In this document: in pieces, positions 1 to 64,000 of the stretch | Position numbering within the stretch: the first letter of the stretch is position 1 | Layout of the letters: the number at the start of each line of letters is the position of its first letter | Source of the DNA: Gammaproteobacteria bacterium | Lineage (GTDB): Bacteria; Pseudomonadota; Gammaproteobacteria; Eutrophobiales; Eutrophobiaceae | Direction: 5' to 3' | Length of the DNA: 64,000 bases | Assembly (NCBI GenBank): GCA_965261775.1 | Contig: OZ253477.1 | Span: 933,239 to 997,238 of the forward strand | Position numbers and translations under genes: made by a program | The notes under the pieces: generated by a model | What the model was told of the DNA's origin: nothing | Database searches by the model: none | What the model saw: only the letters and a program-made list of their open reading frames with translations

Positions 1-461
1 ATCGCCCGGTCGGCGGCGGCGTCACCTTTTGAGGTGCGGATCATTTCCACCACTGCCTTAAACCATTCCTCACCGGTGAGGTGCGGGGCGTTGTCGGCGA
101 AGTCGTAAAAGTCCGGCTTTTCGTCCACAAAGATGTGGCGGGCGATTTTCAGCGGCGGCGGATTTTCCAGCGCACCGACAAACATCCCCCACTGGTCGTC
201 TTCATTTTCGCCGACCATCCGCCAAAACAACTGCGTTCCGCATTCGGCGCAAAATCCGCGCTGTGCCCACGGGGAGGATTGCCGCCATTTAAGGGAGTCG
301 TCCGCGTCAAAGACGGGACGGGATATGCTGGCAGCGGCGGGGGGCAAGCCGCCGTTGAGTCTGCGGCACATTGTGCAGTGGCACACGGTAACTTCGCTCG
401 GGACTTCCGCCAGCCGAAACTGCACGGCGCCGCACTGGCATTTTCCAATTTGCTCGCTCAT
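1..461 (-). CDS. GFA (glutathione-dependent formaldehyde-activating / CENP-V-like) family protein; C-terminus runs off the window edge
   Basis: Minus-strand ATG at 461 is preceded by an AAGGAG Shine-Dalgarno. The translation begins MSEQIGKCQCGAVQFRLAEVPSEVTVCHCTMCRRLNGG..., a Cys-rich CxC...CHC..C zinc pattern typical of GFA-fold proteins. The ORF is open to position 1, which is why it is absent from the complete-ORF track. Confidence 0.7.
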   Translation of the reverse strand, partial: MSEQIGKCQCGAVQFRLAEVPSEVTVCHCTMCRRLNGGLPPAAASISRPVFDADDSLKWRQSSPWAQRGFCAECGTQLFWRMVGENEDDQWGMFVGALENPPPLKIARHIFVDEKPDFYDFADNAPHLTGEEWFKAVVEMIRTSKGDAAADRA

Positions 462-508
462 GGTTGGAGCTCCTTTAAGTGTGTCGGGAAAGCTGCATTG
501 TAGCAGGT

Positions 509-543
509 TTCAGTTGCCAGGTGATTGGTTATACTGATGTCGG
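509..543. repeat. direct repeat R1 (gtttcagttgccaggtgattggttatactgatgtcgg), one of three copies bracketing a small cassette
   Basis: The same 27-35-bp sequence occurs at 509-543, 1081-1113 (variant cagttgcctggggactggttatactgatgtcgg) and 1151-1177. Confidence 0.8.
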
Positions 544-649
544 TTATTGATTTTAATTGTCAGGACGATCCGCCAGCTTAAAAAAGGCTTGGCCACTGAG
601 CCTGATTAACAAATCAGTGGCATTTTATTAAATAATAGGAGATGAAGAA

Positions 650-928
650 ATGAAAAATATAATAATAAGTATACTTGTGCTTTTCACGGCGGGGTGCTTC
701 GCAACCCTGAAACCCGCCATATCGGATATTTCCGATTCGATGGTGAAGGTTCAGGCCCAAAAAAACCCTGTGGGACAATATCCTCCCGAAACGGAAATTG
801 AACAAGAAGCCATTCGTGGCTGTGCGCAGTATGAAAAATATCCTAATTTGATGAGTAGTCGTTGTGTTTTCGTCGAATTTGGTGATTGCAAAATCAGGGA
901 GTTTTTGTTCACTTGTAAGGAAATGTGA
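650..928 (+). CDS. small lipoprotein, hypothetical
   Basis: An AGGAGA Shine-Dalgarno sits 8 nt upstream. The N-terminus MKNIIISILVLFTAGC carries a lipobox (L-F-T-A-G-C). The protein is 92 aa with 5 Cys. Confidence 0.6.
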   Translation: MKNIIISILVLFTAGCFATLKPAISDISDSMVKVQAQKNPVGQYPPETEIEQEAIRGCAQYEKYPNLMSSRCVFVEFGDCKIREFLFTCKEM

Positions 929-933
929 ACGTA

Positions 934-1107
934 ATGGCAGGTAGAGCTGAAACCGTCAAATGGAAGATTGTGGAATTTATTCCGGAAACGCCCGATGACG
1001 GGATTGTTTATGTGTCGAACCAGTACAACGTCGCGGTGCATAGATGTTGTTGTGGCTGCGGTGAGAAAGTCGTCACGCCTCAGTTGCCTGGGGACTGGTT
1101 ATACTGA
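934..1107 (+). CDS. 57-aa Cys-rich hypothetical peptide with an HRCCCGCGEKVV zinc-ribbon-like motif; its C-terminus and stop codon are encoded inside repeat R2
   Basis: The ORF is translationally coupled to the lipoprotein gene (ATG 934; an alternative GTG at 925 overlaps the upstream stop). The last 8 residues, QLPGDWLY, are supplied by the repeat. Confidence 0.4.
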   Translation: MAGRAETVKWKIVEFIPETPDDGIVYVSNQYNVAVHRCCCGCGEKVVTPQLPGDWLY

Positions 1108-1113
1108 TGTCGG
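1081..1113. repeat. direct repeat R2 (diverged copy)
   Basis: Matches R1 over about 30 of 33 nt. Confidence 0.8.
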
Positions 1114-1118
1114 TGTAG

Positions 1119-1138
1119 GCCCCCGCTTTCGCGGGGGC
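1119..1138. repeat. perfect GC-rich hairpin gcccccgc-tttc-gcgggggc
   Basis: An 8-bp perfect inverted repeat with a 4-nt loop between R2 and R3. No U-tract follows it. Confidence 0.7.
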
Positions 1139-1150
1139 GACGGTGGATGC

Positions 1151-1177
1151 GTTTCAGTTGCCAGGTGATTGGTTATA
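1151..1177. repeat. direct repeat R3 (identical to the first 27 nt of R1)
   Basis: Exact match gtttcagttgccaggtgattggttata. Confidence 0.85.
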
Positions 1178-1367
1178 AGGCGTAACCCGTCAAAAGCACC
1201 CCGCGAATATTCAAAAGCGTCGGGGGATGTCGGCCCCTGCTCAAAAGCGCTATAGTCATGAGGGGAAAGGGCCGCTTCATGGCGTGGTATGGCCGGGTTC
1301 CCGCTCGCGCAGAAGGCGTGGTTTCGCACCGTTCTCAAACGCATCATCATTTACGTTAAAATGGCTT

Positions 1368-2177
1368 ATGTTTCCGGACCTGGGATTGATGATCATGATT
1401 GCCTACGCCGCCGCCGGTATCCTGGCGGGTCTGGTCGGGGGTATGCTGGGGATCGGCGGCGGTATTGTCATTGTGCCCGTTTTGCATTATCTGTTTCAAT
1501 ATCAGGGCTTTCCGGCGTCCAGCCTGATGCAGGTGGTGATCGCGACGTCGCTGGCGACCATCGTTGTGACGTCCGTTGCCGCGACTTACGCGCATCACCG
1601 GAAAGGGGCTGTGTTGTGGCCTGTCTTGTTCCGGTTTGTGCCCGGCCTGCTGATCGGCAGTTGTCTGGGCGCCATGCTGGCCGATATTGTTTCGAGTGAT
1701 TTTCTGCGCCTTATCTTCGGCGCGTTTGAGATACTGGTCGCCCTGCAAATCGGGTTCAACCTGACGCCAGGTGCGCGGACGGCGTTGCCGAATGCCTCGG
1801 TACTGGCGGGTTCCGGCACCGGTATCGGTTTCTTTTCGACGCTGCTGGGGATCGGCGGCGGCACGCTGACTGTCCCGTTTTTATTGTGGCATAACGTTAA
1901 TATCCGTAATGCCGTCGCGGTCTCTTCCGCCTGCGGTTTTCCCGTTGCGGTGGCGGGTACGGCGACGATGATTGTGGCTGGCCAGGATAACAGCGGATTG
2001 CCGGAGCATGCTTTCGGTTATCTCTACTGGCCGGCGGCGCTGCTCATCATGGCGATGACAGTGGTATTCGCTCCGTATGGGGCGAAATTGACGCATTATC
2101 TTCCCGTCAATATATTAAAACGCCTGTTCGCGGTATTATTGTTTATTGTGGGGGTCAGGATGCTGGTGCCCGCCTGA
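1368..2177 (+). CDS. TSUP/TauE/SafE (DUF81) family sulfite/anion exporter membrane protein
   Basis: Duplicated motifs GGMLGIGGGIVIVPVL and GIGGGTLTVPFLL. The protein is polytopic, and ATG 1368 gives a typical length of about 270 aa. Confidence 0.8.
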   Translation: MFPDLGLMIMIAYAAAGILAGLVGGMLGIGGGIVIVPVLHYLFQYQGFPASSLMQVVIATSLATIVVTSVAATYAHHRKGAVLWPVLFRFVPGLLIGSCLGAMLADIVSSDFLRLIFGAFEILVALQIGFNLTPGARTALPNASVLAGSGTGIGFFSTLLGIGGGTLTVPFLLWHNVNIRNAVAVSSACGFPVAVAGTATMIVAGQDNSGLPEHAFGYLYWPAALLIMAMTVVFAPYGAKLTHYLPVNILKRLFAVLLFIVGVRMLVPA

Positions 2178-2201
2178 GGAGAGGGTGCGAAATGGCGGTT
2201 T

Positions 2202-2627
2202 GTGGAAATGACGATAATACAGCATACGTTTAATTTTAATACGCGGCCGCGGCAGATACTGGAGTTTACCCGTGAGGTACAGGATGTCGTGGCGGACAGC
2301 GGCATGGCGCGTGGCCTGTGCCATTTGTTCATCCGCCACACCAGCGCTTCTTTGATGATTTGTGAAAACGCTGATCCGGATGTTCAGGCTGATCTGGAAA
2401 CGTTTATGCGGCATATCGCGCCGGACGGCGATCCGATGTTTACCCATGTTACCGAGGGCGCGGATGATATGCCCGCGCATATCCGCACCCTGATTACGAA
2501 TGTCAGCCTGACCGTGCCGATCACTTCGGCGCGTTGTCAGTTGGGGGTCTGGCAGGGTATTTATCTGTGGGAGCACCGCACCGGCCCGCATCGTCGTGAG
2601 GTCATCATGACACTGCACGGAGAATAG
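2202..2627 (+). CDS. yjbQ: YjbQ/UPF0047 family secondary thiamine-phosphate synthase-like protein
   Basis: 141 aa. Family motifs ...HTSASL.I.ENADPDV..D... Confidence 0.8.
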   Translation: MEMTIIQHTFNFNTRPRQILEFTREVQDVVADSGMARGLCHLFIRHTSASLMICENADPDVQADLETFMRHIAPDGDPMFTHVTEGADDMPAHIRTLITNVSLTVPITSARCQLGVWQGIYLWEHRTGPHRREVIMTLHGE

Positions 2628-2629
2628 CC

Positions 2630-2920
2630 ATGGCAAAAGCTGTCTGGAACGGCGCCGTACTGGCGGAAAGCGCGGCGTGTAAAAAAGTGGAGGGCAATCT
2701 CTATTTCCCGCCGGAATCTGTCAACAAGGCGTTTTTAAGGAGCAGCGATACCCGTTCGGTTTGTTTCTGGAAAGGCCGGGCCCGTTATTACGATATTGAG
2801 GTCAGTGGCAAAACCTGCAAGGACGCCGCCTGGTATTACCCCAAAACAACGCCGTTAGCGAGGCATATCAAGGACTATATCGCGTTTTGGAAAGATGTCG
2901 AGGTAACGGAAAAGCCCTGA
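2630..2920 (+). CDS. DUF427-like small protein, uncharacterised
   Basis: 96 aa, starting 3 nt after the yjbQ stop. Motifs AVWNGAVLAES...YFPPESV...AWYYP. Confidence 0.5.
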   Translation: MAKAVWNGAVLAESAACKKVEGNLYFPPESVNKAFLRSSDTRSVCFWKGRARYYDIEVSGKTCKDAAWYYPKTTPLARHIKDYIAFWKDVEVTEKP

Positions 2921-2963
2921 AAAGCGGGTCGTGCCGGGGGAGACAGGTTGACGGGCATTTCGG

Positions 2964-4046
2964 CTATTGTTTCGCGCCCAGTTGCTTTGCCCGATTCAGA
3001 CGTTTGCCGTAATCATCCGCCTGGTCTTCCCAGCCCTGACAGTGTTGCAGGATGATTTGCGTCAGCGCGTTAATATGATCTTCTCTGTCGTTCAGGGCGG
3101 GAATATAGGAAAAATATGCGCCGCCTGCCCGGAAAAAATTTTGTTCGTTTTGCAGTTTAATTTCTTCGAGCGTTTCAAGACAGTCAACGGCAAACCCCGG
3201 GCAGATCACTTGCACATGGCGGACACCGTTTTTGGCGAGTGCCGTCAGGGTTTTGTCCGTATAGGGTTTCAACCATTCGCGCGGACCAAAGCGGGACTGG
3301 AACGTGACTTGCCAGTCCGCGTCGGCCAGACCCAGTTTTTCTGAAACCAGCCGCGCTGTTTTATGGCATTCGCAATGGTAGGGGTCCCCGGCAAGAAAGT
3401 AATGCCTGGGGATGCCGTGAAAAGAGTACAGGAGCTTTTCCGGCTTTGGGGATTCCTGCCAGTGCTGTTCAATGCTGTTCGCCAAAGCGGCGATGTAATC
3501 GGGATGGTCATGGTAATGATTGATCATTCTTAATTCAGGGATACGCCGCCAGGTTTTCAGTTCGTCGGCGACGGCGTCAAAGGTCGAGGCGGTGGTGGTG
3601 GCGGAGTACTGCGGATAAAGCGGAAAAATCAAAACGCGGTTGGCGCCGGCCTGTCGAAGTTTTTTCAGCCCCGAGGCGATCGACGGGTTACCGTAACGCA
3701 TGGCTATCTCAACCACAAAGGGGGTATCGGTCAGTTTGTCCAATCGGGTCTGTACCGCGTCGACCTGTCTTATGCTGTGGTAAAGCAAGGGGGAGCCGCT
3801 GTCCGTCCAGACTTCCTGATAGGCTCTGGCCGAGCGGCGGGGCCGGGTACGGAGAATTATGCCGTGCAGCACAAACCACCAGATGAATTTTGGCACTTCA
3901 ATGATACGCGGGTCAGACAGGAATTCTCCCAGGTATTTTCTCAAGGCGGCCGGCGTCGGCATATCGGGCGTGCCGAGATTGCTGATCAGTACCCCCGTGC
4001 AACCTGTGTCGTCGTGTTTGTGGTCCGGGTCACCCTGATATTTCAT
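2964..4046 (-). CDS. hemH: ferrochelatase
   Basis: GVLISNLGTPDMPTPAALRKYLGEFLSDPRIIE is the N-terminal ferrochelatase signature. Confidence 0.9.
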   Translation of the reverse strand: MKYQGDPDHKHDDTGCTGVLISNLGTPDMPTPAALRKYLGEFLSDPRIIEVPKFIWWFVLHGIILRTRPRRSARAYQEVWTDSGSPLLYHSIRQVDAVQTRLDKLTDTPFVVEIAMRYGNPSIASGLKKLRQAGANRVLIFPLYPQYSATTTASTFDAVADELKTWRRIPELRMINHYHDHPDYIAALANSIEQHWQESPKPEKLLYSFHGIPRHYFLAGDPYHCECHKTARLVSEKLGLADADWQVTFQSRFGPREWLKPYTDKTLTALAKNGVRHVQVICPGFAVDCLETLEEIKLQNEQNFFRAGGAYFSYIPALNDREDHINALTQIILQHCQGWEDQADDYGKRLNRAKQLGAKQ

Positions 4047-4095
4047 AGGGGGTTCTTTTCAGCGGATGAGTGATGCGCGTGGACAGGGGTCGATG

Positions 4096-4980
4096 TCAGG
4101 GAAGACCCTTTTCCAAAGCGGCGATCCGTTCCTCCAGCGGCGGATGGGTCATGAAGAGGCGGTTGATCCCGCCGCGCTTGCCGGAGATGCCAAACGCCGC
4201 CATTTCGTCTGGCAAGGGGGCAGGGTCGCTGGCCTGTTGCAGACGACGCAGGGCCGAGATCATTTTTTCACGCCCGGCCAGATAGGCGCCGCCGCTGTCC
4301 GCTCTGAACTCGCGCCGCCGTGAAAACCACAAGACGATAATACTGGCGAGTATGGATAACACAATCTGGATAAGGATGCTCCCGATCCAGTAACCGGGGC
4401 CGTGACCGCGCTCTATTTTGAAGACGGTGCGGTCGATGAGGTGTCCGATGACGCGGGAGAAAAAGATCACGAAGGTGTTGACAACGCCCTGTATCAGAGT
4501 GAGTGTGACCATATCACCGTTGGCGATATGACTGACTTCATGCCCCAGCACCGCTTCCACCTCGCCCTGGTCCATGCTGTTTAACAAACCGCTGCTCACC
4601 GCCACCAGCGCCGCATTTTTATTCATGCCGGTCGCGAAAGCGTTGGGTTGGGGTGAATCGAATATACCCACTTCCGGCATGCCGATACCGGCTTCCCGCG
4701 CCTGCATTTCAACGGTTGAGACGAGCCATTGCTCTTGTTGGTTGTCTGGCGTTTCAATGAGTTTAACGCCCATGCTTTTTTTGGCTATCCATTTCGATAT
4801 GGCGAGCGAAATCAGTGAACCACCCATACCTAACACCGCTGCGAAGATTAACAGCCCGGTCAGGTTTAATCCGCCGCCCTGCCCTTCAAGCATGGCATCT
4901 ATGCCCAGCAGACGCATGCTGACGCTGAGTACCAGCAGTATGGCGATATTGGTGCCGAAAAAAAGGAATAAACGCAACAT
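4096..4980 (-). CDS. htpX: zinc metalloprotease HtpX (M48)
   Basis: [10 protein letters not shown] motif, N-terminal membrane helices, about 294 aa. Confidence 0.9.
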
Positions 4981-5055
4981 GGTTATTCAAACCTCCTGTG
5001 ATAAATAGTCAAACCGGTAACATTATAGCGAAATAGCTACAAAAAAGCTGGCGTG

Positions 5056-7542
5056 TTATGTTTTTTGCAACACCGTCGCGGGCGGGACGGAGAAGACCTT
5101 GCGGGTACTGAGTAAACCGGTCGTGATGATAATCACGCCGCAGACGAGCGGGGAGATAATCCAGACGCGGGGGTTGATGGCAACGTCTATTTCGAATACA
5201 AATTCGGCGAGGATGAGTTCTATCACCGAGGCGGCAAAAGCGGACAGCAGACCTGTCACCAGCCCCAGACAGGCAAATTCCATCGCCAGACCGAAGAGAA
5301 TCTGTTTTCGACTGGCGCCCAAAGCGCTCATCAGTGCGGATTCACGCAGGCGCTCGTCGTGTGTCGCCTGAAGCGCGGCAACGAAAACGGCCAGACCGGT
5401 CAGCAGGGTGAAGATAAACACAAATTCCACCGCCCGCACTACTCGGTCCATGATGCTCCTCACCTGTTGCAGAATGGCGTCCACATCAAAGACGGTGATG
5501 CCCGGGAATTGCCGAACCAGTTGCGTCAACAACGGACGTTCGGATTCCGGCATATAAAAACTGCTGATAAACGTGGTCGGGTGGTCGGCCAGCGCTTGCC
5601 TGTTGGCGACGACGAAAAAGTTGACATTGAACGAATCCCACTCTACCCGGCGCAGGTTGAGGACTTCCGCACTTAAATCATGGGCGCCGATGGCATAGCG
5701 CAGAATGTCGCCCTGTTTTATCCCCAGCGTTTCGGCGATCCCTTCTTCGACGGAAAAGTAATGAACGGCGGTTTGTTTGTCCCACCAGCGCCCGCTGATC
5801 AGACGATTGTCTGCCTGCATTTCATCGGCGCGGGACAGGTTGAATTCCCTCGCTACCAGTCGCTGTGCACGCGGATCGTTAAAATCCTCGGGATTGACCG
5901 CCTTACCGTTGATATGGGTCAGGCGTCCGCGCACCATGGGATAAAAGCGGATATATTGACTGATCGAGTCGGACAGAAAGGCGCCGACACCATCGATCTG
6001 GTCGGCCTGTATATTGATCAGAAAATAGTTTGGCGTCTCTGGCGGCAAACGATTTCGCCAGTTTTCCAGCAGATCGGTACGGATCAATGTCAATAACAAC
6101 ATGACGGTGATACCCATGCCGATACCAACGATCTGCGCTGTACTCCGGCTGGAACGGCGGATGACATTGGCCAGTCCGTAACGCGCCCGTAATGCCAGTT
6201 GCGGTTGCAGACGCTTTAATAAACCAATCATCAGTTTCGCGGAAAGCGTCAGCAAAAGTGCGGTCAGCAGTAACCCGACGAGGATATAGAGGGTGAGGCC
6301 GATATTGCCTGATCGCCACGGGGTCAGCAGGGCCAGGGCAATCGCCGCCATGCCATAGATCAGGTAACCGGCGGGAGAGCGGGGACCGAGGTCGCGCCGC
6401 AGAACGCGCAATGGCGATACTTGTCGAAGGCGCATTAACTGAGGCAGGGCAAAGGCCAGAACGGCGATCAGACCGGTCATGATGCCGGAGGCTATCGGGA
6501 CCAATGACGGCGGCGGCAGATCATTTTGCAGCATGCCGGTCATCAGTCTATTCAAACCTTCCTGGGCGATATAGCCAAAAATACAGCCCGCCAGGCTGCA
6601 TAACAGGCCCAGCGCAAGCAGTTGTGTCAGATAGAGCTGCGTGATCTGGCGCTGTTGTAAACCCAGACAACGCAGGATAGCGCAGTTATCGTAATGCCGG
6701 ACGGCGTAACGCCGGGCGGCCATGGCAATGGCAAGGCCGGCGAGGGCGACGCTGACCAGCGCCGCGAGGCCGAGAAACTGCTCGGCGCGTTCAAGTGCCG
6801 TTCTGATTTCCGGCCGCGCCTCCCTGACGCTTTGTACGCTTATGTCACTGTCGTCACCAGTATTGATGGCCTGCTGATATCGCCTGACGGCGTCGGGCTC
6901 GCCACCCAGCAGTAAGCGGTAGCGCACGCGACTGCCCGGCGCCAGCAGACCGCTTTCGGCAAGGTCGGCGCGGTTCATTAACAGGCGCGGGGCGATATTG
7001 AAAAGGTCGCCACCGCGGTCGGGTTCGTAAGTGATGATCCGGTCAATAACGGGCGTTAACGCGCCCAGCCCGATCATATCTCCCGGCCCGGCCGGCAGAC
7101 TTTGTAACAAACGACTGTCAACCCAGACGCTACCGGACGGCGGGACGGCGTTCGTTATGCGTTCTTCGCCGAACAGGGTATCGGTGATCTTGATATTCCC
7201 GCGGATGGGGTAGCGTTCGTCAACCGCCTTGACTTCTACCAGTTCAAAGCTGTCTGCTTTTGTGATAACGCTGCGAAAACTCTCGTTCAGCGACCAGATC
7301 AGTCCGGTCTCTTCCGCCCGCCTTATATATGCATCGTCAATTTTCCGGGACGATATCAGTACCAGATCGGCGGCGAGTAATTCTTTTGCCTGTAAGGCCG
7401 TTGCGCGCTGTACCCGGTCGGTAAAGAAATGCACGGAGGTGAGACAGGCCACCGCCAGCACGATGGAGACGCCGATCAGCCATAGTTCGCCCGCCTTCCA
7501 GTCGCGCTTTAAAGACAGCGCCGCGAATTTAACGATATTCAT
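5056..7542 (-). CDS. ybbP: ABC transporter permease, YbbP-like, with duplicated FtsX domains
   Basis: 828 aa with two FtsX-type transmembrane blocks. Its start overlaps the upstream ATPase gene by 4 bp. Confidence 0.8.
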   Translation of the reverse strand: MNIVKFAALSLKRDWKAGELWLIGVSIVLAVACLTSVHFFTDRVQRATALQAKELLAADLVLISSRKIDDAYIRRAEETGLIWSLNESFRSVITKADSFELVEVKAVDERYPIRGNIKITDTLFGEERITNAVPPSGSVWVDSRLLQSLPAGPGDMIGLGALTPVIDRIITYEPDRGGDLFNIAPRLLMNRADLAESGLLAPGSRVRYRLLLGGEPDAVRRYQQAINTGDDSDISVQSVREARPEIRTALERAEQFLGLAALVSVALAGLAIAMAARRYAVRHYDNCAILRCLGLQQRQITQLYLTQLLALGLLCSLAGCIFGYIAQEGLNRLMTGMLQNDLPPPSLVPIASGIMTGLIAVLAFALPQLMRLRQVSPLRVLRRDLGPRSPAGYLIYGMAAIALALLTPWRSGNIGLTLYILVGLLLTALLLTLSAKLMIGLLKRLQPQLALRARYGLANVIRRSSRSTAQIVGIGMGITVMLLLTLIRTDLLENWRNRLPPETPNYFLINIQADQIDGVGAFLSDSISQYIRFYPMVRGRLTHINGKAVNPEDFNDPRAQRLVAREFNLSRADEMQADNRLISGRWWDKQTAVHYFSVEEGIAETLGIKQGDILRYAIGAHDLSAEVLNLRRVEWDSFNVNFFVVANRQALADHPTTFISSFYMPESERPLLTQLVRQFPGITVFDVDAILQQVRSIMDRVVRAVEFVFIFTLLTGLAVFVAALQATHDERLRESALMSALGASRKQILFGLAMEFACLGLVTGLLSAFAASVIELILAEFVFEIDVAINPRVWIISPLVCGVIIITTGLLSTRKVFSVPPATVLQKT

Positions 7543-8222
7543 GCGTCGCTTTCGCTCAGTTCCCCGCCAGCGATGACGATCCGGCGATCACAATGCGCGG
7601 CGATTTCATTATCATGCGTCACCATAATCAGGGTCGTGCCGCTTTTTTTATTCATGCTGAACAGCAAATCTATAATGCGTCTGGCGGTCTTCTGATCAAG
7701 GTTGCCAGTCGGCTCGTCGGCAAACAGGATGGCCGGGTTTCCGGCAAAGGCGCGGGCAATGGCGACGCGTTGCTGCTCGCCGCCGGAAAGTTGTTGGGGG
7801 TAGTGATGCAGACGTTCCTTCAAACCGACTTCCCGCAGACATTTTACGGCCAGTGCCTCCGCGTCTTTATTGGCGGCGAGTTCCAGTGGCAGGGCGGTAT
7901 TTTCCAGCGCTGTCAGAGCGGGCAATAACTGAAACGATTGAAAGACGAATCCCACATTTTCCCGGCGAATCTGTGCCCGCCCGTCTTCATCAAGTTGCGA
8001 CAGATCGGTGCCGCGCAAAATCACTCTTCCGGCAGTGGGTTTGTCCAGACCGGCCAGCAGCCCCAGCAAGGTCGATTTGCCCGAACCAGAGACCCCGATC
8101 ACCGCCAGACTTTCACCCTGCTTGACGGATAAATTGATATTGTTCAGGATAGTCAATATCCCTTCCGGGCTGGCGACTTGCTTTCCAAGCGTGTCAGCCT
8201 GCACAATGATTGGTGAGTTCAT
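7539..8222 (-). CDS. ybbA: ABC transporter ATP-binding protein, YbbA/LolD-like
   Basis: Walker [18 protein letters not shown] signature, Walker [13 protein letters not shown]. Confidence 0.85.
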
Positions 8223-8225
8223 TCT

Positions 8226-8849
8226 ATGCCGTATCGATTATTTACAGTTGCCATTTTGCTCTGTGTTCTTCCCGTGTTTGTGCATGCGAAGACGCTGCTT
8301 GTGCTCGGCGACAGTCTCAGCGCCGCCTATGGTATCCCGGTGGAACGGGGCTGGGTATCTTTGCTGGCACAACGCATTATAAAACATAAACTGGATTATA
8401 ATGTTGTCAATGCCAGTATCAGCGGTGAAACAACGGTCGGGGCAAGACGGCGTTTGCCGAAACTTCTGGATGAAATCCGCCCCGGGGTCGTTATCGTTGA
8501 ACTGGGTGGAAACGATGGCCTGCGCGGTTTTCCACTGGATGAGATTGAACGAAATCTGACAGCAATCATTGCTATGATACGGCAAGCGGGCGGGTATGTC
8601 CTGCTCGTGCCGATGCGATTGCCGTCCAATTACGGGGCCGCGTACAATCAGCGTTTCAGTGCCATCTACGACCGCCTGGCCGTTCCCCTGAATGTCAATT
8701 TATCCACGTTCATTCTGCACAACATCGCTCAATACCCCGAATTAATGCAAGACGACGGCATTCACCCGGTGGCCGACGCGCAATCCGTGATGCTGGAAAA
8801 TATCTGGCCGGCATTGCTGAATCTGATGCAACAGACAGAAAACCGATAG
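8226..8849 (+). CDS. tesA: acyl-CoA thioesterase I / lysophospholipase L1 (SGNH/GDSL hydrolase TesA)
   Basis: Signal peptide, GDSLS block, GGNDGLRG block. Divergent from ybbA as in E. coli. Confidence 0.85.
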   Translation: MPYRLFTVAILLCVLPVFVHAKTLLVLGDSLSAAYGIPVERGWVSLLAQRIIKHKLDYNVVNASISGETTVGARRRLPKLLDEIRPGVVIVELGGNDGLRGFPLDEIERNLTAIIAMIRQAGGYVLLVPMRLPSNYGAAYNQRFSAIYDRLAVPLNVNLSTFILHNIAQYPELMQDDGIHPVADAQSVMLENIWPALLNLMQQTENR

Positions 8850-8925
8850 CGGATATTGCCGCCGTTGAAACCGGTTTATATTCGGCGCGGTGCCTGCGCC
8901 GAACCCGACCGCGAAGCAGCCCGGT

Positions 8926-10572
8926 TCAGCCGCCATCGGGTTTTATCCGGTCATTGATTTGTCGCAGAATGTGTTGAGCGGATCCCGCGGCGCAATCAAA
9001 AACAGCACTATTATCTATCTTTGTAACCGGACCGTCGGCAACACAAAGACATATCAAGCCCGATTGATTAAGCGTCCGCAGCACGGTCGCCAGATTATTT
9101 CCGATCTCTTCCTGCCTGAGTACGCAGCAGACATGACCCATATCGAAAAGGAGGCGTTCGAGCTCATATGCAATGCGGGCGTTATCAGCGCCGGTCAGGA
9201 AAACGCTGAACCCCCGTTGGGCATAGCGTGCGATCCGTTCGGCGGCGCTGACGGAACGGAGATCGCCGCTATCGGCGGCGCCGATGATCATCCCCGCGCC
9301 GACAGTGATATTGCTTAAATGATCAATGATAATAAAGGCGCCCGTTTCTTTGCATTTGGCGTAAGGGTCAAAGAACACGGGGGCATTGGTCATGATCTCA
9401 CAACAGCCGATCTCGTTCAGCTTCAATTCGGCAACCTGTGAGCGGGCCAGCGTATTGACATCAATACCGTACCGAATATCCGCGATGCCGCCAGACACTG
9501 TTTTGGCGGCGTGCTTCAGATAATATTGCCGGCCCGGGCGCACAGGCGCATCAGTCATCCAGACGATATTGGCCTCAAAACGATTGCCCGTTTGTGGCAG
9601 ATCGTCCGGCGTCGCGATCACATCGCCGCGGCTGATATCGATTTCATCTTCAAGCGTCAGTGTGATCGCCATGGGCGTAAACGCTTCGGGCAATTCAGTT
9701 TCATGGAGAATAATGGATCGAACCGTGCTGCTTTTGCCGGACGGCAGTACGGTAATTTTATCGCCCTTGCGTATGACGCCGCTCGCAAGCGTACCGCAGT
9801 ATCCGCGAAAATCGGGGTCGGGACGGTTCACATATTGCACCGGGAAACGCATACTTTCAAAGTTCCGGTCGGAGGCGATCTCCACTTCTTCTAAAATGGT
9901 GATCAAGGGATGGCCTTCGTACCAGGGTGTTCTATCACCAGGGTGAACGACGTTGTCGCCTTTCAGGGCCGAGATGGGGATGAAACGCAAATCCAGGCGG
10001 CCCAGCCTTTCGGCGAAATCGAGATATTCCGCCTTGATGTCGTCATAGACTTTTTCGTCGTAATCCACCAGGTCCATCTTGTTGATGGCGACGATGATAT
10101 GTCTGATGCCTAACAAGGAAGAGATAATGCTGTGACGCCGGGTCTGAACCTGGACACCATGGCGGGCGTCAATCAGAATCACCGCCAGATCGCAGGTCGA
10201 CGCACCGGTGGCCATATTGCGCGTATATTGTTCGTGTCCGGGGGTGTCGGCGATAATGAATTTGCGCCTGGACGTTGAAAAATAACGGTAGGCGACATCT
10301 ATGGTGATCCCCTGTTCGCGTTCGGCCTGCAAACCGTCCACCAGCAGGGACAGGTCAATATCATCGCCGGTCGTACCGGACAGGGTGCTGTCCGCCCAGG
10401 CAGCGGCCAGCTGGTCTTCGTAGATCATCTTTGAATCATGCAACAGGCGGCCGATGAGTGTACTCTTCCCGTCATCCACACTGCCACATGTCAGCAGGCG
10501 CAACAGGCCCTTCTTTTCATGCTGCGCCAGATAGGCGTCAATATCGGTGCTGATAAGGTCGGATTGATGCAT
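8926..10572 (-). CDS. cysN: sulfate adenylyltransferase subunit 1 (GTPase CysN) with a roughly 75-100-aa C-terminal APS-kinase-like extension lacking a P-loop
   Basis: GTPase motifs [14 protein letters not shown] and NKMD. The C-terminus [20 protein letters not shown]... resembles the start of CysC but has no GxxGxGKST. Confidence 0.85.
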
Positions 10573-10576
10573 TTAT

Positions 10577-11485
10577 TCAGAAGTACCCTTCACGTTTCTT
10601 TGCCTCCATTGAACCCGCCTGGTCGTAATCAATAATCCGTCCCTGGCGTTCGGAGGTTCTGGTCAGCAGCATTTCCTGAATGATCCCGGGCAGTGTCGTG
10701 GCCTCCGACTCAACCGCGCCGGTCAGCGGGTAACAGCCGAGGGTGCGGAAACGTACCATTTTCTCTTCCACTTTCTCGTCACGCTTGAGTGGCATGCGAT
10801 CATCATCAACCATGATATAGACCCCGTCGCGTTTCACCACGGGACGCCTGGCGGCATAATACAGGGGGACAATCGGGATATTTTCAAGATGGATATATTG
10901 CCAGACATCCAGTTCTGTCCAGTTGGACAAGGGAAATACGCGGATGCTTTCGCCCTTGTCAATCCGGCCATTGTAGATGTTCCAGAGTTCCGGACGCTGA
11001 TTTTTCGGGTCCCAGCGGTGATGCCTGTCCCGGAAGGAGTAGATACGCTCTTTGGCACGGGATTTTTCTTCGTCCCGACGGGCGCCGCCAAAAGCAGCGT
11101 CAAACTGATATTTATCCAGCGCCTGTCTCAGGGCCCGGGTTTTCATGATGTCTGTATATTTTTTGCTGCCGACGTTAAATGGATTGATGCCTGCCTTGAC
11201 TCCTTCCTGATTGGTATGGATCAGCAGGTCCAGGCCGAGGTCGCGGGCTATCCGGTCGCGGAATTCAATCATCTCGCGGAATTTCCAGGTGGTGTCAATG
11301 TGCATGAGCGGAAACGGTGGTTTTCCCGGATAAAAGGCTTTCAACGCCAGCCGTAACATCACCGCCGAGTCCTTGCCGATGGAATAAAGCATAACAGGCA
11401 TTGTAAATTCAGCCGCGATCTCGCGAATAATGTAAATGCTTTCAGCTTCAAGCTGTTTTAAGTGTGTTAGCCTGTGTTCCACCAT
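10577..11485 (-). CDS. cysD: sulfate adenylyltransferase subunit 2
   Basis: PAPS-reductase-like fold: [15 protein letters not shown], 302 aa, immediately upstream of cysN. Confidence 0.9.
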
Positions 11486-11735
11486 ACGGAGTTCATTTCG
11501 TGTCTGTTACAACAATCTGTCTGATAAGACGGTTCAAGGGAGCGGGAGATTATACCCCTCAACCCCGAATATTGCATATATATTTCGATTATCCGAAGCT
11601 ACCATATGAAAATGCGGATTATTTAATCCGCCCGGTATTCTTTAGAAACAGCGCTGTCATCAACGGTATTGCAAACAATACCCGAACGAATAATCGCACC
11701 AGCGCGTTTCCCTCTCCCCACCTTCGTCATTCCCC

Positions 11736-11870
11736 CGCCCCTGCCCCTGCCCCTGCCCCTGCTTTTGCCCCTGCCCCTGCCCCTGCTTTCGCAGGGGTGA
11801 CGTTCTTTCGCAGGGGTGACGTTCTTTCGCAGGGGTTCTTCCTCAGGGGTGACGTTCTTGCGCCTGCCTG
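11736..11870. repeat. compound tandem repeat: (CCCCTG)n hexamer tract followed by 3-4 copies of a 19-mer CGCAGGGGTGACGTTCTTT; the whole block is self-complementary and flanked by a 13-15-bp inverted repeat (11725-11739 and 11881-11893)
   Basis: Read directly from the sequence. CAGGGG is the reverse complement of CCCCTG. The block lies in the divergent cysDN/groESL intergenic region. Confidence 0.85.
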
Positions 11871-12033
11871 GCGGCAGACAGGCGGGAATGACGGTTTTGG
11901 TGTAACAGTGGTTTGTAAAACAGGTTGTTTCGACCGACGACAATAAAAAATGAATGTGCGAGCTTGTATTCCTGGACACAATCCCCATCTGTATCTCTGC
12001 GTTATTTGCCGTTTACTGGTTATATTTGCCATT

Positions 12034-12040
12034 CTTGAAA
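12034..12040 (+). promoter_or_regulatory. candidate sigma32-type -35 element (CTTGAAA) upstream of groES
   Basis: CTTGAAA lies about 180 nt upstream of the groES ATG. The downstream -10 is not a clean CCCCATNT. Confidence 0.25.
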
Positions 12041-12215
12041 CAGTTCAGACTGTTATCAATGGGGTTTCCCCCCGACAAATGACTTTTTTATAAACTGTTG
12101 ACAGAAAAATTTTTTTCATTACGATACGATTAGCACTCACTTGATAAAAGTGCTGACAATTGTGAGTTTTCTGTAAATTTAATTTAAGCTTAGGAATTAA
12201 AGGAGGTTTGCTTCT

Positions 12216-12503
12216 ATGAATATCCGACCGTTACATGATCGCGTCATTGTGAAGCGCGTGGAGGAAGAAAAAACTTCTCCAGGCGGTATCGTCATCCCCG
12301 ATTCAGCAACTGAAAAGCCGCTTGAAGGCAAAGTGATCGCCGTGGGGAATGGCAAGTTACTCGATAATGGTGAACTCCGCCCGTTGGCCCTTAAAAAAGG
12401 CGACAAGGTGCTATTTGCCAAGTATTCAGGTACCGAGGTGAAGGTCCGCGGCGAAGAGTATCTCATCATGCGCGAAGACGATGTGATCGGCGTCATTGAG
12501 TAA
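12216..12503 (+). CDS. groES: co-chaperonin GroES
   Basis: [18 protein letters not shown]...GGIVIPDSA, 95 aa, with an AGGAGG Shine-Dalgarno. Confidence 0.95.
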
Positions 12504-12535
12504 TTGATTAATCAGGTCAAACTATTTTTTTATGA

Positions 12536-14191
<1,656 letters not shown>

Positions 14192-14213
14192 TGCGGCATT
14201 GCCTTGAAACCAT

Positions 14214-14243
14214 AAAAAAACCCGCCTTCTGGCGGGTTTTTTT
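14214..14243. terminator. bidirectional intrinsic terminator shared by convergent groEL and rho
   Basis: A7 tract, then hairpin cccgccttctggcggg, then T7. Confidence 0.85.
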
Positions 14244-14275
14244 ATGGGGCCTTCAAACGGGGAAGTTAACGAAAC

Positions 14276-15535
14276 CTATCGCTTCATTGCATCAAAGAAC
14301 GCCGCGTTGTTTTTGGTGCCCCTCAGACGTTCCAGCAGGAATTCTATGGCAGCGAATTCTTCCATCGGATGCAGTAATTTTCTGAGGATCCACATCTTCT
14401 GTAATTCATTCTCATCTGTCAGCAGTTCTTCACGGCGCGTGCCAGAACGATTGATATTGATGGCAGGGTAGATGCGTTTTTCCGCGATAACACGGTCCAG
14501 ATGCAGTTCCATATTGCCGGTGCCCTTGAATTCTTCGTAAATGACATCATCCATTCTTGAGCCGGTTTCAATCAGGGCGGTGGCGATGATCGTGAGACTG
14601 CCACCTTCTTCAATATTACGTGCCGCTCCAAAGAAACGTTTGGGACGCTGCAGGGCGTTGGCATCAACACCGCCGGTCAATACCTTGCCGGAAGCGGGGG
14701 CGACGGTATTGTAAGCGCGGGCGAGGCGCGTCATTGAATCGAGCAGGATCACCACGTCTCTTTTATGTTCAACCAATCGCTTGGCGCGTTCAACAACCAT
14801 CTCGGCCACCTGAACATGACGGCTGGCGGGTTCGTCAAAGGTACTGGAAACCACTTCACCACGTACCGAACGCATCATCTCGGTCACCTCTTCGGGACGT
14901 TCGTCAATGAGCAGCACGATCAAATACACTTCGGGATGATTATGTGTAATTGACTGGGCAATGCTTTGCAGGATCATTGTCTTGCCCGCTTTGGGAGGAG
15001 AAACAATCAGGCCACGCTGACCCTTGCCAATAGGTGCCGCAAGATCAATGATCCGCGGGGTTAAATCTTCGGTACTACCATTGCCTATTTCCAGCGTCAA
15101 ACGCTCGTGAGCAAACAGCGGGGTCAGATTTTCAAATAATATTTTGCCCTTCGCCTTACTTGGGATTTCAAAGTTGATCTCGTCAATTTTTAACAGTGCG
15201 AAGTAACGTTCACCATTTTTGGGCGGCCTGATTTTTCCGGAAGTATTATCGCCGGTACGCAGGTTAAAACGTTTTATCTGGCTGGGTGAAACATAAATAT
15301 CGTCGGGACCGGCAAGATAGGAACTGTCCGAGGAACGTAAAAAACCAAACCCATCCTGCAGAATTTCCAATACACCGTCACCGTAAATATCTCCACCCTT
15401 TTTGGCCTGCGCTTTGAGAATCTGAAAAATAACATCCTGCTTGCGAGAGCGGGCCATATTCTCGAGGCCGAGCTTGTCGGAGAGTGACACAAGTTCTGAG
15501 GCGGGTTTTTGTTTTAGTTCTGTTAGGTTCATCAA
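14276..15535 (-). CDS. rho: transcription termination factor Rho
   Basis: (M)[17 protein letters not shown]..., RecA-like ATPase motifs, 419 aa. The true start is probably the second Met, at 15532. Confidence 0.95.
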
Positions 15536-15693
15536 TATACCTGGTATGGTTGCTCTATATGATCGTGGACACGAACGTTAAAGAGATGTGTCCACAAGAA
15601 AAAACGACTTTTTTGTCTTAAAGGGGATATGGTTGTGATTAAAAAATAATACCGCGGATATATATTATAGTGTAACTCAATTTCAGTATCCAG

Positions 15694-16029
15694 CTAAATA
15701 TTGGCGTCAATAAACGCCTCCAATTGCGATTTTGACGTCGCCCCGACTTTGGTTGCGACGATGTCCCCCTCCTTAAAGAGGATAAGCGTCGGAATACCTC
15801 TGACACCATAGGTCTGCGGTGTATTCTGGTTATCATCAATATTAATTTTAGCGACAGTGAGCCTGTCTTTGTACTGTTCGGCAAGTTCATCAAGCAGGGG
15901 GGCAATCATCTTGCAGGGGGCGCACCATTCGGCCCAGAAATCAAGGATGACGGGTTTCTCCGATTTTAAAACATCATTCTCAAAACTAGAATCTGTGACA
16001 TTTAATATATTAACATTCATTGATGGCAT
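15694..16029 (-). CDS. trxA: thioredoxin 1
   Basis: WCAPCK active site. trxA-rho synteny as in E. coli. Confidence 0.92.
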
Positions 16030-16190
16030 ATGGTCCTGTTCGGATTGTTAAAAGTATCATTCCAACGAAATTGGAAATTAATTGCAAGCGACTTTTACAA
16101 AAAACATCCTCCTCTATAAAAAAAACGCTTGTTTATCATATAATTACTTCTTGGAAATCCCTTTCGAAAACACCCGGAGACGGATTGACA

Positions 16191-16859
16191 TCATCGCAGT
16201 ATCCCGTTTATCCAGACGCCGATAGCGCTGACTTCCGATGGGCAAACGGCATGTTCCATGGGGTATTCGTTCCATTCAACGAGGTAGCCTTTCCGCTTCA
16301 ACATCATGCTTGAATCACGTCCCTGCTCAAGGGGGATAACAGGGTCGGTAACGCCATGCGCCATAAAAACCGGGGTATTTTTATTTGCCGCCGCGGCTTC
16401 TTCCTCAAGTCGCCCGGGCAAAGGTAGATAGGAGGACAGGGCAATGATGCCCGCCAGTCGTTCAGGATAACGCAGACCGGTATGCAGGGCGATGGCGCCA
16501 CCTTGAGAAAATCCGGCAAGCACTGTTTTTTCAGGAGGAATACCGGCGTCCGTCTCTGCCCGGATATATCGACCAATAAGGTCTGCCGAGGCCTTGATGG
16601 ATTTGGCGTCTTCCATTTCCCGCAAATCAGGTGATTTGATGTCATACCAGGCACGCATCCGCAGGCCGTTGTTGATGCTCACCGGGCGAACGGGCGCATT
16701 TGGAAAGATAAAACGAATACGGCCTGCCGCGCCTGGATTAAGCGCGGGGACGATATCTTCAAAGTCATGCCCATCCGCTCCAAGCCCGTGCAACCAGATG
16801 ACGCTGATCTGATGTGATTCTTCGGCGTCAATAATGACAGCGTCTTTTTCAGAAAACAC
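16191..16859 (-). CDS. phospholipase/carboxylesterase-family alpha/beta hydrolase
   Basis: Nucleophile elbow GFSQGG, WLHGLGADG, 222 aa. Confidence 0.8.
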   Translation of the reverse strand: MFSEKDAVIIDAEESHQISVIWLHGLGADGHDFEDIVPALNPGAAGRIRFIFPNAPVRPVSINNGLRMRAWYDIKSPDLREMEDAKSIKASADLIGRYIRAETDAGIPPEKTVLAGFSQGGAIALHTGLRYPERLAGIIALSSYLPLPGRLEEEAAAANKNTPVFMAHGVTDPVIPLEQGRDSSMMLKRKGYLVEWNEYPMEHAVCPSEVSAIGVWINGILR

Positions 16860-16964
16860 AACGGTACTCTCGGTTTATCGTGACTAATGCCACAGGCTAT
16901 ATCCTGGATAATGTGGTATTTTTGTGGTTAAATGGCACCGGACAAGTCTATTGAAAATATCACA

Positions 16965-17114
16965 ATGAACAGCTTCAATACATTGAATATCATCACCCGA
17001 GTTGGCGTCGTCGCTGTTGTTGCGTTATTCTTTATTTCTGCCTGTGGACAAAAAGGCAGGCTCTATCTGCCCCCTGAAAACGCCCATCATATCACAATCG
17101 TTTCACAATATTGA
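16965..17114 (+). CDS. lptM: LPS-assembly lipoprotein LptM (YifL-like)
   Basis: MNSFNTLNII...FFISACGQKGRLYLPPE matches E. coli LptM ...LTGCGLKGPLYFPP. The gene sits directly upstream of lysA. Confidence 0.7.
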   Translation: MNSFNTLNIITRVGVVAVVALFFISACGQKGRLYLPPENAHHITIVSQY

Positions 17115-17120
17115 TTCTTC

Positions 17121-18371
17121 ATGTCCGGGTTTTATTATCAGGAGGGCCTGTTACATGCCGAAGGCGTGCCCCTGGACAGGATCGTTGAAGAATTCGGCCT
17201 CCCCTGTTATGTCTATTCCCGTCGAGAAATTGAATCATGCTGGCAAGCCTTTAAACAGGCCCTGGCACCACACAAACATCTGATCTGTTACGCGGTAAAG
17301 GCCAATTCAAATCTGGCAGTGCTCAACCTCCTGGCGCGGCTGGGTTCGGGTTTTGATATCGTGTCCGCAGGTGAGCTATACCGCGTACTTGAGGCGGGCG
17401 GTGACAGCGACAAGGTGGTTTTTTCCGGTGTCGGAAAACGTGCGGACGAGATTCGGTTTGCGCTTGAGCAGAAAATTAAGTGTTTCAATATTGAGTCTGA
17501 AAGTGAATTAACCCGATTGAATACCATTGCCGCAGATATGAACGTGACAGCACCGATATCCTTTCGTGTCAACCCGGATGTGGACTCCAGGACGCATCCC
17601 TATATTTCAACCGGGCTTTCGGAAAACAAATTCGGGATTGCCTTTGAAACGGCGTTGCAGCGATATCGGGAGGCGGCGACGATGAACCATATTAACGTCG
17701 TCGGCATTGACTGCCATATCGGCTCCCAAATCACAACCCTGAGCCCTTTTGAAGATGCCTTGAAAAAACTGCTGATATTGCTCAAGCAACTTGAACGGAA
17801 CGGGATCAGACCAGGGCATATTGATGTCGGCGGCGGGCTGGGGATAAGCTACCGCGAGGAAACTCCGCCGTCGCCGGACGCTTATGTCCGCACCATTGTT
17901 GAAACACTGACAAGTGACGATTATGAAATCATCATTGAACCGGGACGGCGTATTGTCGGCAGCGCCGGGGCCCTGTTGACCGAAGTACAGTATTTAAAGA
18001 CAACGCCGGAGCGCAATTTTGCCGTGGTGGATGCGGCGATGAATGATTTTATCCGCCCGTCTTTTTACGGGGGCTGGCATGATATCAGGCGCATTGTCGA
18101 AGCGTCCGATGCAGAACAGCTTGTCTATGATGTCGTCGGGCCGGTATGTGAGACGGCTGATTTTCTCGGCAAGGATCGTGCGCTCAGATTAAAACAAGGT
18201 GATGTGCTGGCGATCAGCGACGTCGGCGCCTATGGTTTCAGCATGGCCTCTAATTACAATTCCCGCCCCCGCGTCGCGGAAATTATGGTTGATGGCGATA
18301 AGGCGTACGAAGTTCGCAAACGCGAAACGTTCGCTGAACTGGTAAAGGGGGAGTCACGGCTTCCTGAATAA
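17121..18371 (+). CDS. lysA: diaminopimelate decarboxylase
   Basis: PLP fold III. CYAVKANSN with the PLP-lysine region, 416 aa. Confidence 0.92.
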   Translation: MSGFYYQEGLLHAEGVPLDRIVEEFGLPCYVYSRREIESCWQAFKQALAPHKHLICYAVKANSNLAVLNLLARLGSGFDIVSAGELYRVLEAGGDSDKVVFSGVGKRADEIRFALEQKIKCFNIESESELTRLNTIAADMNVTAPISFRVNPDVDSRTHPYISTGLSENKFGIAFETALQRYREAATMNHINVVGIDCHIGSQITTLSPFEDALKKLLILLKQLERNGIRPGHIDVGGGLGISYREETPPSPDAYVRTIVETLTSDDYEIIIEPGRRIVGSAGALLTEVQYLKTTPERNFAVVDAAMNDFIRPSFYGGWHDIRRIVEASDAEQLVYDVVGPVCETADFLGKDRALRLKQGDVLAISDVGAYGFSMASNYNSRPRVAEIMVDGDKAYEVRKRETFAELVKGESRLPE

Positions 18372-18410
18372 GTCCTCTGTCTCCAAACGCCGCCGTAAAA
18401 AATCAACGCC

Positions 18411-19085
18411 ATGAAACGTATTCCCGAACCCGAGTTGATGACCGAAACGGCGCAGGCAGCAGCCTATGCCAATGCGGATTTTGAGGAGCCGCACAGTCAT
18501 TTCATCACATTACTAAAAGACAGGATCGGCCGTTATTTGCCTGAATCGGGCCGGGCGGTTGATTTGGGCTGCGGCGCGGCGGACATCAGTATCCGTTTTG
18601 CCAGGGACTGGCCACGCTACCATATTGATGCGCTGGATGGCGCTTCCGCCATGCTGGCGGAGGCCCGTAAAGCACTCGCTGGTTCGGGTTTAACGGATCG
18701 AATTACCCTGATTGAGACCGGTATCAATGTTTCGTCACTCACGGAGCGGAATTACGATCTGATATTGAGCAACAGCCTGTTGCATCATCTGCATGATCCG
18801 ATGGTATTGTGGGAAACCATCAGGAACGCCGACGGGGCACCATACGTTTTCATTATGGATTTAATGCGCCCGGAAAATCAGACCCGGGTTGATGAGTTGC
18901 TGAACAAATATGCCGGAAATGAACCCGGGATATTACAACGCGATTTCGGCAATTCGTTGAGGGCGGCCTTTACCCCGGAGGAGGTCGAATCCCAGCTAAG
19001 TGCGGCCGGATTGGAAAAGTTAGGGGTTTCCGTTGTATCCGACCGTCACTTTATTGTCAGCACCCCGGGGCAAGTTCCGGATTAA
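18411..19085 (+). CDS. class I SAM-dependent methyltransferase
   Basis: VDLGCGAADIS motif I, 224 aa. Confidence 0.7.
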   Translation: MKRIPEPELMTETAQAAAYANADFEEPHSHFITLLKDRIGRYLPESGRAVDLGCGAADISIRFARDWPRYHIDALDGASAMLAEARKALAGSGLTDRITLIETGINVSSLTERNYDLILSNSLLHHLHDPMVLWETIRNADGAPYVFIMDLMRPENQTRVDELLNKYAGNEPGILQRDFGNSLRAAFTPEEVESQLSAAGLEKLGVSVVSDRHFIVSTPGQVPD

Positions 19086-20092
19086 GCCAAAGCCTCTTTT
19101 GTCGTCTTGACAATGACAGCCGCGACCTTGTAGGGGTCTGCATTGGAAGCGGGACGGCGATCTTCAAGACGTCCCTTCCAGCTATTCTCCACCGTGGCGA
19201 CCGGAATACGAATTGACGCGCCGCGATCAGATACACCGAAACTGAACTGCTCAATGGATTGCGTTTCATGTCTGCCGGTGAGCCGTTTTTCATTCTCGGC
19301 GCCATAAACCACGATATGACGTTCAATATTCCTGCCAAACGCCTCACAGATACTGGTAAAGACATCCTCACCGCCTGATTCACGCATAAAGCCGTTCGAG
19401 AAATTCGCATGCATACCCGAACCGTTCCAGTCAGCGTCTCCGAGCGGCTTCGGATGCCATTCAATGGCCAGTCCGTATTTCTCCGCAGTGCGTTCAAGCA
19501 GATAGCGGGCCAGCCAAGTCTGGTCACCGGCGCTTTTCGCGCTCATGGCAAATACCTGAAATTCCCACTGACCTGCCGCTACCTCGGCGTTAATACCCTC
19601 TATATTAAGGCCGGCCTCAATACAAAGATCAAGGTGTTCTTCAACGACTTCCCGGCCATAGGCGTTATTGGCACCGACAGAACAATAGTACGGTCCTTGC
19701 GGGCGCGGATAGCCCGCATGCGGGAAGCCGGGCGGCAAATTGATGTTGGGATCCCACAAAAAGTATTCCTGTTCAAAACCAAACCAAAAATCATCATCTT
19801 CGTCATCAATGGTTGAGCGCCCGTTTGATTCGTGCGGGGTACTATCGGCATTCAGTACCTCCGCCATCACAAGATAACCGTTTTTACGATCCGGGTCGGG
19901 AATAATCGCAACCGGCTTTAACAAACAATCGGAAGCGCCGCTATCCGCCTGTTGGGTGGAACTGCCGTCAAAGGACCATATCGGACAGTCTTCCAGTTCG
20001 CCAGAAAAATCCGATATTATCTGTGTTTTACTACGCAGGCTCTGGGTAGGTCTATACCCGTCAAGCCATATATATTCGAGTTTACTTTTCAT
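19082..20092 (-). CDS. glnII: glutamine synthetase type II (eukaryote-like GSII)
   Basis: KLEYIWLDGYRPTQSLRSKTQI...WSFDGSSTQQA...DCLLKPVAIIPDP...FGFEQEYFLW, near-identical in pattern to rhizobial GlnII. 336 aa. Confidence 0.88.
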   Translation of the reverse strand: MKSKLEYIWLDGYRPTQSLRSKTQIISDFSGELEDCPIWSFDGSSTQQADSGASDCLLKPVAIIPDPDRKNGYLVMAEVLNADSTPHESNGRSTIDDEDDDFWFGFEQEYFLWDPNINLPPGFPHAGYPRPQGPYYCSVGANNAYGREVVEEHLDLCIEAGLNIEGINAEVAAGQWEFQVFAMSAKSAGDQTWLARYLLERTAEKYGLAIEWHPKPLGDADWNGSGMHANFSNGFMRESGGEDVFTSICEAFGRNIERHIVVYGAENEKRLTGRHETQSIEQFSFGVSDRGASIRIPVATVENSWKGRLEDRRPASNADPYKVAAVIVKTTKEALA

Positions 20093-20340
20093 GATAAGTC
20101 GTTTTTCTCCCAGTTTATTACTTTAAAATACAGGAAAATATTATTTAAACCGAAGGCCCCACATTCTACTGCAATCTGAACAGGGCTCAGTTCATCTCCA
20201 TTGCGCCCGGGTCTGCGGACATCAGCCGCCAGATGATATAGCTATTGTGATTGCTGTGCTTGTACGGAAGGCCAATTGTAGCATATTGGCGTTGCACCGC
20301 AACACACTGCCTGTTTTATCATACCGGAGACCGAACCCGG

Positions 20341-21294
20341 CTAACCCCAGTCTTCCCTCAGAAGCCGGACCAGTTCTCGACAGCTTTGCATCCTGTTTTT
20401 GACAGGTTTGAGCAGGCATGCCATGGTTACCGTCTCCAGTAAATTCGGGATCGGTGTACGTGAAAAAGATGATATGTCTGGTGGATCTTCATTCAGTATT
20501 TTCTGACTCATTTCGTCAACAGTCTCCGCCGCAAAGGGTAATCGGCTCGCTAAAATTTCATAAAGAATGACACCAAGGCTATAAATATCCGTTCTGTAGT
20601 CAATATCCGGGGTGCGCTGTATCTGTTCTGGTGACATGTATGCAATCGTTCCCTGAAGTTCATCTGCATCGGTCATTGAATTCACTTTTTTATTAACCAT
20701 TTTTTCCAGCGTACGAACTGACTCGTCGTTACCGCCGGTCTGTCTCCAGACCTTTGCCAGCCCCCAATCCATCAACAAGACTTCACCAAAGGGGCCAACC
20801 AGAACATTCTCTGGCTTGATATCACGATGAACAACATGATGGCTATGCGCATATTCCAGGGCATAGGCGACCTGGATAATGACATTGATGAGTTGTTTCA
20901 GATCATAACGTTCACGATAATTGAGAATTTCACGCAGGGTATAACCGCGTACCAGTTTCATCGTGAAGTAGTAATGTCCTTTTATATCGCGGCCTAATTC
21001 ATACGTAGGGACGGTATTGGGATGTTGTAGCAAAGCATTTATCCGCGCTTCCCGCAAAAAACGTTTTTGCTCTATCAGATCATCGGCAAATTCAGGTCTT
21101 AGCTTTTTATAACAGATCGTACGCGACAGATAGCGATCTTTGCAGGACTGGATAATCGCCCTGCCGCCACGCGCAATCGTTTTGAAATAGACGTAACGCG
21201 TACTCTGATTGAGTTTGAGTGGCAACGCCTTGTCAGTGTCTTCCAGATAAACGACGGCGTAATCATCATCCAGCATTTTCGGGAAAATCGTCAT
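20341..21294 (-). CDS. Hanks-type serine/threonine protein kinase
   Basis: HRDIKPENVL catalytic loop, DWGLAK (DFG-like) and APE (SPEQ) motifs. 317 aa with no extra domains. Confidence 0.85.
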   Translation of the reverse strand: MTIFPKMLDDDYAVVYLEDTDKALPLKLNQSTRYVYFKTIARGGRAIIQSCKDRYLSRTICYKKLRPEFADDLIEQKRFLREARINALLQHPNTVPTYELGRDIKGHYYFTMKLVRGYTLREILNYRERYDLKQLINVIIQVAYALEYAHSHHVVHRDIKPENVLVGPFGEVLLMDWGLAKVWRQTGGNDESVRTLEKMVNKKVNSMTDADELQGTIAYMSPEQIQRTPDIDYRTDIYSLGVILYEILASRLPFAAETVDEMSQKILNEDPPDISSFSRTPIPNLLETVTMACLLKPVKNRMQSCRELVRLLREDWG

Positions 21295-21509
21295 GGATTA
21301 TCCTTGGTAAAAATAGTCTTCTTTTGATATAATTTCCAAACGTCTATACAAATATTATAGACAATGTCGCGAATTAAAATGGAAATCGGACTGACTGTAA
21401 ATGCATACTGTATCTGAAAAAATAACGCCGGGGGAAAAAGATATTACAAGTAATATCAAAAACGCAGTGATTGAATTGTATAATGATAACCCGGATTATT
21501 AATCCGACT

Positions 21510-22133
21510 ATGGAAGTTCATAAATTATCAGTCATCATATACCTTTTACCGGCGCTATTATCGGCGGAAACGGTATATAAATCCGTTGACGAAAAAGGAC
21601 AAGTGCTTTTTACGGACATGCCACCTGAAAACGCCGAAAAAATAACCATTGAAGAGCCAAATATTATTTCAATATCCGCCCCGGAACAACCTGATCAGGA
21701 AACAGCGAATCGGGACAGGCACACTTCATATACTACCCTGGAAATTGTCAATCCGGTGGACGATCAGATCATCACTGGAACACAAGGCAACTTTACGGTG
21801 GATGTTACTCTCAAACCGGATTTGGCGGAACAGGACGAGCTGGTTTTATTGATGGATGGCAAAGTGATGCAGAGCGGGAAAATAACACGATTCGTATTGA
21901 GTAATATTGATCGCGGGGCCCACACCCTTGAGGTCGCTGTTCGTAATGACAAAGAGAAACTGTCAAAACGTTCTCAACGTTCACAAGGAGTGACCGTGCA
22001 TATACGCAGGACAGCCAAACTTGATACCCGGCTTGTTCCTGATCCGGATGTCGTTACACCGTTGAATCCTCCAAAACCCCCGAAGCCGGAGGTCTCGCCG
22101 CTGAACCCACCCAAACCGAAACCAACGGAATGA
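21510..22133 (+). CDS. DUF4124 domain secreted protein (paralog A) with a Pro-rich PLNPPKP C-terminal tail
   Basis: Signal peptide then YKSVDEKGQVLFTDMPP, the DUF4124 signature. The C-terminus PLNPPKPPKPEVSPLNPPKPKPTE is a repeated Pro-Lys motif. Confidence 0.7.
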   Translation: MEVHKLSVIIYLLPALLSAETVYKSVDEKGQVLFTDMPPENAEKITIEEPNIISISAPEQPDQETANRDRHTSYTTLEIVNPVDDQIITGTQGNFTVDVTLKPDLAEQDELVLLMDGKVMQSGKITRFVLSNIDRGAHTLEVAVRNDKEKLSKRSQRSQGVTVHIRRTAKLDTRLVPDPDVVTPLNPPKPPKPEVSPLNPPKPKPTE

Positions 22134-22666
22134 TATTGGCAAAAATGTCTCTCATTGATATGAAAATCCCGATCCTGTTTTTGGGTCTCTTTTGCCTCTT
22201 CGCCGTACAGGCGGAAGGCATATACAAAACAGTTGATAAAGACGGAAACGTCCTTTTTTCCGATACGCCTTCTCCGGGCGCTGAAGAAGTAGAACTGCCG
22301 GAAATTCAGATCATAAAAAGCATAAAACTGGAAGACCTCCCTTCTTTTCCTGTTCTGGACAAGGTTGAGAAGGGGGAAGAACGTTATCAGTCAATTACTA
22401 TTATCGAACCGGAAGAGTCAACGGGTCTGCGTAGCAATAGTGGTGATTTTAAAATATCCGTCGCGCTGGAGCCCGCCCTCAAAGCGTCCCATCGCTTGGT
22501 CATCACTATGGACGGAGAAGAAGTCGCCAATGGCGTTGCAACCAGTATTTCAATTCAAAATGCCGATAGAGGGACACATCAGCTTGAGGCACGGGTAGTC
22601 GATACAGAAGACGAAACGCTCATCTCCACCAACAGCAGCTTCACCCTGTTGCGAACTGCTCAATAA
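22130..22666 (+). CDS. DUF4124 domain secreted protein (paralog B)
   Basis: Signal peptide then YKTVDKDGNVLFSDTPSP. The C-terminal half is paralogous to paralog A. There is a 4-bp start/stop overlap. Confidence 0.7.
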   Translation: MILAKMSLIDMKIPILFLGLFCLFAVQAEGIYKTVDKDGNVLFSDTPSPGAEEVELPEIQIIKSIKLEDLPSFPVLDKVEKGEERYQSITIIEPEESTGLRSNSGDFKISVALEPALKASHRLVITMDGEEVANGVATSISIQNADRGTHQLEARVVDTEDETLISTNSSFTLLRTAQ

Positions 22667-22863
22667 ATTACACTCGCATTCGAGATCCTTCATAAATCAT
22701 TCGGAGTCAGCCCCGGCCCGCTTCCCCAAGGGCGCCGCGGCAAGAGATGACGATGGATAACACCCGGGGACGAACGGGGGATGTGGCGTTGTTCTTTACA
22801 GAAGCCATCATAAGACTGTTTTTTAAATCCGTGGGAACCGACAGCGTCCGCCGTTATTCATTA

Positions 22864-23943
<1,080 letters not shown>

Positions 23944-23988
23944 TCAGAATATTAAAAATCTCCCTCATGCCCGCCTTACAGTATTATT

Positions 23989-24804
23989 ATGCCCGCTTTA
24001 CAGCATTATTTTACAGAATATGAAATCATCATCAGGTTAAGCTGTTTCTGCCTGTTATTGTCGCTTTTTCTGCTACTGGAACTCAAATGCCCGCGCCGGA
24101 TATCGGCACCCGGCACGATACGGCGACGCTTCAATAATCTTGGTTTAATGTGCATTAATGTATTGGCAATCCGTCTAATCGTACCGTTTGCCGCCGTTGA
24201 AACTGCGATATTGGCCGCCCGGAATGAGACGGGGCTATTCAATCTATTATCATTGCCGTTTGCGGTGAATGTCCTGATAACCGTTGTCCTCTTTGACCTG
24301 TTAATCTATCTGCAGCATGTTGCCTTTCACAAAATCCCGATATTATGGCGAATACACAGGGTGCACCATACAGATGATCATGTCGATGTCACAACCGGTA
24401 TACGTTTTCATCCTTTTGAAATTTTCTTGTCCATGGCGTATAAATCAGGCGCTGTTTATTTGCTCGGACCCGCCGCCTTTGCGATCATGCTGTACGAGAT
24501 ACTGTTAAGCATGGCGGCGCTATTCACACACAGCAATATTCTATTGCGGCAAAACGTTGATCTGGCTTTGAGAAGCATCTTTGTAACGCCGGATATGCAC
24601 TGTATACACCATTCGGTGGTGCGGACGGAAACGGATAGCAACTACGGCAATCTGTTTTCATGCTGGGATAAATTATTCAAAACATATCGATCAATGCCCG
24701 CTGCCGGTTATAATAATATATTGATCGGCTTAAATGAGTTTCGCGATCAATCATCAAACCGTTTATTTCAATTACTGAAAAACCCTTTTTTGTTTAACAG
24801 GTGA
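23989..24804 (+). CDS. fatty acid hydroxylase / sterol desaturase superfamily membrane protein
   Basis: Three His boxes (HVAFH, HRVHHTDDH, HCIHH) on a hydrophobic protein. Confidence 0.75.
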   Translation: MPALQHYFTEYEIIIRLSCFCLLLSLFLLLELKCPRRISAPGTIRRRFNNLGLMCINVLAIRLIVPFAAVETAILAARNETGLFNLLSLPFAVNVLITVVLFDLLIYLQHVAFHKIPILWRIHRVHHTDDHVDVTTGIRFHPFEIFLSMAYKSGAVYLLGPAAFAIMLYEILLSMAALFTHSNILLRQNVDLALRSIFVTPDMHCIHHSVVRTETDSNYGNLFSCWDKLFKTYRSMPAAGYNNILIGLNEFRDQSSNRLFQLLKNPFLFNR

Positions 24805-24809
24805 ATATT

Positions 24810-25928
24810 ATGGACCAGGAAAATGCCGTCTTGAAACGTTATTCGGAAGGTGCCAACGAGCGTCAGCCGTCGCTATGCTGTCCGGTTGATTACCAAACGG
24901 AATTACTTGAATTATTACCGAAAGAAATCATTGAAAAGGATTATGGCTGCGGCGACCCGTCGCGGTATATCCGTGAAGGCGACAGGGTGCTGGACCTGGG
25001 CAGTGGCAGCGGCAAGATATGCTATATGGCCGCCCAGCTTGTCGGTAATGAAGGCCGGGTAACCGGTGTTGACATGAATGATGATATGCTGGCGCTTGCC
25101 AGAAAATACCAGGCAGAGATGGTGACTAAACTGGGCAATGATCGGGTCGAATTCAAAAAAGGCAAAATCCAGGACCTTGCCCTGGACATCGCCGCACTGG
25201 AAATGCGGTTGGCGGAAAATCCGGTCAATACGATTGGCGATCTGGAAGCCCTGGAGCACTGGAAAAAAAGTCAATGCGTTGATGCGCCCCTGATCCCGGA
25301 CAACTCGACTGATCTGGTGATATCAAACTGTGTCCTGAACCTGGTCAATGGCGCAGACAAGCAAAAACTGGTCAGTGAAATTTTTCGCGTACTGAAGCCC
25401 GGCGGACGGGTGGCGATTTCCGATATTGTCTCGGACGAATTTGTCCCCGAACATCTCAAGGCCGATGAGCAGCTCTGGAGCGGTTGTATCTCTGGCGCCT
25501 TTCAAGAACAGGAAATGCTTGATATGTTTCAGCAGGCCGGTTTCCTCGCCATCGCCTATGACAAATGGCAGGATGAACCATGGCAGGTGGTTGAAGGCAT
25601 CGAATTTCGCTCCGTCACGCTCACGGCGGTCAAGCGTGAGCAGGTCGACTGCATCGACAAAGGTCATGCGGTGATCTATCGGGGACCTTTCAATTTTGTG
25701 ACGGATGAGGAAGGCCATGAATTCCCGCGAGGCGAGAGGATGGCCGTTTGCGAGCGTACTTTTAATGTACTCACACAGGAACCTTACAAGGACTGCTTTA
25801 TCGGCATTACTCCGGCAAAAGCCCGGAAACCACGTCCGTGGTGCGCCCCACCCGGCACAAAAAGATCGGTAGCGGAAACAAAACACGGTGTCCACAGCGT
25901 GAGTGCAAATGATTCGTCCTGTTGCTGA
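24810..25928 (+). CDS. ArsM-like (arsenite methyltransferase family) SAM-dependent methyltransferase
   Basis: LKRYSEGA...LCCP...DYGCGDP...VLDLGSGSGK...VTGVDMNDDMLALARKY...VISNCVLNL aligns with the ArsM core. The start is coupled to the upstream gene (GTG/ATG overlapping its stop). Confidence 0.6.
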   Translation: MDQENAVLKRYSEGANERQPSLCCPVDYQTELLELLPKEIIEKDYGCGDPSRYIREGDRVLDLGSGSGKICYMAAQLVGNEGRVTGVDMNDDMLALARKYQAEMVTKLGNDRVEFKKGKIQDLALDIAALEMRLAENPVNTIGDLEALEHWKKSQCVDAPLIPDNSTDLVISNCVLNLVNGADKQKLVSEIFRVLKPGGRVAISDIVSDEFVPEHLKADEQLWSGCISGAFQEQEMLDMFQQAGFLAIAYDKWQDEPWQVVEGIEFRSVTLTAVKREQVDCIDKGHAVIYRGPFNFVTDEEGHEFPRGERMAVCERTFNVLTQEPYKDCFIGITPAKARKPRPWCAPPGTKRSVAETKHGVHSVSANDSSCC

Positions 25929-26492
25929 TTTGATCCACAGAAACGGAGTGTGGTAGATTTGAACGCCCATTTTGGGTTACGTATAACCGTATAACAACAT
26001 CACACTTTCTAACTTGCTCCAACAAAACACTTAACAAATACAACAATTGCACCCGGTGTCAAATGGCATCACATGGCAACAATTTTGGCTTCGGGGAGGT
26101 ATGGCAAAGCTTGAAAATCTGGTGTTTAGGAAAAGTGACGCCTTTTGCCTCATACGGGCTTGAGAGGCTTTAGTTCTCAAAGATATTGCGCCGTCATCCA
26201 CGCGGACGTCCTGTTCTCACCAGACCCAGCGTTTACGCAATATGTCGGCAATGTCAATATCGACCCGGAGGTATTAGCCGTCGGCAATATTAAAGGCTAT
26301 GGGCAAATGCCAGACCTGCATATTGCAATGAGTTTGGATAGCGATCCAAAAGATTCTGTACTGGCCCTGTTTAAGGCACCTACCGCAGAATCTTTACTCT
26401 TATTGCGTTTTTTATGGCGCCACAGCTCAGAGACAAAGACAAAAGCGCCCTTTTTTATTTTTAGTGTGAAATACTTGATGCTGTTCCCCGCG

Positions 26493-27236
26493 CTATGCCG
26501 CGGGGTCAGGTAATGTCTGGACGGTATCTTCTATCCAGGTTTCAACTTCCTGCGTAATCTGCTTCGCGTCTTTATTGGCGGACTGAATGGCCGGACCGAT
26601 CACCAGCGTGACCCTGCCCGGTTTTTTAACGAAACTGTTACGCCGCCAGAGATAACCGGCATTATGCGCCACCGGAGTCACGTTGACACCGGATTGTTTT
26701 GCCAGCTCGCTACCGCTGCTCCGGTAGGTGCCCTTTGCTCCAGGGGCGACGCGCGTACCTTCGGGGAAAATGATTATCCAACGTTTTTTTCGTAAAGCAA
26801 TACAACCCTGCCGCAGGACCTGCCGCAGTGATCTGACGACAGAAGCACGGTCAATCACGATAGGGCGCATGCAGGCAATGACCCAACCGTAGATCGGGAT
26901 ATACAGAAGTTCGCGCTTTAATATCCAGACCTGGGGGATGAAAATCCGTTGTAGCAGTAATGTTTCAAACGCCGATTGATGCTTGCACATGACCACGCCC
27001 GGCGTTTTCGGGATGTTTTCCAGACCTTTTATTTCATACTGTATCCCGCAGCAGATTCTCAGCCACCAGAGGCTAAACGCGGCACCGTAGGTGAATAAAA
27101 AGTATCGTCTGTTGAATTGCAGCGGAGATATCAACAAACAGAACGGCAGAAATAAGAAAAAAGTGAAGCTGAGTTGACCAACGTTGAACAGAAAAGAACG
27201 GACGATCAACATCAAACCGGCTATGCCATACGACAT
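26493..27236 (-). CDS. plsC: 1-acyl-sn-glycerol-3-phosphate acyltransferase
   Basis: HxxxxD acyltransferase motif CKHQSAFE plus FPEGTR. Confidence 0.85.
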   Translation of the reverse strand: MSYGIAGLMLIVRSFLFNVGQLSFTFFLFLPFCLLISPLQFNRRYFLFTYGAAFSLWWLRICCGIQYEIKGLENIPKTPGVVMCKHQSAFETLLLQRIFIPQVWILKRELLYIPIYGWVIACMRPIVIDRASVVRSLRQVLRQGCIALRKKRWIIIFPEGTRVAPGAKGTYRSSGSELAKQSGVNVTPVAHNAGYLWRRNSFVKKPGRVTLVIGPAIQSANKDAKQITQEVETWIEDTVQTLPDPAA

Positions 27237-27271
27237 TTCATGTCTATCATCTGTGGACGACGGAAGGGATG

Positions 27272-27808
27272 TCAGGCAGCAAGTATCTCATTAACGAATG
27301 ACGCCAGATCATCGTATACTGGTATCCCCTCGGCAACTTGACCACTATCGATCTCACTTTGCCCCTCGCCGGTGCGTACCAGTATCGGTTTACCTCCGGC
27401 GCTTTGTGCGGCACGGATATCAATCATTTGGTCGCCGACGCAAAATACCTTGTTCAGAGGTACCCGCAATCTTTCTGATATCCGGTTATAAAGGCCGGGA
27501 TTGGGTTTGCGGCAACTGCAATGATTTCCCGGCGTGTGCGGACAAAAGAAGATGGCGTCAATTTTGCCGCCATGCTGCGCCAGGATGGCGTTCATCTTGA
27601 TATGGATCGCATTAAGGTCATCAACGGTAAATAATTTGCGACCAAGGCCAGACTGATTGGTGGCGACGACGACTTGATAACCGCTCTGGGAAAGCGTGGC
27701 AATGGCTTCAAGACTCCCGGGGATGGCCTGCCATTCATCCGGCGATTTGATATATTCGTCCGATTCTTTATTGATCACGCCGTCGCGACCAAGAATGATT
27801 AGCGCCAT
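27272..27808 (-). CDS. gmhB: D-glycero-beta-D-manno-heptose-1,7-bisphosphate 7-phosphatase (HAD-IIIA)
   Basis: ILGRDGVIN (DxDGT-type), Zn-site CPHTPGNHCSCRKP. 178 aa. Confidence 0.88.
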   Translation of the reverse strand: MALIILGRDGVINKESDEYIKSPDEWQAIPGSLEAIATLSQSGYQVVVATNQSGLGRKLFTVDDLNAIHIKMNAILAQHGGKIDAIFFCPHTPGNHCSCRKPNPGLYNRISERLRVPLNKVFCVGDQMIDIRAAQSAGGKPILVRTGEGQSEIDSGQVAEGIPVYDDLASFVNEILAA

Positions 27809-29904
27809 TATCGCCTCCGCAACTTTGAGATATCGGCAATATCCAGAAATAACGCCTTCACCTTGCGAAGCAAGGCCAGGCGATTGTTTTTAATATCCTG
27901 TTCGTCGCACATTACCATCACATCATCAAAAAAAGTATCCACATTTTCACGCAGGGCCGCCAGTTCTGTCAGCGCCGCCCTGTAATCAAAGCGGTCTATC
28001 AGGGGTTTTGCACGCCGTTGACATTTTTCCAGCGCGTCGGCCAGCCCGGATTCGGCCTTTTCAACAAACAATGATGCACACGGTTCGTGTCTCTCAACTG
28101 CATCAGACTTTTCCAGAATGTGACTGATACGTTTGTTCATGGTGATCAGATCTCCCGCCTCGGCTGCCTCGCTGAATTCGGCAACAGCGCACAGGCGTTT
28201 ATCAAAATCAGTCAGGCGGGTGACGGAAACAGCGTGCACGGCCTCAAATATATCAGGTTCAATGCCCTTATCAATATAATAATGACGCAAACGCTCCATT
28301 AAAAAACAGGAGATCTTTCCCGGAAGTTCGGGCGTTCCCGCTCCAGGCAGGGTGTCTCCATGCACTCGCCTGTAACTTTCTCCGGCGATCTGAATCAGTC
28401 GCCTAATATCAATATCAAGGCCTCCTTCTATGCCGATACGCAGAAGACCGATGGCAGCGCGACGTAACGCGAACGGGTCTTTATCGCCCGTCGGCACCTT
28501 GTCAATAGCAAACATCCCGACCAGGGTATCAATCTTTTCCGCCAGCGCCAGACACTGACCGATATTCGTCATCGGCAATACATCACTGGCAAAACGCGGT
28601 CGATAAAATTCTCCCAGCGCGTGCGCGATTTCAGCTGATTCACCCGCCGCTTCCGCATAATAACGACCCATCACACCCTGCAATTTGGGAAACTCGCCCA
28701 CCATCTCCGTCAGCAGATCGCAGAAACACAGTTCAGCGGCACGAGTGGCCTTTTGCCGATCAAGATCAGTGAGGTCTGCCAACGAGTCCATGGTCTTTAT
28801 CAGACGTTGCGATCTGTCATGAAGCGTCCCTAGCTGTTCCTGATAAACTACTCCCGCCAGCCCTGACAGATGGCTCGCCAAACCCTTTTGCAGGTCGCGC
28901 TCCCAGAAAAAAGCGGCATCGCCGAGACGTGGCTGTATCACACGCTCATTGCCTTGCTTAATCAGTTGCGGATCCCTGCTCTTGATGTTGGCAACGCCAA
29001 TAAAATACGGTAACAATTTCCCCCTGTCGTCAACGACGGGAAAATATCGCTGGTGTTCCTGCATACTTGCAATCAGGACTTCCCGAGGCAGTTTCAGAAA
29101 ATCCGGATCAAAGTTGCCGATAAAGGCCTGTGGCCATTCGAGCAAGGCAGTCACTTCATCCAGCAAAGCCGGTTCAATGAGGGCGCGGGCTTTATTGTCA
29201 GCGGCAAGCGTCTCAAGCTGAGATACTATCGTGTCCCGACGCACGTCAAAATCAGCCAGCACCCTGCCGGTCTGTTTCAATATGTCGGGATAGTCAGCGG
29301 GCTTTTTGACGGGTATTGCACCCGGATGATGGACGCGATGCCCATAACTGTTTGTCCCGGACTTCACGCCCAGTATTTCACAATCAATCGGCATATCACC
29401 GAACAGGACCAGCACCCATTTTACCGGTCGTATGAATTCAAAATCATTATCACCCCAGCGCATCCGTTTCATGACGGGGACACGCTTCAGGGCGGTTTCA
29501 ATCATGAGCGGTATCAGTTCCGCCGCCGTTCTGCCCTTAATAAGGGCGTTAAAACTCAACCAGCGGCCTTTTTCCGTCTCCAGGGTTTCCAGTTGGTCGA
29601 CCCTCACGCCGCAGGATTTTGCAAAACCTTCAGCGGCATCCGTGAATTTGCCGTTTTCATCAATGGCCTTGTCCAGGGACGGACCACGCCGGAGCTGTTG
29701 CCTGTCTGCCTGCTTTATTGCAAGTCGTTTGACCAGCAATGCCAGCCGGCGTGGCGTGGCATACCATTTGATCCCCTCGTGTTCGAGCCCCTGTTCAAGC
29801 AGAAACGCCGCACTCTCTTCCTTAAAGGCTGTGGCAACCCGTTTCAGTGAGGTCGGCGGCAGCTCTTCGGAACCAATCTCAATCAACAGATCTCTTGCGC
29901 TCAT
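27808..29904 (-). CDS. glyS: glycine--tRNA ligase beta subunit
   Basis: MSARDLLIEIGSEELPPTSL matches the GlyS N-terminus. The longer upstream ORF (to 30048) overlaps glyQ and is rejected. Confidence 0.9.
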   Translation of the reverse strand: MSARDLLIEIGSEELPPTSLKRVATAFKEESAAFLLEQGLEHEGIKWYATPRRLALLVKRLAIKQADRQQLRRGPSLDKAIDENGKFTDAAEGFAKSCGVRVDQLETLETEKGRWLSFNALIKGRTAAELIPLMIETALKRVPVMKRMRWGDNDFEFIRPVKWVLVLFGDMPIDCEILGVKSGTNSYGHRVHHPGAIPVKKPADYPDILKQTGRVLADFDVRRDTIVSQLETLAADNKARALIEPALLDEVTALLEWPQAFIGNFDPDFLKLPREVLIASMQEHQRYFPVVDDRGKLLPYFIGVANIKSRDPQLIKQGNERVIQPRLGDAAFFWERDLQKGLASHLSGLAGVVYQEQLGTLHDRSQRLIKTMDSLADLTDLDRQKATRAAELCFCDLLTEMVGEFPKLQGVMGRYYAEAAGESAEIAHALGEFYRPRFASDVLPMTNIGQCLALAEKIDTLVGMFAIDKVPTGDKDPFALRRAAIGLLRIGIEGGLDIDIRRLIQIAGESYRRVHGDTLPGAGTPELPGKISCFLMERLRHYYIDKGIEPDIFEAVHAVSVTRLTDFDKRLCAVAEFSEAAEAGDLITMNKRISHILEKSDAVERHEPCASLFVEKAESGLADALEKCQRRAKPLIDRFDYRAALTELAALRENVDTFFDDVMVMCDEQDIKNNRLALLRKVKALFLDIADISKLRRR

Positions 29905-29917
29905 TGAATGGTCTGTG

Positions 29918-30841
29918 TTATTTCTGCAACAGGGGAAAACCCAATGCCTCGCGGCTTGCATAGTAGGCTTTGGACACCGCACGCGCCAGCGATCTGACCC
30001 GCAGGATATAAGCCTGGCGTTCAGCAACTGAGATGGCATTACGCGCATCCAGCAGATTAAAATAATGCGACGCCTTCATCGTCATTTCGTAGGCGGGCAG
30101 GGGCAGACTGGCCTCAATCAGATGTTGCGCTTCCCGCTCGCAGGTTTCAAACCAGTTAAACAGGTATTCCGTCTCCGCCAGGTCGAAATTATAACGCGAC
30201 ATCTCTACTTCGTTCTGATGATAAATATCAGCGTAGCTTACCGTCTTATTGTCGGGTTGCGCCCAGATCAGTTCATAGACATTACCGCAATCCTGCAGGC
30301 ACATGGCGATGCGCTCCAAACCATAGGTTATCTCGCCGCTGACGGGTTTGCAGCGCAGACCACCGACCTGCTGAAAGTACGTGAACTGGCTGATCTCCAT
30401 CCCGTCCAGCCAGACCTCCCAACCGAGTCCCCAGGCGCCGAGGGTAGGCGATTCCCAGTTGTCTTCCACAAAGCGAATATCATGCATTTCCATATCAATA
30501 CCAATGGCTTCCAACGACGCCAGATAGCGGTCCTGAATGTCATCGGTAGAGGGCTTTAACAGCACCTGAAACTGATAGTAGCGTTGCAGGCGATTGGGAT
30601 TTTCACCGTAACGACCATCGCCCGGACGACGCACAGGCTGCACGTAGGCCACGCGCCAGGGTTCGGGACCAATGGTGCGCAGGAATGTCGCCGGGTGAAA
30701 AGTGCCGGCGCCCATTTCCATGTCATAAGACTGAACGATAACGCAACCACAATCCAACCAGTAGTGTTGCAACCTGAATATTAATTCCTGGAAGTTCAGA
30801 CCAGCGCCGGAAAGTGCTTTTGCTTTTTTATTATGAGACAT
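29918..30841 (-). CDS. glyQ: glycine--tRNA ligase alpha subunit
   Basis: [27 protein letters not shown]...[16 protein letters not shown]. 307 aa. Confidence 0.93.
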
Positions 30842-31122
30842 TTAATCCGAGTATGTCATAAAAAGCGAATTTGATCGTTTACGTTCAGGCAATGCTCGAG
30901 ACGGGTACCATTGCCGATAATTTATTTGTTTCATCATCTGTCTTTCGGGGGGCGTCATCGAACTTTTTTCCGCACCCCTATTGCATTCAAAATACCGGAT
31001 TCCCGTCCCCGAAAAAGCACCACCCCTGGCAGGCTCCGGGGGATAACGGCCGGGCTTACGCCCTGCGAGGCAGTTCAGTCGTCATTGATGAATCGGCGAG
31101 GATGTCATGACACCAGTTTGGA

Positions 31123-32184
31123 TTATCCTTCCTGAACAGAACCCGTCTCATCCTGTATAACGTCATCAAAACGCTTTTTTATTAAATCGTATTTAAATTC
31201 CGGTATTTCAAACCACCAGCCCGATACCCGTTGATTCAGATCACCAACATACGCTTCAGTCTGTTTGACTTTGTCCGCATTCTCCGAATTTTCATGATAA
31301 CTGAAAGCAAACGAAGCATAGGGAATACCCTCCACTTCAAAAGCCATACCGTCAGCAATAACACCTTGAAACGTAACTACGTGGAAAGAGACAGCATCAT
31401 CGCCAACCGCAAGCAATTTTTCGGCGCGGGCACCTCTGATCTGCATATCCTGCATCAGGCTGCCGAAACGACTAATCATAAATTTGGAAGCGATCTTTTT
31501 GCCAGCCGGGAGGTTCTCCAGGACAAAATCTTCCTGTCCAGCCTCGCTTTTATATAAGGTAAAGGTATCACCGTCAGCGTGCTTGATACGTACCCGTTCA
31601 ATTGTCTCGGACGGGATATCAAACAGAGATCGTTTAATCCAGTCCGTTTTGGTCGCACTGATATCCAGTACGCCATCCACCAGCCAGGATTGCGCTTCAT
31701 CCGGTTTGCGGACGTAAAGGCCGGGGCTGTTTTGCGCCGCGCTGCTACGTCTGGATTTACCAACAATGACACTGACAAGGTTTGCCTCGTCACCCCCCTT
31801 TAGAGTCAACAACAACGACGTTGTGCCCTCCTCTTCAAGACCTTCAACCCCCAGACGATGGTAAAGTCTGGGTAGGGCTGTTTTGGCAGCCCTGATTTTC
31901 AAATCCGCGGCACCAAGCACGGTACCCTTCACCTTTTCCGCCAACGCCGGATAACCGTCAAACTCGTCTATCCCCCATACATGATCCGTGCGCGTCAGAT
32001 GAATGGATTCATCGCGACCCTGTATTGATATGCGGTTAACGGATTCTATCCTGTCGGCCAGGTCGGGGAAAAAAGCGACTTTCTGTTTTGCTGTCTGCGG
32101 CGTGCGCAGACCGGCGAAGATCGTCGCCGCGGTTACCACCACAACCGTCATCAGGGTCAATACGACAAGTCTTCTGCCAAACAT
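31123..32184 (-). CDS. DUF4340-like periplasmic protein; accessory component of the GldG-type ABC system
   Basis: N-terminal TM anchor, 353 aa, immediately downstream of the GldG-like gene in the same operon. Confidence 0.55.
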   Translation of the reverse strand: MFGRRLVVLTLMTVVVVTAATIFAGLRTPQTAKQKVAFFPDLADRIESVNRISIQGRDESIHLTRTDHVWGIDEFDGYPALAEKVKGTVLGAADLKIRAAKTALPRLYHRLGVEGLEEEGTTSLLLTLKGGDEANLVSVIVGKSRRSSAAQNSPGLYVRKPDEAQSWLVDGVLDISATKTDWIKRSLFDIPSETIERVRIKHADGDTFTLYKSEAGQEDFVLENLPAGKKIASKFMISRFGSLMQDMQIRGARAEKLLAVGDDAVSFHVVTFQGVIADGMAFEVEGIPYASFAFSYHENSENADKVKQTEAYVGDLNQRVSGWWFEIPEFKYDLIKKRFDDVIQDETGSVQEG

Positions 32185-32192
32185 AGCGATAC

Positions 32193-34064
32193 TCAGGTCT
32201 TTTTCCGGATTCGGTATATTCCAAGCACTAATGCCAGTACGGTGATCAACAAGGGGATCAAACCGATATTGATAAAACGCAACTGCGCCCCGAGCCGTTC
32301 AATATTTTTTCTCAACTCGTGCTGCACGCTCCGCAGTTCTTTACGGGTTGCCAACCGTTTGCTTCTCAATTTCTCAATCTCTGCCGTTAACTTATTATCA
32401 AGCAGATACGATGTTTCATCCCCTTGTTCCTGCTGTAATCTGCGGATATTCTTTTCCGTTTCCTCCAGGCTGGCGCGCAATTCCTTTTCGCGCTGACGGA
32501 AGCGCATCTCTGCCTCACGGGTAATGGCTTCAATTTTCACAAACGGGCGCGCGTATCTGCCACGGCTGCGCAGACTGATCAAATCGGTATTACCGGATAA
32601 ATTGTCAAGACTGTTAATAACGAAATCGCCGTTATTGGCAATCTGCCGTGGCACGGAAACGCCAAACAGGTTCTGTGAGCGTACCCAGAAGTGATCTGCC
32701 AGTATGTCCGTGTCGGTCACCAAAATGATATTCAGATCGCCTTCACTGATAAAATCGGCATCCGGTGTTTCTCCTCCGTCACCATCATCAGCACCGGGGC
32801 GTCCATCAGGGAAATAGGTTTTCGCCTTGCCGGTTACCCTGGCCGCCAGCGTCATTCGCTTGTTTTCTGACTTGAAGTTATTCAGCACAACCGCCGGATC
32901 ACGCTGAAACAAAATCAAGTCCCTTTCCAGTTTGGTGGATTGTCTGGAAGTCCGGATCAACGGTTTGAAATCAAGCCCCTTGTCTTCCTTCATTTCCAGA
33001 GAACCCGCCGTCCCCAAGTGTATTACATTAAGCTCGCTGGTGGAAAAATCATCCGCATTGAAATTGTCCTTGCCCAGACGCAACCAGGGCAGATAGTTAA
33101 TCTCCTGCTGACCACGAGGACTGTTGGTCTGCACACGCATCGCCGCCTTGAGATCACCGACAATTTTTTCCCGACTCATTTCCAGCCCCCACACGGAAAG
33201 CATATCCGCAAGATAGGAATCAAGCTGTGGCAGGGTGTTTGGACTGGCTGGATCAGGCCGACTGCGGTCCTGCTCTGCCAACGGATCCAGAAAAATAATC
33301 GCCTTGCCGCCGCGTAACAAATATTGATCAATTCTGTACAAGGCGGGGGTACTCAATTTTTTCGGGTGTACCAGCATCAGAACATCAATGCTCTGGTCAA
33401 GCCTCTCCGCTTCATCACCGAGGTCACGCACGTCAAAAAATTCTCTTATGGCGTTGATGATCGTCCAACCGTCCTCACCGGCTCTGCTTTTGAACAGGGG
33501 AAGCTGTGATACCACACCTACCACACGTCTGTCGGGATAGGCCAGATTATAGATAATTTTGGTCAGGTCGTATTCCAGCGCCGCTTCACGGTTACTCTGA
33601 AAAAAGGGGATGGTCTTTTCATCATCGGTGGAATTGACGCCGACCAGGCCGAAATAAATACGTTCACCGGCGGCACTGGCGGTAATTGTGCGCAGACCGC
33701 TGGCGACGGCCTGATCTTCTGCCTCGGAGAAGGCTTCCGGCTCAATGATATTCAGGATGAGCTTGCCGTCGGCATAAGCCACATACTCCTCCAGCATATC
33801 GCGGACACGGATGCCGTAATTGGCGAGACCAGGAAAATCTGATATCTCCCTTCTTGAAAAATAAAAATCCAGATGAATCGGCTCTTCCAGATTCCTCAGT
33901 ATATTAATCGTGCCTTGAGACAGGGTAAATAGTTTGTTCTCGGTCAAATCAAGACGCCAGGTCGTCAGTGTCGTGTTGACCAGTATGATCGTGGCGACAA
34001 ACAAACAGGTTGAAAGTATCAAACCCGTCCCGGAAATAATCCTGTGCCTGAGCGCGTATTTCAT
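32193..34064 (-). CDS. GldG-family ABC transporter auxiliary component
   Basis: 623 aa with N- and C-terminal TM anchors and a large periplasmic domain, directly after the ABC-2 permease. Confidence 0.75.
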   Translation of the reverse strand: MKYALRHRIISGTGLILSTCLFVATIILVNTTLTTWRLDLTENKLFTLSQGTINILRNLEEPIHLDFYFSRREISDFPGLANYGIRVRDMLEEYVAYADGKLILNIIEPEAFSEAEDQAVASGLRTITASAAGERIYFGLVGVNSTDDEKTIPFFQSNREAALEYDLTKIIYNLAYPDRRVVGVVSQLPLFKSRAGEDGWTIINAIREFFDVRDLGDEAERLDQSIDVLMLVHPKKLSTPALYRIDQYLLRGGKAIIFLDPLAEQDRSRPDPASPNTLPQLDSYLADMLSVWGLEMSREKIVGDLKAAMRVQTNSPRGQQEINYLPWLRLGKDNFNADDFSTSELNVIHLGTAGSLEMKEDKGLDFKPLIRTSRQSTKLERDLILFQRDPAVVLNNFKSENKRMTLAARVTGKAKTYFPDGRPGADDGDGGETPDADFISEGDLNIILVTDTDILADHFWVRSQNLFGVSVPRQIANNGDFVINSLDNLSGNTDLISLRSRGRYARPFVKIEAITREAEMRFRQREKELRASLEETEKNIRRLQQEQGDETSYLLDNKLTAEIEKLRSKRLATRKELRSVQHELRKNIERLGAQLRFINIGLIPLLITVLALVLGIYRIRKKT

Positions 34065-34067
34065 GGT

Positions 34068-34802
34068 CTAACTCGCTTTCTTCGCTTCAATAACCACAAC
34101 ATTGACATATAACCAGAAGGCGATTAAGGCGCTGAAATAGGCAATATCACGGATATCAATCACCCCTTTTCTGATTGAGGTGAAATGTGTCAGAAAACTC
34201 AATGAAGCGATGGCATCAACGACCGTCTGCGGCATCCAGCCGCGGAAAATATCCAGCACCAGCGGAAAGCCGCTTAATATGAACATAAAACAAATCACAA
34301 CGCTGATCACAAAAGCAATGACCTGACTTTTGGTCAGGGCAGAGATACAGGAACCAATAGCCAGAAAACCGCCGCCCATGATCAGACTGCCAATATAACT
34401 CGAAAAGATGACGGTATTATCCGGATCGCCAAGATAATTCACCGTCAACCACATCGGGAAGGTTAAAAATAAGGCCACGGCGGTAAAACTCCAGGCAGCC
34501 AGATATTTACCTATAACAGCGTCCGTCATGGAAACAGGCAACGTCATCAATAATTCTATCGTGCCGCTCTTGCGCTCATCCGACCAAAGCCGCATGGAGA
34601 TCGCCGGGATTAAAAACAGATATAGCCAGGGATGAAACTTGAAGAAAGGTTCCAGATCGGCCTGATTGCTTTCATAAAAGGCACCAAGGTAAAAGGTAAA
34701 GACGCCGGTCATGAATAAAAAGATAACGATCAACACATAGGCCACGGGTGTTACGAAGTAACTGGTGAACTCGCGTTTATAAATTGAGAATAAACGGCTC
34801 AT
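34068..34802 (-). CDS. ABC-2 family transporter permease (GldF-like)
   Basis: Six-TM ABC-2 permease, 244 aa. Confidence 0.8.
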   Translation of the reverse strand: MSRLFSIYKREFTSYFVTPVAYVLIVIFLFMTGVFTFYLGAFYESNQADLEPFFKFHPWLYLFLIPAISMRLWSDERKSGTIELLMTLPVSMTDAVIGKYLAAWSFTAVALFLTFPMWLTVNYLGDPDNTVIFSSYIGSLIMGGGFLAIGSCISALTKSQVIAFVISVVICFMFILSGFPLVLDIFRGWMPQTVVDAIASLSFLTHFTSIRKGVIDIRDIAYFSALIAFWLYVNVVVIEAKKAS

Positions 34803-35554
34803 GCTGTGGTTGGCGACCTGTGGTCTTCACCGGTGGTAATCAAACGAAAGGCATGGTCGATATTGCTCCGATCTGACCTGGCAATCAGTTCCTGTGGCGT
34901 ACCGTCGAACAGCAATCTCCCCGCATCAATGATGATCGCGCGCGTGCAAACGGCATCCACTTCTTCCAGAATGTGCGTGGAAACAATAATCGCTTTGTCT
35001 TTTGCCATATTCCGAATCAGCTTTCGTACCTCGTACTTCTGATTGGGGTCAAGCCCGTCGGTCGGTTCATCCAGGATCAGAATTTTCGGATCATGCAAAA
35101 TCGCCTGGGCCAGACCCACACGGCGTTTATATCCCTTGGATAACGTTTCGATGGTTTGCTCGAAAACAGTTTTAATATTGATTAAATCAATCACATGACT
35201 GATCCGCTCCTGACGTTTTTTACCGCTGAGCTGACGAATGTCGGCAATAAAATTCAGAAATCTCTTCACTGTCATTTCACCATAGGACGGCGCACCCTCA
35301 GGCAAATAGCCGATGGATTCTTTTATAGCCAGCGGATTTTGCAGTATGTCATAACCGTTGACCTTGACAATGCCGGCCGTCGGTTCCAGAAAACCAGTGA
35401 TGATCTTCATCGCCGTTGACTTTCCCGCTCCGTTGGGGCCGAGGAAACCCAATACTTCCCCATAACTGACTTCAAAGGAAATATCCCGCAAAGCATGAAT
35501 TGAACCAAACGACTTCTGTAGTGATTTAACTTTGATTGCTTTCGACATAGACAT
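34799..35554 (-). CDS. ABC transporter ATP-binding protein (GldA-like)
   Basis: Walker A GPNGAGKST, signature LSKGYKRRV, Walker B ILILDEPTDGLD. Confidence 0.88.
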   Translation of the reverse strand: MSMSKAIKVKSLQKSFGSIHALRDISFEVSYGEVLGFLGPNGAGKSTAMKIITGFLEPTAGIVKVNGYDILQNPLAIKESIGYLPEGAPSYGEMTVKRFLNFIADIRQLSGKKRQERISHVIDLINIKTVFEQTIETLSKGYKRRVGLAQAILHDPKILILDEPTDGLDPNQKYEVRKLIRNMAKDKAIIVSTHILEEVDAVCTRAIIIDAGRLLFDGTPQELIARSDRSNIDHAFRLITTGEDHRSPTTA

Positions 35555-35595
35555 AATTAATCAGGGATATCGCCAGAATTTTATAAGAAAAACAA

Positions 35596-35667
35596 CCCCG
35601 TCAAGCGGGGCATTTCCGGCACTATTTTACACAAAAAAAAAGCCCCGTCAAAGGGACATTACCGGGG
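35596..35667 (-). terminator. two tandem intrinsic terminators (minus-strand orientation) between the DUF368 gene and the ABC operon
   Basis: Hairpins ccccgcttgacgggg and ccccggtaatgtccctttgacgggg. On the minus strand each is followed by a T-rich run (A10 on the plus strand). Confidence 0.7.
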
Positions 35668-35816
35668 AGACAGACTGTTTAAAAACAAGGGGGGTTCACT
35701 CTATTAAGGATTCAAAATTTGTCATTGAATTGGGAAAGAGATGTAACAAAATCCCTTAAAGGTGAAGAAAGTGTCACACCTCAAAAAGACTCTCCCGCCA
35801 CCGGCAAAGGGATTTT

Positions 35817-36752
35817 TCACCGTATTTCAGCCGCTTTGCCGAAGCAGCGGTCAAGGATAACCACGATGCCAAAACCCAGCACCATCATTGTACAGGAGTA
35901 GACAAGTTGCTCATTAAACGCCGTCGGCCAGTACGGAGCAGATGAGATGAGTCGTTCCTTGCCTCGCACAACCGCGTAGATGCGCTCCTGAAACGGCCAG
36001 ATGACATACAGGGAGGCAATCAGCAGGCCGACGATAAACAGGAGGGTCTGTTGGTAAAACCGGTTTAACAACCCGGACAGCACGCGGCTAAACAGCACGA
36101 CGCCGGTAAGCACGCCCAACGCAAAGGGGACAATGACAGTGAAATTGATATGTCCGATGGCGTTGAAGATATAGGCGTACTTTTTCATCATCAGTAATAC
36201 GAAGGAACCGGACAGGCCGGGCAGAAGCATGGCAGCAATGGCGATAGTGCCACACAGAAAAATAAACCAGCTATCGTCCGGGGTTGAGGCCGGGACCAGA
36301 TTCATAACAATGCTCCCACACAACAACCCCGCCAGCAGGAAAAAGACGTATCTGATAACGGTGTCCGTTCCAGTGTGCCGATACAGCAAGATGATTGAAC
36401 CCAGTATCAGTCCGAAAAACAGGCCGTAGATGGCCTCTGGCCGGGTTCGGACAAGTAGAGGTAAAGGCACAATTCGGGTAAAAAAGAACAAGGCGATGAT
36501 AACGCCAACCCCGGTCGGGATTAAAAAACCGAAATGAGGGCGGTTGATGGCGCCTTTTACATCGCCGCGCAGCAACATACCCAGCCATTGACAATCAAAG
36601 GATTTAATCGCGTTAATCAGGCGCGGATAGACCCCCAGAATAAAGGCTACCGTGCCACCGCTGACCCCGGGGACCACGTCGGCGGCACCGATACAAAAAC
36701 CCTTTGCAACAAGCATCAGCCGCCATTTGGATAGATGCGCTATAAAAGACAT
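35817..36752 (-). CDS. DUF368 family polytopic membrane protein (family recently implicated in undecaprenyl-phosphate recycling)
   Basis: ADVVPGVSGGTVAFILGV motif near the N-terminus. Multi-pass TM protein, 311 aa. Confidence 0.65.
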   Translation of the reverse strand: MSFIAHLSKWRLMLVAKGFCIGAADVVPGVSGGTVAFILGVYPRLINAIKSFDCQWLGMLLRGDVKGAINRPHFGFLIPTGVGVIIALFFFTRIVPLPLLVRTRPEAIYGLFFGLILGSIILLYRHTGTDTVIRYVFFLLAGLLCGSIVMNLVPASTPDDSWFIFLCGTIAIAAMLLPGLSGSFVLLMMKKYAYIFNAIGHINFTVIVPFALGVLTGVVLFSRVLSGLLNRFYQQTLLFIVGLLIASLYVIWPFQERIYAVVRGKERLISSAPYWPTAFNEQLVYSCTMMVLGFGIVVILDRCFGKAAEIR

Positions 36753-37015
36753 TGACCTGGATGTTTCACGAAGGGTTTCAAATGCATCTTCTGAAAAACA
36801 ATAATCCGCAGAGATTAAAGGGCAGCTTCCCGCCCCCGACTAAAACACTCAGGGATATGCCGTCGCGGGAAAGGCGCTGCAGAAAGGACATATGACTGAT
36901 GACGAAACGGGACAAACCGTATTTGGGGGAGACGATACTCATTTCAATCATCATTGCCTGAAATTAACGATAATGTTGAATAATCACGTTCGCTCTTAAT
37001 GCAACACAGGTCAGA

Positions 37016-38092
37016 TCAACGGTGATAAGGGGTGCTTAATTCATGCACCGCGTCAATGAAGGTCGCCGCGTTTTCAGGATCGATATCCGGGGTGATGCCG
37101 TGTCCGAGATTGAAGATATGCCCCGGCCCCTTACCATAGCTTTTCAGGATAGACGCTACTTCATTGCGTATCGTCTCCGGGTCGCATTTAAGGATGGCGG
37201 GATCCATATTGCCCTGCAAGGCAACGCGATCACCCACCTGCTTTCTGACCTCACCGATATCCTGCGTCCAGTCCAGACCGACCGCATCGCAAGTTGATGA
37301 GGCAATCGCCTCAATCCACAGACCAGCACCCTTGCTGAAAAGGATAACGGGGATGGTATTGCCCTCGTGTCGCCGCTGTAATCCGTCCAGTATACGTTTC
37401 ATATAGGCCAGCGAAAAATCATGATAGGCCGGGGGCGCCAATACACCACCCCAGGTGTCAAAAATCATTATCGTCTGTACACCGGCGTTGATCTGTGCAT
37501 TGAGATAAAGCGTAACGGCTTCGGCGAGATGTCCCAGTAATTTGTGCAAAGCGGCCGGTTCCTGATACAGCATCTTTTTTACCTTGCCAAAATCGCGACT
37601 CGTTCCGCCTTCAATCATATAGGTCGAAAGGGTCCAGGGGCTGCCCGCGAAACCGATCAGGGGCACGCTGTTTTTCAATTCCGCGCGAATCAGACGCACC
37701 GCGTCCATGACATAGAGCAGTTCCGTTTCCGGGTCTGGCATGGGCAAGTTGTCGATATCGCTTGACGATGCAATCGGTTTGGCAAACTTCGGCCCTTCCC
37801 CTTCGCTTAATCCCAGACCCAATCCCATTGCATCCGGTATCGTCAGGATATCTGAAAACAGTATCGCCGCATCCAGTGGATAGCGTTCCAGTGGTTGTAA
37901 AGTCACTTCGCAGGCTAACTCCGGGGTCTGGCACAAAGTGATAAAGTCACCCGCCTTTGCACGGGTTGCACGGTATTCAGGCAGATAGCGTCCGGCCTGG
38001 CGCATCATCCATACCGGAGTGCTGTCAACGGGTTGACGTGCCAGCGCCTTGATAAGGCGGTCATTCTTCAATGTCGGTAACATTGTGGTCAT
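37016..38092 (-). CDS. hemE: uroporphyrinogen decarboxylase
   Basis: [35 protein letters not shown]-terminal signature. Confidence 0.93.
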
Positions 38093-38197
38093 TTACATCA
38101 GGAAAATAATAATATTGTTGAACATTATGTCAGGGGGAAACCGCGGCAACGATGTGACAAACAGGGGAAATAATATGCCAGGATAAATAATTATTTC

Positions 38198-39643
38198 TCA
38201 GAGTGGTGCCGGTAAATCGCTCTCCCCCATCAGGAATTTGTCAATGCCTCTAGCCGCGCTTCTGCCTTCCGCAATTGCCCAGACAATAAGGCTTTGCCCG
38301 CGATGCACATCGCCAGCGGCAAAGACACCTTCCACACTGGTCTGCCATGTTTCCGGATCGACTATCATATTGCCCCGTTCATCCAGATCAAGCGCAAGCT
38401 GATTAATCATGCCCGGTTGTTCCGGACCGGTGAAACCCATCGCCAGCAAGGCAAGATCGCAGGGCAACTCCCGTTCACTGCCTGTCACTTCTTCAAAACC
38501 GACGCGATTGCCCTCTTTCTTTAACGCGACTTCTATCAGACTCAGCGCCTTCACATTACCCTGTCCATCGTCAATAAACCGTTTGGTAGAAACCGAATAA
38601 ACCCGTTCCACGCCTTCTTCATGGGCCGAAGCGGTTCGGTAAATATCAGGCCATTCGGGCCAGGGGTTGTCCGCCGCACGAACGGTGGGCGGCTTCGGCA
38701 TAATTTCCAGTTGATGCACGGTTTCACAACCTTGTCTATTGGCAGTACCCAGGCAATCCGCCCCGGTATCGCCACCGCCGATAATCACGACATGTTTTCC
38801 CTCTGCACTGATAAAGTCAGCCGGTCTGTCATCACCTTCACAAAGGCGATTCTGCATAGGGAGATACTCCATCGCCTGATGGATACCGTTCAGTTCCCGA
38901 CCCGCTATCGGCAGATCGCGAGCCGCGCAGGCGCCGCAGGTCAGCAACAACACATGATAATCCTCCCTGAGTTCGGCGACGGAGATGTTTTTGCCGACAT
39001 GGGCTTTGGTCCTGAATTTCACGCCTTCGACCAACAGTTGTTCAAGACGACGGTCAAGCAATCTTTTTTCCATTTTGAATTCGGGGATACCGTAACGTAG
39101 CAGACCGCCGATACGATCGTCACGTTCAAATACCGTAACATCGTGCCCAGCCCTGACAAGCTGTTGCGCGGCGGCCAGTCCAGCGGGGCCGGAACCAATA
39201 ACGGCGACGGTCTTGCCGGTTTTTTTCTCCGCTATGATCGGTTTGACCCAACCATTTTCCCAGGCTTTGTCAATGATGGAAACTTCAACCGCCTTGATCG
39301 TCACCGGGTCATCATTAATGCCCAGAACGCAGGAACCCTCACACGGCGCTGGACATAAAACGCCGGTAAATTCAGGGAAATTGTTTGTGGCGTGCAAACG
39401 CTGAATAGCGTCATACCATTGGTCCTGATAGATCAGATCGTTCCAGTCCGGGATAAGATTCCCCAGAGGGCAGGCCTGATGGCAAAAGGGGATGCCACAA
39501 TCCATACAACGTGAGGCCTGGGTCTTTAATGGTTCAACCGGCCAGGGTTTAGTCACCTGCGTCCAGTCTTTCAGGCGCTCTTCCACCGGGCGATACGGCT
39601 GCGGCATGCGTTTCGCTTCCAGAAAACCCGTTATTTTACCCAT
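38198..39643 (-). CDS. gltD: glutamate synthase small (beta) subunit
   Basis: Fe-S Cys cluster CMDCGIPFC...CP and FAD/NAD Rossmann motif [10 protein letters not shown]. Confidence 0.92.
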
Positions 39644-42600
39644 GTGCCGCCTTCATGATAGCTTCATCAATTGATGCGCCTTCCTGCTTTGCTTTCTTGA
39701 TAGTTTCCAGCACCCGCCGGTAATCTCTTGGTATCACTTTGATGAAAGTGGATTGATACCCTGCCCAATCGTCAAGTATCTTTTGTGCTACCGTGCTTTG
39801 CGTGTAACGCAGATGCTTATTTAACAATGTCTTGAGGGTATCAATATCCTCCTCGTCCTCAACCCTTTCCAGATCAACCATCCCGTGGTTGCAAAGCACC
39901 GAAAATTCGTCTTTTTCCGCCAGCACATAAGCAATACCGCCTGACATACCAGCAGCAAAATTACGGCCGGTCTGACCGATAATCACAACCCGACCCCCGG
40001 TCATATATTCACAGCCATGGTCCCCGACGCCCTCCACAACAGCATTGACTCCGCTGTTGCGCACACAGAAACGTTCACCGGCGATGCCTCGAAATAGGCC
40101 TCACCACGGGTGGCACCGTAGAGCACAACATTGCCGATCAGGATGTTTTCTTCCGGGACGAACGAAGAATGGCGCGGCGGGTAGGACAATGATCCTGCCT
40201 CCAGACAGACCCTTGCCGATATAATCATTGGCGTCGCCTTCCAGCGTCAGCGTGACGCCCTTCGGCAGAAAAGCGCGAAACTCATACCGGCGGAACCGTT
40301 CAAATGGACGTTATCGTGTCTTCCGGCAGGCCTTCGGCACCATAACGTTGGGTAATGTGATAACCCAGTATGGTGCCAACGGCGCGGTCGGTATTTCCGA
40401 CAGGCAGGATAATATCGACCTTCTTTTATTCCCTGGAGCGCATCTTTGCACAGGGGACCAGTTTGGTCACATCAAGTGATTTTTCCAGGCCATGTCTTGT
40501 TCTTTAAACACAATACATTTTGTCGCCTGGGCTCGTTTTGCCTGATACAGGATTCTGGAAAAATCCAGACCACGCGCCTTCCAGTGGTGAATGGCCTTGC
40601 GCGTATCCAGCCTGTCACCCGACCAATCATCTCGTTCACGGGAGGAAACCGAGTCGGGCATATATTCGCGTACTTCTTCGGCGATATATTTGAAAAAATT
40701 TTCAACGAACCCGGCTTGCCAGAAAATTTTGCCGTCAGTTTCGGGTTTTGGGTCGCGATGCCCACCGTGCAGGTATTCAAATGGCAACGCGCATCATAAT
40801 ACAACCCATAACAACCAGCGGCGCGGTCGAGAAGCAGTATTCCTCCGCCCCCAGCAAGGCAGCGATGGTCACATCGCGTCCGGTTTCAACTGCCCATCGG
40901 TCTGCACGACGATGCGGTCGCGCAAACCGTTTTGAACCAGCACTTGTTGTGTTTCCCGCCAGACCGAGTTCCACGGCAAGCCCGCTGTTGCATCGTGAAC
41001 TCAGCGGGGAAGCGCCGGGGCCGCCGTCATAACCCGAAATCAGCACCACATCGGAATGCGCCTTGGCCACACCCGCAGCCACGGTACCGACCCCGGTTTC
41101 CGCAACCAGTTTCACATGGATACGTGCCCTGGGATTGGCATTCTTCAGATCATAAATCCAGTTGTGCCAGGTCTTCTATGGAATAGATGTCATGATGCGG
41201 CGGCGGCGAGATTACACCACACCGGGGTTGAGTGACGCACCCTGGCGATCCATGGATAGACCTTGGTGCCGGGCAATTGGCCGCCTTCGCCCGGTTTGGC
41301 GCCCTGCGCGATCTTGATTTGAATATCATCGGCATTTACCAGATATCGCTGGTAACGCCAAAACGCCCGGAGGCCACCTGTTTGATCGCACTGCGTCTTA
41401 AATCGCATTGGCATCCGGCGTAAAGCGATCCAGATCTTCACCGCCTTCACCAGTATTTGACTTGCCGCCAATGCGGTTCATGGCAATGGCCAGTGTTTCA
41501 TGCGCCTCTTTGCTGATGGAGCCGTAAGACATCGCGCCGGTTGAAAAACGTTCCACGATGCTGTCAATAGATTCAACCTCTTCTATAGGGATCGGCTCTT
41601 TGGCGAAACGAAAACGAAAAGCCTCTCAAGGTAGCAAGGTGCTCGTGCTGTTCATCCACCTTTGCGGTGTATTCCTTGAAAATCCTGTACTGTCCCGAAC
41701 GAGTCGCGTGCTGTAATTTGAAAACCGTTTCAGGATTGAACAGGTGATATTCTCCATCCCGGCGCCATTGATATTCACCGCCCCATTCCAGTTCGGCTCT
41801 TTTGACCACGCGCTCGGGAAAGGCGTTATGGTGCCGCAAACCGACTTCCTCCGCGACGACATCAAGACCGATACCGCCTATATTTGAGGCAGTCCAGCAG
41901 AAGTATTTATCGACAAATTCCCGATCCAGGCCAATCGCTTCAAAAATCTGTGCGCCGCGATAAGATTGAATGGTGGAAATACCCATTTTGGCCATCGTCT
42001 TGATCAAACCCTTATCAGCAGCCTTGATGAAGTTCTGTACGCTTCATCGTGCTTCATCTGCGACGGGAGGTAGCCCTGTCAATCAGATCGGCCAGCGATT
42101 CAAAGGCAAGATAGGGGTTGATACAGCCCGCGCCGTAACCCAGTAAAACGGCAAAGTGATGCACCTCCCTCGGTTCGCCAGACTCGAGTACGATGCTGAC
42201 CCTGGCGCGCGTACCTTGTCGAATCAGATGATGATGCAGACCGGCGACGGCAAGCAGTGCCGGTATCGGGGCCTTGTCACCATCAATATCACGGTCGGAG
42301 AGTATCAGATAGACAATGCCCGCCTTGACCAGTCTGTCCGCCTCGGCAAAAACACGTTGCAACGCAGCCTCCAGGCCAGCGCGCCCATCTGCAACCGGGT
42401 AGCTTATCGAAATTACTGTTGAGGTAAAACCGGGCGCGTCCATATCGCGAATACGCGCCAGCTCTTCATTGGTAATCAGGGGTGATTTAAGTTTGATCTG
42501 ACGACAGTGTAAGGGACCGACTTCCAACGGATTGCCTTCGGCGCCGATCGTTGAACCGATCTGTGTGACCAGTTCTTCACGGATACCATCCAGCGGCGGG

Positions 42601-44180
42601 TTAGTGACCTGCGCGAAGAGTTGTTTGAAGTAATCGTACAGCAGACGTGACCGGTTTGACAAAACGGCCAACGCGGCATCGGTACCCATGGAACCGATAG
42701 CTTCGGCACCCGTTCCCGCCATCGGCGCCATCAAAAGGCGCAGGTCTTCATGCGTATAACCGAATATCTGTTGACGCTGTAACAGGGTTTCATGATTGAG
42801 CCCCAAAGTTTGTTTTGGTAATGGCAGATTTTCGATGGGTTTCATGTTTTCTTTCAGCCACTGCCGATAAGGATGTTCAGCCACAAAGCGCCGCTTTAAT
42901 TCCTCATCGTCAATGATGCGGCCTTCATTGGTATCCACCATAAAGATACGCCCGGGATGCAGGCGTTCTTTTATACTGATATTTTCTGGCAGCACTTCCA
43001 GAACGCCCACTTCGGAAGCCATGATCACCATATCGTCCTTGGTCACGTAATAACGTGAAGGACGCAGGCCGTTTCTGTCCAGCACCGCTCCAATCACTTC
43101 TCCATCGGTGAATGCGATGGATGCCGGACCGTCCCAGGGCTCCATCAGGCAGGCGTGGTATTCATAGAACGCCTTGCGATCTTCATCCATGGTTTCGTGT
43201 CCGGCCCAGGCTTCCGGAACCATCATGAGCATGACCTGCGGTAAAGGCCGACCCGCCATGTGCAGAAATTCCATCACATTATCAAACATGGCGGAATCAC
43301 TGCCGCCTTCAATAACAATCGGAAAAAGTTTTTTCAGATCATCGCCAAACAGGTCGGAATCGCATAGGGCTTCACGGGCGCGCATCCAGTTGACATTGCC
43401 GCGCACGGTATTGATCTCGCCGTTGTGCGCGATATAACGGAACGGATGTGCCAGACGCCAGGAGGGGAAAGTATTGGTCGAGAAACGTTGATGTACCAGC
43501 GCCAGCGCGGATTCAACATCCGGAGCGCCGAGGTCGGGAAACATCGGTTCAATCTGCGGGCCAGTCAGCATGCCCTTATAGATAAAGGTGCGGCGGGAGA
43601 GCGATGCGACATAAAACAGATTTCGCTGCGACAGATCGGAATTCCATATCTCGTGTTCAACACGCTTGCGGATGACATAGAGTTTGCGCTCAAACGCGGC
43701 CGGGTCTATGGCGTCGTTTTTACTGATAAATATCTGCTTGAAATCAGGTTCGCTTTCTTTTGCGCTTGGGCCAAGCGCTGCGTCGTCGGTCGGCACATCA
43801 CGCCAGCCGAGAACGTGTTGATTTTCCTCTTTAACGATACGTTCGAATATTGCACGGCAGCGTTTTGACTGATCGGCGTCAACGGGGAGAAAGACCAGAC
43901 CGGCACCATATTTCTCCGTTTCAGGCAACTTGATACCGATTTCAGTACAGACGCGCCGGAAAAATTTATCTGGCTTCTGGATCAGTATACCGACACCATC
44001 GCCGGTGTTTTCCTCACAACCGCAGGCACCGCGGTGCAGCAGTTTTTTCAGAATGGTGAAAGCGTTATCAACAATCTTGTGGGATTTTCGGCCCTTTATA
44101 TCAACCACAAAACCGACGCCACAGGCATCGTGTTCTGTCGAAGGTTCATACAAACCGGCTTTTTCTATTATTTTCTGCAT
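39636..44180 (-). pseudogene. gltB: glutamate synthase large (alpha) subunit gltB. The N-terminal 708 aa and C-terminal 142 aa are intact, but the central 2 kb (about 40065-42054) carries at least six frameshifts
   Basis: MQKIIEKAGLYEPSTEHDACGVGFV... is the Ntn amidotransferase domain. GltB-homologous peptides ([46 protein letters not shown]) turn up in different frames. The total span of 4545 bp equals full GltB length. Confidence 0.8.
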
Positions 44181-44543
44181 GTTGGTCGCTCACTACTAGT
44201 AGTCTGTATTATCCGAATAGCAGAATGTTCATTCAATCCCGGTTTTAAGGACGGGGCCGTGAACCGCAGACTGACGCTGATTTTTAGCGGCGATTGACTG
44301 AAAAAATACAATCTGCCAAGCCTCTCCTGGGAATAGAGGATGATATCAAAATTTTTGATTTATCACAATCAGGATACTTTCATAAATTATCCAGGACGGG
44401 AACTTGCCAGATAGCGAACGGTAAAAGAGGGGAAAGGTTCTTCGTCGCAGCCGAAGATGAATTTGAAGGGACGAAAGAATACGGACAGTATTATCTCACG
44501 TTTTTTTCATCCTTGGCAAAAGCGAAACAGGTAAAACCTTTTT

Positions 44544-45179
44544 TTACTGTTTGAGGGAAATATCTGTGGTACTCGATTTTTCTTTATCAACAAGCTGGTT
44601 AGTAATTCTCAGCATATTTGAAAAGCTACCAGCGGTAGAGCTGCTAATCATGTATTTCCCGTTGACGATAATTGCTGGCACTCCGGTCACCTTGTAACGC
44701 TGGACCATGATAAATGCTTCTTTTACCTTCCGGTCAATTTCATCAGACTCATACACTTCACTGAACCGATCTTGATCGACCCCCTGTTCAATGAAAAACG
44801 CCTTGATGGCCTTGTTCCCAAAAATCCGTCTCCCCTGCTGGTGGATAGCGTTGAAAAGAGCCTCGTGTATTTCGTCCAGTACGTCCAGTTTTCCGGCAGT
44901 GTAGTACGCCTTGGCATGCGGGATTGAGTTTTTACGAAAAACGCCCGGCATCCGTCGAAAATCGACATCATCTGGCTTGCTTTCCAACCATTGCTCAATG
45001 TAAGGCTCAAAGTCATGACAATGCGGACAGGAATAAAGGAAAATTTCAAGCACTTCAATCTTATCGCTGTTTTCGGTCGGTTGTGCGGGAGAGATTTCAA
45101 CATATCCGTCTGCCGCCTTGAGTGGTGCGCTTGACGTTAATAATAATACGAAGGCAAAAAATATAATGCGGTTTTTCAT
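44544..45179 (-). CDS. dsbA: thiol:disulfide interchange protein DsbA
   Basis: Signal peptide and CPHC active site. 211 aa. Confidence 0.9.
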   Translation of the reverse strand: MKNRIIFFAFVLLLTSSAPLKAADGYVEISPAQPTENSDKIEVLEIFLYSCPHCHDFEPYIEQWLESKPDDVDFRRMPGVFRKNSIPHAKAYYTAGKLDVLDEIHEALFNAIHQQGRRIFGNKAIKAFFIEQGVDQDRFSEVYESDEIDRKVKEAFIMVQRYKVTGVPAIIVNGKYMISSSTAGSFSNMLRITNQLVDKEKSSTTDISLKQ

Positions 45180-45277
45180 AATAATTATTTCCGCAGGTTA
45201 TTTTTCCAAAAACAAGATTAAAAATACAAAGACAGACCGTAAAACACGCAATTTGTTTTGTATCATCATTGAAACAG

Positions 45278-45883
45278 TCAATGTAGCCCCTGGATATAAT
45301 TTGACACTGATTCAATCTGCTCGTCCGTCATTGAATCAGTGACAGAAAGCATGACACTATTGACACGTTCTCCAGCCTTGTACATCTTCAATTGCGTCGC
45401 CGTATAGAGGGCATGCTGACCGCTAAGGGCAGGATATATCGCCCCCGGATTTCCGTCCCCGCTCGGCCCGTGGCAAGCCATACATGCCGGAACCCCTGCC
45501 GCTTTATCACCATAGCGATAAATTCTTTCGCCCATCCCAATGTTTTCGGCCCTGGCAACGCCCGGCTTGATCTCCTGATCGGCGTAATAAGCGCCCAGAT
45601 CCTGCAGATCCTCCAGACTGAGATTGGCGACGATAATTTTCATCTGTGCGTTGTCGCGTTTACCGCTCTTAAAATCCTGCAACTGCTTTGTAATGTAGGT
45701 CGCATGCTGTCCGGCAAGTTTGGGCCAAACGGGATTGACACTGTTGCCATCGGCATTGTGACAGGCGACACAAGTCTGCGAAAGCGTTTTTCCTCTTGCC
45801 ACATCGCCACTATCGGCAATGCTCTGGCCGACAGCCAGCAACATCAACACAGCAGCGAACAGCGCAGGCGATTTCATGTTCAT
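45278..45883 (-). CDS. diheme cytochrome c4
   Basis: Signal peptide and two CxxCH motifs (CVACH and CMACH). About 200 aa. Confidence 0.88.
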   Translation of the reverse strand: MNMKSPALFAAVLMLLAVGQSIADSGDVARGKTLSQTCVACHNADGNSVNPVWPKLAGQHATYITKQLQDFKSGKRDNAQMKIIVANLSLEDLQDLGAYYADQEIKPGVARAENIGMGERIYRYGDKAAGVPACMACHGPSGDGNPGAIYPALSGQHALYTATQLKMYKAGERVNSVMLSVTDSMTDEQIESVSNYIQGLH

Positions 45884-46093
45884 GACCCTTTTAAAAATAA
45901 CACGTGGTCTGCGTTACACATTATTATTGCCAGGCCTGTTTGGTACATACATTTATACAAACCTATGTCAATATTATGATGATCCCGCGAGGAAATTGTA
46001 AAAACCATGTGCAAACAACCACATCCCAGAGTGATAAACAAGTGTGTTATATTACACGGCCATTTGTCGTTTGTCACAACAAATTAAAACAAC

Positions 46094-46711
46094 ATGAGTA
46101 GGCACACGTCAAAATTGACGGGGAACTGGTTCAACCGTTTTGAATTTTCCCAGGGGGTAATGTCCATAAAACAGTTACCCGCCGACGTAGGTGGGGAAGT
46201 CGCCTTCGCTGGACGTTCCAATACCGGGAAATCAAGCGTCATCAATAAGTTAACCAACCGCAAGGGGTTGGCCAGAACCGGAAAGCGGCCTGGAAGGACA
46301 CGCGAAATCAATTATTTTTCCTGTGATCAGCACACGCATATTGTGGATTTACCCGGTTACGGTTATGCCGAAGTCAATGCCAGTTTACGGAATACATGGG
46401 CAACGTTGCTGGACTATTATCTGCGCGAACGACAGGCATTGCGGGGCATTTTTCTGATTATGGATATTCGTCGCCCACCGGGCAAGTTTGACCGACAGAT
46501 GCTGGATTATTGCCAGAACCGTGATCTGCTTTTACATATTTTACTGAATAAATCCGACAAGCTTTCACGAAGCGCAGGGGCAAAGGCCATGGAAAAGGTA
46601 AAAGAATGGGCGCCGGATAATACGAACACACAGCTTTTTTCCGCGCTTAAAGGCGATGGGGTGGAAACCGCCCGCACTAGACTCGCCACCTGGCTTTTTT
46701 CTGATAAATAA
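46094..46711 (+). CDS. engB: ribosome biogenesis GTPase YihA/EngB
   Basis: VAFAGRSNTGKSS G1 motif, DLPGYGY. Divergent from cytochrome c4 / dsbA as in pseudomonads. Confidence 0.9.
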   Translation: MSRHTSKLTGNWFNRFEFSQGVMSIKQLPADVGGEVAFAGRSNTGKSSVINKLTNRKGLARTGKRPGRTREINYFSCDQHTHIVDLPGYGYAEVNASLRNTWATLLDYYLRERQALRGIFLIMDIRRPPGKFDRQMLDYCQNRDLLLHILLNKSDKLSRSAGAKAMEKVKEWAPDNTNTQLFSALKGDGVETARTRLATWLFSDK

Positions 46712-46716
46712 AAAAA

Positions 46717-46760
46717 CGCCCCGGTTCTATAATTTTAGGGAAGGGGTTAGCAACCGGGGC
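46717..46760. terminator. 9-bp-stem hairpin flanked by an A-run (plus strand) / T-run (minus strand); functions best as a minus-strand terminator
   Basis: gccccggtt...aaccggggc. On the minus strand it is followed by GTTTTTTTATTT. Confidence 0.5.
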
Positions 46761-47078
46761 AACAAAATAACAACTAGTGTCATTATTATTCGCTAGGTGG
46801 GTAAGCGTTTATGTGTTTTTAGAGAATGTATCTCTCCAAGAGTTCCCTCAATTTTGAGTTTCCTCAATTTTAGCCTTTTTGAAAAAATTCATCCCCCTGC
46901 CCGGTGTCGTCAACGGTAAGAATACGACGTTTGAAAACAAGCCCTGCCGGAAAAATAAATTTTTTTTACAAGTCATTGATATAAATAATCTTTTTAAAAC
47001 TGGTTAATTTTTAGTAGTTTTGCGAATATGAGATAACCAAGCTATTTTTAGCTTCATATACGCATAACGTCCACAGAT

Positions 47079-47101
47079 TTATCCACAGAAAATGTGGATA
47101 A
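47079..47101. promoter_or_regulatory. inverted pair of perfect DnaA boxes (TTATCCACA-N5-TGTGGATAA) in a 440-bp AT-rich intergenic region
   Basis: Read directly. Both 9-mers match the canonical R-box consensus exactly. Confidence 0.7.
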
Positions 47102-47186
47102 AAAAATGCGCCGCATGGGCAAATAGTTAACCTGATAAAATTAGAATTAATATTAAGTTCAGCGACAAAAGAAAGCGATTTTCGGT

Positions 47187-48638
47187 TTAGTGAATCACTT
47201 TCAGCAGTTCATTTTTTTGCGGTTCTCCTTTCGGAAATTTTCCGTTCAACAACCGCAATTGGGGTTCGGCATTGGTCAACGGTGAACTCCGGGCCAGATC
47301 GGCAAAACGTGTTTTTTCATCGGCCTGCACGACATCGAGTCGTAACGGGACGGCCTGCTGCCGTTCATTTGGCGTCAGTTGGTGAAAACTTTTCGCCGTG
47401 TTTAGTATGATCTCGTCAAATTTTTTACGCTCATCCGCTTTCTTTGAGACACCGGCGATAATATAGGCGAGTTGCCTGAAGTAAATGACCGTAAAACGCG
47501 CCGGTTTTGGTCCCTGTTCGGTACTGACAACCGCAACGCCGGTATGGGCGTCCAGACCGTTGATCTTCAACGCCCGGTCATGACTCAAATTGCCAAAACG
47601 CTGGATCATAAAATCCCGGGGAGATACGTTTTTATCAGACGCTACCGCGCTGATCTGCATAAAGGCACGTCCATTGGGAGCAGTCAACATGATAGCCTCC
47701 TGCTGGTTTTTCACATACCAGTTTTCAGGAAGGATTATCGCGAAATCAAGCTCGGGATGCAAAAAACGCCGCCCCCGCACAAAGCCATCGGACGAACTAC
47801 CGCCAAAGACCATTCCATCGATCAGCGCCATATATCTTCCATGCCCGACATATTGCTTTTGCCCCGAAGTGCTAAAGGCGCGCGCCGTACCGACGACTTC
47901 CTGCAAACGCTTGTCATTATCCGGATGGGTCGAAAAAACACCATGATAGATATGCGGTTCGCGCCCTTCTTTTTTAGCCTGTTCCCGTTCGAAGATTTCC
48001 TGATCTTTCAATATACCGATGACATCCAGCATGGCATTCGGATCATAATTGGCTCTGGCAAGATATTCTGCCCCGAGGCGGTCGGCTTCCAGTTCATGCT
48101 GGCGACCGTAACCGCGCAATAATGCCGTACCGAAAAGCCGGCCTAGTTCAATGGACGCACGGTCCATGCCCGGAATGAGTACACTGCCGAGCACCAGACC
48201 AATACCAGTCATTGTCGAGGCACTGTACTGACGCACGGAATGACGCGCGGTAACATGACCAATCTCATGTCCGAGGATGGCGGCAAGTTCCGCTTCGGAT
48301 TTCAAATAGGCCATCAGTCCGCGGGTAATATAAATATAACCTCCCGGCAGAGCAAAGGCATTGACTTCCTTGCTGTCCAGCACAGTAAAACGATAGTCCA
48401 GATTGCGACGATGAGTGTTCGCGGCGAGGCGGTCGCCGATATCCTGAACATATTTCTGCAAGGCGGTATTGTTATAAACACCGTATTGATCAAGTATTTC
48501 CTGATGCGCCCTGTCTCCGAGGGCAATTTCCTCTCTTTCCGAGAGTAAAACCAGTTCCTGGCGCCCGCTGACAGGATTGACGGCGCAACCTTCAACGACA
48601 AAAATCAACGTGAAAAATAGCAGTTGTTTTCTGATCAT
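47187..48638 (-). CDS. M48-family zinc metallopeptidase lipoprotein with a C-terminal accessory domain
   Basis: HEIGHVTARH zinc motif, lipobox LIFVVEGCA. ATG at 48638 gives MIRKQLLFF... Confidence 0.75.
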   Translation of the reverse strand: MIRKQLLFFTLIFVVEGCAVNPVSGRQELVLLSEREEIALGDRAHQEILDQYGVYNNTALQKYVQDIGDRLAANTHRRNLDYRFTVLDSKEVNAFALPGGYIYITRGLMAYLKSEAELAAILGHEIGHVTARHSVRQYSASTMTGIGLVLGSVLIPGMDRASIELGRLFGTALLRGYGRQHELEADRLGAEYLARANYDPNAMLDVIGILKDQEIFEREQAKKEGREPHIYHGVFSTHPDNDKRLQEVVGTARAFSTSGQKQYVGHGRYMALIDGMVFGGSSSDGFVRGRRFLHPELDFAIILPENWYVKNQQEAIMLTAPNGRAFMQISAVASDKNVSPRDFMIQRFGNLSHDRALKINGLDAHTGVAVVSTEQGPKPARFTVIYFRQLAYIIAGVSKKADERKKFDEIILNTAKSFHQLTPNERQQAVPLRLDVVQADEKTRFADLARSSPLTNAEPQLRLLNGKFPKGEPQKNELLKVIH

Positions 48639-49306
48639 TAGTTTTGCGATACCGATGCCTGTTACATAATCATTATGCGCATTAATGTCCAAATCATGCC
48701 TTACACGCATGTGCATGTCGTCAATTGTTCGGGTAGTGTGACTCCGTTTTCTGGATTTAACCATAGCCCTGACTGATTGTCACCAATGCCCCGCATAAGA
48801 TGATAAAAAAATCACCCACACCGCAGATAAAGCCAAAAACCGGACTTGTTCAGGAACGCGGCATACTCCACAAGACCCGGCATTCGCCGCCAGCGGTATC
48901 ACAGGATGATGGCAATCAGTATGTGAAATATTGGGGACTACTTTACAAGGGTATTACCAATCTTTCGCGTAGCGTTTTCGCTGAATGCTGGCCACGTCTC
49001 TCAAAAAATGGCACTGGCGTGTGATCATGCACCATATCTTCCACTATCGTAGTGCAGACTGACACGTTTTATTGTGTCGTAGTCTCTCTGCAAATCTGCG
49101 CCGCCGCCGAAACGGCACCCGGTTTGGATATATTAATCCCCGGCAGGTAAATATAGTATCACCGTCAATGATGTCATCAACACAGGATATCGATCAATGC
49201 GATCTCCCACGCCATGGTCATGCCCTGCCAGGACGAAACCGGGCGTACACGGCAGAATACAGGCTGAAAAGGCTTAAAACCCGGAGGTATAAACGGGCAC
49301 GCGTCT

Positions 49307-49513
49307 TTATGAAGACATGCCGTATTTACGACGGAATTTATCAACCCGGCCGGCACTGTCCACCATTCTCTGCTTGCCGGTGTAGAAAGGATGGCATTCA
49401 GAGCAGACATCAAGATGCAACTCGCCTGTATAGGTGGAACAGGTTTTGAACGTGTTGCCGCAACTGCACCGTACTGTCACTTCCTGATAGGTCGGGTGAA
49501 TATCTGTTTTCAT
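49307..49513 (-). CDS. rpmE: 50S ribosomal protein L31
   Basis: [22 protein letters not shown]...[10 protein letters not shown]. 68 aa. Confidence 0.95.
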
Positions 49514-49615
49514 TTTAACTCCGGTTTCTTTGATATTTTATCGGCGGCGTATTTTATGTTAAAAAATCCTGCGGGGCAATACCATCCCCTGCATTTATTT
49601 TTCAAACGGTGTCTG

Positions 49616-50386
49616 TTACAGCAGAAATTCTGCAACTACCGGCGTATGGTCGGAAGGCCGTTCCAGTTTCCTCGGGGCTTTATCAATGTAGCAACCACGG
49701 CAAATCCTGACCAATGCAGCACTCGCCAGAATATGGTCGATTCTCAGACCGCGATTACGCCGGAATGCGGCAGCCCGATAATCCCACCATGAAAAACTCC
49801 GGGGTTCCTGTTCAAACAGACGGAAACAGTCACTCAGACCATGCTCCAGCATCTTTTGAAATTCCAGACGTTCAGCCCCGCTGACCAGCACACTGTCTTT
49901 CCATTCATCGGGGTCATGTACGTCCCGATCTTCCGGTGCAATATTGAAATCACCCAACACAATCAGACGGTCGTTATCCGCCTTTAAGTCGGCGATAAAC
50001 GGATGTAACTTGGAAAACCACTCCAGTTTATAGTGATATTTTTCCGAACCAGGTTCTGAACCGTTTGGAACATAAAGATTCAATATTGTCAGGCCGGCAC
50101 TTTTGACCGCCAGTACGCGCCGTTGCTCATCGACATAATCCGGCAGACGAGCGGCGATGTTTTCAACAGGTAATTTGCATAGTATGGCGACACCATTATA
50201 GGTTTTCTGACCGATAAAGCTCGCCTCGTAACCGGCTTTTCCAATGGCATCAAGCGGAAAATTGTCGTCCGTCAGTTTGGTCTCCTGTAATGCCAGCACA
50301 TCGGGCTGACAGGTCTTCAGCCATTGCAATACATGGGGAAGCCTGACCTTGAGCGAATTGACATTCCAAGTGGCGATCTTGAACAT
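49616..50386 (-). CDS. xthA: exodeoxyribonuclease III
   Basis: FKIATWNVNSLKVRLPHVL...LQETK is the EEP-fold nuclease signature. 256 aa. Confidence 0.92.
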   Translation of the reverse strand: MFKIATWNVNSLKVRLPHVLQWLKTCQPDVLALQETKLTDDNFPLDAIGKAGYEASFIGQKTYNGVAILCKLPVENIAARLPDYVDEQRRVLAVKSAGLTILNLYVPNGSEPGSEKYHYKLEWFSKLHPFIADLKADNDRLIVLGDFNIAPEDRDVHDPDEWKDSVLVSGAERLEFQKMLEHGLSDCFRLFEQEPRSFSWWDYRAAAFRRNRGLRIDHILASAALVRICRGCYIDKAPRKLERPSDHTPVVAEFLL

Positions 50387-50398
50387 AGCAACACTTTT

Positions 50399-52468
50399 TC
50401 AAGCGGTAATACCGGCGTGTCGCAACAAAGGTTCTATACTCGGTTCACGTCCGCGGAATTCCACAAATAAATCCATCGGATCACGGCTACCGCCTCGCTC
50501 CAATATGGCCCGTAAAAACTCCCGACCGGTTTTTCGATCAAAAATACCGTTTTCCTCAAATTTGGAAAAGGCGTCGGATGATAATACCTCGGCCCACTTA
50601 TAGCTGTAGTAACCGGCGGCATAGCCACCGGCAAAGATATGCGAAAAACTGTGTTGAAAGCGATTAAACGAAGGCACATCAAATACGGCGACCTGCTCTC
50701 GCACCGCGTTTAACAACGTCTGAATATCCATATCTTCACGATTAGCAAACTCCAGGTGCAAACGAAAGTCAAAGAGGGCGTATTCCAGCTGTCGCGCCAT
50801 ATCCATACCGGCGTGCAATACCTTGTCCCCGCGCATTTTTTCATACAAGACAGCATCAATCCGGTCGCCGCTGTCGATATGTCTGGCGAACAGATCCAGT
50901 GCCTCCTTTTCCCAGCACCAGTTTTCCATAAACTGGCTGGGCAGTTCGACTGCATCCCAGGGCACGCCGTTAATCCCCGATACACCGGCACAATCAACCC
51001 GGCTTAACAGATGATGAAGACCATGACCAAACTCGTGAAACATCGTAATCACCTCATCATGCGTCAACAAGGGAGGTTTACCACCGATGGGCGGAGTAAA
51101 ATTGCAGTTCAGATAGGCGACTGGATGCTGGATACCCTCTACCGTTTTCCGCCGGACAATACACTCATCCATCCAGGCGCCCCCCTGTTTGTTTTTACGT
51201 GCGTATAAATCAAGATAAAAGCCGCCTTGGGGTCTGCCAGCGGCATTAACAATATCAAAGAACATCACATCATCATGCCAGGTTTCAACACCTGCACGCT
51301 GTTTGATATTCACACCATAGAGTTTTCGAGTTACGGCAAAAAGACCTTCAATAACCTGCTTGACAGGAAAGTAAGGCCGCAACATCTCCTGCGAGAGGCC
51401 AAACTTTTCCTGCCGCAACTTTTGCGTATAGTATTCCACATTCCAAGCCTGGAGTTTTTTGACCTGCCCGACCCTTGCTGCAAATTTCGTTAAACGGGAA
51501 AATTCCTGCTGTGCTGCTGCATGGGTACACCGGGAAAGATCGTTGAGAAAGCGCATGACCTGCTTTGGATCTTTCGCCATTTTTGTCACAAGCGAATAGT
51601 GCGCGTAGCTTTCAAAACCCAGTAAGCGAGCCTTTTCCGTCCGATATTTGAGAATATCGTACATGATTTCACCATTATCCCATTGTGTGCCGCCGGGGAA
51701 CTGTTCAGAAGCGCGGGTAACATAGGCAGTGTACATTTCCTTTCTCAAGTCTTCACTGTCGGCATAGCGCATTACCGGCATATAGGAAGGAAAATCAAGC
51801 GTGAACAGCCAACCTCTTTTTCCCTCCTCCTTTGCGTTCTGCGCGGCGCTTTCAATGGCAGAGTCGGGCAATCCGCACAAGACATCTTTACAAGTGATCA
51901 GTTTTTTCCACGCACGGGTCGCGTCCAGCACATTCTCCGAAAAGCGGGTTTGCAATTTTGATAGTTTCTTTTGAATAGTACTGTAACGCTTCTTGTCGCG
52001 GGCATTCAGGTAAACTCCAGACAAACGAAAATCGCGCAGGGTGTTATGCACGGCTTTCCGTCGGGCGGGGCTCAATGACGTAAACGACGGGTCGGCAGCA
52101 ATAGCTTCAAAGGCATGGAACAAGGACTCATTCTGTCCTATCCAGGTTGTATAGTCGGATAGCTTTGTCAAACAGTTCCGATACGACCGGCGTAACTGTT
52201 TGTTATCCGCCACGGCATGTAAATGACGCACGGGAGACCAGTTTCGCTCCAGTACATCATCCATATCTTCAAGTTCCTGTAGCAAACTATCGCCGGTGTA
52301 ATGCAATGTCCGTTGCAGCAAAGACTCAATACGCTCACGATTAACCGTTATCAAATCGTCAATGACAGGTTCAATATCCACCGCCCTGATAGAAGCGAAG
52401 GCGGGCAGACCATCCGCCCCGAGCAGAGACTTATTCCCGTCATGAGACAAGGTAAATACCTCTACCAT
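50399..52468 (-). CDS. prlC: oligopeptidase A (M3 family)
   Basis: HEFGHGLHH zinc motif. 689 aa. Confidence 0.9.
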   Translation of the reverse strand: MVEVFTLSHDGNKSLLGADGLPAFASIRAVDIEPVIDDLITVNRERIESLLQRTLHYTGDSLLQELEDMDDVLERNWSPVRHLHAVADNKQLRRSYRNCLTKLSDYTTWIGQNESLFHAFEAIAADPSFTSLSPARRKAVHNTLRDFRLSGVYLNARDKKRYSTIQKKLSKLQTRFSENVLDATRAWKKLITCKDVLCGLPDSAIESAAQNAKEEGKRGWLFTLDFPSYMPVMRYADSEDLRKEMYTAYVTRASEQFPGGTQWDNGEIMYDILKYRTEKARLLGFESYAHYSLVTKMAKDPKQVMRFLNDLSRCTHAAAQQEFSRLTKFAARVGQVKKLQAWNVEYYTQKLRQEKFGLSQEMLRPYFPVKQVIEGLFAVTRKLYGVNIKQRAGVETWHDDVMFFDIVNAAGRPQGGFYLDLYARKNKQGGAWMDECIVRRKTVEGIQHPVAYLNCNFTPPIGGKPPLLTHDEVITMFHEFGHGLHHLLSRVDCAGVSGINGVPWDAVELPSQFMENWCWEKEALDLFARHIDSGDRIDAVLYEKMRGDKVLHAGMDMARQLEYALFDFRLHLEFANREDMDIQTLLNAVREQVAVFDVPSFNRFQHSFSHIFAGGYAAGYYSYKWAEVLSSDAFSKFEENGIFDRKTGREFLRAILERGGSRDPMDLFVEFRGREPSIEPLLRHAGITA

Positions 52469-52495
52469 CCCGCCAGCTCTAGTTTATACGGTCGG

Positions 52496-53470
52496 TCAGG
52501 AAGCCAGACGCAGGCTGATCAAGTAAAACGCAGTAGCGCCGCATAGACAAAACAGGATTAACCAAAACAGGGAATGAAGATGCAGTTTCCGGGTCAGGGT
52601 ATTCTGTTCAACGGCGGACAGAATGAATGGCCGCCGACTGTCGTTGGTTTTACCTATCCGATTGATCGGTGGTATTTTTTTCCGTTCGCCATATTTCTTT
52701 TTGGCCTCCTGATAAGCGGCTTCCCTGACTTTCTGCCATTCCTGCATGGACAGTTTGCCGTCTTTATTTGAATCAAACCGTTTCATTAACGTTTCCGTAT
52801 CTTGTTTCCATTCACGCAACAAGTCGCGTACATCGGCATTGACGTCAAGTGTCGTGCCCGCCCCACCTATCGTCTCGTACAGGCCAATAGCATAAAGACG
52901 ATTACCGGGATATAACAATTTCTCTGTATATCGATACTTCTTAAAGCTGCCCCCAAAACCGCTAAGAGAAATAAGTTTGTCCAAAGCGGGTATTTTACGC
53001 GCTGTTGGCGGACGGCGCGAGGGCGTATCGCTGTCGCCATACCACACATAGCCGTCTTTAACAGTAACGGACGCCCTCTCGGGGTCAATGATACATTGAC
53101 CGGTTTCATCTTTAATCAGAAACAACGAATCGCTCGCCTCTCTACGTACGGTATACCATCTGTTGCTTTTCGAGGTTGTCCTCCGCTTTTCAAGCCGATA
53201 TTCATACCAGAGACAGGTATCGCCGGAGAATGGCGAGGTAATGGGCTGCCCCTCGATCAAGTGGCCATGGCCGACAAGCTCAACATAGCCCTGCGAGGCG
53301 GAGCGGATCTTTGCGGTCGGCGTATCTTCAATAATGCGTTTTCGGTGGATCAGGCTGAAGGTACGGAAAAAAGAAACTCCACAGATGATCACCAATAAAA
53401 CGGCGTAAAACCAGAATTCATCGTCAGGCGCATTTTCAACCCACTGCGCCACTTTTGAAAAGATACCCAT
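52496..53470 (-). CDS. double-TM membrane protein with EF-hand Ca-binding loop, tandem copy 1 (possible GIDE-like family)
   Basis: N-terminal TM FWFYAVLLVIICGVSFF, C-terminal TM LFWLILFCLCGATAFYLISL, EF-hand loop DSNKDGKLSMQE. AGGAGG Shine-Dalgarno. Confidence 0.7.
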   Translation of the reverse strand: MGIFSKVAQWVENAPDDEFWFYAVLLVIICGVSFFRTFSLIHRKRIIEDTPTAKIRSASQGYVELVGHGHLIEGQPITSPFSGDTCLWYEYRLEKRRTTSKSNRWYTVRREASDSLFLIKDETGQCIIDPERASVTVKDGYVWYGDSDTPSRRPPTARKIPALDKLISLSGFGGSFKKYRYTEKLLYPGNRLYAIGLYETIGGAGTTLDVNADVRDLLREWKQDTETLMKRFDSNKDGKLSMQEWQKVREAAYQEAKKKYGERKKIPPINRIGKTNDSRRPFILSAVEQNTLTRKLHLHSLFWLILFCLCGATAFYLISLRLAS

Positions 53471-53482
53471 CTCGTAGACCTC

Positions 53483-54064
53483 CTAGCCGAAAAGCGCCTT
53501 GATATCTACATCCTTTTTTTCTTCCTCGTCAAATTCAAGCAAACTCGCCTCACGAAAGGCCAGCGCTCTGGCCACAATGATATCCGGGAACTGTTCAATA
53601 CGGATATTGTTGACGTTGACCGACTCATTATAAAATTCGCGGCGGTCGGCAATAGCGTCTTCAAGACCCGATATCCTGGTCTGCAGATGATTGAATGTCT
53701 CATTGGCCTTTAAGTCGGGATAAGCCTCGGCCAGGGCAAATAAATTACCAAGACCCAGCCGCAACTGGCCTTCCGCCGGGCCGAGGGAGGCAATATCCCC
53801 TTGTTCTCTGGCCGCCGCCACAGCAGCCCGCGCGCGCATCACCTTTTCCAGTGTCTCCTGTTCAAAACCCATATATTGCTTACAGGTATCGACCAGCTTG
53901 GGAAGCTCTTCATGGCGCTGTTTCAGCAAGATATCAATATTGGACCACGACTTGGTGACATTATGCTTCAACGACACCAGATTGTTATAAATGACCACGC
54001 CATAGACCACAACGGCCACAATAGCAAAGACGATAACCAATAAAATAACGCTCAACACTTCCAT
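53483..54064 (-). CDS. lemA: LemA family protein (intact copy)
   Basis: N-terminal TM then the LemA domain (...NLFALAEAYPDLKANETF...YNESV). GGGAGG Shine-Dalgarno before ATG 54064. Confidence 0.8.
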   Translation of the reverse strand: MEVLSVILLVIVFAIVAVVVYGVVIYNNLVSLKHNVTKSWSNIDILLKQRHEELPKLVDTCKQYMGFEQETLEKVMRARAAVAAAREQGDIASLGPAEGQLRLGLGNLFALAEAYPDLKANETFNHLQTRISGLEDAIADRREFYNESVNVNNIRIEQFPDIIVARALAFREASLLEFDEEEKKDVDIKALFG

Positions 54065-54210
54065 TATTGCCTCCCGCACTTTTACGCCAAAGCAAAGCTA
54101 AAGTTACAGTATACCTGTGGTTTTTTCATTCACACAATGCGAATGGCCGGCCTCATTCACAATACAGCGCTTATTTACTATAGTAATCCCTATTATATAT
54201 CTTTTTCAAT

Positions 54211-54303
54211 ATCCGCTGCCTTGATAGAAGCGAAGGCGGGCAGACCATCCGCCCCGAGCAGAGACTTATGCCCGTTATGAGACAAGGTAAATACCTCTAC
54301 CAT
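54211..54303 (-). pseudogene. duplicated 5' fragment of prlC (start codon plus about 30 codons) carried along in amplification unit 2
   Basis: About 90% identical to 52377-52468. The ATG is retained and the frame closes after about 36 codons. Confidence 0.8.
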
Positions 54304-54330
54304 CCCGCCGACCCCGGTTTATGCGGTTGG

Positions 54331-55269
54331 TCAGGAAGCTAAACGCAGGCTGATCAAGTAAAACGCAGTAGCGCCGCATAGACAAAACAGGATTAACCAT
54401 AACATAGAATGAAGATGCAGTTCCCGGGTCAGGGTATTCTGTTCGACGGCGGACAGAATAAATGGCCGCCGACTGTCGTTGGTTTTACCTATTCGATTGA
54501 TCGGTGGCATTTTTTTCCGTTCGCCATATTTCTTTTTGGCCTCCTGATAAGCGGCTTCCCTGACTTTCTGCCATTCCTGCATGGACAGTTTGCCGTCTTT
54601 ATTGGTGTCAAACCGTTTCATTAACGTTTCCGTATCTTTTTTCCATTCACGTAACAAGTCGCGTACATCGGCATTGACATCAAGTGTCGTGCCCGCCCCA
54701 CCTATCGTCTCGTACAGGCCGATAGCATAAAGACGATCACCGGGATACAACAATCTCTCTGTATATCGATACTGATTATTAAAGTTGCTCCCCTCGGATA
54801 TTTTACGCGCTACTGGCGAACGGTGCGAAGGCATAGCGCTGCCATACCACACATAATCGTCTTTAACAGTAACAGACGCCCCCTCGGGGTCAATGATACA
54901 TTGACCGGTTTCATCTTTAATCAGAAACAACGAATCGCTCGCCTCTCTACGTACGGTGCGCCATACGTCCCTTATTAATAGGTTCATCAAGTTTATCTCC
55001 TGCTTTTCAACCTGATATTCATACCAGAGACAGGTATCGCCGGAGAGCGGCGAGGTAATGGGCTGCTCCTCGATCAAGTGGCCATGCCCGACAAGCTCAA
55101 CATAGCCCTGCGAGGCGGAGCGGATCTTTGCGGTCGGCGTATCTTCAATAATGCGTTTTCGGTGGATCAGGCTGAAAGTATAGAAAAAAGAAACTCCACA
55201 GATGAACACCAAGAAAACAGCGCGAAACCAGAATTCATAGGCAGGCGCATTTTCAACCCACTGCGCCAC
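54331..55269 (-). CDS. EF-hand double-TM membrane protein, tandem copy 2. Codon 7 is a nonsense mutation (AAA to TAA); the ORF continues from the adjacent GTG
   Basis: Minus strand reads ATGATGGGTATCTTTTCATAAGTGGCGCAG. Downstream sequence is about 85% identical to copy 1. EF-hand loop DTNKDGKLSMQE. Confidence 0.6.
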   Translation of the reverse strand: MAQWVENAPAYEFWFRAVFLVFICGVSFFYTFSLIHRKRIIEDTPTAKIRSASQGYVELVGHGHLIEEQPITSPLSGDTCLWYEYQVEKQEINLMNLLIRDVWRTVRREASDSLFLIKDETGQCIIDPEGASVTVKDDYVWYGSAMPSHRSPVARKISEGSNFNNQYRYTERLLYPGDRLYAIGLYETIGGAGTTLDVNADVRDLLREWKKDTETLMKRFDTNKDGKLSMQEWQKVREAAYQEAKKKYGERKKMPPINRIGKTNDSRRPFILSAVEQNTLTRELHLHSMLWLILFCLCGATAFYLISLRLAS

Positions 55270-55299
55270 TTATGAAAAGATACCCATCATGCAGACCTC

Positions 55300-55437
55300 C
55301 TAGTCGAAAAGCGCCTTGATATCCACACCCTTTTTTTCTTCCTCGTCAAATTCAAGCAAACTCGCCTCACGAAAGGCCAGCGCTCTGGCCACAATAGCAA
55401 AGACAATAACCAATAAAATAACGCTCAACACTTCCAT
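55300..55437 (-). pseudogene. lemA remnant: an in-frame internal deletion leaves a 45-codon miniprotein (N-terminal TM fused to the C-terminal tail). The deletion junction is at the 9-bp direct repeat ATTGTGGCC
   Basis: By alignment to the intact lemA, the 96-nt 3' end is joined directly to the 42-nt 5' end. Frame and ATG are retained. Confidence 0.75.
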
Positions 55438-55555
55438 TATTGCCTCCCGCACTTTTACGCCAAAGCAAAGCTACAGTATACCTGTGGTTTTTTTCATTCA
55501 CACAATGCGAATGGCCTCCATTTACCATCCCGCCGACCCCGGTTTATGCGGTCGG

Positions 55556-56545
55556 TCAGGAAGCTAAACGCAGGCTGATCAAGTAAAACGCCGCAATGCC
55601 GCCTATCCAAAACAGGGCGAACCATAACATAGAATGAAGATGCAGTTTCCGGGTCAGGGTATTCTGTTCAATGGAGGACAGAATAAATGACTGCCGACTG
55701 TCGTTTGTTTTACTCATCAGATTGATCGGTGCCATTTTTTTCCGTGCGCCATGTGTTTTTGTGACATCCTGATAAGCGGCTTCCCTGACTTTCTGCCATT
55801 CCTGCATGGACAGTTTGCCGTCTTTATTGGTGTCAAACCTTTTCTTTAACGTTTCCGTATCTTCTTTCCATTCACGCAACAAGTCGCATACATCGGCATT
55901 GACATCAAATTCTGCGTCCGCCCCACCGATGGTCTCGTACAGACCGATAGCGTAAAGACGATCACCGGGATACAACAATCTCTCTGTATATCGATACTGA
56001 TTATTAAAGTTGCTCCCAAAACCGCCAGGAAAAACAAATTTGTTCAAATCGGATATTTTACGCGCTACTGGCGAACGGGATGAGGGCATGTCGCTGTTGC
56101 CATACCACACATAGCCGTCTTTAACAGTAACAGACGCCCCCTCGGGATCAATGATACATTGACCGGTTTCATCTTTAAGCAGAAACAACGAATCGCTCGC
56201 CTCTCTACGTACGGTGCGCCATACGTACCCTCTGAAGTAGTTTATTGATGTTGTCGTCTGCTTTTCAACCTGATATTCATACCAGAGACAGGTATTACCG
56301 GAGAACGGCGAGGTAATGGGCTGTCCCTCGATCAAGTGGCCATGGCCGACAAGCTCGACATAGCCCTGCGAGGCGGAGCGGATATTTGTGGTCGGCGTAT
56401 CTTCAATAATGCGTTTTCGGTGGACCAGGCTGAAGGTACGGAAAAAAGAAACCCCACAGATGATTACCAATAAAACGGCACAAACCCAGAATTCATAGGC
56501 AGGCGCATTTTCAACCCACTGTGCCACTTCTGAAAAGATACCCAT
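55556..56545 (-). CDS. EF-hand double-TM membrane protein, tandem copy 3
   Basis: MGIFSEVAQWVENAPAYEFW... 329 aa. EF-hand loop DTNKDGKLSMQE. Confidence 0.7.
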   Translation of the reverse strand: MGIFSEVAQWVENAPAYEFWVCAVLLVIICGVSFFRTFSLVHRKRIIEDTPTTNIRSASQGYVELVGHGHLIEGQPITSPFSGNTCLWYEYQVEKQTTTSINYFRGYVWRTVRREASDSLFLLKDETGQCIIDPEGASVTVKDGYVWYGNSDMPSSRSPVARKISDLNKFVFPGGFGSNFNNQYRYTERLLYPGDRLYAIGLYETIGGADAEFDVNADVCDLLREWKEDTETLKKRFDTNKDGKLSMQEWQKVREAAYQDVTKTHGARKKMAPINLMSKTNDSRQSFILSSIEQNTLTRKLHLHSMLWFALFWIGGIAAFYLISLRLAS

Positions 56546-56557
56546 CTCGTAGACCTC

Positions 56558-56690
56558 CTAGCCGAAAAGCGCCTTGATATCTACATCCTTTTTTTCTTCC
56601 TCGTCAAATTCAAGCAAACTCGCCTCACGAAAAGCCAGCGCTCTGGCCACAATAGCAAAGACGATAATCAATAAAATACGGCAACCATTA
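56558..56690 (-). pseudogene. second lemA remnant: same deletion junction as 55300-55437, plus loss of the in-frame ATG
   Basis: Alignment to the intact lemA. The N-terminal region has diverged and the only ATG is out of frame. Confidence 0.65.
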
Positions 56691-56773
56691 TCCACAACAC
56701 AGCGCCTATTTACTATATAATAAACTCTGCTCATATATATTTTTTAACGTATATTTAAGACAGGGAAAAGATC

Positions 56774-57238
56774 ATGCAAAATGATAAAAAAACCATTGAA
56801 CATCTCAATAAAATTCTCAAAAACGAATTGACAGCCATCAATCAGTATTTTTTACACTCTCATATCTACCGAGACTTTGGATTGTTAGAACTGGCTGATC
56901 GTGCACATCAGGATTCTCTTGATGAAATGAAACATGCCGACAAACTGATTGCTCGCATATTATATCTCAAAGGATTGCCGAACTTACAGAATCTGGGCAA
57001 GCTCAGAATCGGCGAAAATACCAAAGAAATACTGGAGGCTGACCTGTCCCTAGAAAAGCAAGCTATCCCGGATTTGAAGGCCGCCATCAATCATTGCGAG
57101 TCTCAACAGGACTACGTCTCGCGCGCTCTGCTTGACGCTATCCTGACAAGCGAGGAAGAGCATGCAGACTGGCTGGAAACGCAATTGAGTCTACTGGAAA
57201 AAATCGGCCTCAAGAACTACCTGCAATCAAAGATGTAA
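56774..57238 (+). CDS. bfr: bacterioferritin
   Basis: LNKILKNELTAINQYFLHSHIY...DEMKHAD (Met52 heme ligand). 154 aa. Confidence 0.92.
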   Translation: MQNDKKTIEHLNKILKNELTAINQYFLHSHIYRDFGLLELADRAHQDSLDEMKHADKLIARILYLKGLPNLQNLGKLRIGENTKEILEADLSLEKQAIPDLKAAINHCESQQDYVSRALLDAILTSEEEHADWLETQLSLLEKIGLKNYLQSKM

Positions 57239-57575
57239 ATCCCTTCTGGACGCGAACGACCTCTCCACACAATAGTCGGCAGTATGCTTTATTCGCAGAT
57301 TGCACAGATTTCTTGTGCTTGCCAAGGTGTTTCCGCGGGTTCGGAGCGCGTATGCTATAGGTAAATACATGTGGTACGGCTTTGCCGCATCGCTCATTAG
57401 TAAGGACAGCGGGGGGCATTTCCCCCAAGCCTTAGCATAATCCTCGCGCTACGCGACGGATTATGTGAGAAGGTCGTCTGCAAATAACCGCTTTCCACTT
57501 ATCACTCCTCCCCGCCTATCTCCAAAGCCATCCCGAAAACGCAAAAAAATTTGCGCTTTCGCTAAAAATATACTT

Positions 57576-57599
57576 GATAATAGTTCTCATTACTATTAC
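57576..57599. promoter_or_regulatory. Fur box-like operator upstream of bfd
   Basis: GATAATAGTTCTCATTACTATTAC resembles GATAATGATAATCATTATC. Confidence 0.55.
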
Positions 57600-57634
57600 G
57601 ATATAAAATCACACGATAATCACTTAATAGAAAG

Positions 57635-57826
57635 ATGTATATCTGTATCTGCAATGCTGTTACGGAAACCGATATTGAACGCGCTGTTGAAACCGGCGTG
57701 GACTGCATGCAGCGCCTCCAATCAGAGTTGGGGATCAGTACACGTTGCGGGGCCTGTATACGCGACGCAGAACGTTGCTTTGACAAGATATTGGAAAAAT
57801 ACGGTGGTCTGATCCCGACTTCGTAA
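57635..57826 (+). CDS. bfd: bacterioferritin-associated ferredoxin (BFD-like [2Fe-2S] domain)
   Basis: MYICICNAVTE...CGAC is the Cys pattern of Bfd. 63 aa. Confidence 0.85.
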   Translation: MYICICNAVTETDIERAVETGVDCMQRLQSELGISTRCGACIRDAERCFDKILEKYGGLIPTS

Positions 57827-57879
57827 GACGTCCGATCATCTTGATCGAAGCGGTTTCAAACAGTCAGGAGTCGAACCGG

Positions 57880-57940
57880 TTGCCGTTGCTGTGTATTTTC
57901 CATGCATTGCACGGGACCTGGCTGTGTGACGGCAACGGCA
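57880..57940. repeat. long imperfect inverted repeat (about 14-bp arms with a roughly 30-nt loop) between bfd and fbpA
   Basis: ttgccgttgctgtgt ... ctgtgtgacggcaacggcaa. Confidence 0.5.
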
Positions 57941-57988
57941 ATTAAAGTTTCCCTTGCCATTTTCAAACAATAAATAAATGTAATCAGG

Positions 57989-58011
57989 AATTATTATCAT
58001 TTATAATTATA
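57989..58011. promoter_or_regulatory. Fur box-like operator overlapping the fbpA promoter
   Basis: GAATTATTATCATTTATAATTAT is an AT-rich dyad matching the Fur consensus. It lies 14 nt upstream of the fbpA ATG. Confidence 0.6.
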
Positions 58012-58024
58012 GGTATAACATGAT

Positions 58025-59029
58025 ATGAGACTACCGTTACTTATCCTCATTTTACTCATTCCCATGCAACTTGCCGCACAAGAAGTAAACCTTTACTCTG
58101 CGCGCAAAGAAATATTGATAAAGCCATTGCTTGATCAATTTACCCAGCAGACCGGCATTGGTGTCAATCTGGTCACCGCCAAAGCAGATACGCTCCTGGA
58201 GCGACTGGAAGTAGAAGGCCGCGCCACACCAGCCGACATTTTATTGACCGTGGACGCCGCGCGTCTTGTACGTGGCAAGGAAAAAGGGCTGTTTCAACCG
58301 ATTGATTCTGCCGTTTTGGAGCAGGCGATCCCTGAAAACTATCGAGACCGCGACAAACAATGGTTTGGTCTGTCGCTACGTTCGCGCGTCATTGTCTACG
58401 CGCCGGAGCGGGTGGTTCCATCCATGCTGCACCGTTATCTGGATCTGGCCGATACGCGCTGGCGGGGGCGGCTCTGTATACGCTCGTCTTCCAATATTTA
58501 CAACCAGTCTTTAGTCGCCGCGATGATTGTCCGGTACGGTATTGAGAAGACCGAACGCTGGGCGAAGGCACTAGTCGACAATTTCGCCAGATCGCCCAGA
58601 GGCGGCGACCGCGATCAAATCAAAGCCGTGGCCGCTGGCGTCTGTGATGTTGCGCTGGTCAATAACTATTATCTTGCGGGCATGCTGACCTCATCTGAAC
58701 AGGAAGAAGTCGAGGCCGCCAAAAAAGTCAAGCTGTTCTGGCCTGATCAGGATGGCCACGGCGCACATATCAATGTAAGCGGCGGCGCCATATTGAAGTC
58801 GGCACGGCACCGACAAGAGGCCGTCAGGCTGTTGGAGTTCCTTGTTAGTGACGCGGCACAACGCTGGTACGCTGAAAAAAATCACGAATATCCGGCCAAT
58901 CCAGCAATAGAAAAGAGCGCGATACTCCGCGACTGGGGTAATTTCAAAACCGATAACCTGGACCTGAATCTGTTGGGTGAATACAACGCCGACGCTGTCA
59001 AACTGATGGACCGCGCGGGTTGGAAATAA
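58025..59029 (+). CDS. fbpA: Fe(3+) ABC transporter periplasmic substrate-binding protein
   Basis: Signal peptide then VNLYSARKEILIKPLLDQF, the FbpA/AfuA family. 334 aa. Confidence 0.85.
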   Translation: MRLPLLILILLIPMQLAAQEVNLYSARKEILIKPLLDQFTQQTGIGVNLVTAKADTLLERLEVEGRATPADILLTVDAARLVRGKEKGLFQPIDSAVLEQAIPENYRDRDKQWFGLSLRSRVIVYAPERVVPSMLHRYLDLADTRWRGRLCIRSSSNIYNQSLVAAMIVRYGIEKTERWAKALVDNFARSPRGGDRDQIKAVAAGVCDVALVNNYYLAGMLTSSEQEEVEAAKKVKLFWPDQDGHGAHINVSGGAILKSARHRQEAVRLLEFLVSDAAQRWYAEKNHEYPANPAIEKSAILRDWGNFKTDNLDLNLLGEYNADAVKLMDRAGWK

Positions 59030-59041
59030 CCCGACCGACGT

Positions 59042-60733
59042 ATGCCCGCTTCGTCTGTGCCACAAACTGACTTTCCGCCGCCCGGTCGCGGGTGGCCGGG
59101 GTCTTTGCCGTCAAAATCAAACATTCTCCTGCTCCTTATCTCGCTACTGTTCAGCATCCCGCTGATGGTAATATGCGGTTCGTTGCTGTTTCCCGCACGG
59201 GAAATATGGGCGCATCTGATTGACACGGTATTACTGGATTACATCAGTAATTCCCTACTGCTCCTGACCGGCGTCGCGGCCTTGAGCCTCATCCTCGGTG
59301 TTATCCCCGCCTGGCTGGTCACCATGTACCGTTTCCCTTTAAGCCGCCAGCTTGAATGGGCCCTGTTGTTGCCGATGGCGATGCCGGCCTATATCATCGC
59401 CTACAGTTACGCCGGGATGCTGGATGTGACCGGACCCGTTCAAACCCTGCTACGAGAACTGAGCGGCTGGAATTATTATGACTACTGGTTTCCAGATGTG
59501 CGGTCACCGGGCGGGGCCATCATTATGCTGGCCTTGGTGTTGTATCCCTATATCTATCTGCTGGCACGCGCCGCATTTATTGAACAATCCATTTGCGTGC
59601 TGGAAGTCTCACGCACTCTGGGCTGTAACAGTGTAAATGCCTTCCAGCGCGTCGCCCTGCCGCTGGCTCGACCGGCCATCATCGTGGGGCTATCTCTGGT
59701 CGTCATGGAAACCCTGGCTGACTATGGCACGGTGCAATACTTCGGTATACCTACCTTTACCGTTGGCATCTTCAGAACCTGGTTCGGTCTTGGCAGCAGT
59801 CTGGCAGCGGCGCAATTGGCCGCCTTGTTACTCTGTTTCATCGCCGTGTTTTTATACCTTGAAAAACAATCCCGCCGTCGTGCGCGTTTTCATCATACCA
59901 GCAATCGCTACAGCAATTTGATGCAAAAACAATTACGCGGCAGGCACGCTGTGCTGGCATTGTCATACTGCCTTTTGCCACTGTGCTTTGGTTTTATCCT
60001 GCCACTATGCCGCCTGCTTGGTCAGGCGTTGAACACTTATGCCGATATTCTTGATTCCGGTTTTTATCGTCTTCTGCTGCACAGTCTCTCTTTAGCCTTT
60101 GCGACGGCATTGCTTGCCCTGGCACTGGCGCTGTTTATGGCCTATACTAACCGCAGCAACCGTTCCCGCCTCAACATTTTCATGGCGCGTTTTGTCAGCC
60201 TGGGTTACGCTATCCCCGGCACGGTCGTCGCAGTGGGCGTATTGATCCCATTTTCCTGGTTCAACAGCGCCGCGGATACGCTCCTGCCCGCCTGGTCTGG
60301 CGTTGACAATGGCCTGTTCATCTACGGTAGCCTGTTTACCCTGGTCTTCGCCTATCTGGTACGGTTTCTGACGGTCTCAATCAATACGGTAGAAGCGGGG
60401 CTGGACAAGATAAAACCGGAAATGGACGAAGCAGCGAAAGCGGCGGGGGCATCACCCTCCAACATCATTAAACGGATACATATACCGATGATGCGTGGCA
60501 GTTTGTTGACAGCGCTGTTGCTGATTTTCGTTGATGTGTTGAAAGAACTGCCTGCCACACTGATACTGAGGCCGTTCAATTTTAATACCCTGGCCGTGCG
60601 CGCCTATGAATTCGCCAATGAAGAACGTCTGGCAGATGCGGCAGTCCCCGCGCTGGCCATCGTACTGGCCGGTATTATTCCGGTCATCCTGATCAGCAAT
60701 TCAATCTCGAATTCCCGCCCCGGTCATGCCTGA
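59042..60733 (+). CDS. fbpB: Fe(3+) ABC transporter permease (two fused permease domains)
   Basis: 563-aa polytopic protein with duplicated EAA-type permease halves. Confidence 0.85.
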   Translation: MPASSVPQTDFPPPGRGWPGSLPSKSNILLLLISLLFSIPLMVICGSLLFPAREIWAHLIDTVLLDYISNSLLLLTGVAALSLILGVIPAWLVTMYRFPLSRQLEWALLLPMAMPAYIIAYSYAGMLDVTGPVQTLLRELSGWNYYDYWFPDVRSPGGAIIMLALVLYPYIYLLARAAFIEQSICVLEVSRTLGCNSVNAFQRVALPLARPAIIVGLSLVVMETLADYGTVQYFGIPTFTVGIFRTWFGLGSSLAAAQLAALLLCFIAVFLYLEKQSRRRARFHHTSNRYSNLMQKQLRGRHAVLALSYCLLPLCFGFILPLCRLLGQALNTYADILDSGFYRLLLHSLSLAFATALLALALALFMAYTNRSNRSRLNIFMARFVSLGYAIPGTVVAVGVLIPFSWFNSAADTLLPAWSGVDNGLFIYGSLFTLVFAYLVRFLTVSINTVEAGLDKIKPEMDEAAKAAGASPSNIIKRIHIPMMRGSLLTALLLIFVDVLKELPATLILRPFNFNTLAVRAYEFANEERLADAAVPALAIVLAGIIPVILISNSISNSRPGHA

Positions 60734-61781
60734 AGCCGTCACGGTAAAAAACCTTTCCGTCCAGATAAGAGGGTGCGAAATATTAAAAAATGTCTCGTTT
60801 TCCCTGTCTGAGGTGGAGATTGCCTGTCTGCTGGGACCAAGTGGTTGCGGCAAGACGACCCTGTTACGCTGCATCGCCGGGTTTGAACGGCCACAACGGG
60901 GCGAAATCTGGATAAGGGGAGTCCACGCAAGCGATCCTGTGCGGCAGATCCCCGTTGAAAAAAGGCTGGTCGGCATGGTGTTTCAGGACTACGCCCTGTT
61001 TCCACATCTTGATGTCGCGGGGAATATCACCTTCGGATTACAGGGGCTCAAACCGGAGGAAACTAGACGGCGCCTAGATGAGTTGCTGGAACTGTTTTCC
61101 CTGCAAAGCCATGTCCATCACTACCCACATGATCTGTCTGGCGGACAGCAACAGCGAGTCGCTCTGGCGCGTGCCATGGCCCCCTCCCCCGATGTATTAT
61201 TGCTTGATGAACCCTTTGCCAGCCTTGATATTGAATTGAGAGAGCAAATCGCCCGCGAATTGCATCAAATCCTGAAACAGCACAGGATTACCACCATTAT
61301 GGTCAGCCACAATCAGCTTGAGGCATTCGCCATGGCCGATGTGGTGGGTATTATGAACGAGGGGCGCCTGTTGCAATGGGATACAGCCTTCAAACTCTAT
61401 CATCAGCCCGCTTCCCCTACCGTGGCAGATTTTATCGGCGAAGGCGTCTTTATTCCAGGAAGGATCATTGATGACTACGCCGTCAAAACCGAAATCGGCG
61501 ATATTCACGGGCACAGTCCACACGGTATGAAACGCGGTCAAAGCGTCAAGGTACTGCTACGGCCTGACGACATATTGCACGATGATAGCAGCCAGATGAA
61601 TGCTCTAGTGAAGGAAAAGGCGTTTCGCGGAGCCGCATTTCTTTATACGCTTGAGCTTACCAGCGGTCGCCGAATACTGAGCCTGGTCCCCAGCCACCAT
61701 GATCACCCGGTGGGAAAACCGATTGGCATCCGCACGGAAATTGATCATCTGGTTATTTTCCGGAGAACGGAAGCAGGATGA
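60726..61781 (+). CDS. fbpC: Fe(3+) ABC transporter ATP-binding protein
   Basis: Walker A GPSGCGKTT, LSGGQQQRVALARA, LLLDEPFASLD, and a C-terminal TOBE-like domain. Confidence 0.88.
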   Translation: MPEAVTVKNLSVQIRGCEILKNVSFSLSEVEIACLLGPSGCGKTTLLRCIAGFERPQRGEIWIRGVHASDPVRQIPVEKRLVGMVFQDYALFPHLDVAGNITFGLQGLKPEETRRRLDELLELFSLQSHVHHYPHDLSGGQQQRVALARAMAPSPDVLLLDEPFASLDIELREQIARELHQILKQHRITTIMVSHNQLEAFAMADVVGIMNEGRLLQWDTAFKLYHQPASPTVADFIGEGVFIPGRIIDDYAVKTEIGDIHGHSPHGMKRGQSVKVLLRPDDILHDDSSQMNALVKEKAFRGAAFLYTLELTSGRRILSLVPSHHDHPVGKPIGIRTEIDHLVIFRRTEAG

Positions 61782-61983
61782 TTGAAGCTGGTCCGTCCGT
61801 AAATTATGCAGACGACCTGCCCGTCACGTTGTGCAAAGGACGCGACGTGAGCAGTCATTCCCGCGAAAGCATGCCCTCGGGACGCGCATTATTGATGATC
61901 CATTTTTAATCATCCATTTCATTGGTTATAATGCATGTATCCCGTCCCACTCGCTCCGGGGGCGGTAAAACGGATAAACAGAC

Positions 61984-62373
61984 ATGTATGACGTTCCTGA
62001 ACAACTCAATTATACGCCAGACCATCTCTGGGTGGAGGATATCGGCGATGGCAAGTATCGCATCGGCATCACTGATTTCGCCCAGCATGAACTGGGTGAT
62101 ATCGTTTTTGTTGAAATGCCGGAATTAGGGCGCGAGTATACCCGCACGGATACCTCCGCAGTGATTGAATCGGTCAAGTCAGCAACGGATATTGCCTGTC
62201 CCTTGAGCGGCAAAGTCGTTGAGCGGAACGCTTTGCTGGAGGATTCACCGGAGATTATCAACAGTCAACCTTATACGGGGGGCTGGCTGTTTGTGATTGA
62301 GGCAGGGGAAAGCGCCGGGCAAACACAATTAATCGGTGCGGACGCCTACGCCGCGCTTACGAAAGGAGGTTGA
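61984..62373 (+). CDS. gcvH: glycine-cleavage H-protein-like lipoyl carrier (stand-alone)
   Basis: ESVKSATDI lipoyl-lysine motif. 129 aa. No gcvT or gcvP adjacent. Confidence 0.85.
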   Translation: MYDVPEQLNYTPDHLWVEDIGDGKYRIGITDFAQHELGDIVFVEMPELGREYTRTDTSAVIESVKSATDIACPLSGKVVERNALLEDSPEIINSQPYTGGWLFVIEAGESAGQTQLIGADAYAALTKGG

Positions 62374-62592
62374 CGGATTATAAAGGAGTCACTTTGCGAC
62401 ACAGTGTAACCGGGTTCCTGCTTTCGTGGGCATACAGCGGTTGGGCTTGCCATCTACCCGTCTCAGGTAGGGGGAAGAACGGCAGAAAGCACAGATATCC
62501 CGGAATGCGGACGCCATGTTTCCCTTGTTGACAAAGGGTCTATGGTATTGAGAATAGCTGAATAATTTTATTAAAATGAAGAGGGCTGGAAA

Positions 62593-63090
62593 ATGGCGGC
62601 AATAACATTAAAAGGAGCAGGAATTCATACCAACGGTGAATTGCCTGCGTGCGGCGAAAACGCACCGGATTTCGTACTGGTTAACAAGGATCTTGAAAAT
62701 ATCTCGCTGGACGACTACGGACAACGGAAAAAGCTGTTGAGCATCGTGCCTAGCCTGGACACGCCGGTATGCGCGACATCGACAAAGAAATTTAATGCGT
62801 TCGCCAAGGAGCGGCAGGATGTGGTTTTTCTAATAATCGCGACGGATCTGCCTTTTGCAATGGCGCGTTTCTGTGTTGCGGAGAATACCGATAATGTCGT
62901 TCCCCTGTCCATGATGCGTTCGAGACATTTCGCCAAGGATTACGGGGTATTGATTGAGGACGGCCCGCTGGCCGGGATTACCGCGCGCGCCGTATTGGTG
63001 CTGGATGAGCACAATACGGTCATCTATTCGGAGCTTGTGCCGGAGATAGCACAGGAGCCGAACTATGACGCAGCGCTGGCTGCTTTATAG
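62593..63090 (+). CDS. tpx: thiol peroxidase (atypical 2-Cys peroxiredoxin)
   Basis: SLDTPVCATS peroxidatic Cys and ARFCVAEN resolving Cys. 165 aa. Confidence 0.9.
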   Translation: MAAITLKGAGIHTNGELPACGENAPDFVLVNKDLENISLDDYGQRKKLLSIVPSLDTPVCATSTKKFNAFAKERQDVVFLIIATDLPFAMARFCVAENTDNVVPLSMMRSRHFAKDYGVLIEDGPLAGITARAVLVLDEHNTVIYSELVPEIAQEPNYDAALAAL

Positions 63091-63840
63091 TGTAGCGGAC
63101 TGGCGACAGACCGGACAGGCCGGATCTTTTCTTAAAACGGCCTGGTGAAATTCCATGTGCAAGGCGTCAATGAGCAGCAATCTACCCTGCAAATTCGTGC
63201 CGATGCCCATCAATAATTTCAGAGCTTCATTTGCCTGGATACTGCCGATGATGCCGACTAACGACGCTATCACGCCGTTGGCCATACAGGTTCCCTCTGT
63301 GGACATATCCTCATTGTACAGACAGCGGTAGCAGGGGGAATCCGCCTGGCGCGGGTCAAAGACCGATACCTGGCCTTCAAAACGAATGGCGGCGCCGGAA
63401 ACCAACGGCGTGCCAGTCTTTACCGAAGCACCGTTCAAGGCAAAACGGGTCTTGAAATTATCTGAAGCGTCAAGAATAACATCAGCCCTGTCAGCCTGTT
63501 CCAGCAGAACTGTTTCCGCCAGCGCCTGGTTGACACATTCAATTTTGATATCAGGATTGATTGCCGTCAGATGGTCAAAGGCGGATACTGTCTTGAGGCG
63601 TCCAATATCGGAGGTCGTATGTACAATCTGACGCTGCAGATTGCTTAAATCCACCTTGTCAAAATCCGCCAGTGCGATGTGCCCGACACCGGCGGCGGCA
63701 AGGTAAATGGAAACCGGCGAACCCAGCCCGCCAAGACCAACGATCAAGGCGCGCGACTGATTTAACTTTTCCTGACCAGCGACATCAATTTCCGGCAACA
63801 TCATATGCCGGCTGTATCTCAGAAGTTGATCGTCATTCAT
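63085..63840 (-). CDS. moeB: molybdopterin-synthase adenylyltransferase (E1-like MoeB/ThiF family)
   Basis: RYSRHMML, GLGGLGSP nucleotide loop, C-terminal CxxC...CxxC. 251 aa. Confidence 0.85.
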   Translation of the reverse strand: MNDDQLLRYSRHMMLPEIDVAGQEKLNQSRALIVGLGGLGSPVSIYLAAAGVGHIALADFDKVDLSNLQRQIVHTTSDIGRLKTVSAFDHLTAINPDIKIECVNQALAETVLLEQADRADVILDASDNFKTRFALNGASVKTGTPLVSGAAIRFEGQVSVFDPRQADSPCYRCLYNEDMSTEGTCMANGVIASLVGIIGSIQANEALKLLMGIGTNLQGRLLLIDALHMEFHQAVLRKDPACPVCRQSATL

Positions 63841-63867
63841 AAAGGCTTGAACCCACTCAAATGATAG

Positions 63868-64000
63868 CTAAAGCGACGCTACGTGGATGAGCGAGGTGTG
63901 GGAGGCGTGGATCATGGAAATTGATGATGCCATGCCGAGACCTGTACGGCTCCCATAGCAAATTTCAAGGACATTGGCCCATGCTCATGCGCTCGTGGGA
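63868..64000 (-). CDS. 3' end of an unidentified minus-strand gene running off the window
   Basis: Open minus-strand frame ending in TAG at 63868-63870. Identity not determinable from 44 codons. Confidence 0.25.

What the first reader, a model, noticed from the sequence alone, without database searches (positions are those of the whole stretch)
509..1177. Two-gene mini-cassette (lipoprotein plus CxCGCG peptide) bracketed by three copies of a 27-35-bp direct repeat
The repeat occurs at 509-543, 1081-1113 and 1151-1177, enclosing a 640-bp segment. The segment has its own stem-loop at 592-621, a strong Shine-Dalgarno and two translationally coupled small ORFs. The second ORF's last 8 codons and stop lie inside repeat R2. 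A perfect GC hairpin (1119-1138) sits between R2 and R3. The layout resembles a small insertion or duplication at a repeat-defined site between a GFA-family gene and a TauE exporter. This could be a MITE-like or REP-like element that captured, or created, a coding cassette.
Basis: seen in the sequence. Interest (0 to 1): 0.6.

Follow-up and report, generated by a model that had tools for sequence, protein, structure and literature searches.

The report
Strain-variable lipoprotein cassette in a repeat array
A small lipoprotein gene and a dead fragment of a defence-protease gene sit between copies of a 37-bp repeat at the edge of an anti-phage defence island; a near-identical sister genome lacks them at this site, so the repeats mark a spot where small gene units are gained and lost.

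Summary
The three direct repeats are real and not chance. The unit is 37 bp, GTTTCAGTTGCCAGGKGAYTGGTTATACTGATGTCGG. R1 is 507-543, R2 is 1077-1113 and R3 is a 27-bp truncated copy at 1151-1177. The GC hairpin between R2 and R3 is a GTAG-tagged REP.

A sister contig (about 98.5% identical flanks) has no cassette at this site. It carries 5.4 tandem 74-bp [37-mer + REP] units instead. About 12 kb upstream it has a second array, where the same 37-mer precedes two other, unrelated small lipoprotein genes and the DruA operon.

More distant relatives have slt next to tauE. The array therefore sits at the tauE edge of an inserted defence island.

ORF1 is an intact member of an uncharacterised lipoprotein family with a YecR-like fold. 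ORF2 is the first 57 residues of a BubE (DUF6527) protease, without its catalytic Ser and His, so it is a gene remnant.

My best reading is that the 37-mer is a portable promoter-like cassette head whose direct copies drive gain and loss by recombination. A dedicated integron-like recombination site is not excluded. A MITE is rejected. The 37-mer overlaps real bubE codons in register, which I cannot explain.

The parts
3..461 (-). GFA-family gene, cut by the window start. It is the left neighbour and the last gene of the inserted island.
   Evidence: Pfam PF04828, E = 1.1e-18. The gene is 165 aa in the sister contig. Relatives have slt here instead.
507..543 (+). R1: a full 37-bp repeat unit (GGTGAT haplotype). 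It is the candidate promoter-like head of the lipoprotein cassette.
   Evidence: GTTTCA, a 17-nt spacer and TATACT span positions 1-29, and the unit ends at GTCGG.
544..649 (+). Cassette leader. It contains a stem-loop at 592-621 followed by ATTTTATT, and AGGAG at 637-641.
   Evidence: It is not conserved upstream of homologous lipoprotein genes.
650..928 (+). ORF1: an intact 92-aa lipoprotein of an uncharacterised family. It has a lipobox Cys16 and four invariant Cys, and a YecR-like fold.
934..1107 (+). ORF2: a 57-aa N-terminal fragment of a bubE (DUF6527) gene, i.e. a pseudogene remnant. Its last 8 codons and its stop lie in R2.
   Evidence: PF20137, profile positions 2-27 of 63. tblastn covers residues 4-55 at about 50% identity to plasmid DUF6527 genes next to ThiF and multiubiquitin genes. 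The PSIGNW Ser, the SHY His and the fourth Cys are missing.
1077..1113 (+). R2: a 37-bp repeat unit (GGGGAC haplotype, 5' GCC instead of GTT). It reads in frame as bubE codons 49-57.
1114..1150 (+). GTAG-tagged REP unit: GTAG at 1115-1118, hairpin GCCCCCGC-TTTC-GCGGGGGC at 1119-1138, and linker GACGGTGGATGC.
   Evidence: There are eight near-identical copies in the sister contig. For the REP class see PMC3733652.
1151..1177 (+). R3: the terminal, truncated repeat copy (27 nt, then TATA|AGG). The sister genome has the same junction.
1389..2177 (+). TauE/SafE family gene. It is the right neighbour and the first core gene after the island.
   Evidence: Pfam PF01925, E = 1.4e-53. Synteny tauE-yjbQ-NTP_transf_9-ferrochelatase-M48 is kept in relatives.

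Best explanation
Window 507-1177 is one allele of a fast-changing array built from a 37-bp direct repeat and a GTAG-type REP hairpin. The array lies at the tauE-proximal edge of a defence island inserted between slt and tauE.

In this genome one array slot holds a roughly 535-bp lower-GC cassette. It comprises a leader, an intact gene for a small disulfide-rich, YecR-like lipoprotein, and the dead 5' third of a bubE (DUF6527) protease gene.

I think the 37-mer works as a portable promoter-like cassette head: -35-like GTTTCA, a 16-18 nt spacer, -10 TATACT, and a start near GTCGG. The imperfect dyad in the spacer may be an operator. It would sit in front of self-contained transcription units made of a leader with a ribosome-binding site and a gene, with a terminator-like sequence evident after one of them.

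Because many co-oriented copies lie close together, recombination between them excises, inserts or swaps the units and expands or contracts the 74-bp [37-mer + REP] repeats. Whether that recombination is homologous or enzyme-assisted is not determined.

Shown: the anatomy, the strain polymorphism, the island context, and the identities of ORF1 and ORF2.
Inferred: promoter activity, the recombination route, and the direction of the event (gain here or loss in the sister).
For: Allele difference:
- The sister contig has flanks 98.4% and 98.6% identical. It has no cassette and carries 5.4 units of 74 bp instead.
- The two alleles differ only by the cassette and by the number of units.

Second array (L013 4096-5503):
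- It has six co-oriented 37-mers. Two of them sit 33-35 nt before the ATGs of two other lipoprotein genes, each with a GGAG ribosome-binding site. The last sits 218 nt before DruA.
- The three lipoproteins are unrelated to one another. The shared element is therefore the 37-mer, not a duplicated gene.

Promoter-like conservation pattern:
- All 15 copies in the window and the sister contig are on the strand of the next downstream gene, while the genes upstream of each array are divergent.
- In the three foreign genomes the conserved block is exactly 29 nt, from GTTTCA to TATACT.
- In the arrays the block extends 8 nt further, to GTCGG.
- Substitutions and indels fall almost entirely in alignment columns 10-22, between the two hexamers. 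The exceptions are four copies with an altered hexamer.
- The three copies with a 1-nt indel still have spacers of 16-18 nt.
- The GGTGAT haplotype goes with downstream lipoprotein genes (3 of 3). GGGGAC goes with a downstream REP (6 of 8). This fits a 37-mer that travels with what follows it.

Transcription-unit shape: one cassette in the sister array ends in a hairpin plus T-run directly before the next 37-mer.

Island context: relatives have slt, then about 120 bp, then tauE. The sister contig has PD-T4-4-like, type III RM, DruA/NurA-like/HerA-like and PD-T7-4 genes there.

Precedent: families of reused 'putative mobile promoters' are described (PMC3488235).
Against: - The sigma-70 match is weak: 3/6 plus 5/6. 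Matches of that quality occur 2.8 times per kb by chance, and the consensus scan did not call the site.
- Several 37-mers are followed only by a REP hairpin and no gene.
- R1 is separated from ORF1 by a terminator-like hairpin (592-629).
- In two of the three foreign genomes no co-oriented gene follows the single copy.
- The sharp, identical boundaries on both sides of the 37-mer in many contexts, and the very high conservation of the spacer, are more than a simple promoter needs. They suit a recombination site.
- R1 and R2 differ at 5 positions, and 18 nt of identity is short for RecA-dependent exchange.
- No transcript data exist.
Confidence: 0.45

Rival explanations
1. The 37-mer is the site of a dedicated site-specific recombinase. 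The array would be an integron-like cassette platform without attC or IntI. Each unit (REP only, lipoprotein gene, or the 12-kb Druantia-like block) would be a cassette that excises as a circle and reintegrates at another 37-mer, with crossover in the TGGTTATA segment.
For: - The architecture is N cassettes with N+1 co-oriented sites. Inserts are 37 nt, 47 nt, about 0.5 kb and 12.3 kb.
- Both repeat boundaries are sharp in at least 6 different contexts.
- R1 and R2 look like reciprocal hybrids. Their left parts differ and their right 18 nt are identical, which places any exchange between position 19 and position 37.
- There is a half-copy (positions 1-19) fused to a full copy at L013 4096-4150.
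- Homology ends at position 27 in R3 and the sister's last copy, and at position 29 in the single copies.
- Single copies occur in three other gammaproteobacterial lineages in unrelated contexts, where they could be landing sites.
- The length is typical of minimal recombinase sites, and there is an imperfect dyad: TCAGT..CCAG-N4-CTGG..ACTGA.
Against: - No recombinase was detected among the annotated genes of the 21.6 kb around both arrays.
- tblastn with XerD and a resolvase sequence found nothing in the window or the loci.
- The dyad symmetry is poor in double-stranded DNA.
- At least one cassette carries a terminator-like hairpin plus T-run at its end, and the repeat haplotype follows the downstream rather than the upstream payload. 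A crossover in positions 20-27 predicts the opposite.
- A related island (L014) lacks the repeat.
- The evidence comes from essentially one lineage.
Confidence: 0.22
2. The whole structure is a BIME-like mosaic of a REP and an accompanying linker motif. It would spread and rearrange through a REP-associated Y1 transposase (RAYT) or through replication slippage. The coding cassette would be incidental DNA trapped between units, and the 37-mer would have no function of its own.
For: - The hairpin is a canonical GTAG-tagged GC palindrome, the class common in Gammaproteobacteria (PMC3733652).
- A related REP cluster, GCCCCTGCTTTCGCAGGGGTGACG, lies at window 11732-11860.
- There is a 74-bp tandem array with copy-number change between strains.
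- The points where copies lose homology bracket the CT dinucleotide of TATACT. From my own knowledge of RAYT biochemistry, CT is the kind of site these enzymes cut.
Against: - The REPs are all in one orientation, not alternating as in BIMEs (PMC2817692 abstract).
- Copy number is low and local: 3 copies in 64 kb.
- The 37-mer occurs without a REP in front of three lipoprotein genes, and alone in three foreign genomes that lack this REP in the loci held.
- No RAYT gene was seen.
Confidence: 0.15
3. The 37-mer acts as a folded single strand. It would be either an RNA hairpin with a GNRA loop (a processing, stability or protein-binding element at the 5' end of each unit) or a DNA hairpin recognised by an IS200/IS605-type HUH enzyme, as in palindrome-associated transposable elements.
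For: - The fold TCAGT-U-GCCAG-GNGA-YUGGU-UAU-ACUGA forms in 91% of cells across 17 copies, against at most 52% for slid controls.
- The one-sided changes are wobble-compatible, and the loop variants GUGA and GGGA are both GNRA.
- The direct orientation of similar hairpins at both ends matches IS200/IS605 end architecture (my own knowledge).
Against: - No pair shows changes on both sides, so there is no covariation signal. The structure was derived from these same sequences.
- Copy A3 and the L001 copy break inner-stem pairs.
- In the foreign genomes conservation stops at T29, inside the outer stem.
- There are N+1 copies rather than 2N copies, and no tnpA.
- No Rfam family matches.
Confidence: 0.08
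4. The arrangement is an ancient, fixed local structure: a unique repeat with conserved full-length genes and no mobility.
For: None was found beyond the fact that ORF1 is intact.
Against: - The sister genome lacks the cassette.
- Relatives lack the whole island.
- The repeat occurs elsewhere.
- ORF2 is truncated.
Confidence: 0.02

Closest known systems
Putative mobile promoters (Matus-Garcia et al. 2012, PMC3488235)
   Same: A short, near-identical upstream sequence sits in front of unrelated genes, both within one genome and across distant genera. It is co-oriented with the downstream gene.
   Different: Those families were defined as 50-100 nt at 80% identity or more, with no mechanism. Here the unit is 37 nt with sharp boundaries, forms tandem arrays with a REP, brackets dispensable cassettes, and overlaps coding sequence of a bubE gene.
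REP / BIME arrays (GTAG-tagged REPs, PMC3733652; RAYT-associated REPs, PMC2817692)
   Same: A GTAG tag plus a GC-rich palindrome, tandem mosaic units combining the REP with a second motif, and copy-number variation between strains.
   Different: All REPs are in one orientation. Copy number is low and local. The partner motif also occurs without the REP and in other lineages. Genes lie between units. No RAYT was seen.
Integron gene-cassette arrays
   Same: Co-oriented small genes of unknown function (lipoproteins are typical cargo), each separated by a conserved repeat. There are N+1 sites for N cassettes, strain-to-strain turnover and lower GC, and the array adjoins defence genes.
   Different: There is no IntI and no attI. 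The repeat lacks the R''/R' cores (RYYYAAC / GTTRRRY) and the long imperfect palindrome of attC. At least one cassette carries a terminator-like end, and each has a candidate promoter.
Bub (6E/DUF6527) bacterial ubiquitination-like operons; BubE serine protease (bioRxiv 10.1101/2024.11.21.623953)
   Same: ORF2 aligns over residues 4-55 with BubE proteins that lie beside E1 (ThiF) and multiubiquitin genes. It keeps three of the four zinc-finger cysteines.
   Different: Only the first 57 of about 115-150 residues are present. The catalytic Ser and His and the fourth Cys are absent, and there are no bubA, bubB or bubD genes nearby. It is a remnant, not a working Bub system.
YecR, small lipoprotein bound to the Salmonella flagellar LP ring (PDB 7bgl)
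   Different: Identity is 13% and there is no Pfam YecR match. The family has its own PAISDISDSMVKVQ motif and four invariant cysteines. Its function is unknown.

Membership tests
MITE | Terminal inverted repeats at both ends | tested here: not met
   No inverted repeat joins the two ends of 507-1177. The flanking repeats are direct.
MITE | Short target-site duplication and many near-identical copies of the whole element | tested here: not met
   R1 and R2 are 37 nt and differ at 5 positions. Both cassette proteins are singletons among about 15 billion proteins. There is no other copy in the window.
REP (GTAG super-family) | A 20-40-bp GC-rich palindrome with an unpaired GTAG tag at one end | tested here: met
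   GTAG at 1115-1118 plus GCCCCCGC-TTTC-GCGGGGGC at 1119-1138. The definition is taken from PMC3733652.
REP (GTAG super-family) | High copy number dispersed through the genome, and an associated RAYT gene | tested here: inconclusive
   There is 1 copy plus one related cluster in 64 kb and 8 copies in 21.6 kb of the sister contig, all inside the two arrays. The whole genome was not available and no RAYT was seen.
BIME | Regularly spaced REPs in alternating orientation | tested here: not met
   All REP copies are on the + strand at 74-bp spacing.
Integron cassette array | attC sites with RYYYAAC / GTTRRRY cores and an imperfect palindrome of 57-141 bp | tested here: not met
   Read directly from the 74-bp unit. 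There is no inverse-core pair, and GTTATAC has no complementary GTATAAC partner.
Integron cassette array | An adjacent intI integrase and attI | tested here: not met
   The Pfam and PADLOC searches of the genes in the 21.6 kb around both arrays returned no integrase family. The rest of the genome was not seen.
CRISPR array | Identical repeats separated by unique spacers of uniform length (about 30-40 nt) | tested here: not met
   The 'spacers' are the same REP each time, or are 47 nt, about 0.5 kb or 12.3 kb long.
Sigma-70 promoter | -35 and -10 hexamers 16-18 nt apart that direct initiation | tested here: inconclusive
   GTTTCA (3/6), a 17-nt spacer and TATACT (5/6), with G at -14. Spacers are 16-18 nt in all copies. 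This match quality occurs 2.8 times per kb by chance and the scan did not call the site. Initiation cannot be tested with these tools.
DUF6527 / BubE | A complete domain with a C4 zinc finger and a Ser-His catalytic dyad | tested here: not met
   The Pfam score is 26.6 bits against a cut-off of 23.6, but only profile positions 2-27 of 63 are covered. The alignment stops at W55, before PSIGNW, the fourth Cys and SHY. The catalytic residues are as given. ORF2 is homologous but truncated.
Bacterial lipoprotein | A signal peptide ending in a lipobox with an invariant Cys | tested here: met
   MKNIIISILVLFTAGC. Cys16 is invariant and Gly15 is at least 90% conserved in 20 homologues.
Xer/dif site with IMEX-type tandem insertions | A 28-bp dif-like site (two 11-bp arms around a 6-bp centre), once per chromosome | tested here: not met
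   There is one copy per complete chromosome in three MAGs. However, only 8 of 28 positions match the E. coli dif sequence, which I recalled from memory. The arms are not inverted repeats, and the sister contig has 12 copies.

The most novel reading that the evidence does not exclude
The 37-bp repeat is the recombination site of an undescribed cassette platform inside defence islands. It would capture and shuffle units from 37 bp to 12 kb, including small lipoprotein genes and a Druantia-like system, without IntI or attC. The site itself would descend from an internal segment of the bubE defence gene.
Probability: 0.15. Interest if true: 0.8.

Novelty: new variant of a known kind. Interest (0 to 1): 0.5.

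Why it matters
Defence islands are known to turn over quickly, but how individual genes enter and leave them is mostly unknown.

This locus gives a two-allele snapshot between genomes about 98.5% identical. A precisely bounded 37-bp repeat sits at every junction where a small gene unit is present, absent or replaced by a REP.

If the repeat is a portable promoter, this is a clear natural case of promoter reuse coupled to cassette exchange. If it is a recombination site, it would be a new integron-like system. Either outcome can be tested directly.

The work also identifies an intact, uncharacterised lipoprotein family with a YecR-like fold that keeps company with defence genes. It also corrects ORF2, which a gene caller would report as a small CxCGCG protein, to a dead BubE fragment.

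Tried and rejected
Searches for further copies of the repeat:
- My single genome-contig scan for the core pattern gave 3 real single-copy hits.
- The metagenome scan gave one orthologue of L002 and one chance hit inside an OsmC-like coding sequence.
- The viral scan gave 0 hits.
- blastn against plasmids and phages gave only chance-level hits.
- No inverted or degenerate partner copies (up to 9-10 mismatches) occur in any locus.

Known RNA genes:
- Rfam found nothing at gathering thresholds, and only noise in a permissive scan.
- No tRNA or tmRNA is present, so this is not a tRNA-type att site.

Access to the source genome:
- Exact-protein look-ups for ORF1, ORF2 and two TauE start variants found no record.
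- The look-up with the identical M48 peptidase returned only the sister contig. The source genome's own upstream region was therefore never seen.

Cassette proteins:
- Contexts of lipoprotein homologues were contigs under 1.1 kb, without the repeat or a DUF6527 gene.
- PDB sequence search with ORF2 gave nothing meaningful.
- The afdb50 fold library was unavailable, and the lipoprotein alignment was too diverse for a viral-locus scan.

Ideas rejected:
- The 'C-terminal coding fragment or att scar of a target gene' idea rested on substitutions falling on third codon positions of F-Q-L-P-G-D-W-L-Y, with a stop codon following each copy. More copies added a first-position change (GTTAAC), and no copy except R2 has an ORF upstream.
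- A dif/Xer site, parS, Ter and sigma-54 or ECF promoters were each compared by eye with consensus sequences recalled from memory, and none fitted.
- Extension of the bubE homology upstream into the REP linker (11 of 21 nt) is not significant in G-rich sequence.
Full report
**Observation**

The three direct repeats are real. The 24-nt core occurs at 510-533, 1080-1103 (3 mismatches) and 1154-1177. None is expected by chance and there are no further copies in the 64-kb window.

- Both hairpins are present: 592-599/614-621 and 1119-1126/1131-1138.
- AGGAG lies 8 nt before the ATG at 650.
- ORF1 is 650-928 and ORF2 is 934-1107. ORF2 ends inside R2.
- The neighbours are a GFA gene on the minus strand and a TauE gene on the plus strand.
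- GC is 0.42 in 544-1076 against 0.58-0.60 in the two neighbours. The whole window averages 0.505, so composition alone is modest evidence for foreign origin.

**The two ORFs**

ORF1 is a genuine gene.
- A full HMMER scan of 1.8 billion representatives finds 55 homologues of about 80-200 aa, mostly 90-110, most aligned over nearly their full length.
- They share an invariant lipobox cysteine, a PAISDISDSMVKVQ motif and four invariant cysteines.
- No Pfam, NCBIfam or PADLOC family matches, and PHROGs gives only a marginal hit (E = 0.008).
- The AlphaFold model is confident (pLDDT 91).

ORF2 is not a small CxCGCG peptide.
- It hits Pfam DUF6527, but only profile positions 2-27 of 63.
- It aligns over residues 4-55, at about 50% identity, with plasmid DUF6527 genes that follow ThiF (E1) and multiubiquitin genes.
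- DUF6527 is BubE, a serine protease with a C4 zinc finger and a Ser-His dyad (bioRxiv 10.1101/2024.11.21.623953).
- ORF2 stops before the PSIGNW serine, the fourth cysteine and the SHY histidine. It is a dead 5' fragment with no Bub partners nearby.
- Both exact proteins are singletons in the 15-billion-protein collection.

**The repeat in a sister genome**

The TauE protein has a 99%-identical homologue on a 26-kb ENA contig. Its flanks are 98.4% (506 nt) and 98.6% (4.4 kb) identical to the window.

Between GFA and TauE that contig has no cassette. It carries 5.4 tandem copies of a 74-bp unit. The unit is the repeat, then TGTAG, then the same GC hairpin, then GACGGTGGAAGC. The array ends in the same truncated copy as R3.

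R2 + hairpin + R3 in the window is therefore one unit of that array, and R1 is its first copy. The two alleles differ only by the cassette and by the unit number.

Extending the contig upstream showed a second array at L013 4096-5503.
- It has six co-oriented copies.
- It holds two further small lipoprotein genes, of 130 and 106 aa. Each ATG lies 33-35 nt after TATACT and has a GGAG ribosome-binding site.
- It also holds REP-only units.
- Its last copy lies 218 nt before DruA.
- The three lipoproteins are unrelated to one another. The 106-aa protein matches a phage protein family, phrog_13472.

Aligning 17 copies defines a 37-bp unit, GTTTCAGTTGCCAGGKGAYTGGTTATACTGATGTCGG. Both of its boundaries are sharp across at least six different contexts.

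**Genomic context**

More distant relatives (TauE 64-67% identical) have slt, then about 120 bp, then tauE. The same downstream genes follow.

In the window's lineage, everything to the left of the array is therefore an insertion. In the sister contig that insertion is a defence island. It contains:
- a PD-T4-4-like ATPase;
- a type III methyltransferase;
- array A;
- DruA with NurA-like and HerA-like genes;
- a fragmented type III methyltransferase;
- PD-T7-4;
- a type III restriction enzyme;
- GFA;
- array B.

A related island in another organism lacks the repeat.

**The repeat in other genomes**

My single scan of 185,579 species genomes found the core once each in three complete MAG chromosomes: Arenicellales, Azotimanducaceae and an unclassified gammaproteobacterium.
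- All three copies are intergenic, with different neighbours.
- Identity runs over exactly 29 nt, from (G/T)TTTCAG to TATACT, including positions the search pattern left free.
- The metagenome scan added an orthologue of the Azotimanducaceae site. There the 29-mer is unchanged while the flanks have diverged.
- No hits were found in viral contigs, plasmids or phages.

**What the hairpin is**

GTAG directly precedes the GC palindrome, which defines the GTAG super-family of REPs common in Gammaproteobacteria (PMC3733652). A related REP cluster lies at window 11732-11860.

**How the 37-mer may work**

Points for a promoter-like cassette head:
- The 29-nt block conserved across genomes equals a 6 + 17 + 6 promoter span, GTTTCA-N17-TATACT.
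- Within the arrays, conservation extends 8 nt further, to about +1/+2.
- Variation is confined to the spacer apart from four copies with an altered hexamer, and indels keep the spacer at 16-18 nt.
- All 15 copies in the two strains face the next downstream gene.
- The units behind them have a leader, a ribosome-binding site and a gene, and one has a terminator-like hairpin plus T-run.
- The repeat haplotype follows the downstream payload.

Points against:
- The hexamer match is weak and common by chance.
- Many copies precede only a REP.
- R1 is followed by a terminator-like hairpin.
- Two of the three foreign single copies have no downstream gene.

Points for a recombination site:
- There are N+1 sites for N cassettes.
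- Both boundaries are sharp.
- R1 and R2 have a hybrid pattern.
- A half-copy ends at position 19.
- Homology ends at positions 27, 29 or 37, depending on the copy.

Points against it:
- No recombinase was found nearby.
- The dyad symmetry is poor.

A hairpin with a GNRA loop is possible. It has no covariation support and matches no Rfam family.

**Unexplained**

R2 continues the bubE reading frame. Its QLPGDW aligns in register with the family's xxPTDW, where P, D and W are invariant among the three sequences aligned. This is far too good for a random junction.

So the 37-mer core and codons 50-57 of a bubE gene appear to be homologous. Either the repeat family was born from a truncated bubE junction like the one preserved here, or a bubE gene recombined with a pre-existing repeat that itself came from bubE. 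I cannot decide which, nor how 29 nt of it reached three other lineages.

**Verdict**

The region is a strain-variable cassette in a repeat array at a defence-island edge, and it is not a MITE.

I favour a portable promoter-like repeat whose direct copies mediate cassette gain and loss (0.45). An integron-like recombination site (0.22) and a plain REP/BIME mosaic (0.15) are the main rivals.

Noticed in passing
window 11732-11860: A second REP-like cluster. CCCCTG hexamer repeats run into GCCCCTGCTTTCGCAGGGGTGACG, followed by 2.7 copies of a 19-nt unit. The hairpin has the same type of stem, TTTC loop and GACG tail as the REP at 1119-1142.
   Followed up: partly
window 1190-1248: Between R3 and tauE, TCAAAAGC occurs three times (1190, 1211, 1241). 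The 8-mer GATGTCGG, which is the 3' end of the 37-mer, recurs at 1226-1233. R3 could be a repeat copy split by a roughly 48-nt insertion, or these could be regulator sites for tauE.
   Followed up: no
L013 4096-5503 (sister contig, ENA ERZ26694059 ctg58800): A second repeat array between a type III methyltransferase gene and DruA. It has six 37-mers plus a half-copy (positions 1-19), two unrelated lipoprotein genes (130 and 106 aa), two REP units, and a different small hairpin unit (GCACCTGC-GTAA-GCAGGTGC).
   Followed up: yes
L013 10001-12934: The 525-aa and 116-aa ORFs both match parts of type III methyltransferase models. This looks like a fragmented (pseudogenised) Mod gene upstream of PD-T7-4 and a type III restriction enzyme.
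   Followed up: partly
L003 1891-5685: The single 29-mer sits 49 nt upstream of a MotA/ExbB-like plus MotB/OmpA-like gene pair with weak ZorA/ZorB matches. A type II methyltransferase and a putative restriction enzyme follow, so this may be another defence neighbourhood.
   Followed up: partly
L002 747-1949 and 3895-4161: An IS605-type TnpB (OrfB) gene lies 2.3 kb from the single 29-mer. The 29-mer itself points into the 3' end of a convergent 88-aa gene, so any transcript from it would be antisense.
   Followed up: no
window 133-537 (+): A 134-aa ORF antisense to the GFA gene ends in R1 with FQLPGDWLY*. It is an artefact of an open antisense frame in GC-rich DNA, not a gene, but a gene caller could report it.
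   Followed up: yes
L005 789-812: The only other metagenome match to the repeat pattern lies inside an OsmC-like coding sequence. Its flanks are unrelated, so it is a chance hit, roughly what 20 specified bases would be expected to yield in a collection this large.
   Followed up: yes

Follow-up and report, generated by a model that had tools for sequence, protein, structure and literature searches.

In a 64-kb window (the whole stretch of gammaproteobacterial DNA analysed here), the spacer between the divergent cysD and groES genes carries a self-complementary block that we read, with a probability of roughly 0.6, as a copy of an NTS/SRM-class hairpin repeat, compound and nested in build and amplified internally, confined to the source lineage and likelier selfish or neutral than regulatory. 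NTS/SRM (Ssn-related motif) repeats and the SsnA-type GIY-YIG ssDNA nucleases provide the reference system for this reading (Chenal et al., Nat Commun 2025, PMC11893778). In that system, the hairpin repeats are associated with single-domain GIY-YIG (ssn) genes of the cd10448 type, whose products recognise and cleave them strand-specifically and only as single-stranded DNA. The Neisseria NTS consensus is CGTCATTCCCGC-GMAV-GCGGGAAT-CYRG (PMC11893778).

Anatomy and folding of the cysD-groES spacer block

The CCCCTG array, 19-nt repeats and closing inverted arms that an earlier note had reported were all recovered at 11725-11893, far above chance. Tandem Repeats Finder (TRF) returned CCCCTG x9.2 at 11732-11786 with 85% matches; the array comprises seven perfect copies, CCCCCG and two interruptions (CTTTTG and CTTTCG), and within it a 24-nt super-unit occurs twice in perfect form. 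With at most one mismatch, CCCCTGCCCCTG matched six times versus 0.27 expected, a count reached in 0 of 100 shuffles. The 19-nt unit CTTTCGCAGGGGTGACGTT is present x2.7 at 100% identity (11786-11836), with a degenerate fourth copy at 11836-11854. The closing inverted repeat stands in shorter form than first described: CGTCATTCCC and GGGAATGACG are perfect over 10 bp, and extension to 13 nt takes a bulge of 2 nt, since at that point the left arm reads CCCCCGCC and the complement of the right arm CCCGCC. Taken as a gapless 21-nt pair, the two arms are 76% complementary.

The repeat unit is clearer on the minus strand. In that direction the block opens with the outer head CGTCATTCCCGCC and three to four 19-nt heads (CGTCA+CCCCTGC+loop), followed by the full hairpin CGTCACCCCTGC-GAAA-GCAGGGG, seven CAGGGG arms and the outer 3' arm GGGGGAATGACG. 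The features are listed in minus-strand order, and the last line gives the only further trace of the hairpin family in the window.

11881-11893, minus strand: outer head and 5' arm CGTCATTCCCGCC; the stem, of type ATTCCCGC, is exactly that of the Neisseria NTS
11861-11884: small internal hairpin CGCCTG(T)CTGCC-GCC-AGGCAGGCG, -10.1 kcal/mol as ssDNA, overlapping the outer arm
11836-11854, minus strand: degenerate 19-nt head unit CGTCACCCCTGAGGAAGAA, aligned with units of locus L035
11822-11835, minus strand: head-less unit CCCCTGCGAAAGAA, equal to the 19-nt unit without the 5-nt CGTCA
11803-11821, minus strand: 19-nt head unit CGTCACCCCTGCGAAAGAA, made of head, 5' arm and loop, without a 3' arm
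11780-11802, minus strand: complete central hairpin CGTCA-CCCCTGC-GAAA-GCAGGGG, with a 7-bp stem and GAAA loop, then C
11738-11785, minus strand: abutting 3' arms, CAGGGG x3, CAAAAG and CAGGGG x4, equal to the plus-strand CCCCTG array
11725-11739, plus strand: left outer arm CGTCATTCCCCCGCC, with its GTCA head on the plus strand
61853-61870, plus strand: orphan half-site AGTCATTCCCGCGAAAGC, with NTS head, 5' arm and loop, without a 3' arm

On the minus strand the left outer arm reads CGGGGGAATGACG; there it serves as the outer 3' arm and pairs with 11881-11893. The internal hairpin at 11861-11884 is additional material compared with the simple nested forms of other loci. The block belongs to a hairpin family, with the hexamers as 3' arms and the 19-mers as 5' half-sites, and the description as a simple hexamer minisatellite is not supported.

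Predicted folds of the block are strong on both strands, bearing out its proposed self-complementarity and capacity to form a long foldback. The plus-strand RNA fold reaches -94.5 kcal/mol (z -6.1), and the ssDNA folds have z-scores of -4.7 (plus strand) and -3.8 (minus strand); no shuffle reached any of these values. The central hairpin (11802-11780, minus strand) is computed at -9.0 kcal/mol as ssDNA, and the computed minus-strand ssDNA fold of the whole block is a ladder, in which every CCCCTG 5' arm would pair with one CAGGGG arm. Because 3' arms outnumber 5' arms, many near-isoenergetic registers would be available, so that slipped mispairing and further length change would be favoured. 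The noted G/C strand asymmetry is also evident, with a GC skew of -0.46 at 11700-11799 and +0.20 to +0.24 at 11800-11949, and the element has a GC content of 60-71% versus 37-43% in the surrounding spacer. At the scale of the 64-kb window, GC skew gave an ambiguous indication of the replication strand. The sole canonical G-quadruplex motif of the window (four runs of at least three G, 1-7 nt between runs) lies on the minus strand of the block at 11738-11759, GGGGCAGGGGCAGGGGCAGGGG.

These properties could also describe a local structural element unrelated to NTS/SRM, with a cruciform, G-quadruplex or i-motif acting as a supercoiling sink or replication obstacle. Besides the fold z-scores and the single G-quadruplex motif, its placement between divergent units, whose transcription yields negative supercoiling, favours such a role. 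We nonetheless regard a purely local origin as unlikely, as it would account neither for the GAAA loop, GTCA heads and NTS-type outer arm nor for the 78% identity to L035 described below and the 19-nt head spacing that 12 other loci in other phyla share. A structural side-effect on top of a family origin is possible.

The hairpin type in other genomes and its relation to NTS/SRM repeats

The hairpin GTCACCCCTGC-N4-GCAGGGG occurs in at least 120 metagenome contigs and in 9 viral contigs. Loops are non-random among the matches listed (GAAA 49, GAAG 43, GCAG 17), and TCCAG is the commonest post-stem sequence among them (46 of ~135 seeds), as in NTS. Hairpins co-resident in the listed contigs include ATTCCCGC (39, the commonest stem), ATTCCTGC (25) and similar ones; 135 of the 267 carry CCAG tails. 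The published SRM search pattern, HGTCWY-N0-2-YYVSBRH-N0-5-WNVSBRG-N0-2-RNCYNB, found 42 strict matches in the listed contigs (0.59 per 10 kb) versus 0 in the relatives described below and 0 on both strands of the window, with canonical NTS matching as positive control.

A link to GIY-YIG nucleases emerged from three metagenome loci (L105, L165 and L140), in which a GIY-YIG ORF lies 50-200 nt from the hairpin. The ORFs of L105 and L165 (~94 aa) match PF01541 with E-values of 1e-15 to 1e-17; that of L140 was recognised solely by tblastn to these two (46-48% identity, E down to 7e-29). In L165 the layout is hairpin, gene, inverted hairpin. Only 3 of the 120 listed metagenome loci have the nuclease gene on their fragment, which weakens the reading, and the window and 575 kb from other loci yielded no GIY-YIG ORF.

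Internal organisation recurs as well. Heads spaced at 19 nt before a single full hairpin were found in 14 other loci, together with the nested form GTCATTCC(C/T)GC..GAAT-GTCACCCCTGC-loop-GCAGGGG-C(A/G)GGAATCCAG; the 19-nt head spacing is shared with 12 other loci in other phyla. In L035, from a Planctomycetota MAG, every unit of the alignment has its counterpart in the window, at 78% identity over 91 nt. A scan of a genome collection with the broad pattern CCCCTGCCCCTG..CAGGGG..CAGGGG gave 62 matches, mostly unrelated GC-rich sequence or other repeat families, one of them a Thermoanaerobaculia repeat; informative matches were limited to L023, L035, L004/L057 and a few hexamer-stem hairpins.

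Compared position by position, the common metagenome form, TGTCACCCCTGCGAAAGCAGGGGTCCAG, and NTS, CGTCATTCCCGCGAAAGCGGGAATCCAG, are both 28 nt long and share a GTCA head, a GMAV-type loop and a TCCAG tail. In the stems, three pairs are exchanged with both sides changed (T-A to C-G twice, C-G to T-A once), and as 8-bp hairpins they are computed at -9.0 and -9.6 kcal/mol, respectively. The complete hairpin of the window likewise has NTS length and a stem that differs by three compensatory pair changes. Further likenesses of the window element to NTS/SRM repeats include the (C)GTCA head directly 5' of a palindrome of ~8 bp with a 3-5-nt loop; the GAAA loop, which fits the NTS loop GMAV, i.e. G(A/C)A(A/C/G); and the strand-specific orientation, with an outer arm that carries the exact NTS stem ATTCCCGC. 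The CCCCTGC-type hairpin also flanks small GIY-YIG genes in other contigs and is widespread across phyla.

The window element also departs from NTS/SRM repeats. The inner stem CCCCTGC/GCAGGGG lies outside the published SRM pattern, which misses hairpins with this stem even when they bear the canonical TCCAG tail. Activity of Neisseria SsnA is abolished by an altered stem sequence despite preserved structure, and the cytosine directly after the palindrome, within the T-CYRG tail, is crucial to SsnA binding. In the window a C follows GCAGGGG, but the central hairpin lacks the T-CCAG tail: where the closing A-T pair and CCAG would stand, the next CAGGGG arm begins. The outer pair has GACG at its end instead of CCAG. 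In the window element, moreover, 5' half-sites are amplified every 19 nt and 3' arms every 6 nt, and one hairpin is nested within another. The words 'tandem' and 'nested' are absent from the text of PMC11893778.

Copy number sets the window apart too. NTS/SRM repeats are numerous and dispersed, but within the 64 kb we found the compound element and one half-site, no second copy of the CCCCTG array and, by motif search and tblastn, no GIY-YIG (ssn) gene. The four GTCA-headed hairpins in the window versus a null of 1.8 were judged background, as was their number in the relatives, and the source genome may therefore lack an active Ssn system. If the genome does encode a cognate enzyme, the minus strand of the element would be its predicted substrate.

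Promoter context, relatives and alternative origins

The flanking genes are as originally assigned: cysD (10577-11485, minus strand) and a cysN-like gene on one side, groES (12216-12503, plus strand) and groEL on the other; the spacer measures 730 bp. Neither core promoter includes the element: the conserved cysD -10 at 11549-11554 is ~170 nt away and the groES -35 at 12098 ~205 nt, and the element occupies neither a -35/-10 spacer nor an ORF. Related gammaproteobacterial MAGs (CysD identity 87-90%) retain the synteny rho-groEL-groES<>cysD-cysN with a spacer of ~294 bp; the element is absent from all of them, and spacer conservation is limited to a CIRCE/sigma-70 block and a cysD-proximal block. 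As the relatives lack the element and keep both promoter blocks, it appears to be an insertion or expansion confined to the source lineage, not a conserved regulator. The proposal that it modulates the cysD or groES promoters is not supported, in view of its distance from them and the persistence of the promoter-proximal blocks in relatives without it.

The same data bear on the view of the block as a phase-variable tract, in which slippage of CCCCTG or 19-nt units alters spacing or structure between the divergent promoters and tunes cysD and/or groES. Perfect tandem units are slippage-prone, as are the short tandem repeats of contingency loci, which they resemble, and the site is a divergent promoter region. 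In contrast to such loci, the tract sits outside any promoter spacer or reading frame, is not conserved and derives from dispersed hairpins; its units are half-sites of a dispersed hairpin family, and CIRCE is among the blocks that relatives retain without it. Phase variation is therefore a very improbable explanation.

An RNA-level function, as a minus-strand non-coding RNA, insulator or terminator, was also considered, with a putative transcript running from a promoter-like site at 12059-12031 to a terminator-like hairpin at 11631-11614. Both sites are consensus-level matches and the RNA fold of the block is very stable. Against this, the promoter matches at 9 of 12 positions and such sites occur in the region at chance rate (2 found versus 1.4 expected), Rfam gave no match in the spacer at a permissive E-value or in the whole window at gathering thresholds, relatives show no conservation, and a search of 5.8 billion proteins gave no homologue of the ORF that spans the element. 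We consider this reading scarcely credible. A coding role for the same 121-aa ORF was rejected, homologues being absent at E <=1e-3 in that protein set.

The suggestion of a MITE-like foldback survives in modified form: the element combines mobile hairpin-repeat modules and carries an inverted GTCA head at either end. It has terminal inverted repeats of 10 bp (perfect) or 13 nt (with the bulge); no second copy lies in the window. Mobilisation as a MITE/REP-like element by a RAYT/IS200-IS605 TnpA or an IS110/IS1111-type recombinase, the GIY-YIG association being incidental, would account for the inverted ends and for the many metagenome copies that lie within longer inverted-repeat units, and has a parallel in dRS3, which is targeted by a phage recombinase (PMC11893778). 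However, no target-site duplication is visible at CCTT/CGTCA...TGACG/GTTT (slashes marking the ends), and among adjacent genes no transposase adjoins the window element, while GIY-YIG is the only gene type directly adjoining this hairpin type in the sample. On balance such mobilisation seems quite unlikely, and an NTS/SRM-class copy remains the preferred reading.

Other repeat systems offer partial parallels. Like Neisseria dRS3/NIME, the block has ATTCCC...GGGAAT arms and is an intergenic mosaic of units bounded by inverted arms; unlike dRS3 (ATTCCC-N8-GGGAAT, 20 bp), its arms are ~140 nt apart, its internal units differ, and its host is an uncultured gammaproteobacterium with no Neisseria DUS; the GC content is 50.5%. 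The window element is thus not a member of dRS3. Neisseria DUS variants and Haemophilus USS were absent, and an affiliation with Neisseriaceae was rejected on that ground. A blastn search against plasmids and phages gave no match. With REP/BIME repeats and RAYT it shares short extragenic palindromes that cluster into mosaics, an orientation-defining 5' tetranucleotide and, by analogy, a small nuclease or transposase that is dedicated to the family and probably recognises its hairpins as ssDNA; the sequence differs, the enzyme is Y1 HUH versus GIY-YIG, and no RAYT was seen nearby. Compared by description, Rickettsia palindromic elements (RPEs) are likewise mobile palindromic repeats found in many genomic contexts, whereas the window copy is intergenic and far more internally repetitive. 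At L023 a related mosaic lies in frame inside a valS-like ORF, as RPEs do. Two further candidates were rejected: an iteron-like origin with three to four direct 19-bp repeats (a rep gene is lacking, and other phyla share the units, which are hairpin half-sites) and a CRISPR-like array (there are no spacers).

Amplification and implications

In the reading that we favour, the minus strand holds an outer NTS-type head, 19-nt half-sites, a complete hairpin, seven 3' arms and an outer 3' arm, and the element would have entered, or grown within, the cysD-groES spacer of the source lineage alone, outside the core promoters. Spread or growth probably followed an Ssn-linked or hairpin-slippage route, and the element is probably neutral or selfish in its genome. 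The 100%-identical 19-nt and 24-nt duplications suggest recent events, judging from sequence, which makes length variation by slippage plausible.

The same head/hairpin/arm rule appears in Gammaproteobacteria, Planctomycetota, Myxococcota and many metagenome contigs. We offer as a tentative and rather doubtful idea that the ladder layout is the footprint of a specific Ssn-type repeat amplification mechanism, not of random slippage; a candidate route would be recurrent nicking upstream of the head, at a distance of a few nucleotides, with fold-back or template-switch repair to follow. If this rule were true, the window copy would be the most expanded example in the sample (4 heads, 7 arms), and the question of how such repeats multiply and nest would become directly testable.

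The NTS/SRM repeat family was described in 2025. Its published search pattern misses a hairpin with a CCCCTGC stem that is very common and lies beside GIY-YIG genes, so that SRM counts may be too low. Across phyla, head half-sites at 19-nt spacing and hairpin nesting recur, and hairpin mosaics can sit in frame within essential genes (valS, L023). For the spacer itself, a regulatory story, in which a slippery minisatellite tunes chaperonin or sulfate-assimilation genes, gives way to the better-supported one of a stray amplified repeat copy. To its host, the element probably presents a hotspot of replication slippage and of predicted cruciform or G-quadruplex formation beside two essential operons.

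A compound repeat in the cysD-groES spacer

A compound repeat block occupies 11725-11893 of the spacer between cysD and groES. Its flanking genes are those that an earlier note on this DNA had claimed, with cysD and a cysN-like gene on the minus strand and groES and groEL on the plus strand; rho comes next. TRF and shuffles bore out that note's CCCCTG array, 19-nt repeats and closing arms, which read on the plus strand as follows:

Start of 11725-11893 (plus): left arm CGTCATTCCCCCGCC
11732-11786 (plus): CCCCTG array, 9.2 copies at 85% matches by TRF
11786-11836 (plus): 19-nt unit CTTTCGCAGGGGTGACGTT, 2.7 copies at 100% identity
11861-11884 (plus): small hairpin
End of 11725-11893 (plus): right arm GGCGGGAATGACG

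A perfect 24-nt super-unit is present twice within the CCCCTG array, and a fourth, degenerate copy of the 19-nt unit also occurs. With at most one mismatch, CCCCTGCCCCTG is found six times versus 0.27 expected, a count reached by no shuffle. The closing inverted repeat (CGTCATTCCC/GGGAATGACG), for which 13-15 bp had been proposed, is perfect over 10 bp only and reaches 13 nt once a 2-nt bulge is allowed. GC content is 60-71% versus 37-43% in the surrounding spacer, and GC skew confirmed the C-rich-then-G-rich asymmetry. A search of the 64-kb window for further CCCCTG arrays or terminal repeats, which the note had proposed for the whole genome, revealed no second copy of the element or of any array part. 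A coding reading was excluded for practical purposes.

Homologues of CysD (87-90% identity) were found in gammaproteobacterial MAGs; the contigs there keep the order rho, two genes, groEL, groES and, divergently, cysD and cysN. Their groES-cysD spacers measure ~294 bp versus 730 bp in the window and contain no trace of the element, which therefore arose or arrived in the window lineage; its 19-nt and 24-nt duplications, being perfect, point to internal growth in recent times. In the spacer alignments A1 and A2 only two parts align with relatives, one block next to groES that holds a sigma-70-like promoter and a CIRCE operator, and a cysD-proximal block ending in TATAAT. The element disturbs neither block. 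Its position, ~170 and ~205 nt outside the core promoters, and its lack of conservation in relatives argue against the suggested modulation of cysD or groES and make a phase-variable promoter tract unlikely; the element is not a contingency locus. Sites in the spacer are:

11540-11600 (minus): cysD-proximal block TTCGGAT..TATGCAATATTCGGGG..TATAATCTC, -10 at 11549-11554
11614-11631 (minus): terminator-like hairpin GCGGATTAAATAATCCGC, then a T-run
11963-11990 (plus): sigma-32-like match CTTGTAT-N13-CCCCATCT, between element and groES promoter, in a part that does not align to relatives
12031-12059 (minus): weak promoter-like site TTGATA-17-AAGAAT, which together with the terminator-like hairpin brackets the element
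12098-12125 (plus): sigma-70-like promoter TTGACA-16-TACGAT upstream of groES
12130-12156 (plus): CIRCE-like operator TTAGCACTC-N9-AAGTGCTGA, after the groES promoter

The groES promoter and CIRCE-like blocks are both conserved in relatives L063-L068; their conservation suggests that groESL is under HrcA/CIRCE control in this lineage of Gammaproteobacteria. The cysD-proximal block, which L069 as the closest relative shares, probably represents the promoter and regulator site of cysD. The cysN-like ORF (8926-10572, minus; 548 aa versus 545 aa in relatives) carries the CysN GTPase and a C-terminal extension; of the bifunctional CysNC profile, this extension matches no more than the beginning of the kinase part. 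The GC skew of the window changes sign near 20-24 kb.

A functional RNA made from the element would find support only at the level of consensus, in a 9-of-12 promoter match on the minus strand and the terminator-like hairpin, and from these matches a ~400-nt minus-strand transcript is conceivable. Against such an RNA stand the lack of conservation and an Rfam scan at gathering thresholds, which detected no RNA family in the 64-kb window.

Minus-strand layout and probable relation to NTS/SRM hairpins

On the minus strand the order is CGTCATTCCCGCC - 26 nt with the small hairpin - CGTCACCCCTGAGGAAGAA - CCCCTGCGAAAGAA - CGTCACCCCTGCGAAAGAA - CGTCACCCCTGC-GAAA-GCAGGGG - (CAGGGG)2 - CAAAAG - (CAGGGG)4 - CGGGGGAATGACG. 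The unit layout evident from this strand thus identifies the 19-mers, as judged from their motifs, as 5' half-sites (CGTCA head, 5' arm CCCCTGC and loop) and the hexamers as the matching 3' arms, abutting end to end. One complete hairpin is central, and an outer arm pair encloses everything. The folding capacity noted earlier lies far above shuffles, with -94.5 kcal/mol and a z of -6.1 for the plus-strand RNA and ssDNA z values of -4.7 (plus strand) and -3.8 (minus strand). The minus-strand ssDNA fold is a ladder: its outer arms are paired, and between them come four CCCCTG(C)/CAGGGG rungs whose 5' side bulges out by 12 nt. The minimum-energy structure accounts for very little of the ensemble, and many pairing registers therefore compete. 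Possible side effects are cruciform extrusion under negative supercoiling from divergent transcription and, because the only G4 motif of the window (11738-11759, minus) falls inside the element, G-quadruplex formation on the minus strand.

The repeat class is already known: a literature search using the arm sequence turned up its description by Chenal et al. 2025 (PMC11893778). According to that paper, Ssn nucleases, which are 94-aa, single-domain GIY-YIG proteins (SsnA, cd10448), bind and cut the Neisseria hairpin repeat NTS, CGTCATTCCCGCGMAVGCGGGAATCYRG, which includes dRS3, along with a wider set of Ssn-related motifs (SRM); they act on ssDNA alone and on just one of the strands. The three nucleotides 5' of the palindrome are important for cutting and the C 3' of it for binding, and the ssn gene is often flanked by its repeats in an IS-like layout (PMC11893778). 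The CCCCTGC stem type, 19-nt head arrays with abutting arms, and nesting find no mention in that text or elsewhere in the literature searched.

A pattern scan detected GTCACCCCTGC-N4-GCAGGGG in at least 120 metagenome contigs and 9 viral contigs, the common metagenome form among the matches listed being (T/C)GTCACCCCTGC-GAAA/GAAG/GCAG-GCAGGGG-TCCAG. In our position-by-position alignment, NTS and this form share the 28-nt length, head, loop class and tail, and each folds as an 8-bp hairpin, but their stems differ at three pairs, both sides being changed each time, so pairing is preserved. Among the matches listed, ATTCCCGC (39; identical to the NTS stem), ATTCCTGC (25) and close variants account for most of the other GTCA-headed hairpins in CCCCTGC contigs, and 135 of 267 GTCA-headed hairpins carry the CCAG tail. 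Our conclusion is that the CCCCTGC hairpin belongs to the NTS/SRM class as a stem variant. The published degenerate SRM pattern does not capture this stem. Strict matches to the pattern are enriched in the CCCCTGC contigs listed, with 42 (0.59 per 10 kb) versus 0 in the window and 0 in relatives.

The element itself has the oriented head-plus-hairpin feature and only part of the tail; it departs from the published pattern and is not dRS3 in the strict sense, and neither a nuclease gene nor high copy number is seen in the 64 kb. Most probably it works like, and derives from, NTS/SRM repeats. The earlier idea of a MITE-like foldback holds for the inverted arms and nested hairpin repeats. Unlike a classical MITE, the element shows no visible target-site duplication and is single-copy in view; a MITE mobilised by another enzyme is possible, although its surroundings show neither such a duplication nor an adjacent transposase.

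Recurrence of the architecture and adjoining GIY-YIG genes

Among the loci compared, 14 others have at least two heads before one full hairpin, 12 of them with the 19-nt head-to-head spacing of the window. A common nested form, GTCATTCC(C/T)GC-loop-GAAT-GTCACCCCTGC-loop-GCAGGGG-C(A/G)GGAAT-CCAG (L075, L082, L109, L137, L160, L168, L187, L188), is the window plan in miniature: a CCCCTGC hairpin sits inside an ATTCC-type outer one, and the 3' arms abut. A Planctomycetota MAG locus (L035) combines four heads at a 19-nt period with the full hairpin and a pair of CAGGGG arms, and its alignment to the window minus strand matches unit by unit (78% identity over 91 nt). In a Myxococcota MAG locus (L023) both stem types form arrays of three heads with a 21-nt period. 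Stems lengthened on both arms by CCCCTG/CAGGGG hexamers behind a GTCA head occur in L004, L057 and several Polyangiales loci, so hexamer growth of the CCCCTGC stem is also recurrent. Judged by these alignments, the array architecture is recurrent and not private to the window. Shared heads and loops, the common 19-nt spacing and the identity across phyla would all be left unexplained by a structural element of purely local origin. Among the matches listed, two-head forms make up ~8% of loci in an unbiased metagenome sample and forms with three or more heads are absent; having 4 heads and 7 arms, the copy in the window is therefore an extreme case.

Other repeats were also encountered. Ten metagenome contigs (L074, L079, L085, L089, L094, L099, L169, L172, L183, L185) carry a longer MITE-like unit, in which a second inverted repeat, AGTATCTGTTGCGGAAA...TTTCCGCAACAGGAAC, surrounds a CCCCTGC hairpin together with an ATTCC(C/T)GC hairpin in inverted orientation. 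In L023 (JBCCEG010000028.1, 3151-6474) an ~80-aa hairpin-module mosaic, peptide ..CHPCIPSCHPCVSSCHPCESRGPEMDSRFRGNDKMEGGNDKVEGGND.., lies in frame in a 1107-aa valS-like ORF and resembles Rickettsia palindromic elements; two 'CRDAINRVS' peptides in this ORF may stem from a different repeat. Thermoanaerobaculia MAGs (L001, L007, L008, L014, L016, L020 and ~20 more loci) hold a separate multi-copy GC-rich repeat, GGGCGGGGGCGCCCCCTGCCCCTGGAGGGGCAGGGGGACGGGGGGACAGGGGTGGA..., without the GTCA head, which fills many intergenic sites.

A small GIY-YIG ORF directly adjoins the hairpin at three loci among the matches listed. Those of L105 and L165 match PF01541 (E 1e-15 to 1e-17), and that of L140 was assigned by tblastn similarity to them (46-48% identity). 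In L165 the gene lies between the hairpin and an inverted ATTCCCGC hairpin, and in L140 a variant hairpin and the gene precede three direct CCCCTGC hairpins. No GIY-YIG ORF was found in 575 kb of other loci and the window.

Origin and present state

The ancestor of the element would be a double hairpin, ATTCCCGC and CCCCTGC in nested arrangement, that belonged to the Ssn-associated class; the half-sites would have multiplied through slipped or hairpin-mediated mispairing or Ssn-linked nick-and-repair. In ssDNA, on the lagging-strand template or in transforming or conjugative DNA, a cognate Ssn, should the genome encode one, could find as many as four GTCA-headed sites on the minus strand; a dedicated part in cysD/groES control is not envisaged. 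We think it improbable that the ladder is the record of a specific mechanism by which NTS/SRM-type repeats are amplified.

Apart from the element, the window shows the hairpin family only in one orphan NTS-type half-site:

61853-61870 (plus): AGTCATTCCCGCGAAAGC, without a 3' arm, in the spacer before ORF 61984-62373

The window argues that an Ssn/hairpin system is not thriving here, because it holds no ssn gene, no strict SRM match and one orphan half-site, and hairpin density is at the null level, as in relatives. We therefore favour the view that the element is an orphan relic, selfish or neutral, whose structure is still unstable.

Follow-up and report, generated by a model that had tools for sequence, protein, structure and literature searches.

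We somewhat favour the view that the two genes described here, one for a membrane oxygenase (HYD) and one for a methyltransferase (MT), are a trimmed form, with two genes left, of the ArsS/ArsM 'arsenosugar'-type organoarsenical cluster that is widespread in proteobacteria, with HYD as an accessory oxygenase. MT is by family a genuine ArsM-type methyltransferase, and its clade is left unnamed by current NCBIfam models. Features are listed in Table 1 by their positions in the window, i.e. the whole stretch of DNA analysed (64,000 nucleotides, or 64 kb).

Table 1. Features of the HYD-MT locus, in window positions.
Feature	Coordinates	Strand	Remarks
GTGTAAC motif, hemB-HYD intergenic	23930-23936	+	kept in closest relatives
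22-nt tandem duplication spanning HYD start codon	23967-24010	+	read from sequence
HYD	23989-24804	+	271-aa membrane di-iron oxygenase, fatty-acid-hydroxylase/sterol-desaturase superfamily
HYD His boxes	HVAFH 24316-24330 (H110-H114); HRVHH 24355-24369 (H123-H127); HCIHH 24598-24612 (H204-H208)	+	from translation
Further invariant HYD His	H141 (24409); H181 (24529)	+	from homologue alignment
Shine-Dalgarno-like AGGTGA	24799-24804	+	covers HYD stop TGA 24802-24804; 5 nt before ATG 24810
MT	24810-25928	+	372-aa ArsM-type SAM methyltransferase, BgArsM-like architecture; alternative GTG start 24801 gives 375 aa
MT catalytic cysteines (375-aa numbering)	C26/C27 24876-24881; C50 24948-24950; C177 25329-25331; C229 25485-25487	+	from alignment
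C-terminal Cys-Cys pair of MT, C374/C375	25920-25925	+	C374 in 75/75, C375 in 74/75 clade members

HYD and MT are both real ORFs, lie on one strand and make up an operon conserved throughout a whole clade. MT probably starts at the ATG rather than at the overlapping GTG, because the database copy of the protein (P0001) is 372 residues long, homologues mostly have 371-373 residues and the AGGTGA lies 5 nt ahead of the ATG; a comparable AGGTGA precedes the MT start of one relative (L084). The preliminary description of this DNA had proposed translational coupling by stop/start overlap: the overlap, which needs the GTG, has to be given up, while coupling as such is borne out by the tight 5-nt distance from the HYD stop codon to the ATG. 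This tight spacing is confined to the closest subclade, spacers in deeper relatives measuring 78-230 nt. The GTGTAAC motif, whose distance to the downstream HYD start is 59 nt in the window and 48-50 nt in its nearest kin (L001-L004, L083-L085), is absent from the upstream regions of the deeper relatives compared and possibly represents a promoter or operator element. The duplication at the HYD start, whose first copy opens an out-of-frame 18-codon ORF, was not found in the relatives compared. In promoter and terminator scans of positions 23700-26600, counts did not exceed those expected from shuffled sequence, and no terminator was seen between HYD and MT.

That MT is ArsM-like, as initially described, is well supported. 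It scores 102.9 bits against Pfam Methyltransf_31 (cut-off 27) and also matches Methyltransf_25 and Methyltransf_11, which together indicate a class I SAM core; solved ArsM structures in the PDB match it with E values from 4.5e-30 to 1.8e-28, and the motifs LCCP, YGCGDP, VISNCVLNL and SGCISGA are all present. Against the curated NCBIfam models MT reaches 350 bits with NF040538 (cut-off 500), 194 with PRK11873 (263) and 134 with the AsSugarArsM model NF038099 (400), and thus stays below all three ArsM cut-offs. This counts against our preferred reading, but orthologues that are linked to ArsS fall equally short, with much the same scores (352-355, 185-195 and 125-136 bits, respectively).

The cysteines of MT speak for an arsenic enzyme. 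Its C50, C177 and C229 align in PDB alignments with Cys72, Cys174 and Cys224 of CmArsM, and the four cysteines needed for catalysis in CmArsM are Cys44, 72, 174 and 224. The N-terminal C26/C27 pair lies 24 residues ahead of C50 as in BgArsM, and the full spacing of C26, C50, C177 and C229 (24, 127 and 52 residues) is identical to that of BgArsM Cys30, Cys54, Cys181 and Cys233. All four are invariant in each of the 75 MT clade members aligned, and so is C317; the C-terminal Cys-Cys pair might conceivably serve as a metalloid-delivery tail. The preliminary description had read NCVLN as the substitution of an As(III)-binding cysteine. This was a misreading, since the As(III)-binding residue is the first Cys of SNCV (CmArsM Cys174), which MT retains, and the position after NCV varies among ArsMs: where MT has Leu, CmArsM has Cys and the Chlamydomonas enzyme Ile. 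The suggestion built on it, that the substrate may not be arsenite, runs counter to the invariant cysteines with their BgArsM spacing and to the single group-specific position described below. Judged from its sequence, MT most likely methylates trivalent arsenic.

Consistent with this, MT orthologues belong to ArsS/ArsM organoarsenical clusters. The clade comprises more than 464 genome loci, and among the 80 reference-genome loci used for context counts ArsS is encoded directly upstream of the MT orthologue in 48; the cluster ArsS scores 461 bits against TIGR04167 (cut-off 300). Glycosyltransferases annotated as 'arsenosugar' enzymes (TIGR04282, TIGR04283) recur in many orthologous loci, as do genes for a MerA-like oxidoreductase, DedA, a PiT-like transporter, DUF547 and DUF3047 near ArsS-MT loci. 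Orthologues 65-78% identical to MT are partners of ArsS, and window-type and ArsS-linked MTs have the same residue, conserved to 90% or more, at 168 of the 372 positions. The two groups differ at just one group-specific position, a conservative one (Met/Phe), and because of this we reject the idea that MT became neofunctionalised after ArsS loss. In the phylogeny, which consists of neighbour-joining trees only, window-type MTs are monophyletic and a HYD-ArsS-MT locus (L061) is among their nearest outgroups. Since MT orthologues reside in ArsS/ArsM clusters, an early hint at arsenolipid-type chemistry pointed in the right direction. The plain arsenic detoxification that had been set against it agrees with the retention of all cysteines but not with the company MT orthologues keep, which is that of ArsS biosynthetic genes and not of ars resistance operons.

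The window itself is poorer. A tblastn search of the 64 kb found no ArsS, TIGR04282 and TIGR04283 glycosyltransferases are absent from it, and Pfam annotation, applied to the window ORFs that reach 150 aa and to a 122-aa ORF next to HYD-MT, yielded housekeeping functions only, with no arsR, arsC, arsB/acr3, arsH or arsenic transporter. With the ArsS of L061 as query, none of the best 120 matches (all at least 68% identical) could be assigned to a window-type genome. The lack of ArsS, glycosyltransferase, ArsR and arsenic transporter in the window is a second point against the reading we favour. What surrounds the pair (hemB, plsC, gmhB-like, glyS, glyQ) is conserved housekeeping synteny, and in relatives folD or other genes lie between MT and plsC. 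So hemB and plsC are syntenic neighbours only and provide no functional context, contrary to the lipid context they had been thought to lend.

Among characterised systems, the best curated model for MT is that of BgArsM (NF040538), from the arsinothricin pathway of Burkholderia gladioli. The two proteins are of near-equal length (378 aa for BgArsM, 372-375 aa for MT), and the model matches MT in a single contiguous stretch (residues 20-323 on model positions 22-326). While BgArsM, an As(III)/organoarsenical enzyme, pairs with the noncanonical radical-SAM protein ArsL, MT orthologues pair with ArsS and the window MT with a membrane oxygenase; unlike at the BgArsM locus, neither an ArsQ permease gene nor an ars operon lies near MT. 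Canonical ArsM/AS3MT enzymes (CmArsM 4FS8, Chlamydomonas 5EVJ, PRK11873) share with MT the class I SAM core, the aligned cysteines and the N-terminal Cys pair; yet MT lies outside an ars resistance operon, and its alignment to the algal ArsMs is split around a coverage gap of some 35 residues (roughly 126-159), which fall inside the contiguous NF040538 match. As in the cyanobacterial arsenosugar pair SsArsM/SsArsS (NF038099, TIGR04167), MT orthologues lie directly 3' of a bona fide ArsS, whereas the window MT remains far below the NF038099 cut-off and its window lacks both ArsS and the glycosyltransferases. The proteobacterial clusters differ from the cyanobacterial pair in their additional MerA-like oxidoreductase, DedA, PiT-like transporter, DUF547, DUF3047 and HYD genes, and in literature on arsenosugars and ArsS we found nothing that ties these genes to them.

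HYD, for its part, is the three-His-box membrane di-iron oxygenase it was first described as. It scores 96 bits against Pfam FA_hydroxylase (PF04116), above the gathering threshold (cut-off 31), carries four long hydrophobic segments as an integral membrane protein, and has ten histidines (three boxes, HX3H, HX2HH and HX2HH, plus H141 and H181) that are invariant in 120 of 120 homologues. Its sole NCBIfam match is OlsE (NF052566; 81 bits, E 7.5e-23), with the equivalog cut-off of 475 not reached, and among solved folds HYD comes closest to that of the sphingolipid hydroxylase Scs7p, at 17% identity. HYD resembles OlsE and Scs7p/FA2H (sphingolipid alpha-hydroxylase) in its set of di-iron His-box motifs and in its membrane topology, but its genomic context differs, with ArsM/ArsS clusters and with ArsR-rhodanese and DedA-rhodanese neighbours. 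No link between HYD-type oxygenases and arsenic was found in the searchable literature or in NCBIfam models, and we know of no FA_hydroxylase enzyme with an arsenical as substrate. The oxygenase of one window-type clade member (P0180) is found in 73 blocks of the assembly index.

How far do the two genes belong together? HYD lies no more than 8 kb from the MT orthologue in 26 of the 80 loci, in four layouts, one of which is a seven-gene operon (PNDR-DedA-ArsS-MT-T4283-HYD-T4282) with overlapping stop and start codons, where HYD sits between two cluster glycosyltransferases; the window layout, hemB< HYD> MT>, corresponds to one MT clade. Most MT orthologues in the 80 loci have no HYD nearby, ArsS and MT accompany only 2 of 80 HYD-family metagenome loci, and HYD is retained, but MT lacking, in L086, L167, L168 and L170, four close relatives of unchanged synteny. 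The majority of HYD relatives adjoin genes for an ArsR-rhodanese regulator and a DedA-rhodanese protein instead. A 53-aa ORF after HYD in L086 was considered as an MT remnant and ruled out, being lipoprotein-like and without MT similarity. Hence the HYD-MT link is facultative: the co-occurrence of the pair holds as a conserved operon across the clade and in those 26 loci, but not in the four relatives where HYD does without MT.

These data leave some room, though clearly less than for the trimmed cluster, for mere co-transcription, where an ordinary, dispensable arsenite-detoxifying ArsM has landed 3' of a housekeeping gene, that of a lipid hydroxylase already resident at the hemB locus, and where HYD acts on a normal membrane lipid and has nothing to do with arsenic. 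The relatives that hold HYD at the same syntenic position without MT agree with it, as do the distant, solitary HYDs of Vibrio and Rhodospirillales, the lipid-modifying nature of OlsE and Scs7p as nearest family and fold, and the restriction of tight HYD-MT spacing to the closest subclade. Against it, HYD recurs with MT or ArsS in four gene orders and in distinct lineages, including the order with stop/start overlaps that places it between cluster glycosyltransferases; and outside ArsS/MT clusters it is most often accompanied by two rhodanese-domain proteins, an ArsR-family regulator and DedA, of which DedA is itself a recurrent cluster component. Such recurrent layouts and neighbours are not what chance adjacency would lead one to expect.

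Under the trimmed-cluster reading, for which we infer the substrate of MT, the loss of arsS and any role of HYD alike, MT would bind a trivalent arsenical via its conserved cysteines and, with SAM as methyl donor, yield methyl- and dimethyl-arsenite or a methylated organoarsenical. The ArsS that most genomes encode just upstream would then adenosylate dimethylarsenite. The window lineage probably descends from a hemB< HYD> ArsS> MT> arrangement and has since lost arsS; barring an arsS at another chromosomal site, what remains would be a methylation module that stands alone. Published biochemistry is compatible with such steps, as ArsM substrates include inorganic and organic trivalent arsenicals (PMC8552651) and DMAs(III) is adenosylated by ArsS (PMC13598754). 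HYD, which needs O2 and an electron donor, would be a recurrent yet optional accessory of these clusters. Most likely it would hydroxylate or oxidise a lipophilic substrate in the membrane, candidates being an arsenical soluble in lipid and a membrane lipid with an acceptor or barrier function; that it prepares the substrate for MT is unlikely.

A bolder proposal, and to our minds a doubtful one, is that HYD supplies a missing step on the lipid side of organoarsenical metabolism in bacteria. It might do so by providing a hydroxylated lipid as acceptor, to which the cluster glycosyltransferases would attach ArsS-derived dimethylarsinoyl-ribose, resulting in membrane arsenolipids, with DedA perhaps as flipping protein; or it might oxygenate lipophilic trivalent methylarsenicals directly in the membrane.

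Less probable still, the extended system may handle another chalcogen or metalloid (selenium, tellurium, antimony, reactive sulfur) instead of arsenic. NCBIfam labels ArsS a '(seleno)protein', several related ArsM-like models are selenoproteins, and besides the rhodanese domains next to HYD, NifS, DsbD-like and MerA-like oxidoreductase genes recur. However, the available ArsS and BgArsM-type biochemistry concerns arsenic only, the ArsM cysteine geometry is fully conserved in MT, and PiT-like phosphate/arsenate transporters recur in the clusters. Very improbable, finally, and largely refuted by the sequence, is the arsenic-free route of the preliminary description, hydroxylation of a lipid or isoprenoid head group by HYD and its O- or N-methylation by MT: one operon for both genes, the lipid-modifying superfamily of HYD and the sub-threshold ArsM scores of MT may suit it, but no As-binding cysteine has been lost, contrary to its premise, the four catalytic cysteines and the C-terminal pair are invariant or nearly so, close orthologues are ArsS partners separated from MT by one group-specific change, ArsM-type enzymes transfer methyl groups onto a cysteine-bound trivalent metalloid, and HYD and MT each often occur without the other, and therefore fit an obligate two-step pathway poorly.

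To our knowledge, genes have not been assigned to the arsenosugar steps after ArsS or to arsenolipid biosynthesis as a whole. In this context, our analysis defines a large ArsM clade and shows that extra genes recur as a set in proteobacterial ArsS/ArsM clusters, one of them for a membrane di-iron oxygenase; one marine gammaproteobacterial clade retains just the oxygenase-ArsM pair. Should HYD be unrelated to arsenic, the locus would be an ordinary ArsM beside an uncharacterised lipid hydroxylase. If, on the other hand, the lipid-side reading of HYD were true, marine Gammaproteobacteria would possess, in the HYD-ArsM pair, a minimal route by which bacteria arrive at lipid-associated arsenic. 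The pair offers a concrete two-gene construct for probing the role of the oxygenase in arsenic biotransformation.

Our profile searches agree with an earlier assignment of the methyltransferase (MT), encoded directly after a membrane di-iron oxygenase of the FA_hydroxylase family (HYD), as ArsM-like: it matches Methyltransf_31 with 103 bits and solved ArsM structures with E ~1e-29 to 1e-30. Its best NCBIfam matches are ArsM-type models throughout, each under its cut-off, including NF040538 (arsinothricin-pathway ArsM; 350 bits, cut-off 500), PRK11873 (arsenite methyltransferase; 194 bits, cut-off 263) and NF038099 (cyanobacterial arsenosugar ArsM; 134 bits, cut-off 400). In PDB alignments C50 (YGCG), C177 (SNCV) and C229 (SGCISGA), numbered on the 375-aa form from GTG 24801, correspond to CmArsM Cys72, Cys174 and Cys224, so that the complete triad of a characterised ArsM is retained. 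A supposedly substituted arsenic-binding cysteine was thus a misreading: the position following 'NCV' is variable (CmArsM has Cys there, the Chlamydomonas enzyme Ile and MT Leu), and it is C177 of SNCV that aligns with Cys174. BgArsM (378 aa) has four cysteines at 30, 54, 181 and 233 (PMC8552651), a spacing identical to that of MT (26, 50, 177, 229). The C26/C27 pair, C50, C74, C177, C229, C317 and C374 are invariant in 75/75 clade members, and C375 is kept in 74 of them. Some 35 residues (LALDIAALEMRLAENPVNTIGDLEALEHWKKSQCVDAPL) separate the two stretches of MT that align with algal ArsM structures, whereas they sit inside the single contiguous match of the BgArsM-type model; they may be a clade-specific insertion.

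Scanning one genome per species gave more than 464 MT relatives, and the best 80 loci, which were analysed, are mostly gammaproteobacterial (Thiotrichaceae, Methylococcales, Thiohalophilus, Salinisphaerales, Nevskiales). In 48 of these 80, the gene immediately upstream of MT encodes the arsenosugar-biosynthesis radical-SAM enzyme ArsS (TIGR04167, 461 bits, cut-off 300), which adenosylates dimethylarsenite to 5'-deoxy-5'-dimethylarsinoyl-adenosine (PMC13598754); ArsM enzymes methylate trivalent arsenicals, both inorganic and organic (PMC8552651). Since the ArsS-linked MTs also share the NCBIfam profile of the window MT, the latter is orthologous to the ArsS partner of Proteobacteria, within a large clade captured by no current NCBIfam model. 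Other recurring neighbours are the TIGR04282 (T4282) and TIGR04283 (T4283) 'arsenosugar biosynthesis glycosyltransferases', a MerA-like FAD oxidoreductase (PNDR), a DedA/VTT membrane protein, a PiT-like transporter, DUF547 and DUF3047.

HYD lies within 8 kb of MT in 26 of these best 80 loci and in four layouts: A, the window type (hemB< HYD> MT>; about 17 loci, plus L083-L085 and L169); B (hemB< HYD> ArsS> MT>; L043, L061); C (ArsS> MT> T4283> HYD> T4282>; including L073, L154); and E (HYD> DedA> ... ArsS> MT>; L052, L068, L143). In L073 (398-6709) and L154 (2073-8399) layout C grows to an operon of seven genes, PNDR-DedA-ArsS-MT-T4283-HYD-T4282, whose stop and start codons overlap. Compared with the ArsS/ArsM pair treated in the papers we found, this is a fuller 'arsenosugar-type' cluster of Proteobacteria. 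Type A MTs form one clade, with the type B locus L061 among the nearest outgroups; a single position, a conservative Met/Phe change, distinguishes them from ArsS-linked MTs, and at 168 of 372 positions the two groups share the same residue with conservation of 90% or more. The simplest history would be one loss of arsS from a HYD-ArsS-MT order at the hemB locus, leaving MT function unchanged.

Pfam annotation of window ORFs no shorter than 150 aa, and of one 122-aa ORF beside HYD-MT, returned only housekeeping genes elsewhere, and together with tblastn using cluster proteins revealed no ArsS, glycosyltransferase, ArsR, ArsC, arsenic pump, DedA or MerA-like gene in the 64 kb. None of the best database ArsS matches was assignable to window-type genomes, which is a weak indication as to an ArsS elsewhere on the 2.2-Mb contig. 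The lipid context read from hemB and plsC is incidental because relatives place folD or other genes between MT and plsC; what is conserved is housekeeping synteny (hemB, PlsC-type acyltransferase, GmhB-like phosphatase, glyS/glyQ).

Contrary to the preliminary description, the two genes probably do not overlap. The database copy of MT has 372 aa (relatives mostly 371-373), ATG 24810 matches the relatives' N-termini and the AGGTGA precedes it, which together favour a 5-nt spacer over a GTGA overlap; in deeper relatives the spacer is 78-230 nt. The first copy of a 22-nt duplication (ATGCCCGCCTTACAGTATTATT / ATGCCCGCTTTACAGCATTATT), absent from the relatives compared, starts an out-of-frame 18-codon ORF overlapping the true HYD start. 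Further upstream, GTGTAAC (in L084 and L085, TTGTAAC) is kept 48-59 nt before HYD in the window, L001-L004 and L083-L085. This motif, conserved in the closest subclade only, may serve as promoter or operator.

Features of the window and their positions
Feature	Position (nt)	Strand	Remarks
HYD ORF	23989-24804	same as MT	271 aa
MT ORF	24801/24810-25928	same as HYD	two candidate starts
Shine-Dalgarno-like AGGTGA	24799-24804		5 nt before ATG 24810; overlaps HYD stop codon
MT residues about 126-159	about 25176-25277		
22-nt tandem duplication	23967-24010		across HYD start codon
GTGTAAC motif	23930-23936		hemB-HYD intergenic
Glutamate synthase large-subunit gene	39636-44180	-	apparently broken
Its intact part	42054-44180		N-terminal 708 aa; GATase_2 plus central domain
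gltD	38198-39643		intact
Site of ntrB-ntrC in relatives	22666-22864		~200 nt
LemA gene flanked by three paralogous GIDE-domain genes	52496-56545	-	
Short glutamine-synthetase-like gene	19082-20092	-	336 aa; adjoins Ser/Thr protein kinase

Elsewhere in the window, the 2.4 kb following the intact part of the glutamate synthase gene hold at least six frame-shifted pieces (central-domain end, FMN domain, GXGXG domain, in order); the gene is either a pseudogene or affected by local frameshifts of the assembly. Relatives (L001, L002, L004, L083-L086, L167, L168) carry ntrB-ntrC (histidine kinase and sigma-54 response regulator) between a DUF4124 pair and hemB; their absence here, with the broken gltB, suggests that the window lineage has lost an Ntr/GOGAT nitrogen module. 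The arrangement of glutamine-synthetase-like and kinase genes recurs in L001, L002 and L004.

The association of HYD and MT is facultative both ways. Most MT orthologues among the best 80 loci have no HYD nearby, four loci with close HYD relatives (L086, L167, L168, L170) keep the window synteny yet miss MT, and more distant HYDs stand alone in Vibrio and Rhodospirillales. When metagenomes were scanned reciprocally, starting from type C HYDs, only two of 80 loci had ArsS plus MT and about 10 had the glycosyltransferases. The commonest neighbours were, in 20 loci, a divergent ArsR-family regulator carrying a rhodanese fusion and, in 16 loci, a DedA/VTT protein, rhodanese-fused in the representative tested and usually encoded directly downstream; genes for NifS, DsbD-like and small ArsR proteins recur as well. 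From this pattern HYD is part of a wider membrane module associated with ArsR, which in some loci (L143, L154) is joined to the ArsS/ArsM cluster. A three-gene form (divergent ArsR-family HTH plus rhodanese, FA_hydroxylase, DedA/VTT, sometimes with NifS next) recurs in L091, L099-L101, L107, L113, L116, L122, L138, L139, L143, L156, L160 and others; literature searches on it gave nothing.

To us the likeliest reading, favoured with some reserve, is that MT methylates cysteine-bound trivalent arsenic with SAM, whether on its own for biotransformation or detoxification or as supplier of an ArsS encoded elsewhere, while HYD would act as an accessory O2-dependent membrane oxygenase on a lipophilic substrate tied to metalloid handling. 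What the analysis shows are the family assignments, the conserved residues, the operon structure, the orthology and the co-occurrence; the substrate, the arsS loss and any part played by HYD are inferred. An ordinary ArsM co-transcribed with an unrelated lipid hydroxylase seems rather unlikely; HYD and MT lie near each other in 26 loci and in four layouts, but each gene also occurs without the other. Given the retained cysteines, we consider a system serving another chalcogen or metalloid improbable, and the pathway first proposed, in which a lipid is hydroxylated and then methylated, leaned on the misread cysteine and is hardly credible.

Full-text literature searches pairing arsenosugar or arsenite methyltransferase with fatty-acid hydroxylase or sterol desaturase, linking ArsS, ArsM and Proteobacteria, or linking TVP38, rhodanese and ArsR found nothing, and no NCBIfam model names HYD. 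The ArsM-type methyltransferase is the part of the locus already known; new are the conserved association of its gene with that of a membrane di-iron oxygenase and the membership of HYD in an extended ArsS cluster.

Follow-up and report, generated by a model that had tools for sequence, protein, structure and literature searches.

A dense patch of single-base frameshifts in gltB of an uncultured gammaproteobacterium is most likely a local sequence error

The gene for the glutamate synthase large subunit (gltB) is deposited in this gammaproteobacterial contig with two readable ends and a middle that cannot be translated in one frame. The question is whether the organism has lost the enzyme or whether only the record is damaged. 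Taken at face value, the record would have an uncultured gammaproteobacterium scored as lacking glutamate synthase (GOGAT) and unable to run GS-GOGAT ammonium assimilation, and would also inflate pseudogene counts. The window (the whole stretch of DNA that was analysed, 64 kb) contains the locus in the following parts.

39636-44180, minus strand: gltB, glutamate synthase large subunit; 4542 nt plus stop, with start and stop in-frame
42081-44180, minus strand: intact 5' part of gltB; about 700 codons comprising GATase_2 and most of the central domain, 0 frameshift events
40093-42080, minus strand: damaged patch of gltB; 1988 nt, about 25 single-nucleotide indels
39636-40092, minus strand: intact 3' part of gltB; about 150 codons plus stop, 0 events
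38198-39643, minus strand: gltD, glutamate synthase small subunit; intact, 481 aa, overlapping the gltB stop

The gltB start was placed at the ATG at 44180 and the stop at 39636-39638. The span is a multiple of three, so both intact ends share a frame. Before any correction, the end fragments matched NCBIfam NF008730, the N-terminal fragment at model positions 3-692 and the C-terminal fragment at 1354-1483. The gene is adjoined by gltD, as expected of gltB, and the gltD product matched TIGR01317 over its full length (713 bits). The deposited gltB does not form a single ORF of about 1500 codons, and is broken by about 25 frame changes between 42080 and 40093. The ORF listing comprised an N-terminal ORF of 708 codons (42054-44180), a C-terminal ORF of 142 codons (39636-40064) and, between these, short ORFs only, in changing frames. 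The original prediction had given these two ORFs as uninterrupted ends and placed the damage at 40065-42054. Both ORFs are open as described, but the last 8 codons of the longer one are already off the homologous frame. The damage is likewise real in the deposited sequence and the limits needed adjustment: the first lesion lies at about 42080, just outside that interval, and in-frame homology on the 3' side runs from about 40092.

Lesions were mapped by alignment to intact orthologues. Plain tblastn with an intact orthologue returned gapped HSPs that overlapped in all three minus-strand frames, from which the breaks were not resolvable. It was replaced by a custom protein-to-DNA alignment permitting one-base frame changes. 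Intact GltB references were taken from a scan of species-representative genomes, which provided 53 loci with uninterrupted genes; the best of these, from Gammaproteobacteria MAGs, were 77% identical over the N-terminal part. Frameshift-aware alignment to the reference loci L001 and L002 gave 21 events (15 deletions, 6 insertions), all at 42080-40090. A profile of the 53 intact GltB proteins with a lower frameshift penalty gave 25 events (17 deletions, 8 insertions; net -9 nt) at 42080-40093. At two places, close to 41620 and to 41220, the alignment is open to either of two readings, two deletions or one insertion with a codon gap, and the count is accordingly 25 ± 2. The same isolated one-base gaps were present in a MAFFT nucleotide alignment with five orthologues. 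The claim that the centre of gltB is frameshifted while its ends and gltD are clean was borne out, with 21 to 25 one-base frame changes, all between 42080 and 40093. Homologous peptides had also been assigned to at least six minus-strand frames; one strand has three, and what is seen is many switches among them. The individual events, in the order in which they occur along the gene, are listed below.

42077-42083, minus strand: 1-nt deletion, first event (position ±3 nt); protein alignments
42036-42045, minus strand: 1-nt deletion; protein and nucleotide alignments
41602-41623, minus strand: 1-nt insertion or two deletions; T-rich variable linker, placement uncertain
41403-41409, minus strand: 1-nt deletion (GG to G)
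41344-41350, minus strand: 1-nt deletion (probably AA to A)
41216-41226, minus strand: net -2 nt; scored as a missing codon plus a 1-nt insertion, with C5 to C4 plus G3 to G2 fitting equally well
41155-41161, minus strand: 1-nt insertion (G to GG)
40983-40989, minus strand: 1-nt insertion, first member of a compensating pair
40967-40973, minus strand: 1-nt deletion (GGG to GG), compensating the insertion at 40983-40989
40953-40959, minus strand: 1-nt insertion (GG to GGG)
40880-40889, minus strand: 1-nt deletion (A run)
40785-40791, minus strand: 1-nt deletion (probably TTT to TT)
40708-40714, minus strand: 1-nt deletion, outside a homopolymer
40654-40661, minus strand: 1-nt deletion
40641-40647, minus strand: 1-nt deletion, outside a homopolymer
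40615-40621, minus strand: 1-nt deletion
40535-40544, minus strand: 1-nt deletion
40503-40509, minus strand: 1-nt insertion (TT to TTT), making the sole in-frame stop seen before correction
40493-40499, minus strand: 1-nt deletion, compensating the insertion at 40503-40509
40449-40460, minus strand: 1-nt deletion
40423-40430, minus strand: 1-nt insertion (T inside an A run)
40308-40314, minus strand: 1-nt deletion
40273-40279, minus strand: 1-nt deletion (GG to G)
40181-40188, minus strand: 1-nt insertion (C to CC)
40089-40096, minus strand: 1-nt deletion, final event

The compensating indel pairs that had been predicted are present, for example 40983-40989 with 40967-40973 and 40503-40509 with 40493-40499. 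A 23-residue peptide quoted as readable only after a shift of frame inside the ORF at 40777-41115 was found, as stated, to be out of frame there, between the insertion at 40956 and the deletion at 40883.

All 25 events are exactly 1 nt in size, and larger length differences from the orthologues are ordinary codon-level variation. Indels make up 1.26% of bases in the patch, at a mean spacing of 83 nt. Within gltB, no frame changes were detected in the 2.1 kb upstream of the patch or the 0.45 kb downstream; none were detected in gltD, and none in four control orthologous genes, each aligned to a profile built without it (leave-one-out). The degree of clustering was calculated on gltB alone, leaving out gltD and the remaining window. 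If the first and last events are used to set its bounds, the interval makes up 44% of the gene, and the chance of its also containing the remaining 23 is approximately (1988/4542)^23 = 6e-9.

This distribution bears on classical gradual pseudogenisation, in which gltB would have decayed because GOGAT had become dispensable to an organism with a genome of about 2.2 Mb. Such decay would account for the unreadable state of the deposited gene, and the genome is smallish. It is nevertheless very improbable, given that the lesions are confined to less than half of gltB with gltD left intact, and that nonsense substitutions, multi-base indels and loss of amino-acid conservation are all absent. Across gltB, the spread of lesions of varied sizes, with nonsense codons, that marks a decayed pseudogene was not found. 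A glutamine synthetase encoded elsewhere in the window (19082-20092, minus strand, 336 aa) is neutral on this point. It had been named as a co-resident glnII, of possible relevance to nitrogen assimilation. A glutamine synthetase is indeed present and matches the GlnII model NF041605 over its full length, but at 393 bits against a curated cut-off of 500 bits; the protein is classed by its sequence as GlnII-like, not as certified GlnII.

Reversibility of the damage was assessed by correcting the mapped events. Introduction of 25 single-base edits produced a gltB ORF of 1516 codons with 0 stops. The in-frame stop reported by a coarser alignment vanished once the indel pair at 40506 and 40496, 10 nt apart, was recognised. 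The corrected GltB contained four full-length Pfam domains: GATase_2 (20-441), Glu_syn_central (468-752), Glu_synthase (814-1179) and GXGXG (1261-1447). The patch spans the end of the central domain, the whole of the FMN-binding Glu_synthase domain and the first half of GXGXG. Removal of the indels thus restores a full, conserved and stop-free reading frame.

Conservation was then compared between the corrected patch and the intact parts. After correction, the patch shared 0.77-0.82 amino-acid identity with ten orthologues. The intact N-terminal part was 72-78% identical to the closest orthologues, i.e. below the patch. The ratio of patch to N-terminal identity was 1.04-1.11, against 1.03-1.18 between intact orthologues; by this ratio, there was no fall in amino-acid conservation relative to the orthologues that would indicate relaxed constraint in the patch. 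Among the alignment columns invariant in all 53 orthologues, the patch deviated at 7 of 228 and the flanks at 1 of 215 (Fisher p = 0.07). An indel lies within 8 nt of three of those seven columns, where the change could reflect an edge effect of the alignment or another minor error. Overall, the patch has an excess of no more than 6 changes at invariant residues. Any surplus of substitutions would thus be a few bases, compared with about 25 indels, which makes indels no rarer than substitutions. An indel to substitution ratio of 1 or more is the reverse of what spontaneous mutation in bacteria is generally understood to produce, which again speaks against gradual decay.

The same data were considered for the case in which the lesions are real and date from one recent event, such as a tract of error-prone repair synthesis or a gene conversion in which a decayed gltB paralogue at another genomic site served as donor. 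Under this scenario, gltB would be newly inactivated, with its ends and gltD yet to decay. The sharp edges of the patch and its intact flanks would be as expected, as would the slightly raised number of changes at invariant positions. Within the 64-kb window, tblastn found neither another gltB nor a repeat of the patch; a second copy is possible outside it. A decayed donor should, however, bring numerous substitutions as well as nonsense codons and indels of several sizes, whereas every event here is 1 nt and no stop is left after correction. The identity of the patch to its orthologues is also that expected of an intact gene. We know of no repair process that would place about 25 frameshifts within 2 kb while introducing few substitutions.

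Base composition and ancestry were examined for signs of a donor. GC content at each codon position in the patch matched the flanks and neighbouring genes (GC3 0.59 vs 0.51-0.59), and the same set of nearest relatives was recovered for patch and flanks, which counts against a decayed donor. Neither GC3 nor the ranking of nearest relatives gave any sign of a foreign origin or of a closer donor lineage. The suggestion that the block is a recombined decayed segment is not supported, there being no substitution load, no shift in GC3 and no closer lineage to supply it. A single recent event is on balance unlikely, while being a better candidate than gradual decay. Conspecific sequence was not found among GTDB species representatives, two protein searches and JGI metagenomes, in which best identities were 77-82%. 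The best match to the patch was 82% identical (protein search), the best JGI metagenome locus 79%, and the next-best GltD 81%.

Sequence context at the events was compared with that expected for random indels. Among the 22 assessable events, 16 could be placed in runs of at least 2 bases; for indels simulated at random, the share was approximately 48% (p = 0.017). These runs are short (two to four bases). Homopolymer content of the patch equals that of the clean flank, with six runs of at least 5 bases and none of at least 7. Homopolymers were considered as the cause of the localisation and rejected, as the enrichment at short runs is modest and the patch is no richer in homopolymers than the flank. 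The proposal of homopolymer errors thus finds weak support in the placement of events and none in the make-up of the patch. With a modest homopolymer link and short runs, the events do not resemble the long-homopolymer miscalls classically seen in polished nanopore or 454 data.

These positions also bear on recoding, by which gltB would be functional as written through multiple programmed frameshifts, transcriptional slippage or insertion/deletion RNA editing. The net length change is a multiple of three and the protein is conserved in each frame segment, both of which would fit. However, about 25 sites would be required, some only 10-16 nt apart. Most of them are at runs of 1-3 bases, and the patch, like the undamaged flank, offers no long run. 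No slippery motif or long homopolymer conserved in relatives was found at the shift sites in the patch. All 53 orthologues, including the closest at 77-82% identity, use one frame across the region, and to our knowledge insertion/deletion RNA editing is undescribed in bacteria. Recoding can be given almost no credence.

The lesions are single-base, tightly clustered and fully reversible, without decay at the protein level. A local sequencing or assembly error patch in an otherwise ordinary, functional gltBD operon is, with high confidence, the best reading of this sequence. The preference of the original prediction for an error patch over gradual pseudogenisation is upheld by the ±1 nt size of all events, their restriction to 2 kb, the ORF restored by 25 edits and the essentially undiminished conservation. 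Single-base indels dominate (25 of 25 events) and substitutions are few. We strongly infer, short of proof, that the origin is most likely in sequencing, assembly or polishing. The organism would then have a normal, working gltBD, and a poor consensus over about 2 kb would scramble the gltB frame on paper only. The statement that GOGAT as encoded is non-functional would accordingly apply to the deposited sequence and probably not to the organism.

In such an error patch, single-base indels left behind by the assembler or polisher would affect about 1.3% of bases, deletions outnumbering insertions two to one, and a further 0.5-0.8% might be substitutions. Together, these rates come close to those of one long read or of a long-read consensus of very low depth. 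The remaining approximately 60 kb of the window looks clean, so a special local cause must be assumed. Too few usable reads may have covered the patch, a segment of the assembly graph may have gone unpolished, or the consensus may have been disturbed by reads that belong to a paralogue or to a different strain. The slight excess of invariant-residue changes would also fit a small amount of real decay. In Trycycler benchmarking, errors in long-read assemblies comprised 44% insertions, 47% deletions and 9% substitutions (PMC8442456), and local spikes or clusters of errors were reported in some long-read assemblies (PMC8442456). Interrupted ORFs serve as an indicator of indel errors in MAGs (PMC9426551).

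The rest of the window was examined for further broken genes. Its approximately 60 kb is tiled by long ORFs. Thirty window ORFs were searched against Pfam, of which 21 (20 long, 1 short) gave ordinary domain matches, including Rho, GroEL, a LysA-type decarboxylase, GlyS, oligopeptidase A, ferrochelatase and HemB; the other nine were short and had no match. No other broken genes were found among these 30 ORFs. Short-ORF regions elsewhere in the window gave no Pfam match and no further frameshifted genes, a search by which small or novel genes are not judgeable.

Several features of the window were recorded in passing. A stretch of about 850 bp at 48773-49620 contains only short ORFs (83, 125 and 133 aa) without a Pfam match, and a 480-bp gap without a long ORF lies at 46711-47187. 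Neither Rfam families nor tRNA genes were found at these two places, and none at the gathering threshold across the whole 64 kb. The Pfam domain match of a SAM-dependent methyltransferase (24801-25928, plus strand, 375 aa) falls into two parts, residues 58-127 and residues 159-206, suggestive of an inserted segment in the methyltransferase domain of the predicted protein. The longest glyS ORF (27808-30048, minus strand, 746 aa) overlaps the upstream same-strand ORF at 29918-30841, presumed glyQ, by about 130 nt. The Pfam match of the glyS product does not begin until residue 54; translation therefore probably initiates at an internal codon, and the overlap does not point to a frameshift.

The GltD of the window is identical to a database protein (P0001), the sole member of its 90% protein cluster, which is encoded on one contig of 2,210,108 bp in NCBI/ENA. 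Exact-sequence look-ups with three window proteins and with P0001 revealed no independent assembly. A single contig of 2.21 Mb is typical of a long-read MAG. Split gltB genes were also seen in other long-contig MAG assemblies: that of ERZ25039531 contig_20410 (L081, 2436-6943) is split by one single-base frameshift, and that of ERZ25039469 contig_36523 (L082, 2272-6784) by four. Several more truncated GltB proteins on contigs longer than 200 kb were present among the protein search matches. Indel errors in long-contig MAG assemblies seem often to hit long genes such as gltB.

The main value of the locus is as a warning, and as a case in which an error patch and real decay are separable without reads, by size spectrum, clustering, reversibility and conservation. 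There is a very slim chance that the 25 indels are real, gltB having been freshly destroyed by a process that makes dense frameshifts with few substitutions, or being a 'cryptogene' repaired at the RNA or ribosome level. Lesions found to be true in the reads would be remarkable, because no known mutational or recoding process gives such a pattern.

Four known systems were used for comparison. In programmed frameshifting and slippage (prfB, dnaX and the poly(A) rescue of endosymbionts), the frame is likewise restored over a ±1 shift, but one or a few sites are used, at slippery motifs or long homopolymers, whereas gltB would need about 25, mostly at runs of 1-3 bases. Pseudogenes of host-restricted or niche-shifted bacteria likewise present a conserved housekeeping gene with frameshifts; true bacterial pseudogenes, however, carry substitutions, stops and deletions of varied size along the whole gene, and gltB has ±1-nt changes only, in one block, with conservation kept. 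Clusters of errors in long-read or hybrid assemblies, as revealed by IDEEL-type tests, are likewise made up of single-base indels with few substitutions and are locally clustered, and they fragment an ORF that single-base edits can restore. The density in gltB is unusually high by comparison, with 25 events in 2 kb versus none detected in the other approximately 60 kb. The locus otherwise has the domain order and adjacent gltD of the GltBD of Gammaproteobacteria, and its gltB is 77-82% identical to intact orthologues in Gammaproteobacteria and Thiotrichales MAGs. The only difference from the NADPH-dependent GltBD of Gammaproteobacteria is the indel patch.

Follow-up and report, generated by a model that had tools for sequence, protein, structure and literature searches.

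A tandem three-unit lemA-gide array between bfr and prlC, with a probable origin by operon duplication

Analysis of a 64-kb window, the whole stretch of DNA under study, confirmed that the minus strand between bfr and prlC carries a tandem array of three direct repeats, which was recovered in the open reading frame (ORF) list, by a repeat finder and by self-blastn. We interpret the array, at a probability of roughly 60%, as a duplicated lemA-gide operon in which the GIDE protein would act as a Ca2+-binding partner of LemA.

The units occupy positions 52370-54204 (unit 1, 1835 bp), 54205-55522 (unit 2, 1318 bp) and 55523 to about 56720 (unit 3, about 1.2 kb), in agreement with the original prediction of units of about 1.8, 1.3 and 1.2 kb. 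Unit-against-unit nucleotide identity was 88-94% over segments of 0.5-1.1 kb, and with blastn E = 0 at these identities the repeat stands far above chance. The paralogous proteins are 77-86% identical, so that the copies have diverged as predicted, the proposed figure of about 85% being slightly low for DNA. Every unit carries a gide ORF on the minus strand with transmembrane (TM) helices at both ends, and the expected TM-soluble domain-TM topology was seen in all three: gide1 (52496..53470, 324 aa), the middle copy gide2 (54331..55290, 312 aa) and gide3 (55556..56545, 329 aa). Tandem repeats are prone to mis-assembly, but an assembly artefact is extremely improbable here. The units differ by 6-12% and have their own indels, junctions and remnants, unlike collapsed or expanded identical repeats, and the same three units were found in the same order on an 18.2-kb contig, L001, which derives from a different strain and from another metagenome and ENA assembly. 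L001 is collinear with the array region of the window at 98-99% identity, and since it was assembled independently, it argues that the array is real, as had been supposed.

The upstream boundary of the array is bfr (56774..57238, plus strand; bacterioferritin type, 154 aa), which is divergent from it. Downstream of gide1, after a gap of 27 nt, lies prlC (50399..52468, minus strand; oligopeptidase A type, 689 aa), which is probably co-transcribed with gide1. Both were called as ORFs in the window, and their identities were taken from the Pfam families of the syntenic L001 genes (TOP_N and Peptidase_M3 for prlC, Ferritin for bfr). Pieces of these flanks recur inside the array. A dead 99-nt copy of the first 33 codons of prlC at the end of unit 2 (54205..54303, minus strand), 94% identical to 52370-52468, marks the junction of units 2 and 1, and L001 carries the same duplicated fragment. 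At the junction of units 3 and 2 (55523..55528, minus strand), self-blastn and inspection of the sequence revealed ATGGTA, codons 1 and 2 of prlC, fused to the lemA 5' leader. The start of unit 1 repeats the bfr-lemA intergenic (promoter-region) sequence (54149..54204, minus strand), one side of a duplication junction, and this copy has the string tatagtaaata[a/g]gcgctgt[a/g]ttgtg in common with the original intergenic sequence upstream of unit 3 (56685..56720, minus strand). Promoter-like hexamers in 54149..54204 showed no excess over shuffle expectation; the promoter for gide3 and gide2 may lie in 56685..56720.

As predicted, lemA is intact in unit 1 only (53483..54064, minus strand; 193 aa). 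The gene starts at an ATG behind GGGAGG, the ORF listing extending it to a GTG at 54079, and its stop codon overlaps the gide1 ribosome-binding site (RBS; TAGGAGG). The protein matches PF04011 at 146.7 bits (cut-off 26.2) and PDB entry 2ETD at E 2e-24, with a TM helix at the N-terminus and a helical bundle behind it. The remnants in units 2 and 3 share one in-frame deletion of 444 nt (148 codons), bounded by 9-nt direct repeats, ATTGTGGCC, that lie at 54022-54014 and 53578-53570 in the intact gene. In unit 2 this leaves a 45-codon ORF (55300..55437, minus strand) encoding the TM helix fused to the last 29 LemA residues, for which no Pfam match was found. The unit 3 remnant (56558..56678, minus strand) has also lost its native start codon and RBS, and the 58-codon ORF called there begins in unrelated upstream sequence.

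Comparison with related genomes indicated how ordinary the basic pairing is. The original prediction regarded GIDE as an unusual partner for LemA, a view that the neighbourhood survey overturned: lemA lies directly upstream of a single GIDE/EF-hand gene in 79/79 informative related species-level genomes, and gide is multiplied in none of 80 other species. Among the 80 related loci, which occupy a conserved place in the chromosome surrounded by housekeeping genes, prlC follows gide within 400 nt in 48 and bfr is divergent upstream in 28. Judged from these loci, the pairing is ordinary in the clade and the multiplication alone is lineage-specific, and the comparison shows a single operon at a conserved chromosomal site, with bfr reading away from lemA-gide-prlC, as the ancestral state. 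Haloarchaeal PF12483 genes are not adjacent to lemA, and the pairing therefore does not extend across the family; one archaeal GIDE gene adjoins a prohibitin-family gene.

From this state, a block comprising the intergenic leader, lemA, gide and the first 99 nt of prlC was duplicated in tandem in this species, which left the prlC fragment joined to a leader copy at 54204/54205. Slippage or recombination between the 9-nt repeats then removed 444 nt from one duplicated lemA, and because both remnants carry the same deletion, the deleted unit was copied once more, or the deletion spread by gene conversion. The outcome is three gide genes with one lemA serving all of them.

Conflict systems often show tandem paralogue expansion and fast-evolving loops, and a phage or toxin interface had been proposed for this locus. 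The searches lent that proposal no support, and an anti-phage defence or toxin-immunity module on mobile DNA is very unlikely. PADLOC gave no meaningful match (the sole hit was DndH, E 0.0098, for one copy), and tblastn returned nothing from 50,697 phage records and a single remote archaeal match from 72,556 plasmids. The array resembles its surroundings in GC content, there is no tRNA in the 64-kb window, and neither an integrase nor any other mobile-element gene was recorded among the L001 genes syntenic with the array flanks. The conserved position among housekeeping neighbours across 80 species also speaks against it.

Comparison of the gide copies between strains (labelled W1-W3 in the window and X1-X3 in L001) pointed to unequal constraint. 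The dN/dS ratios were 0.19 for W1-X1, 0.09 for W3-X3, which rests on small counts (2 non-synonymous and 6 synonymous changes), and 0.81 for W2-X2; copies 1 and 3 differ between strains by 5 and 2 amino acids, and gide3 and its L001 orthologue share 99.2% identity. At the sequence level, then, copies 1 and 3 are shown to be held by purifying selection between strains. Between paralogues, dN/dS was 0.6-0.95 and dS 0.11-0.17 (about 0.13-0.17 for gide1 against gide3), compared with a dS of 0.01-0.04 between strains, and by this comparison the array is shown to be older than the split of the two sampled strains. Positions conserved across the family are violated at 3, 3 and 5 of 78 sites in the window paralogues (family median 2). 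Differences between W1 and W3 fall largely in loops 92-106 and 146-178 of the predicted OB-fold (32/77), with 7 in the 107 OB-core positions; both loops are hypervariable family-wide, and the paralogues also differ in their TM helices. Of the predicted diversification, the multiplication was borne out and the sequence component was weak, being concentrated in two family-hypervariable loops, with purifying selection acting on copies 1 and 3 and copy 2 relaxed.

The middle copy has a different history. Its ancestral ATG at 55290/55287 is followed six codons later by a GAA-to-TAA nonsense codon (55272-55270), the ORF restarts at an adjacent GTG (55269), and roughly 10 residues of loop 146-178 are deleted. 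In L001 the RBS of the middle copy is weakened, and the conserved F19, W20 and EF-loop glycine are gone. The copy is a patchwork of tracts resembling unit 1 and tracts resembling unit 3, with many private changes besides. It looks near-neutral, relaxed or decaying and not adaptively diversified. Paralogue dN/dS values near 1 and middle-copy decay are also compatible with duplication without adaptive value.

Some of these features would fit a neutral segmental duplication in the course of being lost, its extra gide copies useless and the conservation of copy 3 a reflection of a recent strain split. Both extra lemA copies are destroyed, the middle gide is damaged in each strain, the paralogue ratios are high and none of the 80 other species has more than one copy. 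We consider this possible but doubtful, as gide3, at a dS of about 0.13-0.17 from gide1, still has its 329-codon frame unbroken and retains 73/78 family-conserved positions, its between-strain ratio is low even if the counts are small, and units 1 and 3 are 99% identical over the lemA 3' end with the gide RBS where their ORFs are 88.6% identical. That near-identical tract could also suggest recent gene conversion, as would be expected if the promoter-less, start-damaged middle copy were a silent donor that swaps loop sequences with the expressed copies and so alters a phage-facing or outside-facing surface. Such cassette variation would agree with the patchwork make-up of the middle copy and with its private changes, which cluster in the two variable loops and TM1. 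At 31 sites W2 and X2 show opposite unit 1/unit 3 states, and they are 88% identical where the flanks are 98-99% identical, a difference of 12% against 1-2%. Cassette variation is nevertheless unlikely. There are three copies only, copies 1 and 3, which ought to be the expressed and varying ones, are nearly constant between strains, the private substitutions have no adenine bias and thus no DGR-like signature, and no recombinase or reverse transcriptase gene adjoins the array in the window ORF list or the L001 annotation. The soluble domain is, moreover, predicted to be cytoplasmic and so unexposed to outside agents, and the phage and defence association was not found by PADLOC or tblastn.

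The operon-duplication reading assigns a specific architecture to the GIDE proteins. All three paralogues pass the PF12483 (GIDE/BAM) threshold of 23.6 bits, at 40-45 bits (40 bits for gide2 and for gide3), which upholds the GIDE resemblance suggested in the original prediction. From the N-terminus they consist of a TM helix (TM1), a predicted beta-barrel of OB-fold type, a single EF-hand helix-loop-helix and a second, C-terminal TM helix (TM2), with the protein stopping five residues beyond TM2. The database name E3 ubiquitin ligase was rejected, since there is no RING or ubiquitin-ligase domain. The EF-hand loop reads DSNKDGKLSMQE or DTNKDGKLSMQE; in gide1 it is DSNKDGKLSMQE (residues 233-244; 52739..52774, minus strand), canonical at positions 1, 3, 5, 6, 8 and 12 and modelled between helices 225-232 and 242-265. 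The canonical loop of the original prediction was found conserved in 115/119 homologues and in 146/149 cluster representatives. A search with the family profile recovered troponin C EF-hands at E 2e-5, and the window proteins score 23.1-25.5 against the EF-hand Pfam model, just under its curated cut-off of 25.9. EF-hands usually occur paired; here there is one per protein.

The soluble domains of GIDE and LemA probably both face the cytoplasm. For GIDE this rests on the positive-inside rule, with a mean K+R of 5.2 on the domain-side flanks and 2.0 on the tails across 119 homologues. For LemA it rests on the protein's own charge distribution, the post-TM segment being K/R-rich and the N-tail acidic, and from published descriptions and models of LemA-like domains as four-helix scaffolds at the cytoplasmic face (bioRxiv 10.64898/2026.07.15.738315). 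A periplasmic OB-fold and EF-hand domain, with Ca2+ as a permanent structural ligand, would instead resemble human MAPL/MUL1, whose BAM domain lies in the intermembrane space (PMC4457424). Two cysteines occur in the soluble domain of 89/119 family members, and the conserved C86 and C126 could form a disulfide, which would argue for that location. We hold it only as a tentative alternative, because the charge distributions of both proteins favour the cytoplasm and a partner on the opposite side could contact LemA via TM helices only.

With a cytoplasmic domain, the GIDE protein would bind Ca2+ and, clamped to the membrane, pair its OB-fold with the four-helix bundle of LemA, the two forming a membrane-proximal scaffold whose state might respond to Ca2+, for example upon Ca2+ entry after membrane damage. 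The extra GIDE copies may then offer the one LemA a choice of partners whose binding surfaces have changed, and an envelope or membrane role is plausible. The conserved function of BAM/GIDE has been called an open question (PMC4457424), and no experiment or function is known to have been published for any bacterial member.

With prokaryotic BAM/GIDE proteins (PF12483), whose family also includes the intermembrane-space domain of human MUL1/MAPL/GIDE, the array proteins share the Pfam assignment, two flanking TM helices as in MAPL (PMC4457424) and the absence of a RING. They differ in forming a subfamily with a single EF-hand inserted after the beta domain and before TM2, and with lemA always upstream, neither of which holds for the haloarchaeal genes, and in a probably cytoplasmic orientation, unlike the intermembrane or periplasmic one of MUL1/MAPL. 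The EF-hand loop shares D1, N3, D5, G6, a hydrophobic residue at 8, E12 and two flanking helices with troponin C and calmodulin, but it is single, unpaired, in a membrane protein and just under the Pfam cut-off, and Ca2+ binding is putative. The unit 1 gene is a clear LemA family member (PF04011; 2ETD) at 147 bits, with the TM helix and helical bundle; MamQ of magnetosomes belongs to the same family. Commonly cited LemA partners are TPM/DUF477 or DUF2207 proteins, which are absent here; the partner is GIDE/BAM and two of the three lemA copies are reduced to the TM helix and last 29 residues. There is no sequence relationship to SPFH (stomatin/prohibitin)-NfeD operons: none of the array proteins matched an NfeD or SPFH Pfam family at E <= 1, and LemA has a four-helix bundle where those operons have an SPFH domain. 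NfeD carries an OB-fold, and these operons likewise consist of two genes, a membrane-anchored helical scaffold followed by an OB-fold membrane protein, so that LemA-GIDE may operate in a manner loosely analogous to the SPFH-NfeD pair, as a likeness and not as membership.

The array lies on the minus strand between prlC and bfr, and the three-unit structure originally predicted for it was correct in all essentials. Read from bfr (56774-57238, plus strand), the minus-strand order is the lemA remnant of unit 3 (56558-56678), which lacks a native ribosome-binding site (RBS) and start codon, gide3 (55556-56545, 329 aa), the 45-codon lemA remnant of unit 2 (55300-55437), gide2 (an open reading frame at 54331-55269, 312 aa), a 99-nt copy of the prlC 5' end (54205-54303, the first 33 codons, 94% identical to 52370-52468), a copy of the bfr-lemA leader (54149-54204), the sole intact lemA (53483-54064, 193 aa) and gide1 (52496-53470, 324 aa), which is followed after 27 nt by prlC (50399-52468, minus). 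The units, numbered from the prlC side, measure 1835, 1318 and about 1200 bp, and their homologous segments are 88-94% identical in DNA, with the gide reading frames at 88.6-92.1%. Gaps of 12 nt and 27 nt indicate that lemA and gide are probably co-transcribed with prlC, the oligopeptidase A gene; a consensus scan for promoters and terminators returned sites no more numerous than in shuffled sequence, so transcription units are assigned from spacing only. Rfam and tRNA scans of the window gave no matches. An inverted repeat, CCGACC-N11-GGTCGG, is found 3' of every gide stop (52470-52495, 54305-54330 and 55530-55555, minus strand); it has no T-run, and may act between gide and prlC in RNA processing or attenuation. 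Adjoining bfr is a 63-aa Fer2_BFD-type reading frame (57635-57826), and beyond it lie the substrate-binding protein, permease and ATPase of an ABC transporter (58025-61781), both assigned from the Pfam families of the syntenic genes in L001, an ENA contig from another strain. The array thus abuts an iron-handling cluster.

L001, an 18.2-kb contig, was reached through a protein with 78% identity to GIDE1. It aligns collinearly with the window (98.3-98.8% identity), and its genes run bfr, remnant, 330-aa gide, 45-aa remnant, 324-aa gide, prlC fragment, lemA, 324-aa gide, prlC. The same gene order in a different, independently assembled strain rules out an assembly artefact. At the unit 2/unit 1 junction, prlC codon 33 is fused to part of the intergenic leader between bfr and lemA, a piece that also survives upstream of unit 3, indicating tandem duplication of a segment comprising leader, lemA, gide and the truncated prlC. 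The prlC fragment at 54205-54303, also present in L001, keeps its upstream hairpin and reads as a 36-codon dead-end frame. The unit 3/unit 2 junction differs: there the lemA 5' leader adjoins just the first two prlC codons, which points either to a second event or to the subsequent loss of about 150 nt. Both lemA remnants have lost the identical 444 nt in frame (148 codons, one repeat copy included) between 9-nt direct repeats, ATTGTGGCC, at 54022-54014 and 53578-53570, so the deletion arose once and was then copied. In gide2, a GAA-to-TAA change lies six codons past the ancestral ATG, and the frame goes on from an adjacent GTG. The triplication is an ordinary kind of evolutionary event.

Profile searches placed all three paralogues in PF12483 (GIDE/BAM; 45.4, 40.0 and 40.0 bits, cut-off 23.6), bearing out the original suspicion of a GIDE-like protein, and their homologues likewise carry precomputed PF12483 annotations. 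The family is large: a search at E <= 1e-3 gives 7,133 clusters, and the tighter limit of E <= 1e-30 still leaves at least 1,094 (50% identity). An AF2 model built on 119 homologues (pLDDT 92.2) predicts a first transmembrane (TM) helix at residues 16-49, a beta domain at 61-201, helices across 210-265 that enclose the EF loop between helices 225-232 and 242-265, two short strands, and a second TM helix at 289-323; hydrophobic stretches in the sequence agree with the two TM helices that hold the beta domain between them. In the model this domain has a predicted OB-fold, judged as a five-stranded closed beta-barrel superposable on known OB-folds; a Foldseek search of the PDB gave no significant match. 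The mitochondrial ligase MUL1/MAPL has an intermembrane-space domain to which bacterial BAM/GIDE proteins are related, and the conserved function of the BAM domain has been called an open question (PMC4457424). The window proteins end five residues beyond the second TM helix and gave no RING or zinc-finger Pfam match at E <= 1, in keeping with the report that no prokaryotic BAM protein has a RING (PMC4457424). The database label 'E3 ubiquitin ligase' is therefore a misnomer here, and we reject a MUL1/MAPL-type ligase for lack of a C-terminal RING after the second TM helix. The intact lemA product has an N-terminal TM helix, scores 146.7 bits with PF04011 (cut-off 26.2; 148 of 149 profile positions covered), and is matched by the crystal structure 2ETD (E 2e-24); the unit 2 and unit 3 remnants gave no PF04011 match. 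NCBIfam matches were all sub-threshold, to XopAW (EF-hand) and MamQ (LemA).

Each GIDE protein has one EF loop, with the paralogue sequences DSNKDGKLSMQE and DTNKDGKLSMQE, and these are canonical in the sense of a 12-residue loop with D1, D/N/S3, D/N/S5, G6, a hydrophobic residue at 8 and E/D12, set between two helices, which here are seen in the AF2 model. The loop is kept in 115 of the 119 homologues and, when clusters are formed at 50% identity, in 146 of their 149 representatives, so that the original EF-hand call stands and the condition set for refuting it, a loop not conserved among homologues, does not hold. EF-hand_5 scores on the window proteins fall just under the cut-off of 25.9 (23.1, 25.5 and 23.7 bits), many GIDE homologues carry precomputed PF13202 or PF00036, and the family profile, compared with the PDB by sequence, matched EF-hand proteins only (troponin C, E 2e-5).

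The original prediction had treated GIDE as an unusual partner for LemA, which the survey of other genomes overturned. Sampling one genome per species returned 80 loci, all from gammaproteobacterial-type MAGs or symbionts, among them Sedimenticola, Thiodiazotropha, Thiohalomonas and a Solemya symbiont, with GIDE identities of 37-55%. Wherever upstream DNA exists, lemA lies directly upstream on the same strand (79/79), and no locus has more than one gide gene (0/80); the pairing of LemA with an EF-hand GIDE is thus the subfamily norm, and only the triplication is species-specific. A better description of the locus is a lemA-gide(EF) operon, conserved but uncharacterised, which has undergone triplication in this species. 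PrlC is encoded within 400 nt downstream of gide at 48 of the 80 loci, and bfr is divergent upstream at 28. LemA, at 59-79% identity across loci, is far more conserved than its GIDE partner. Upstream of lemA, some 2-5 kb upstream of gide, several relatives (L002, L006, L008 and L014) have a tandem pair of bfr paralogues, with about 50% and 68% identity to the window Bfr, where the window has one. The lemA pairing does not extend to every PF12483 gene, being absent at four haloarchaeal loci (L082-L085, the first being the Salinirubellus plasmid NZ_CP147842.1), whose PF12483 genes are also without an EF-hand. At one of these loci the PF12483 gene is transcribed away from neighbouring prohibitin/SPFH and DUF3592 genes, and at two HSP20 and an ABC1/UbiB kinase come next downstream; such neighbours, at very few loci, hint at a stress or scaffold theme. 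The literature searched contained no paper mentioning LemA and GIDE together, and that on the LemA family, the TPM domain and MamQ topology was uninformative as to how the pair functions. The operon joins known families in a conserved pairing that is undescribed.

Nei-Gojobori estimates from a purpose-written script gave dS of 0.11-0.17 between paralogues (dN/dS 0.6-0.95), as compared to window-L001 values of 0.041 for gide1 (dN/dS 0.19), 0.028 for gide3 (dN/dS 0.09) and 0.01-0.04 for flanking genes, which places the duplications several times further back than the divergence of the two strains. Copies 1 and 3 are now under constraint, as judged from small substitution counts. Of the 78 positions with at least 90% conservation elsewhere in the family, each window paralogue retains 73-75. 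GIDE1 and GIDE3 differ at 13 of 15 positions in loop 92-106 and 19 of 33 in loop 146-178, both hypervariable throughout the family, and at 7 of 107 positions in the OB core. The tract spanning the last 29 lemA codons and the gide RBS (53483-53592, 55300-55409 and 56558-56667) is identical in units 1 and 3 at all but 1 of 110 nt, beside gide reading frames only 88.6% identical, which points to recent conversion or strong constraint. The remnants, in frame and made up of a TM helix and the LemA tail, raise the idea that this tail may be what the GIDE protein needs.

The middle copies behave differently, being only 88% identical between strains (L001 7222-8196, window 54331-55290), with dS 0.158 and dN/dS 0.81. 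This 12% divergence, between flanks that diverge by 1-2%, exceeds the synonymous divergence of neighbouring genes. Private substitutions, 30 in the window copy and 46 in that of L001, cluster in the first TM helix and the two variable loops, and at 31 further sites the two copies are in opposite unit 1-like and unit 3-like states. In the L001 copy F19, W20 and the EF-loop glycine are gone and the RBS is weakened; the window copy has the early stop and a loop deletion. Relaxed constraint alone is a partial explanation of the divergence, and the pattern fits relaxed constraint combined with gene conversion between units, or else the uneven survival of older ones. It does not resemble directed diversification: a diversity-generating retroelement target was rejected because the private substitutions of the two copies involve all bases with no adenine bias, and the array flanks contain no reverse transcriptase gene.

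Across the 119 homologues, K+R residues average 5.2 on the domain-side flanks of the TM helices and 2.0 on the short tails, and the LemA segment after its TM helix is also basic; under the positive-inside rule, these flanks suggest that the soluble domains of both proteins face the cytoplasm. Orientation is the main uncertainty in what follows. Two conserved cysteines, and the position of the MUL1 BAM domain in the intermembrane space, favour a periplasmic GIDE domain, an arrangement that the 5.2 to 2.0 charge distribution speaks against and that we consider rather unlikely. With a cytoplasmic orientation, GIDE would be a Ca2+-binding OB-fold pressed to the inner membrane face by its two helices. 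LemA-like bundles have been modelled as membrane scaffolds at the cytoplasmic face (bioRxiv 10.64898/2026.07.15.738315), and we favour a model in which GIDE may work with a LemA bundle as a Ca2+-responsive membrane scaffold. In a more far-reaching version, to which we give a probability of about 0.12, the conserved pair would be an undescribed bacterial membrane module in which a two-helix-clamped OB-fold reads Ca2+ and regulates a LemA scaffold in membrane repair or remodelling, revealing the ancestral job of the MUL1/MAPL BAM domain; here it would be diversifying into a small set of paralogues that share one LemA or use mini-LemA remnants (TM helix and C-terminal tail), with loops swapped by gene conversion.

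Whatever the mechanism, a large GIDE subfamily of at least 1,094 clusters emerges that is lemA-coupled in every one of the 79 informative genomes surveyed, with a near-invariant EF-hand and a predicted OB-fold, and Ca2+, LemA and the OB-fold loop surfaces offer testable handles on the function of bacterial BAM/GIDE proteins. The triplication serves as a natural experiment, in which the two OB-fold loops and the TM helices tolerate change, the OB core and EF loop do not, and extra GIDE copies persist without a LemA of their own.

A role at a phage or toxin interface, also proposed originally, found no support, as the sole PADLOC-DB 2.0 match was of one copy to DndH (E 0.0098), phage records held no GIDE homologue, and plasmid records gave one remote match only. 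The locus also differs from the LemA-TPM (DUF477) operon, in which a TPM gene stands beside lemA: no TPM match was found in the three downstream proteins or in the L001 genes syntenic with the array flanks. The arrangement is reminiscent of the SPFH-NfeD operons. The array proteins gave no NfeD or Band_7 Pfam match at E <= 1, and the likeness is in logic only, a scaffold encoded together with a membrane OB-fold partner.
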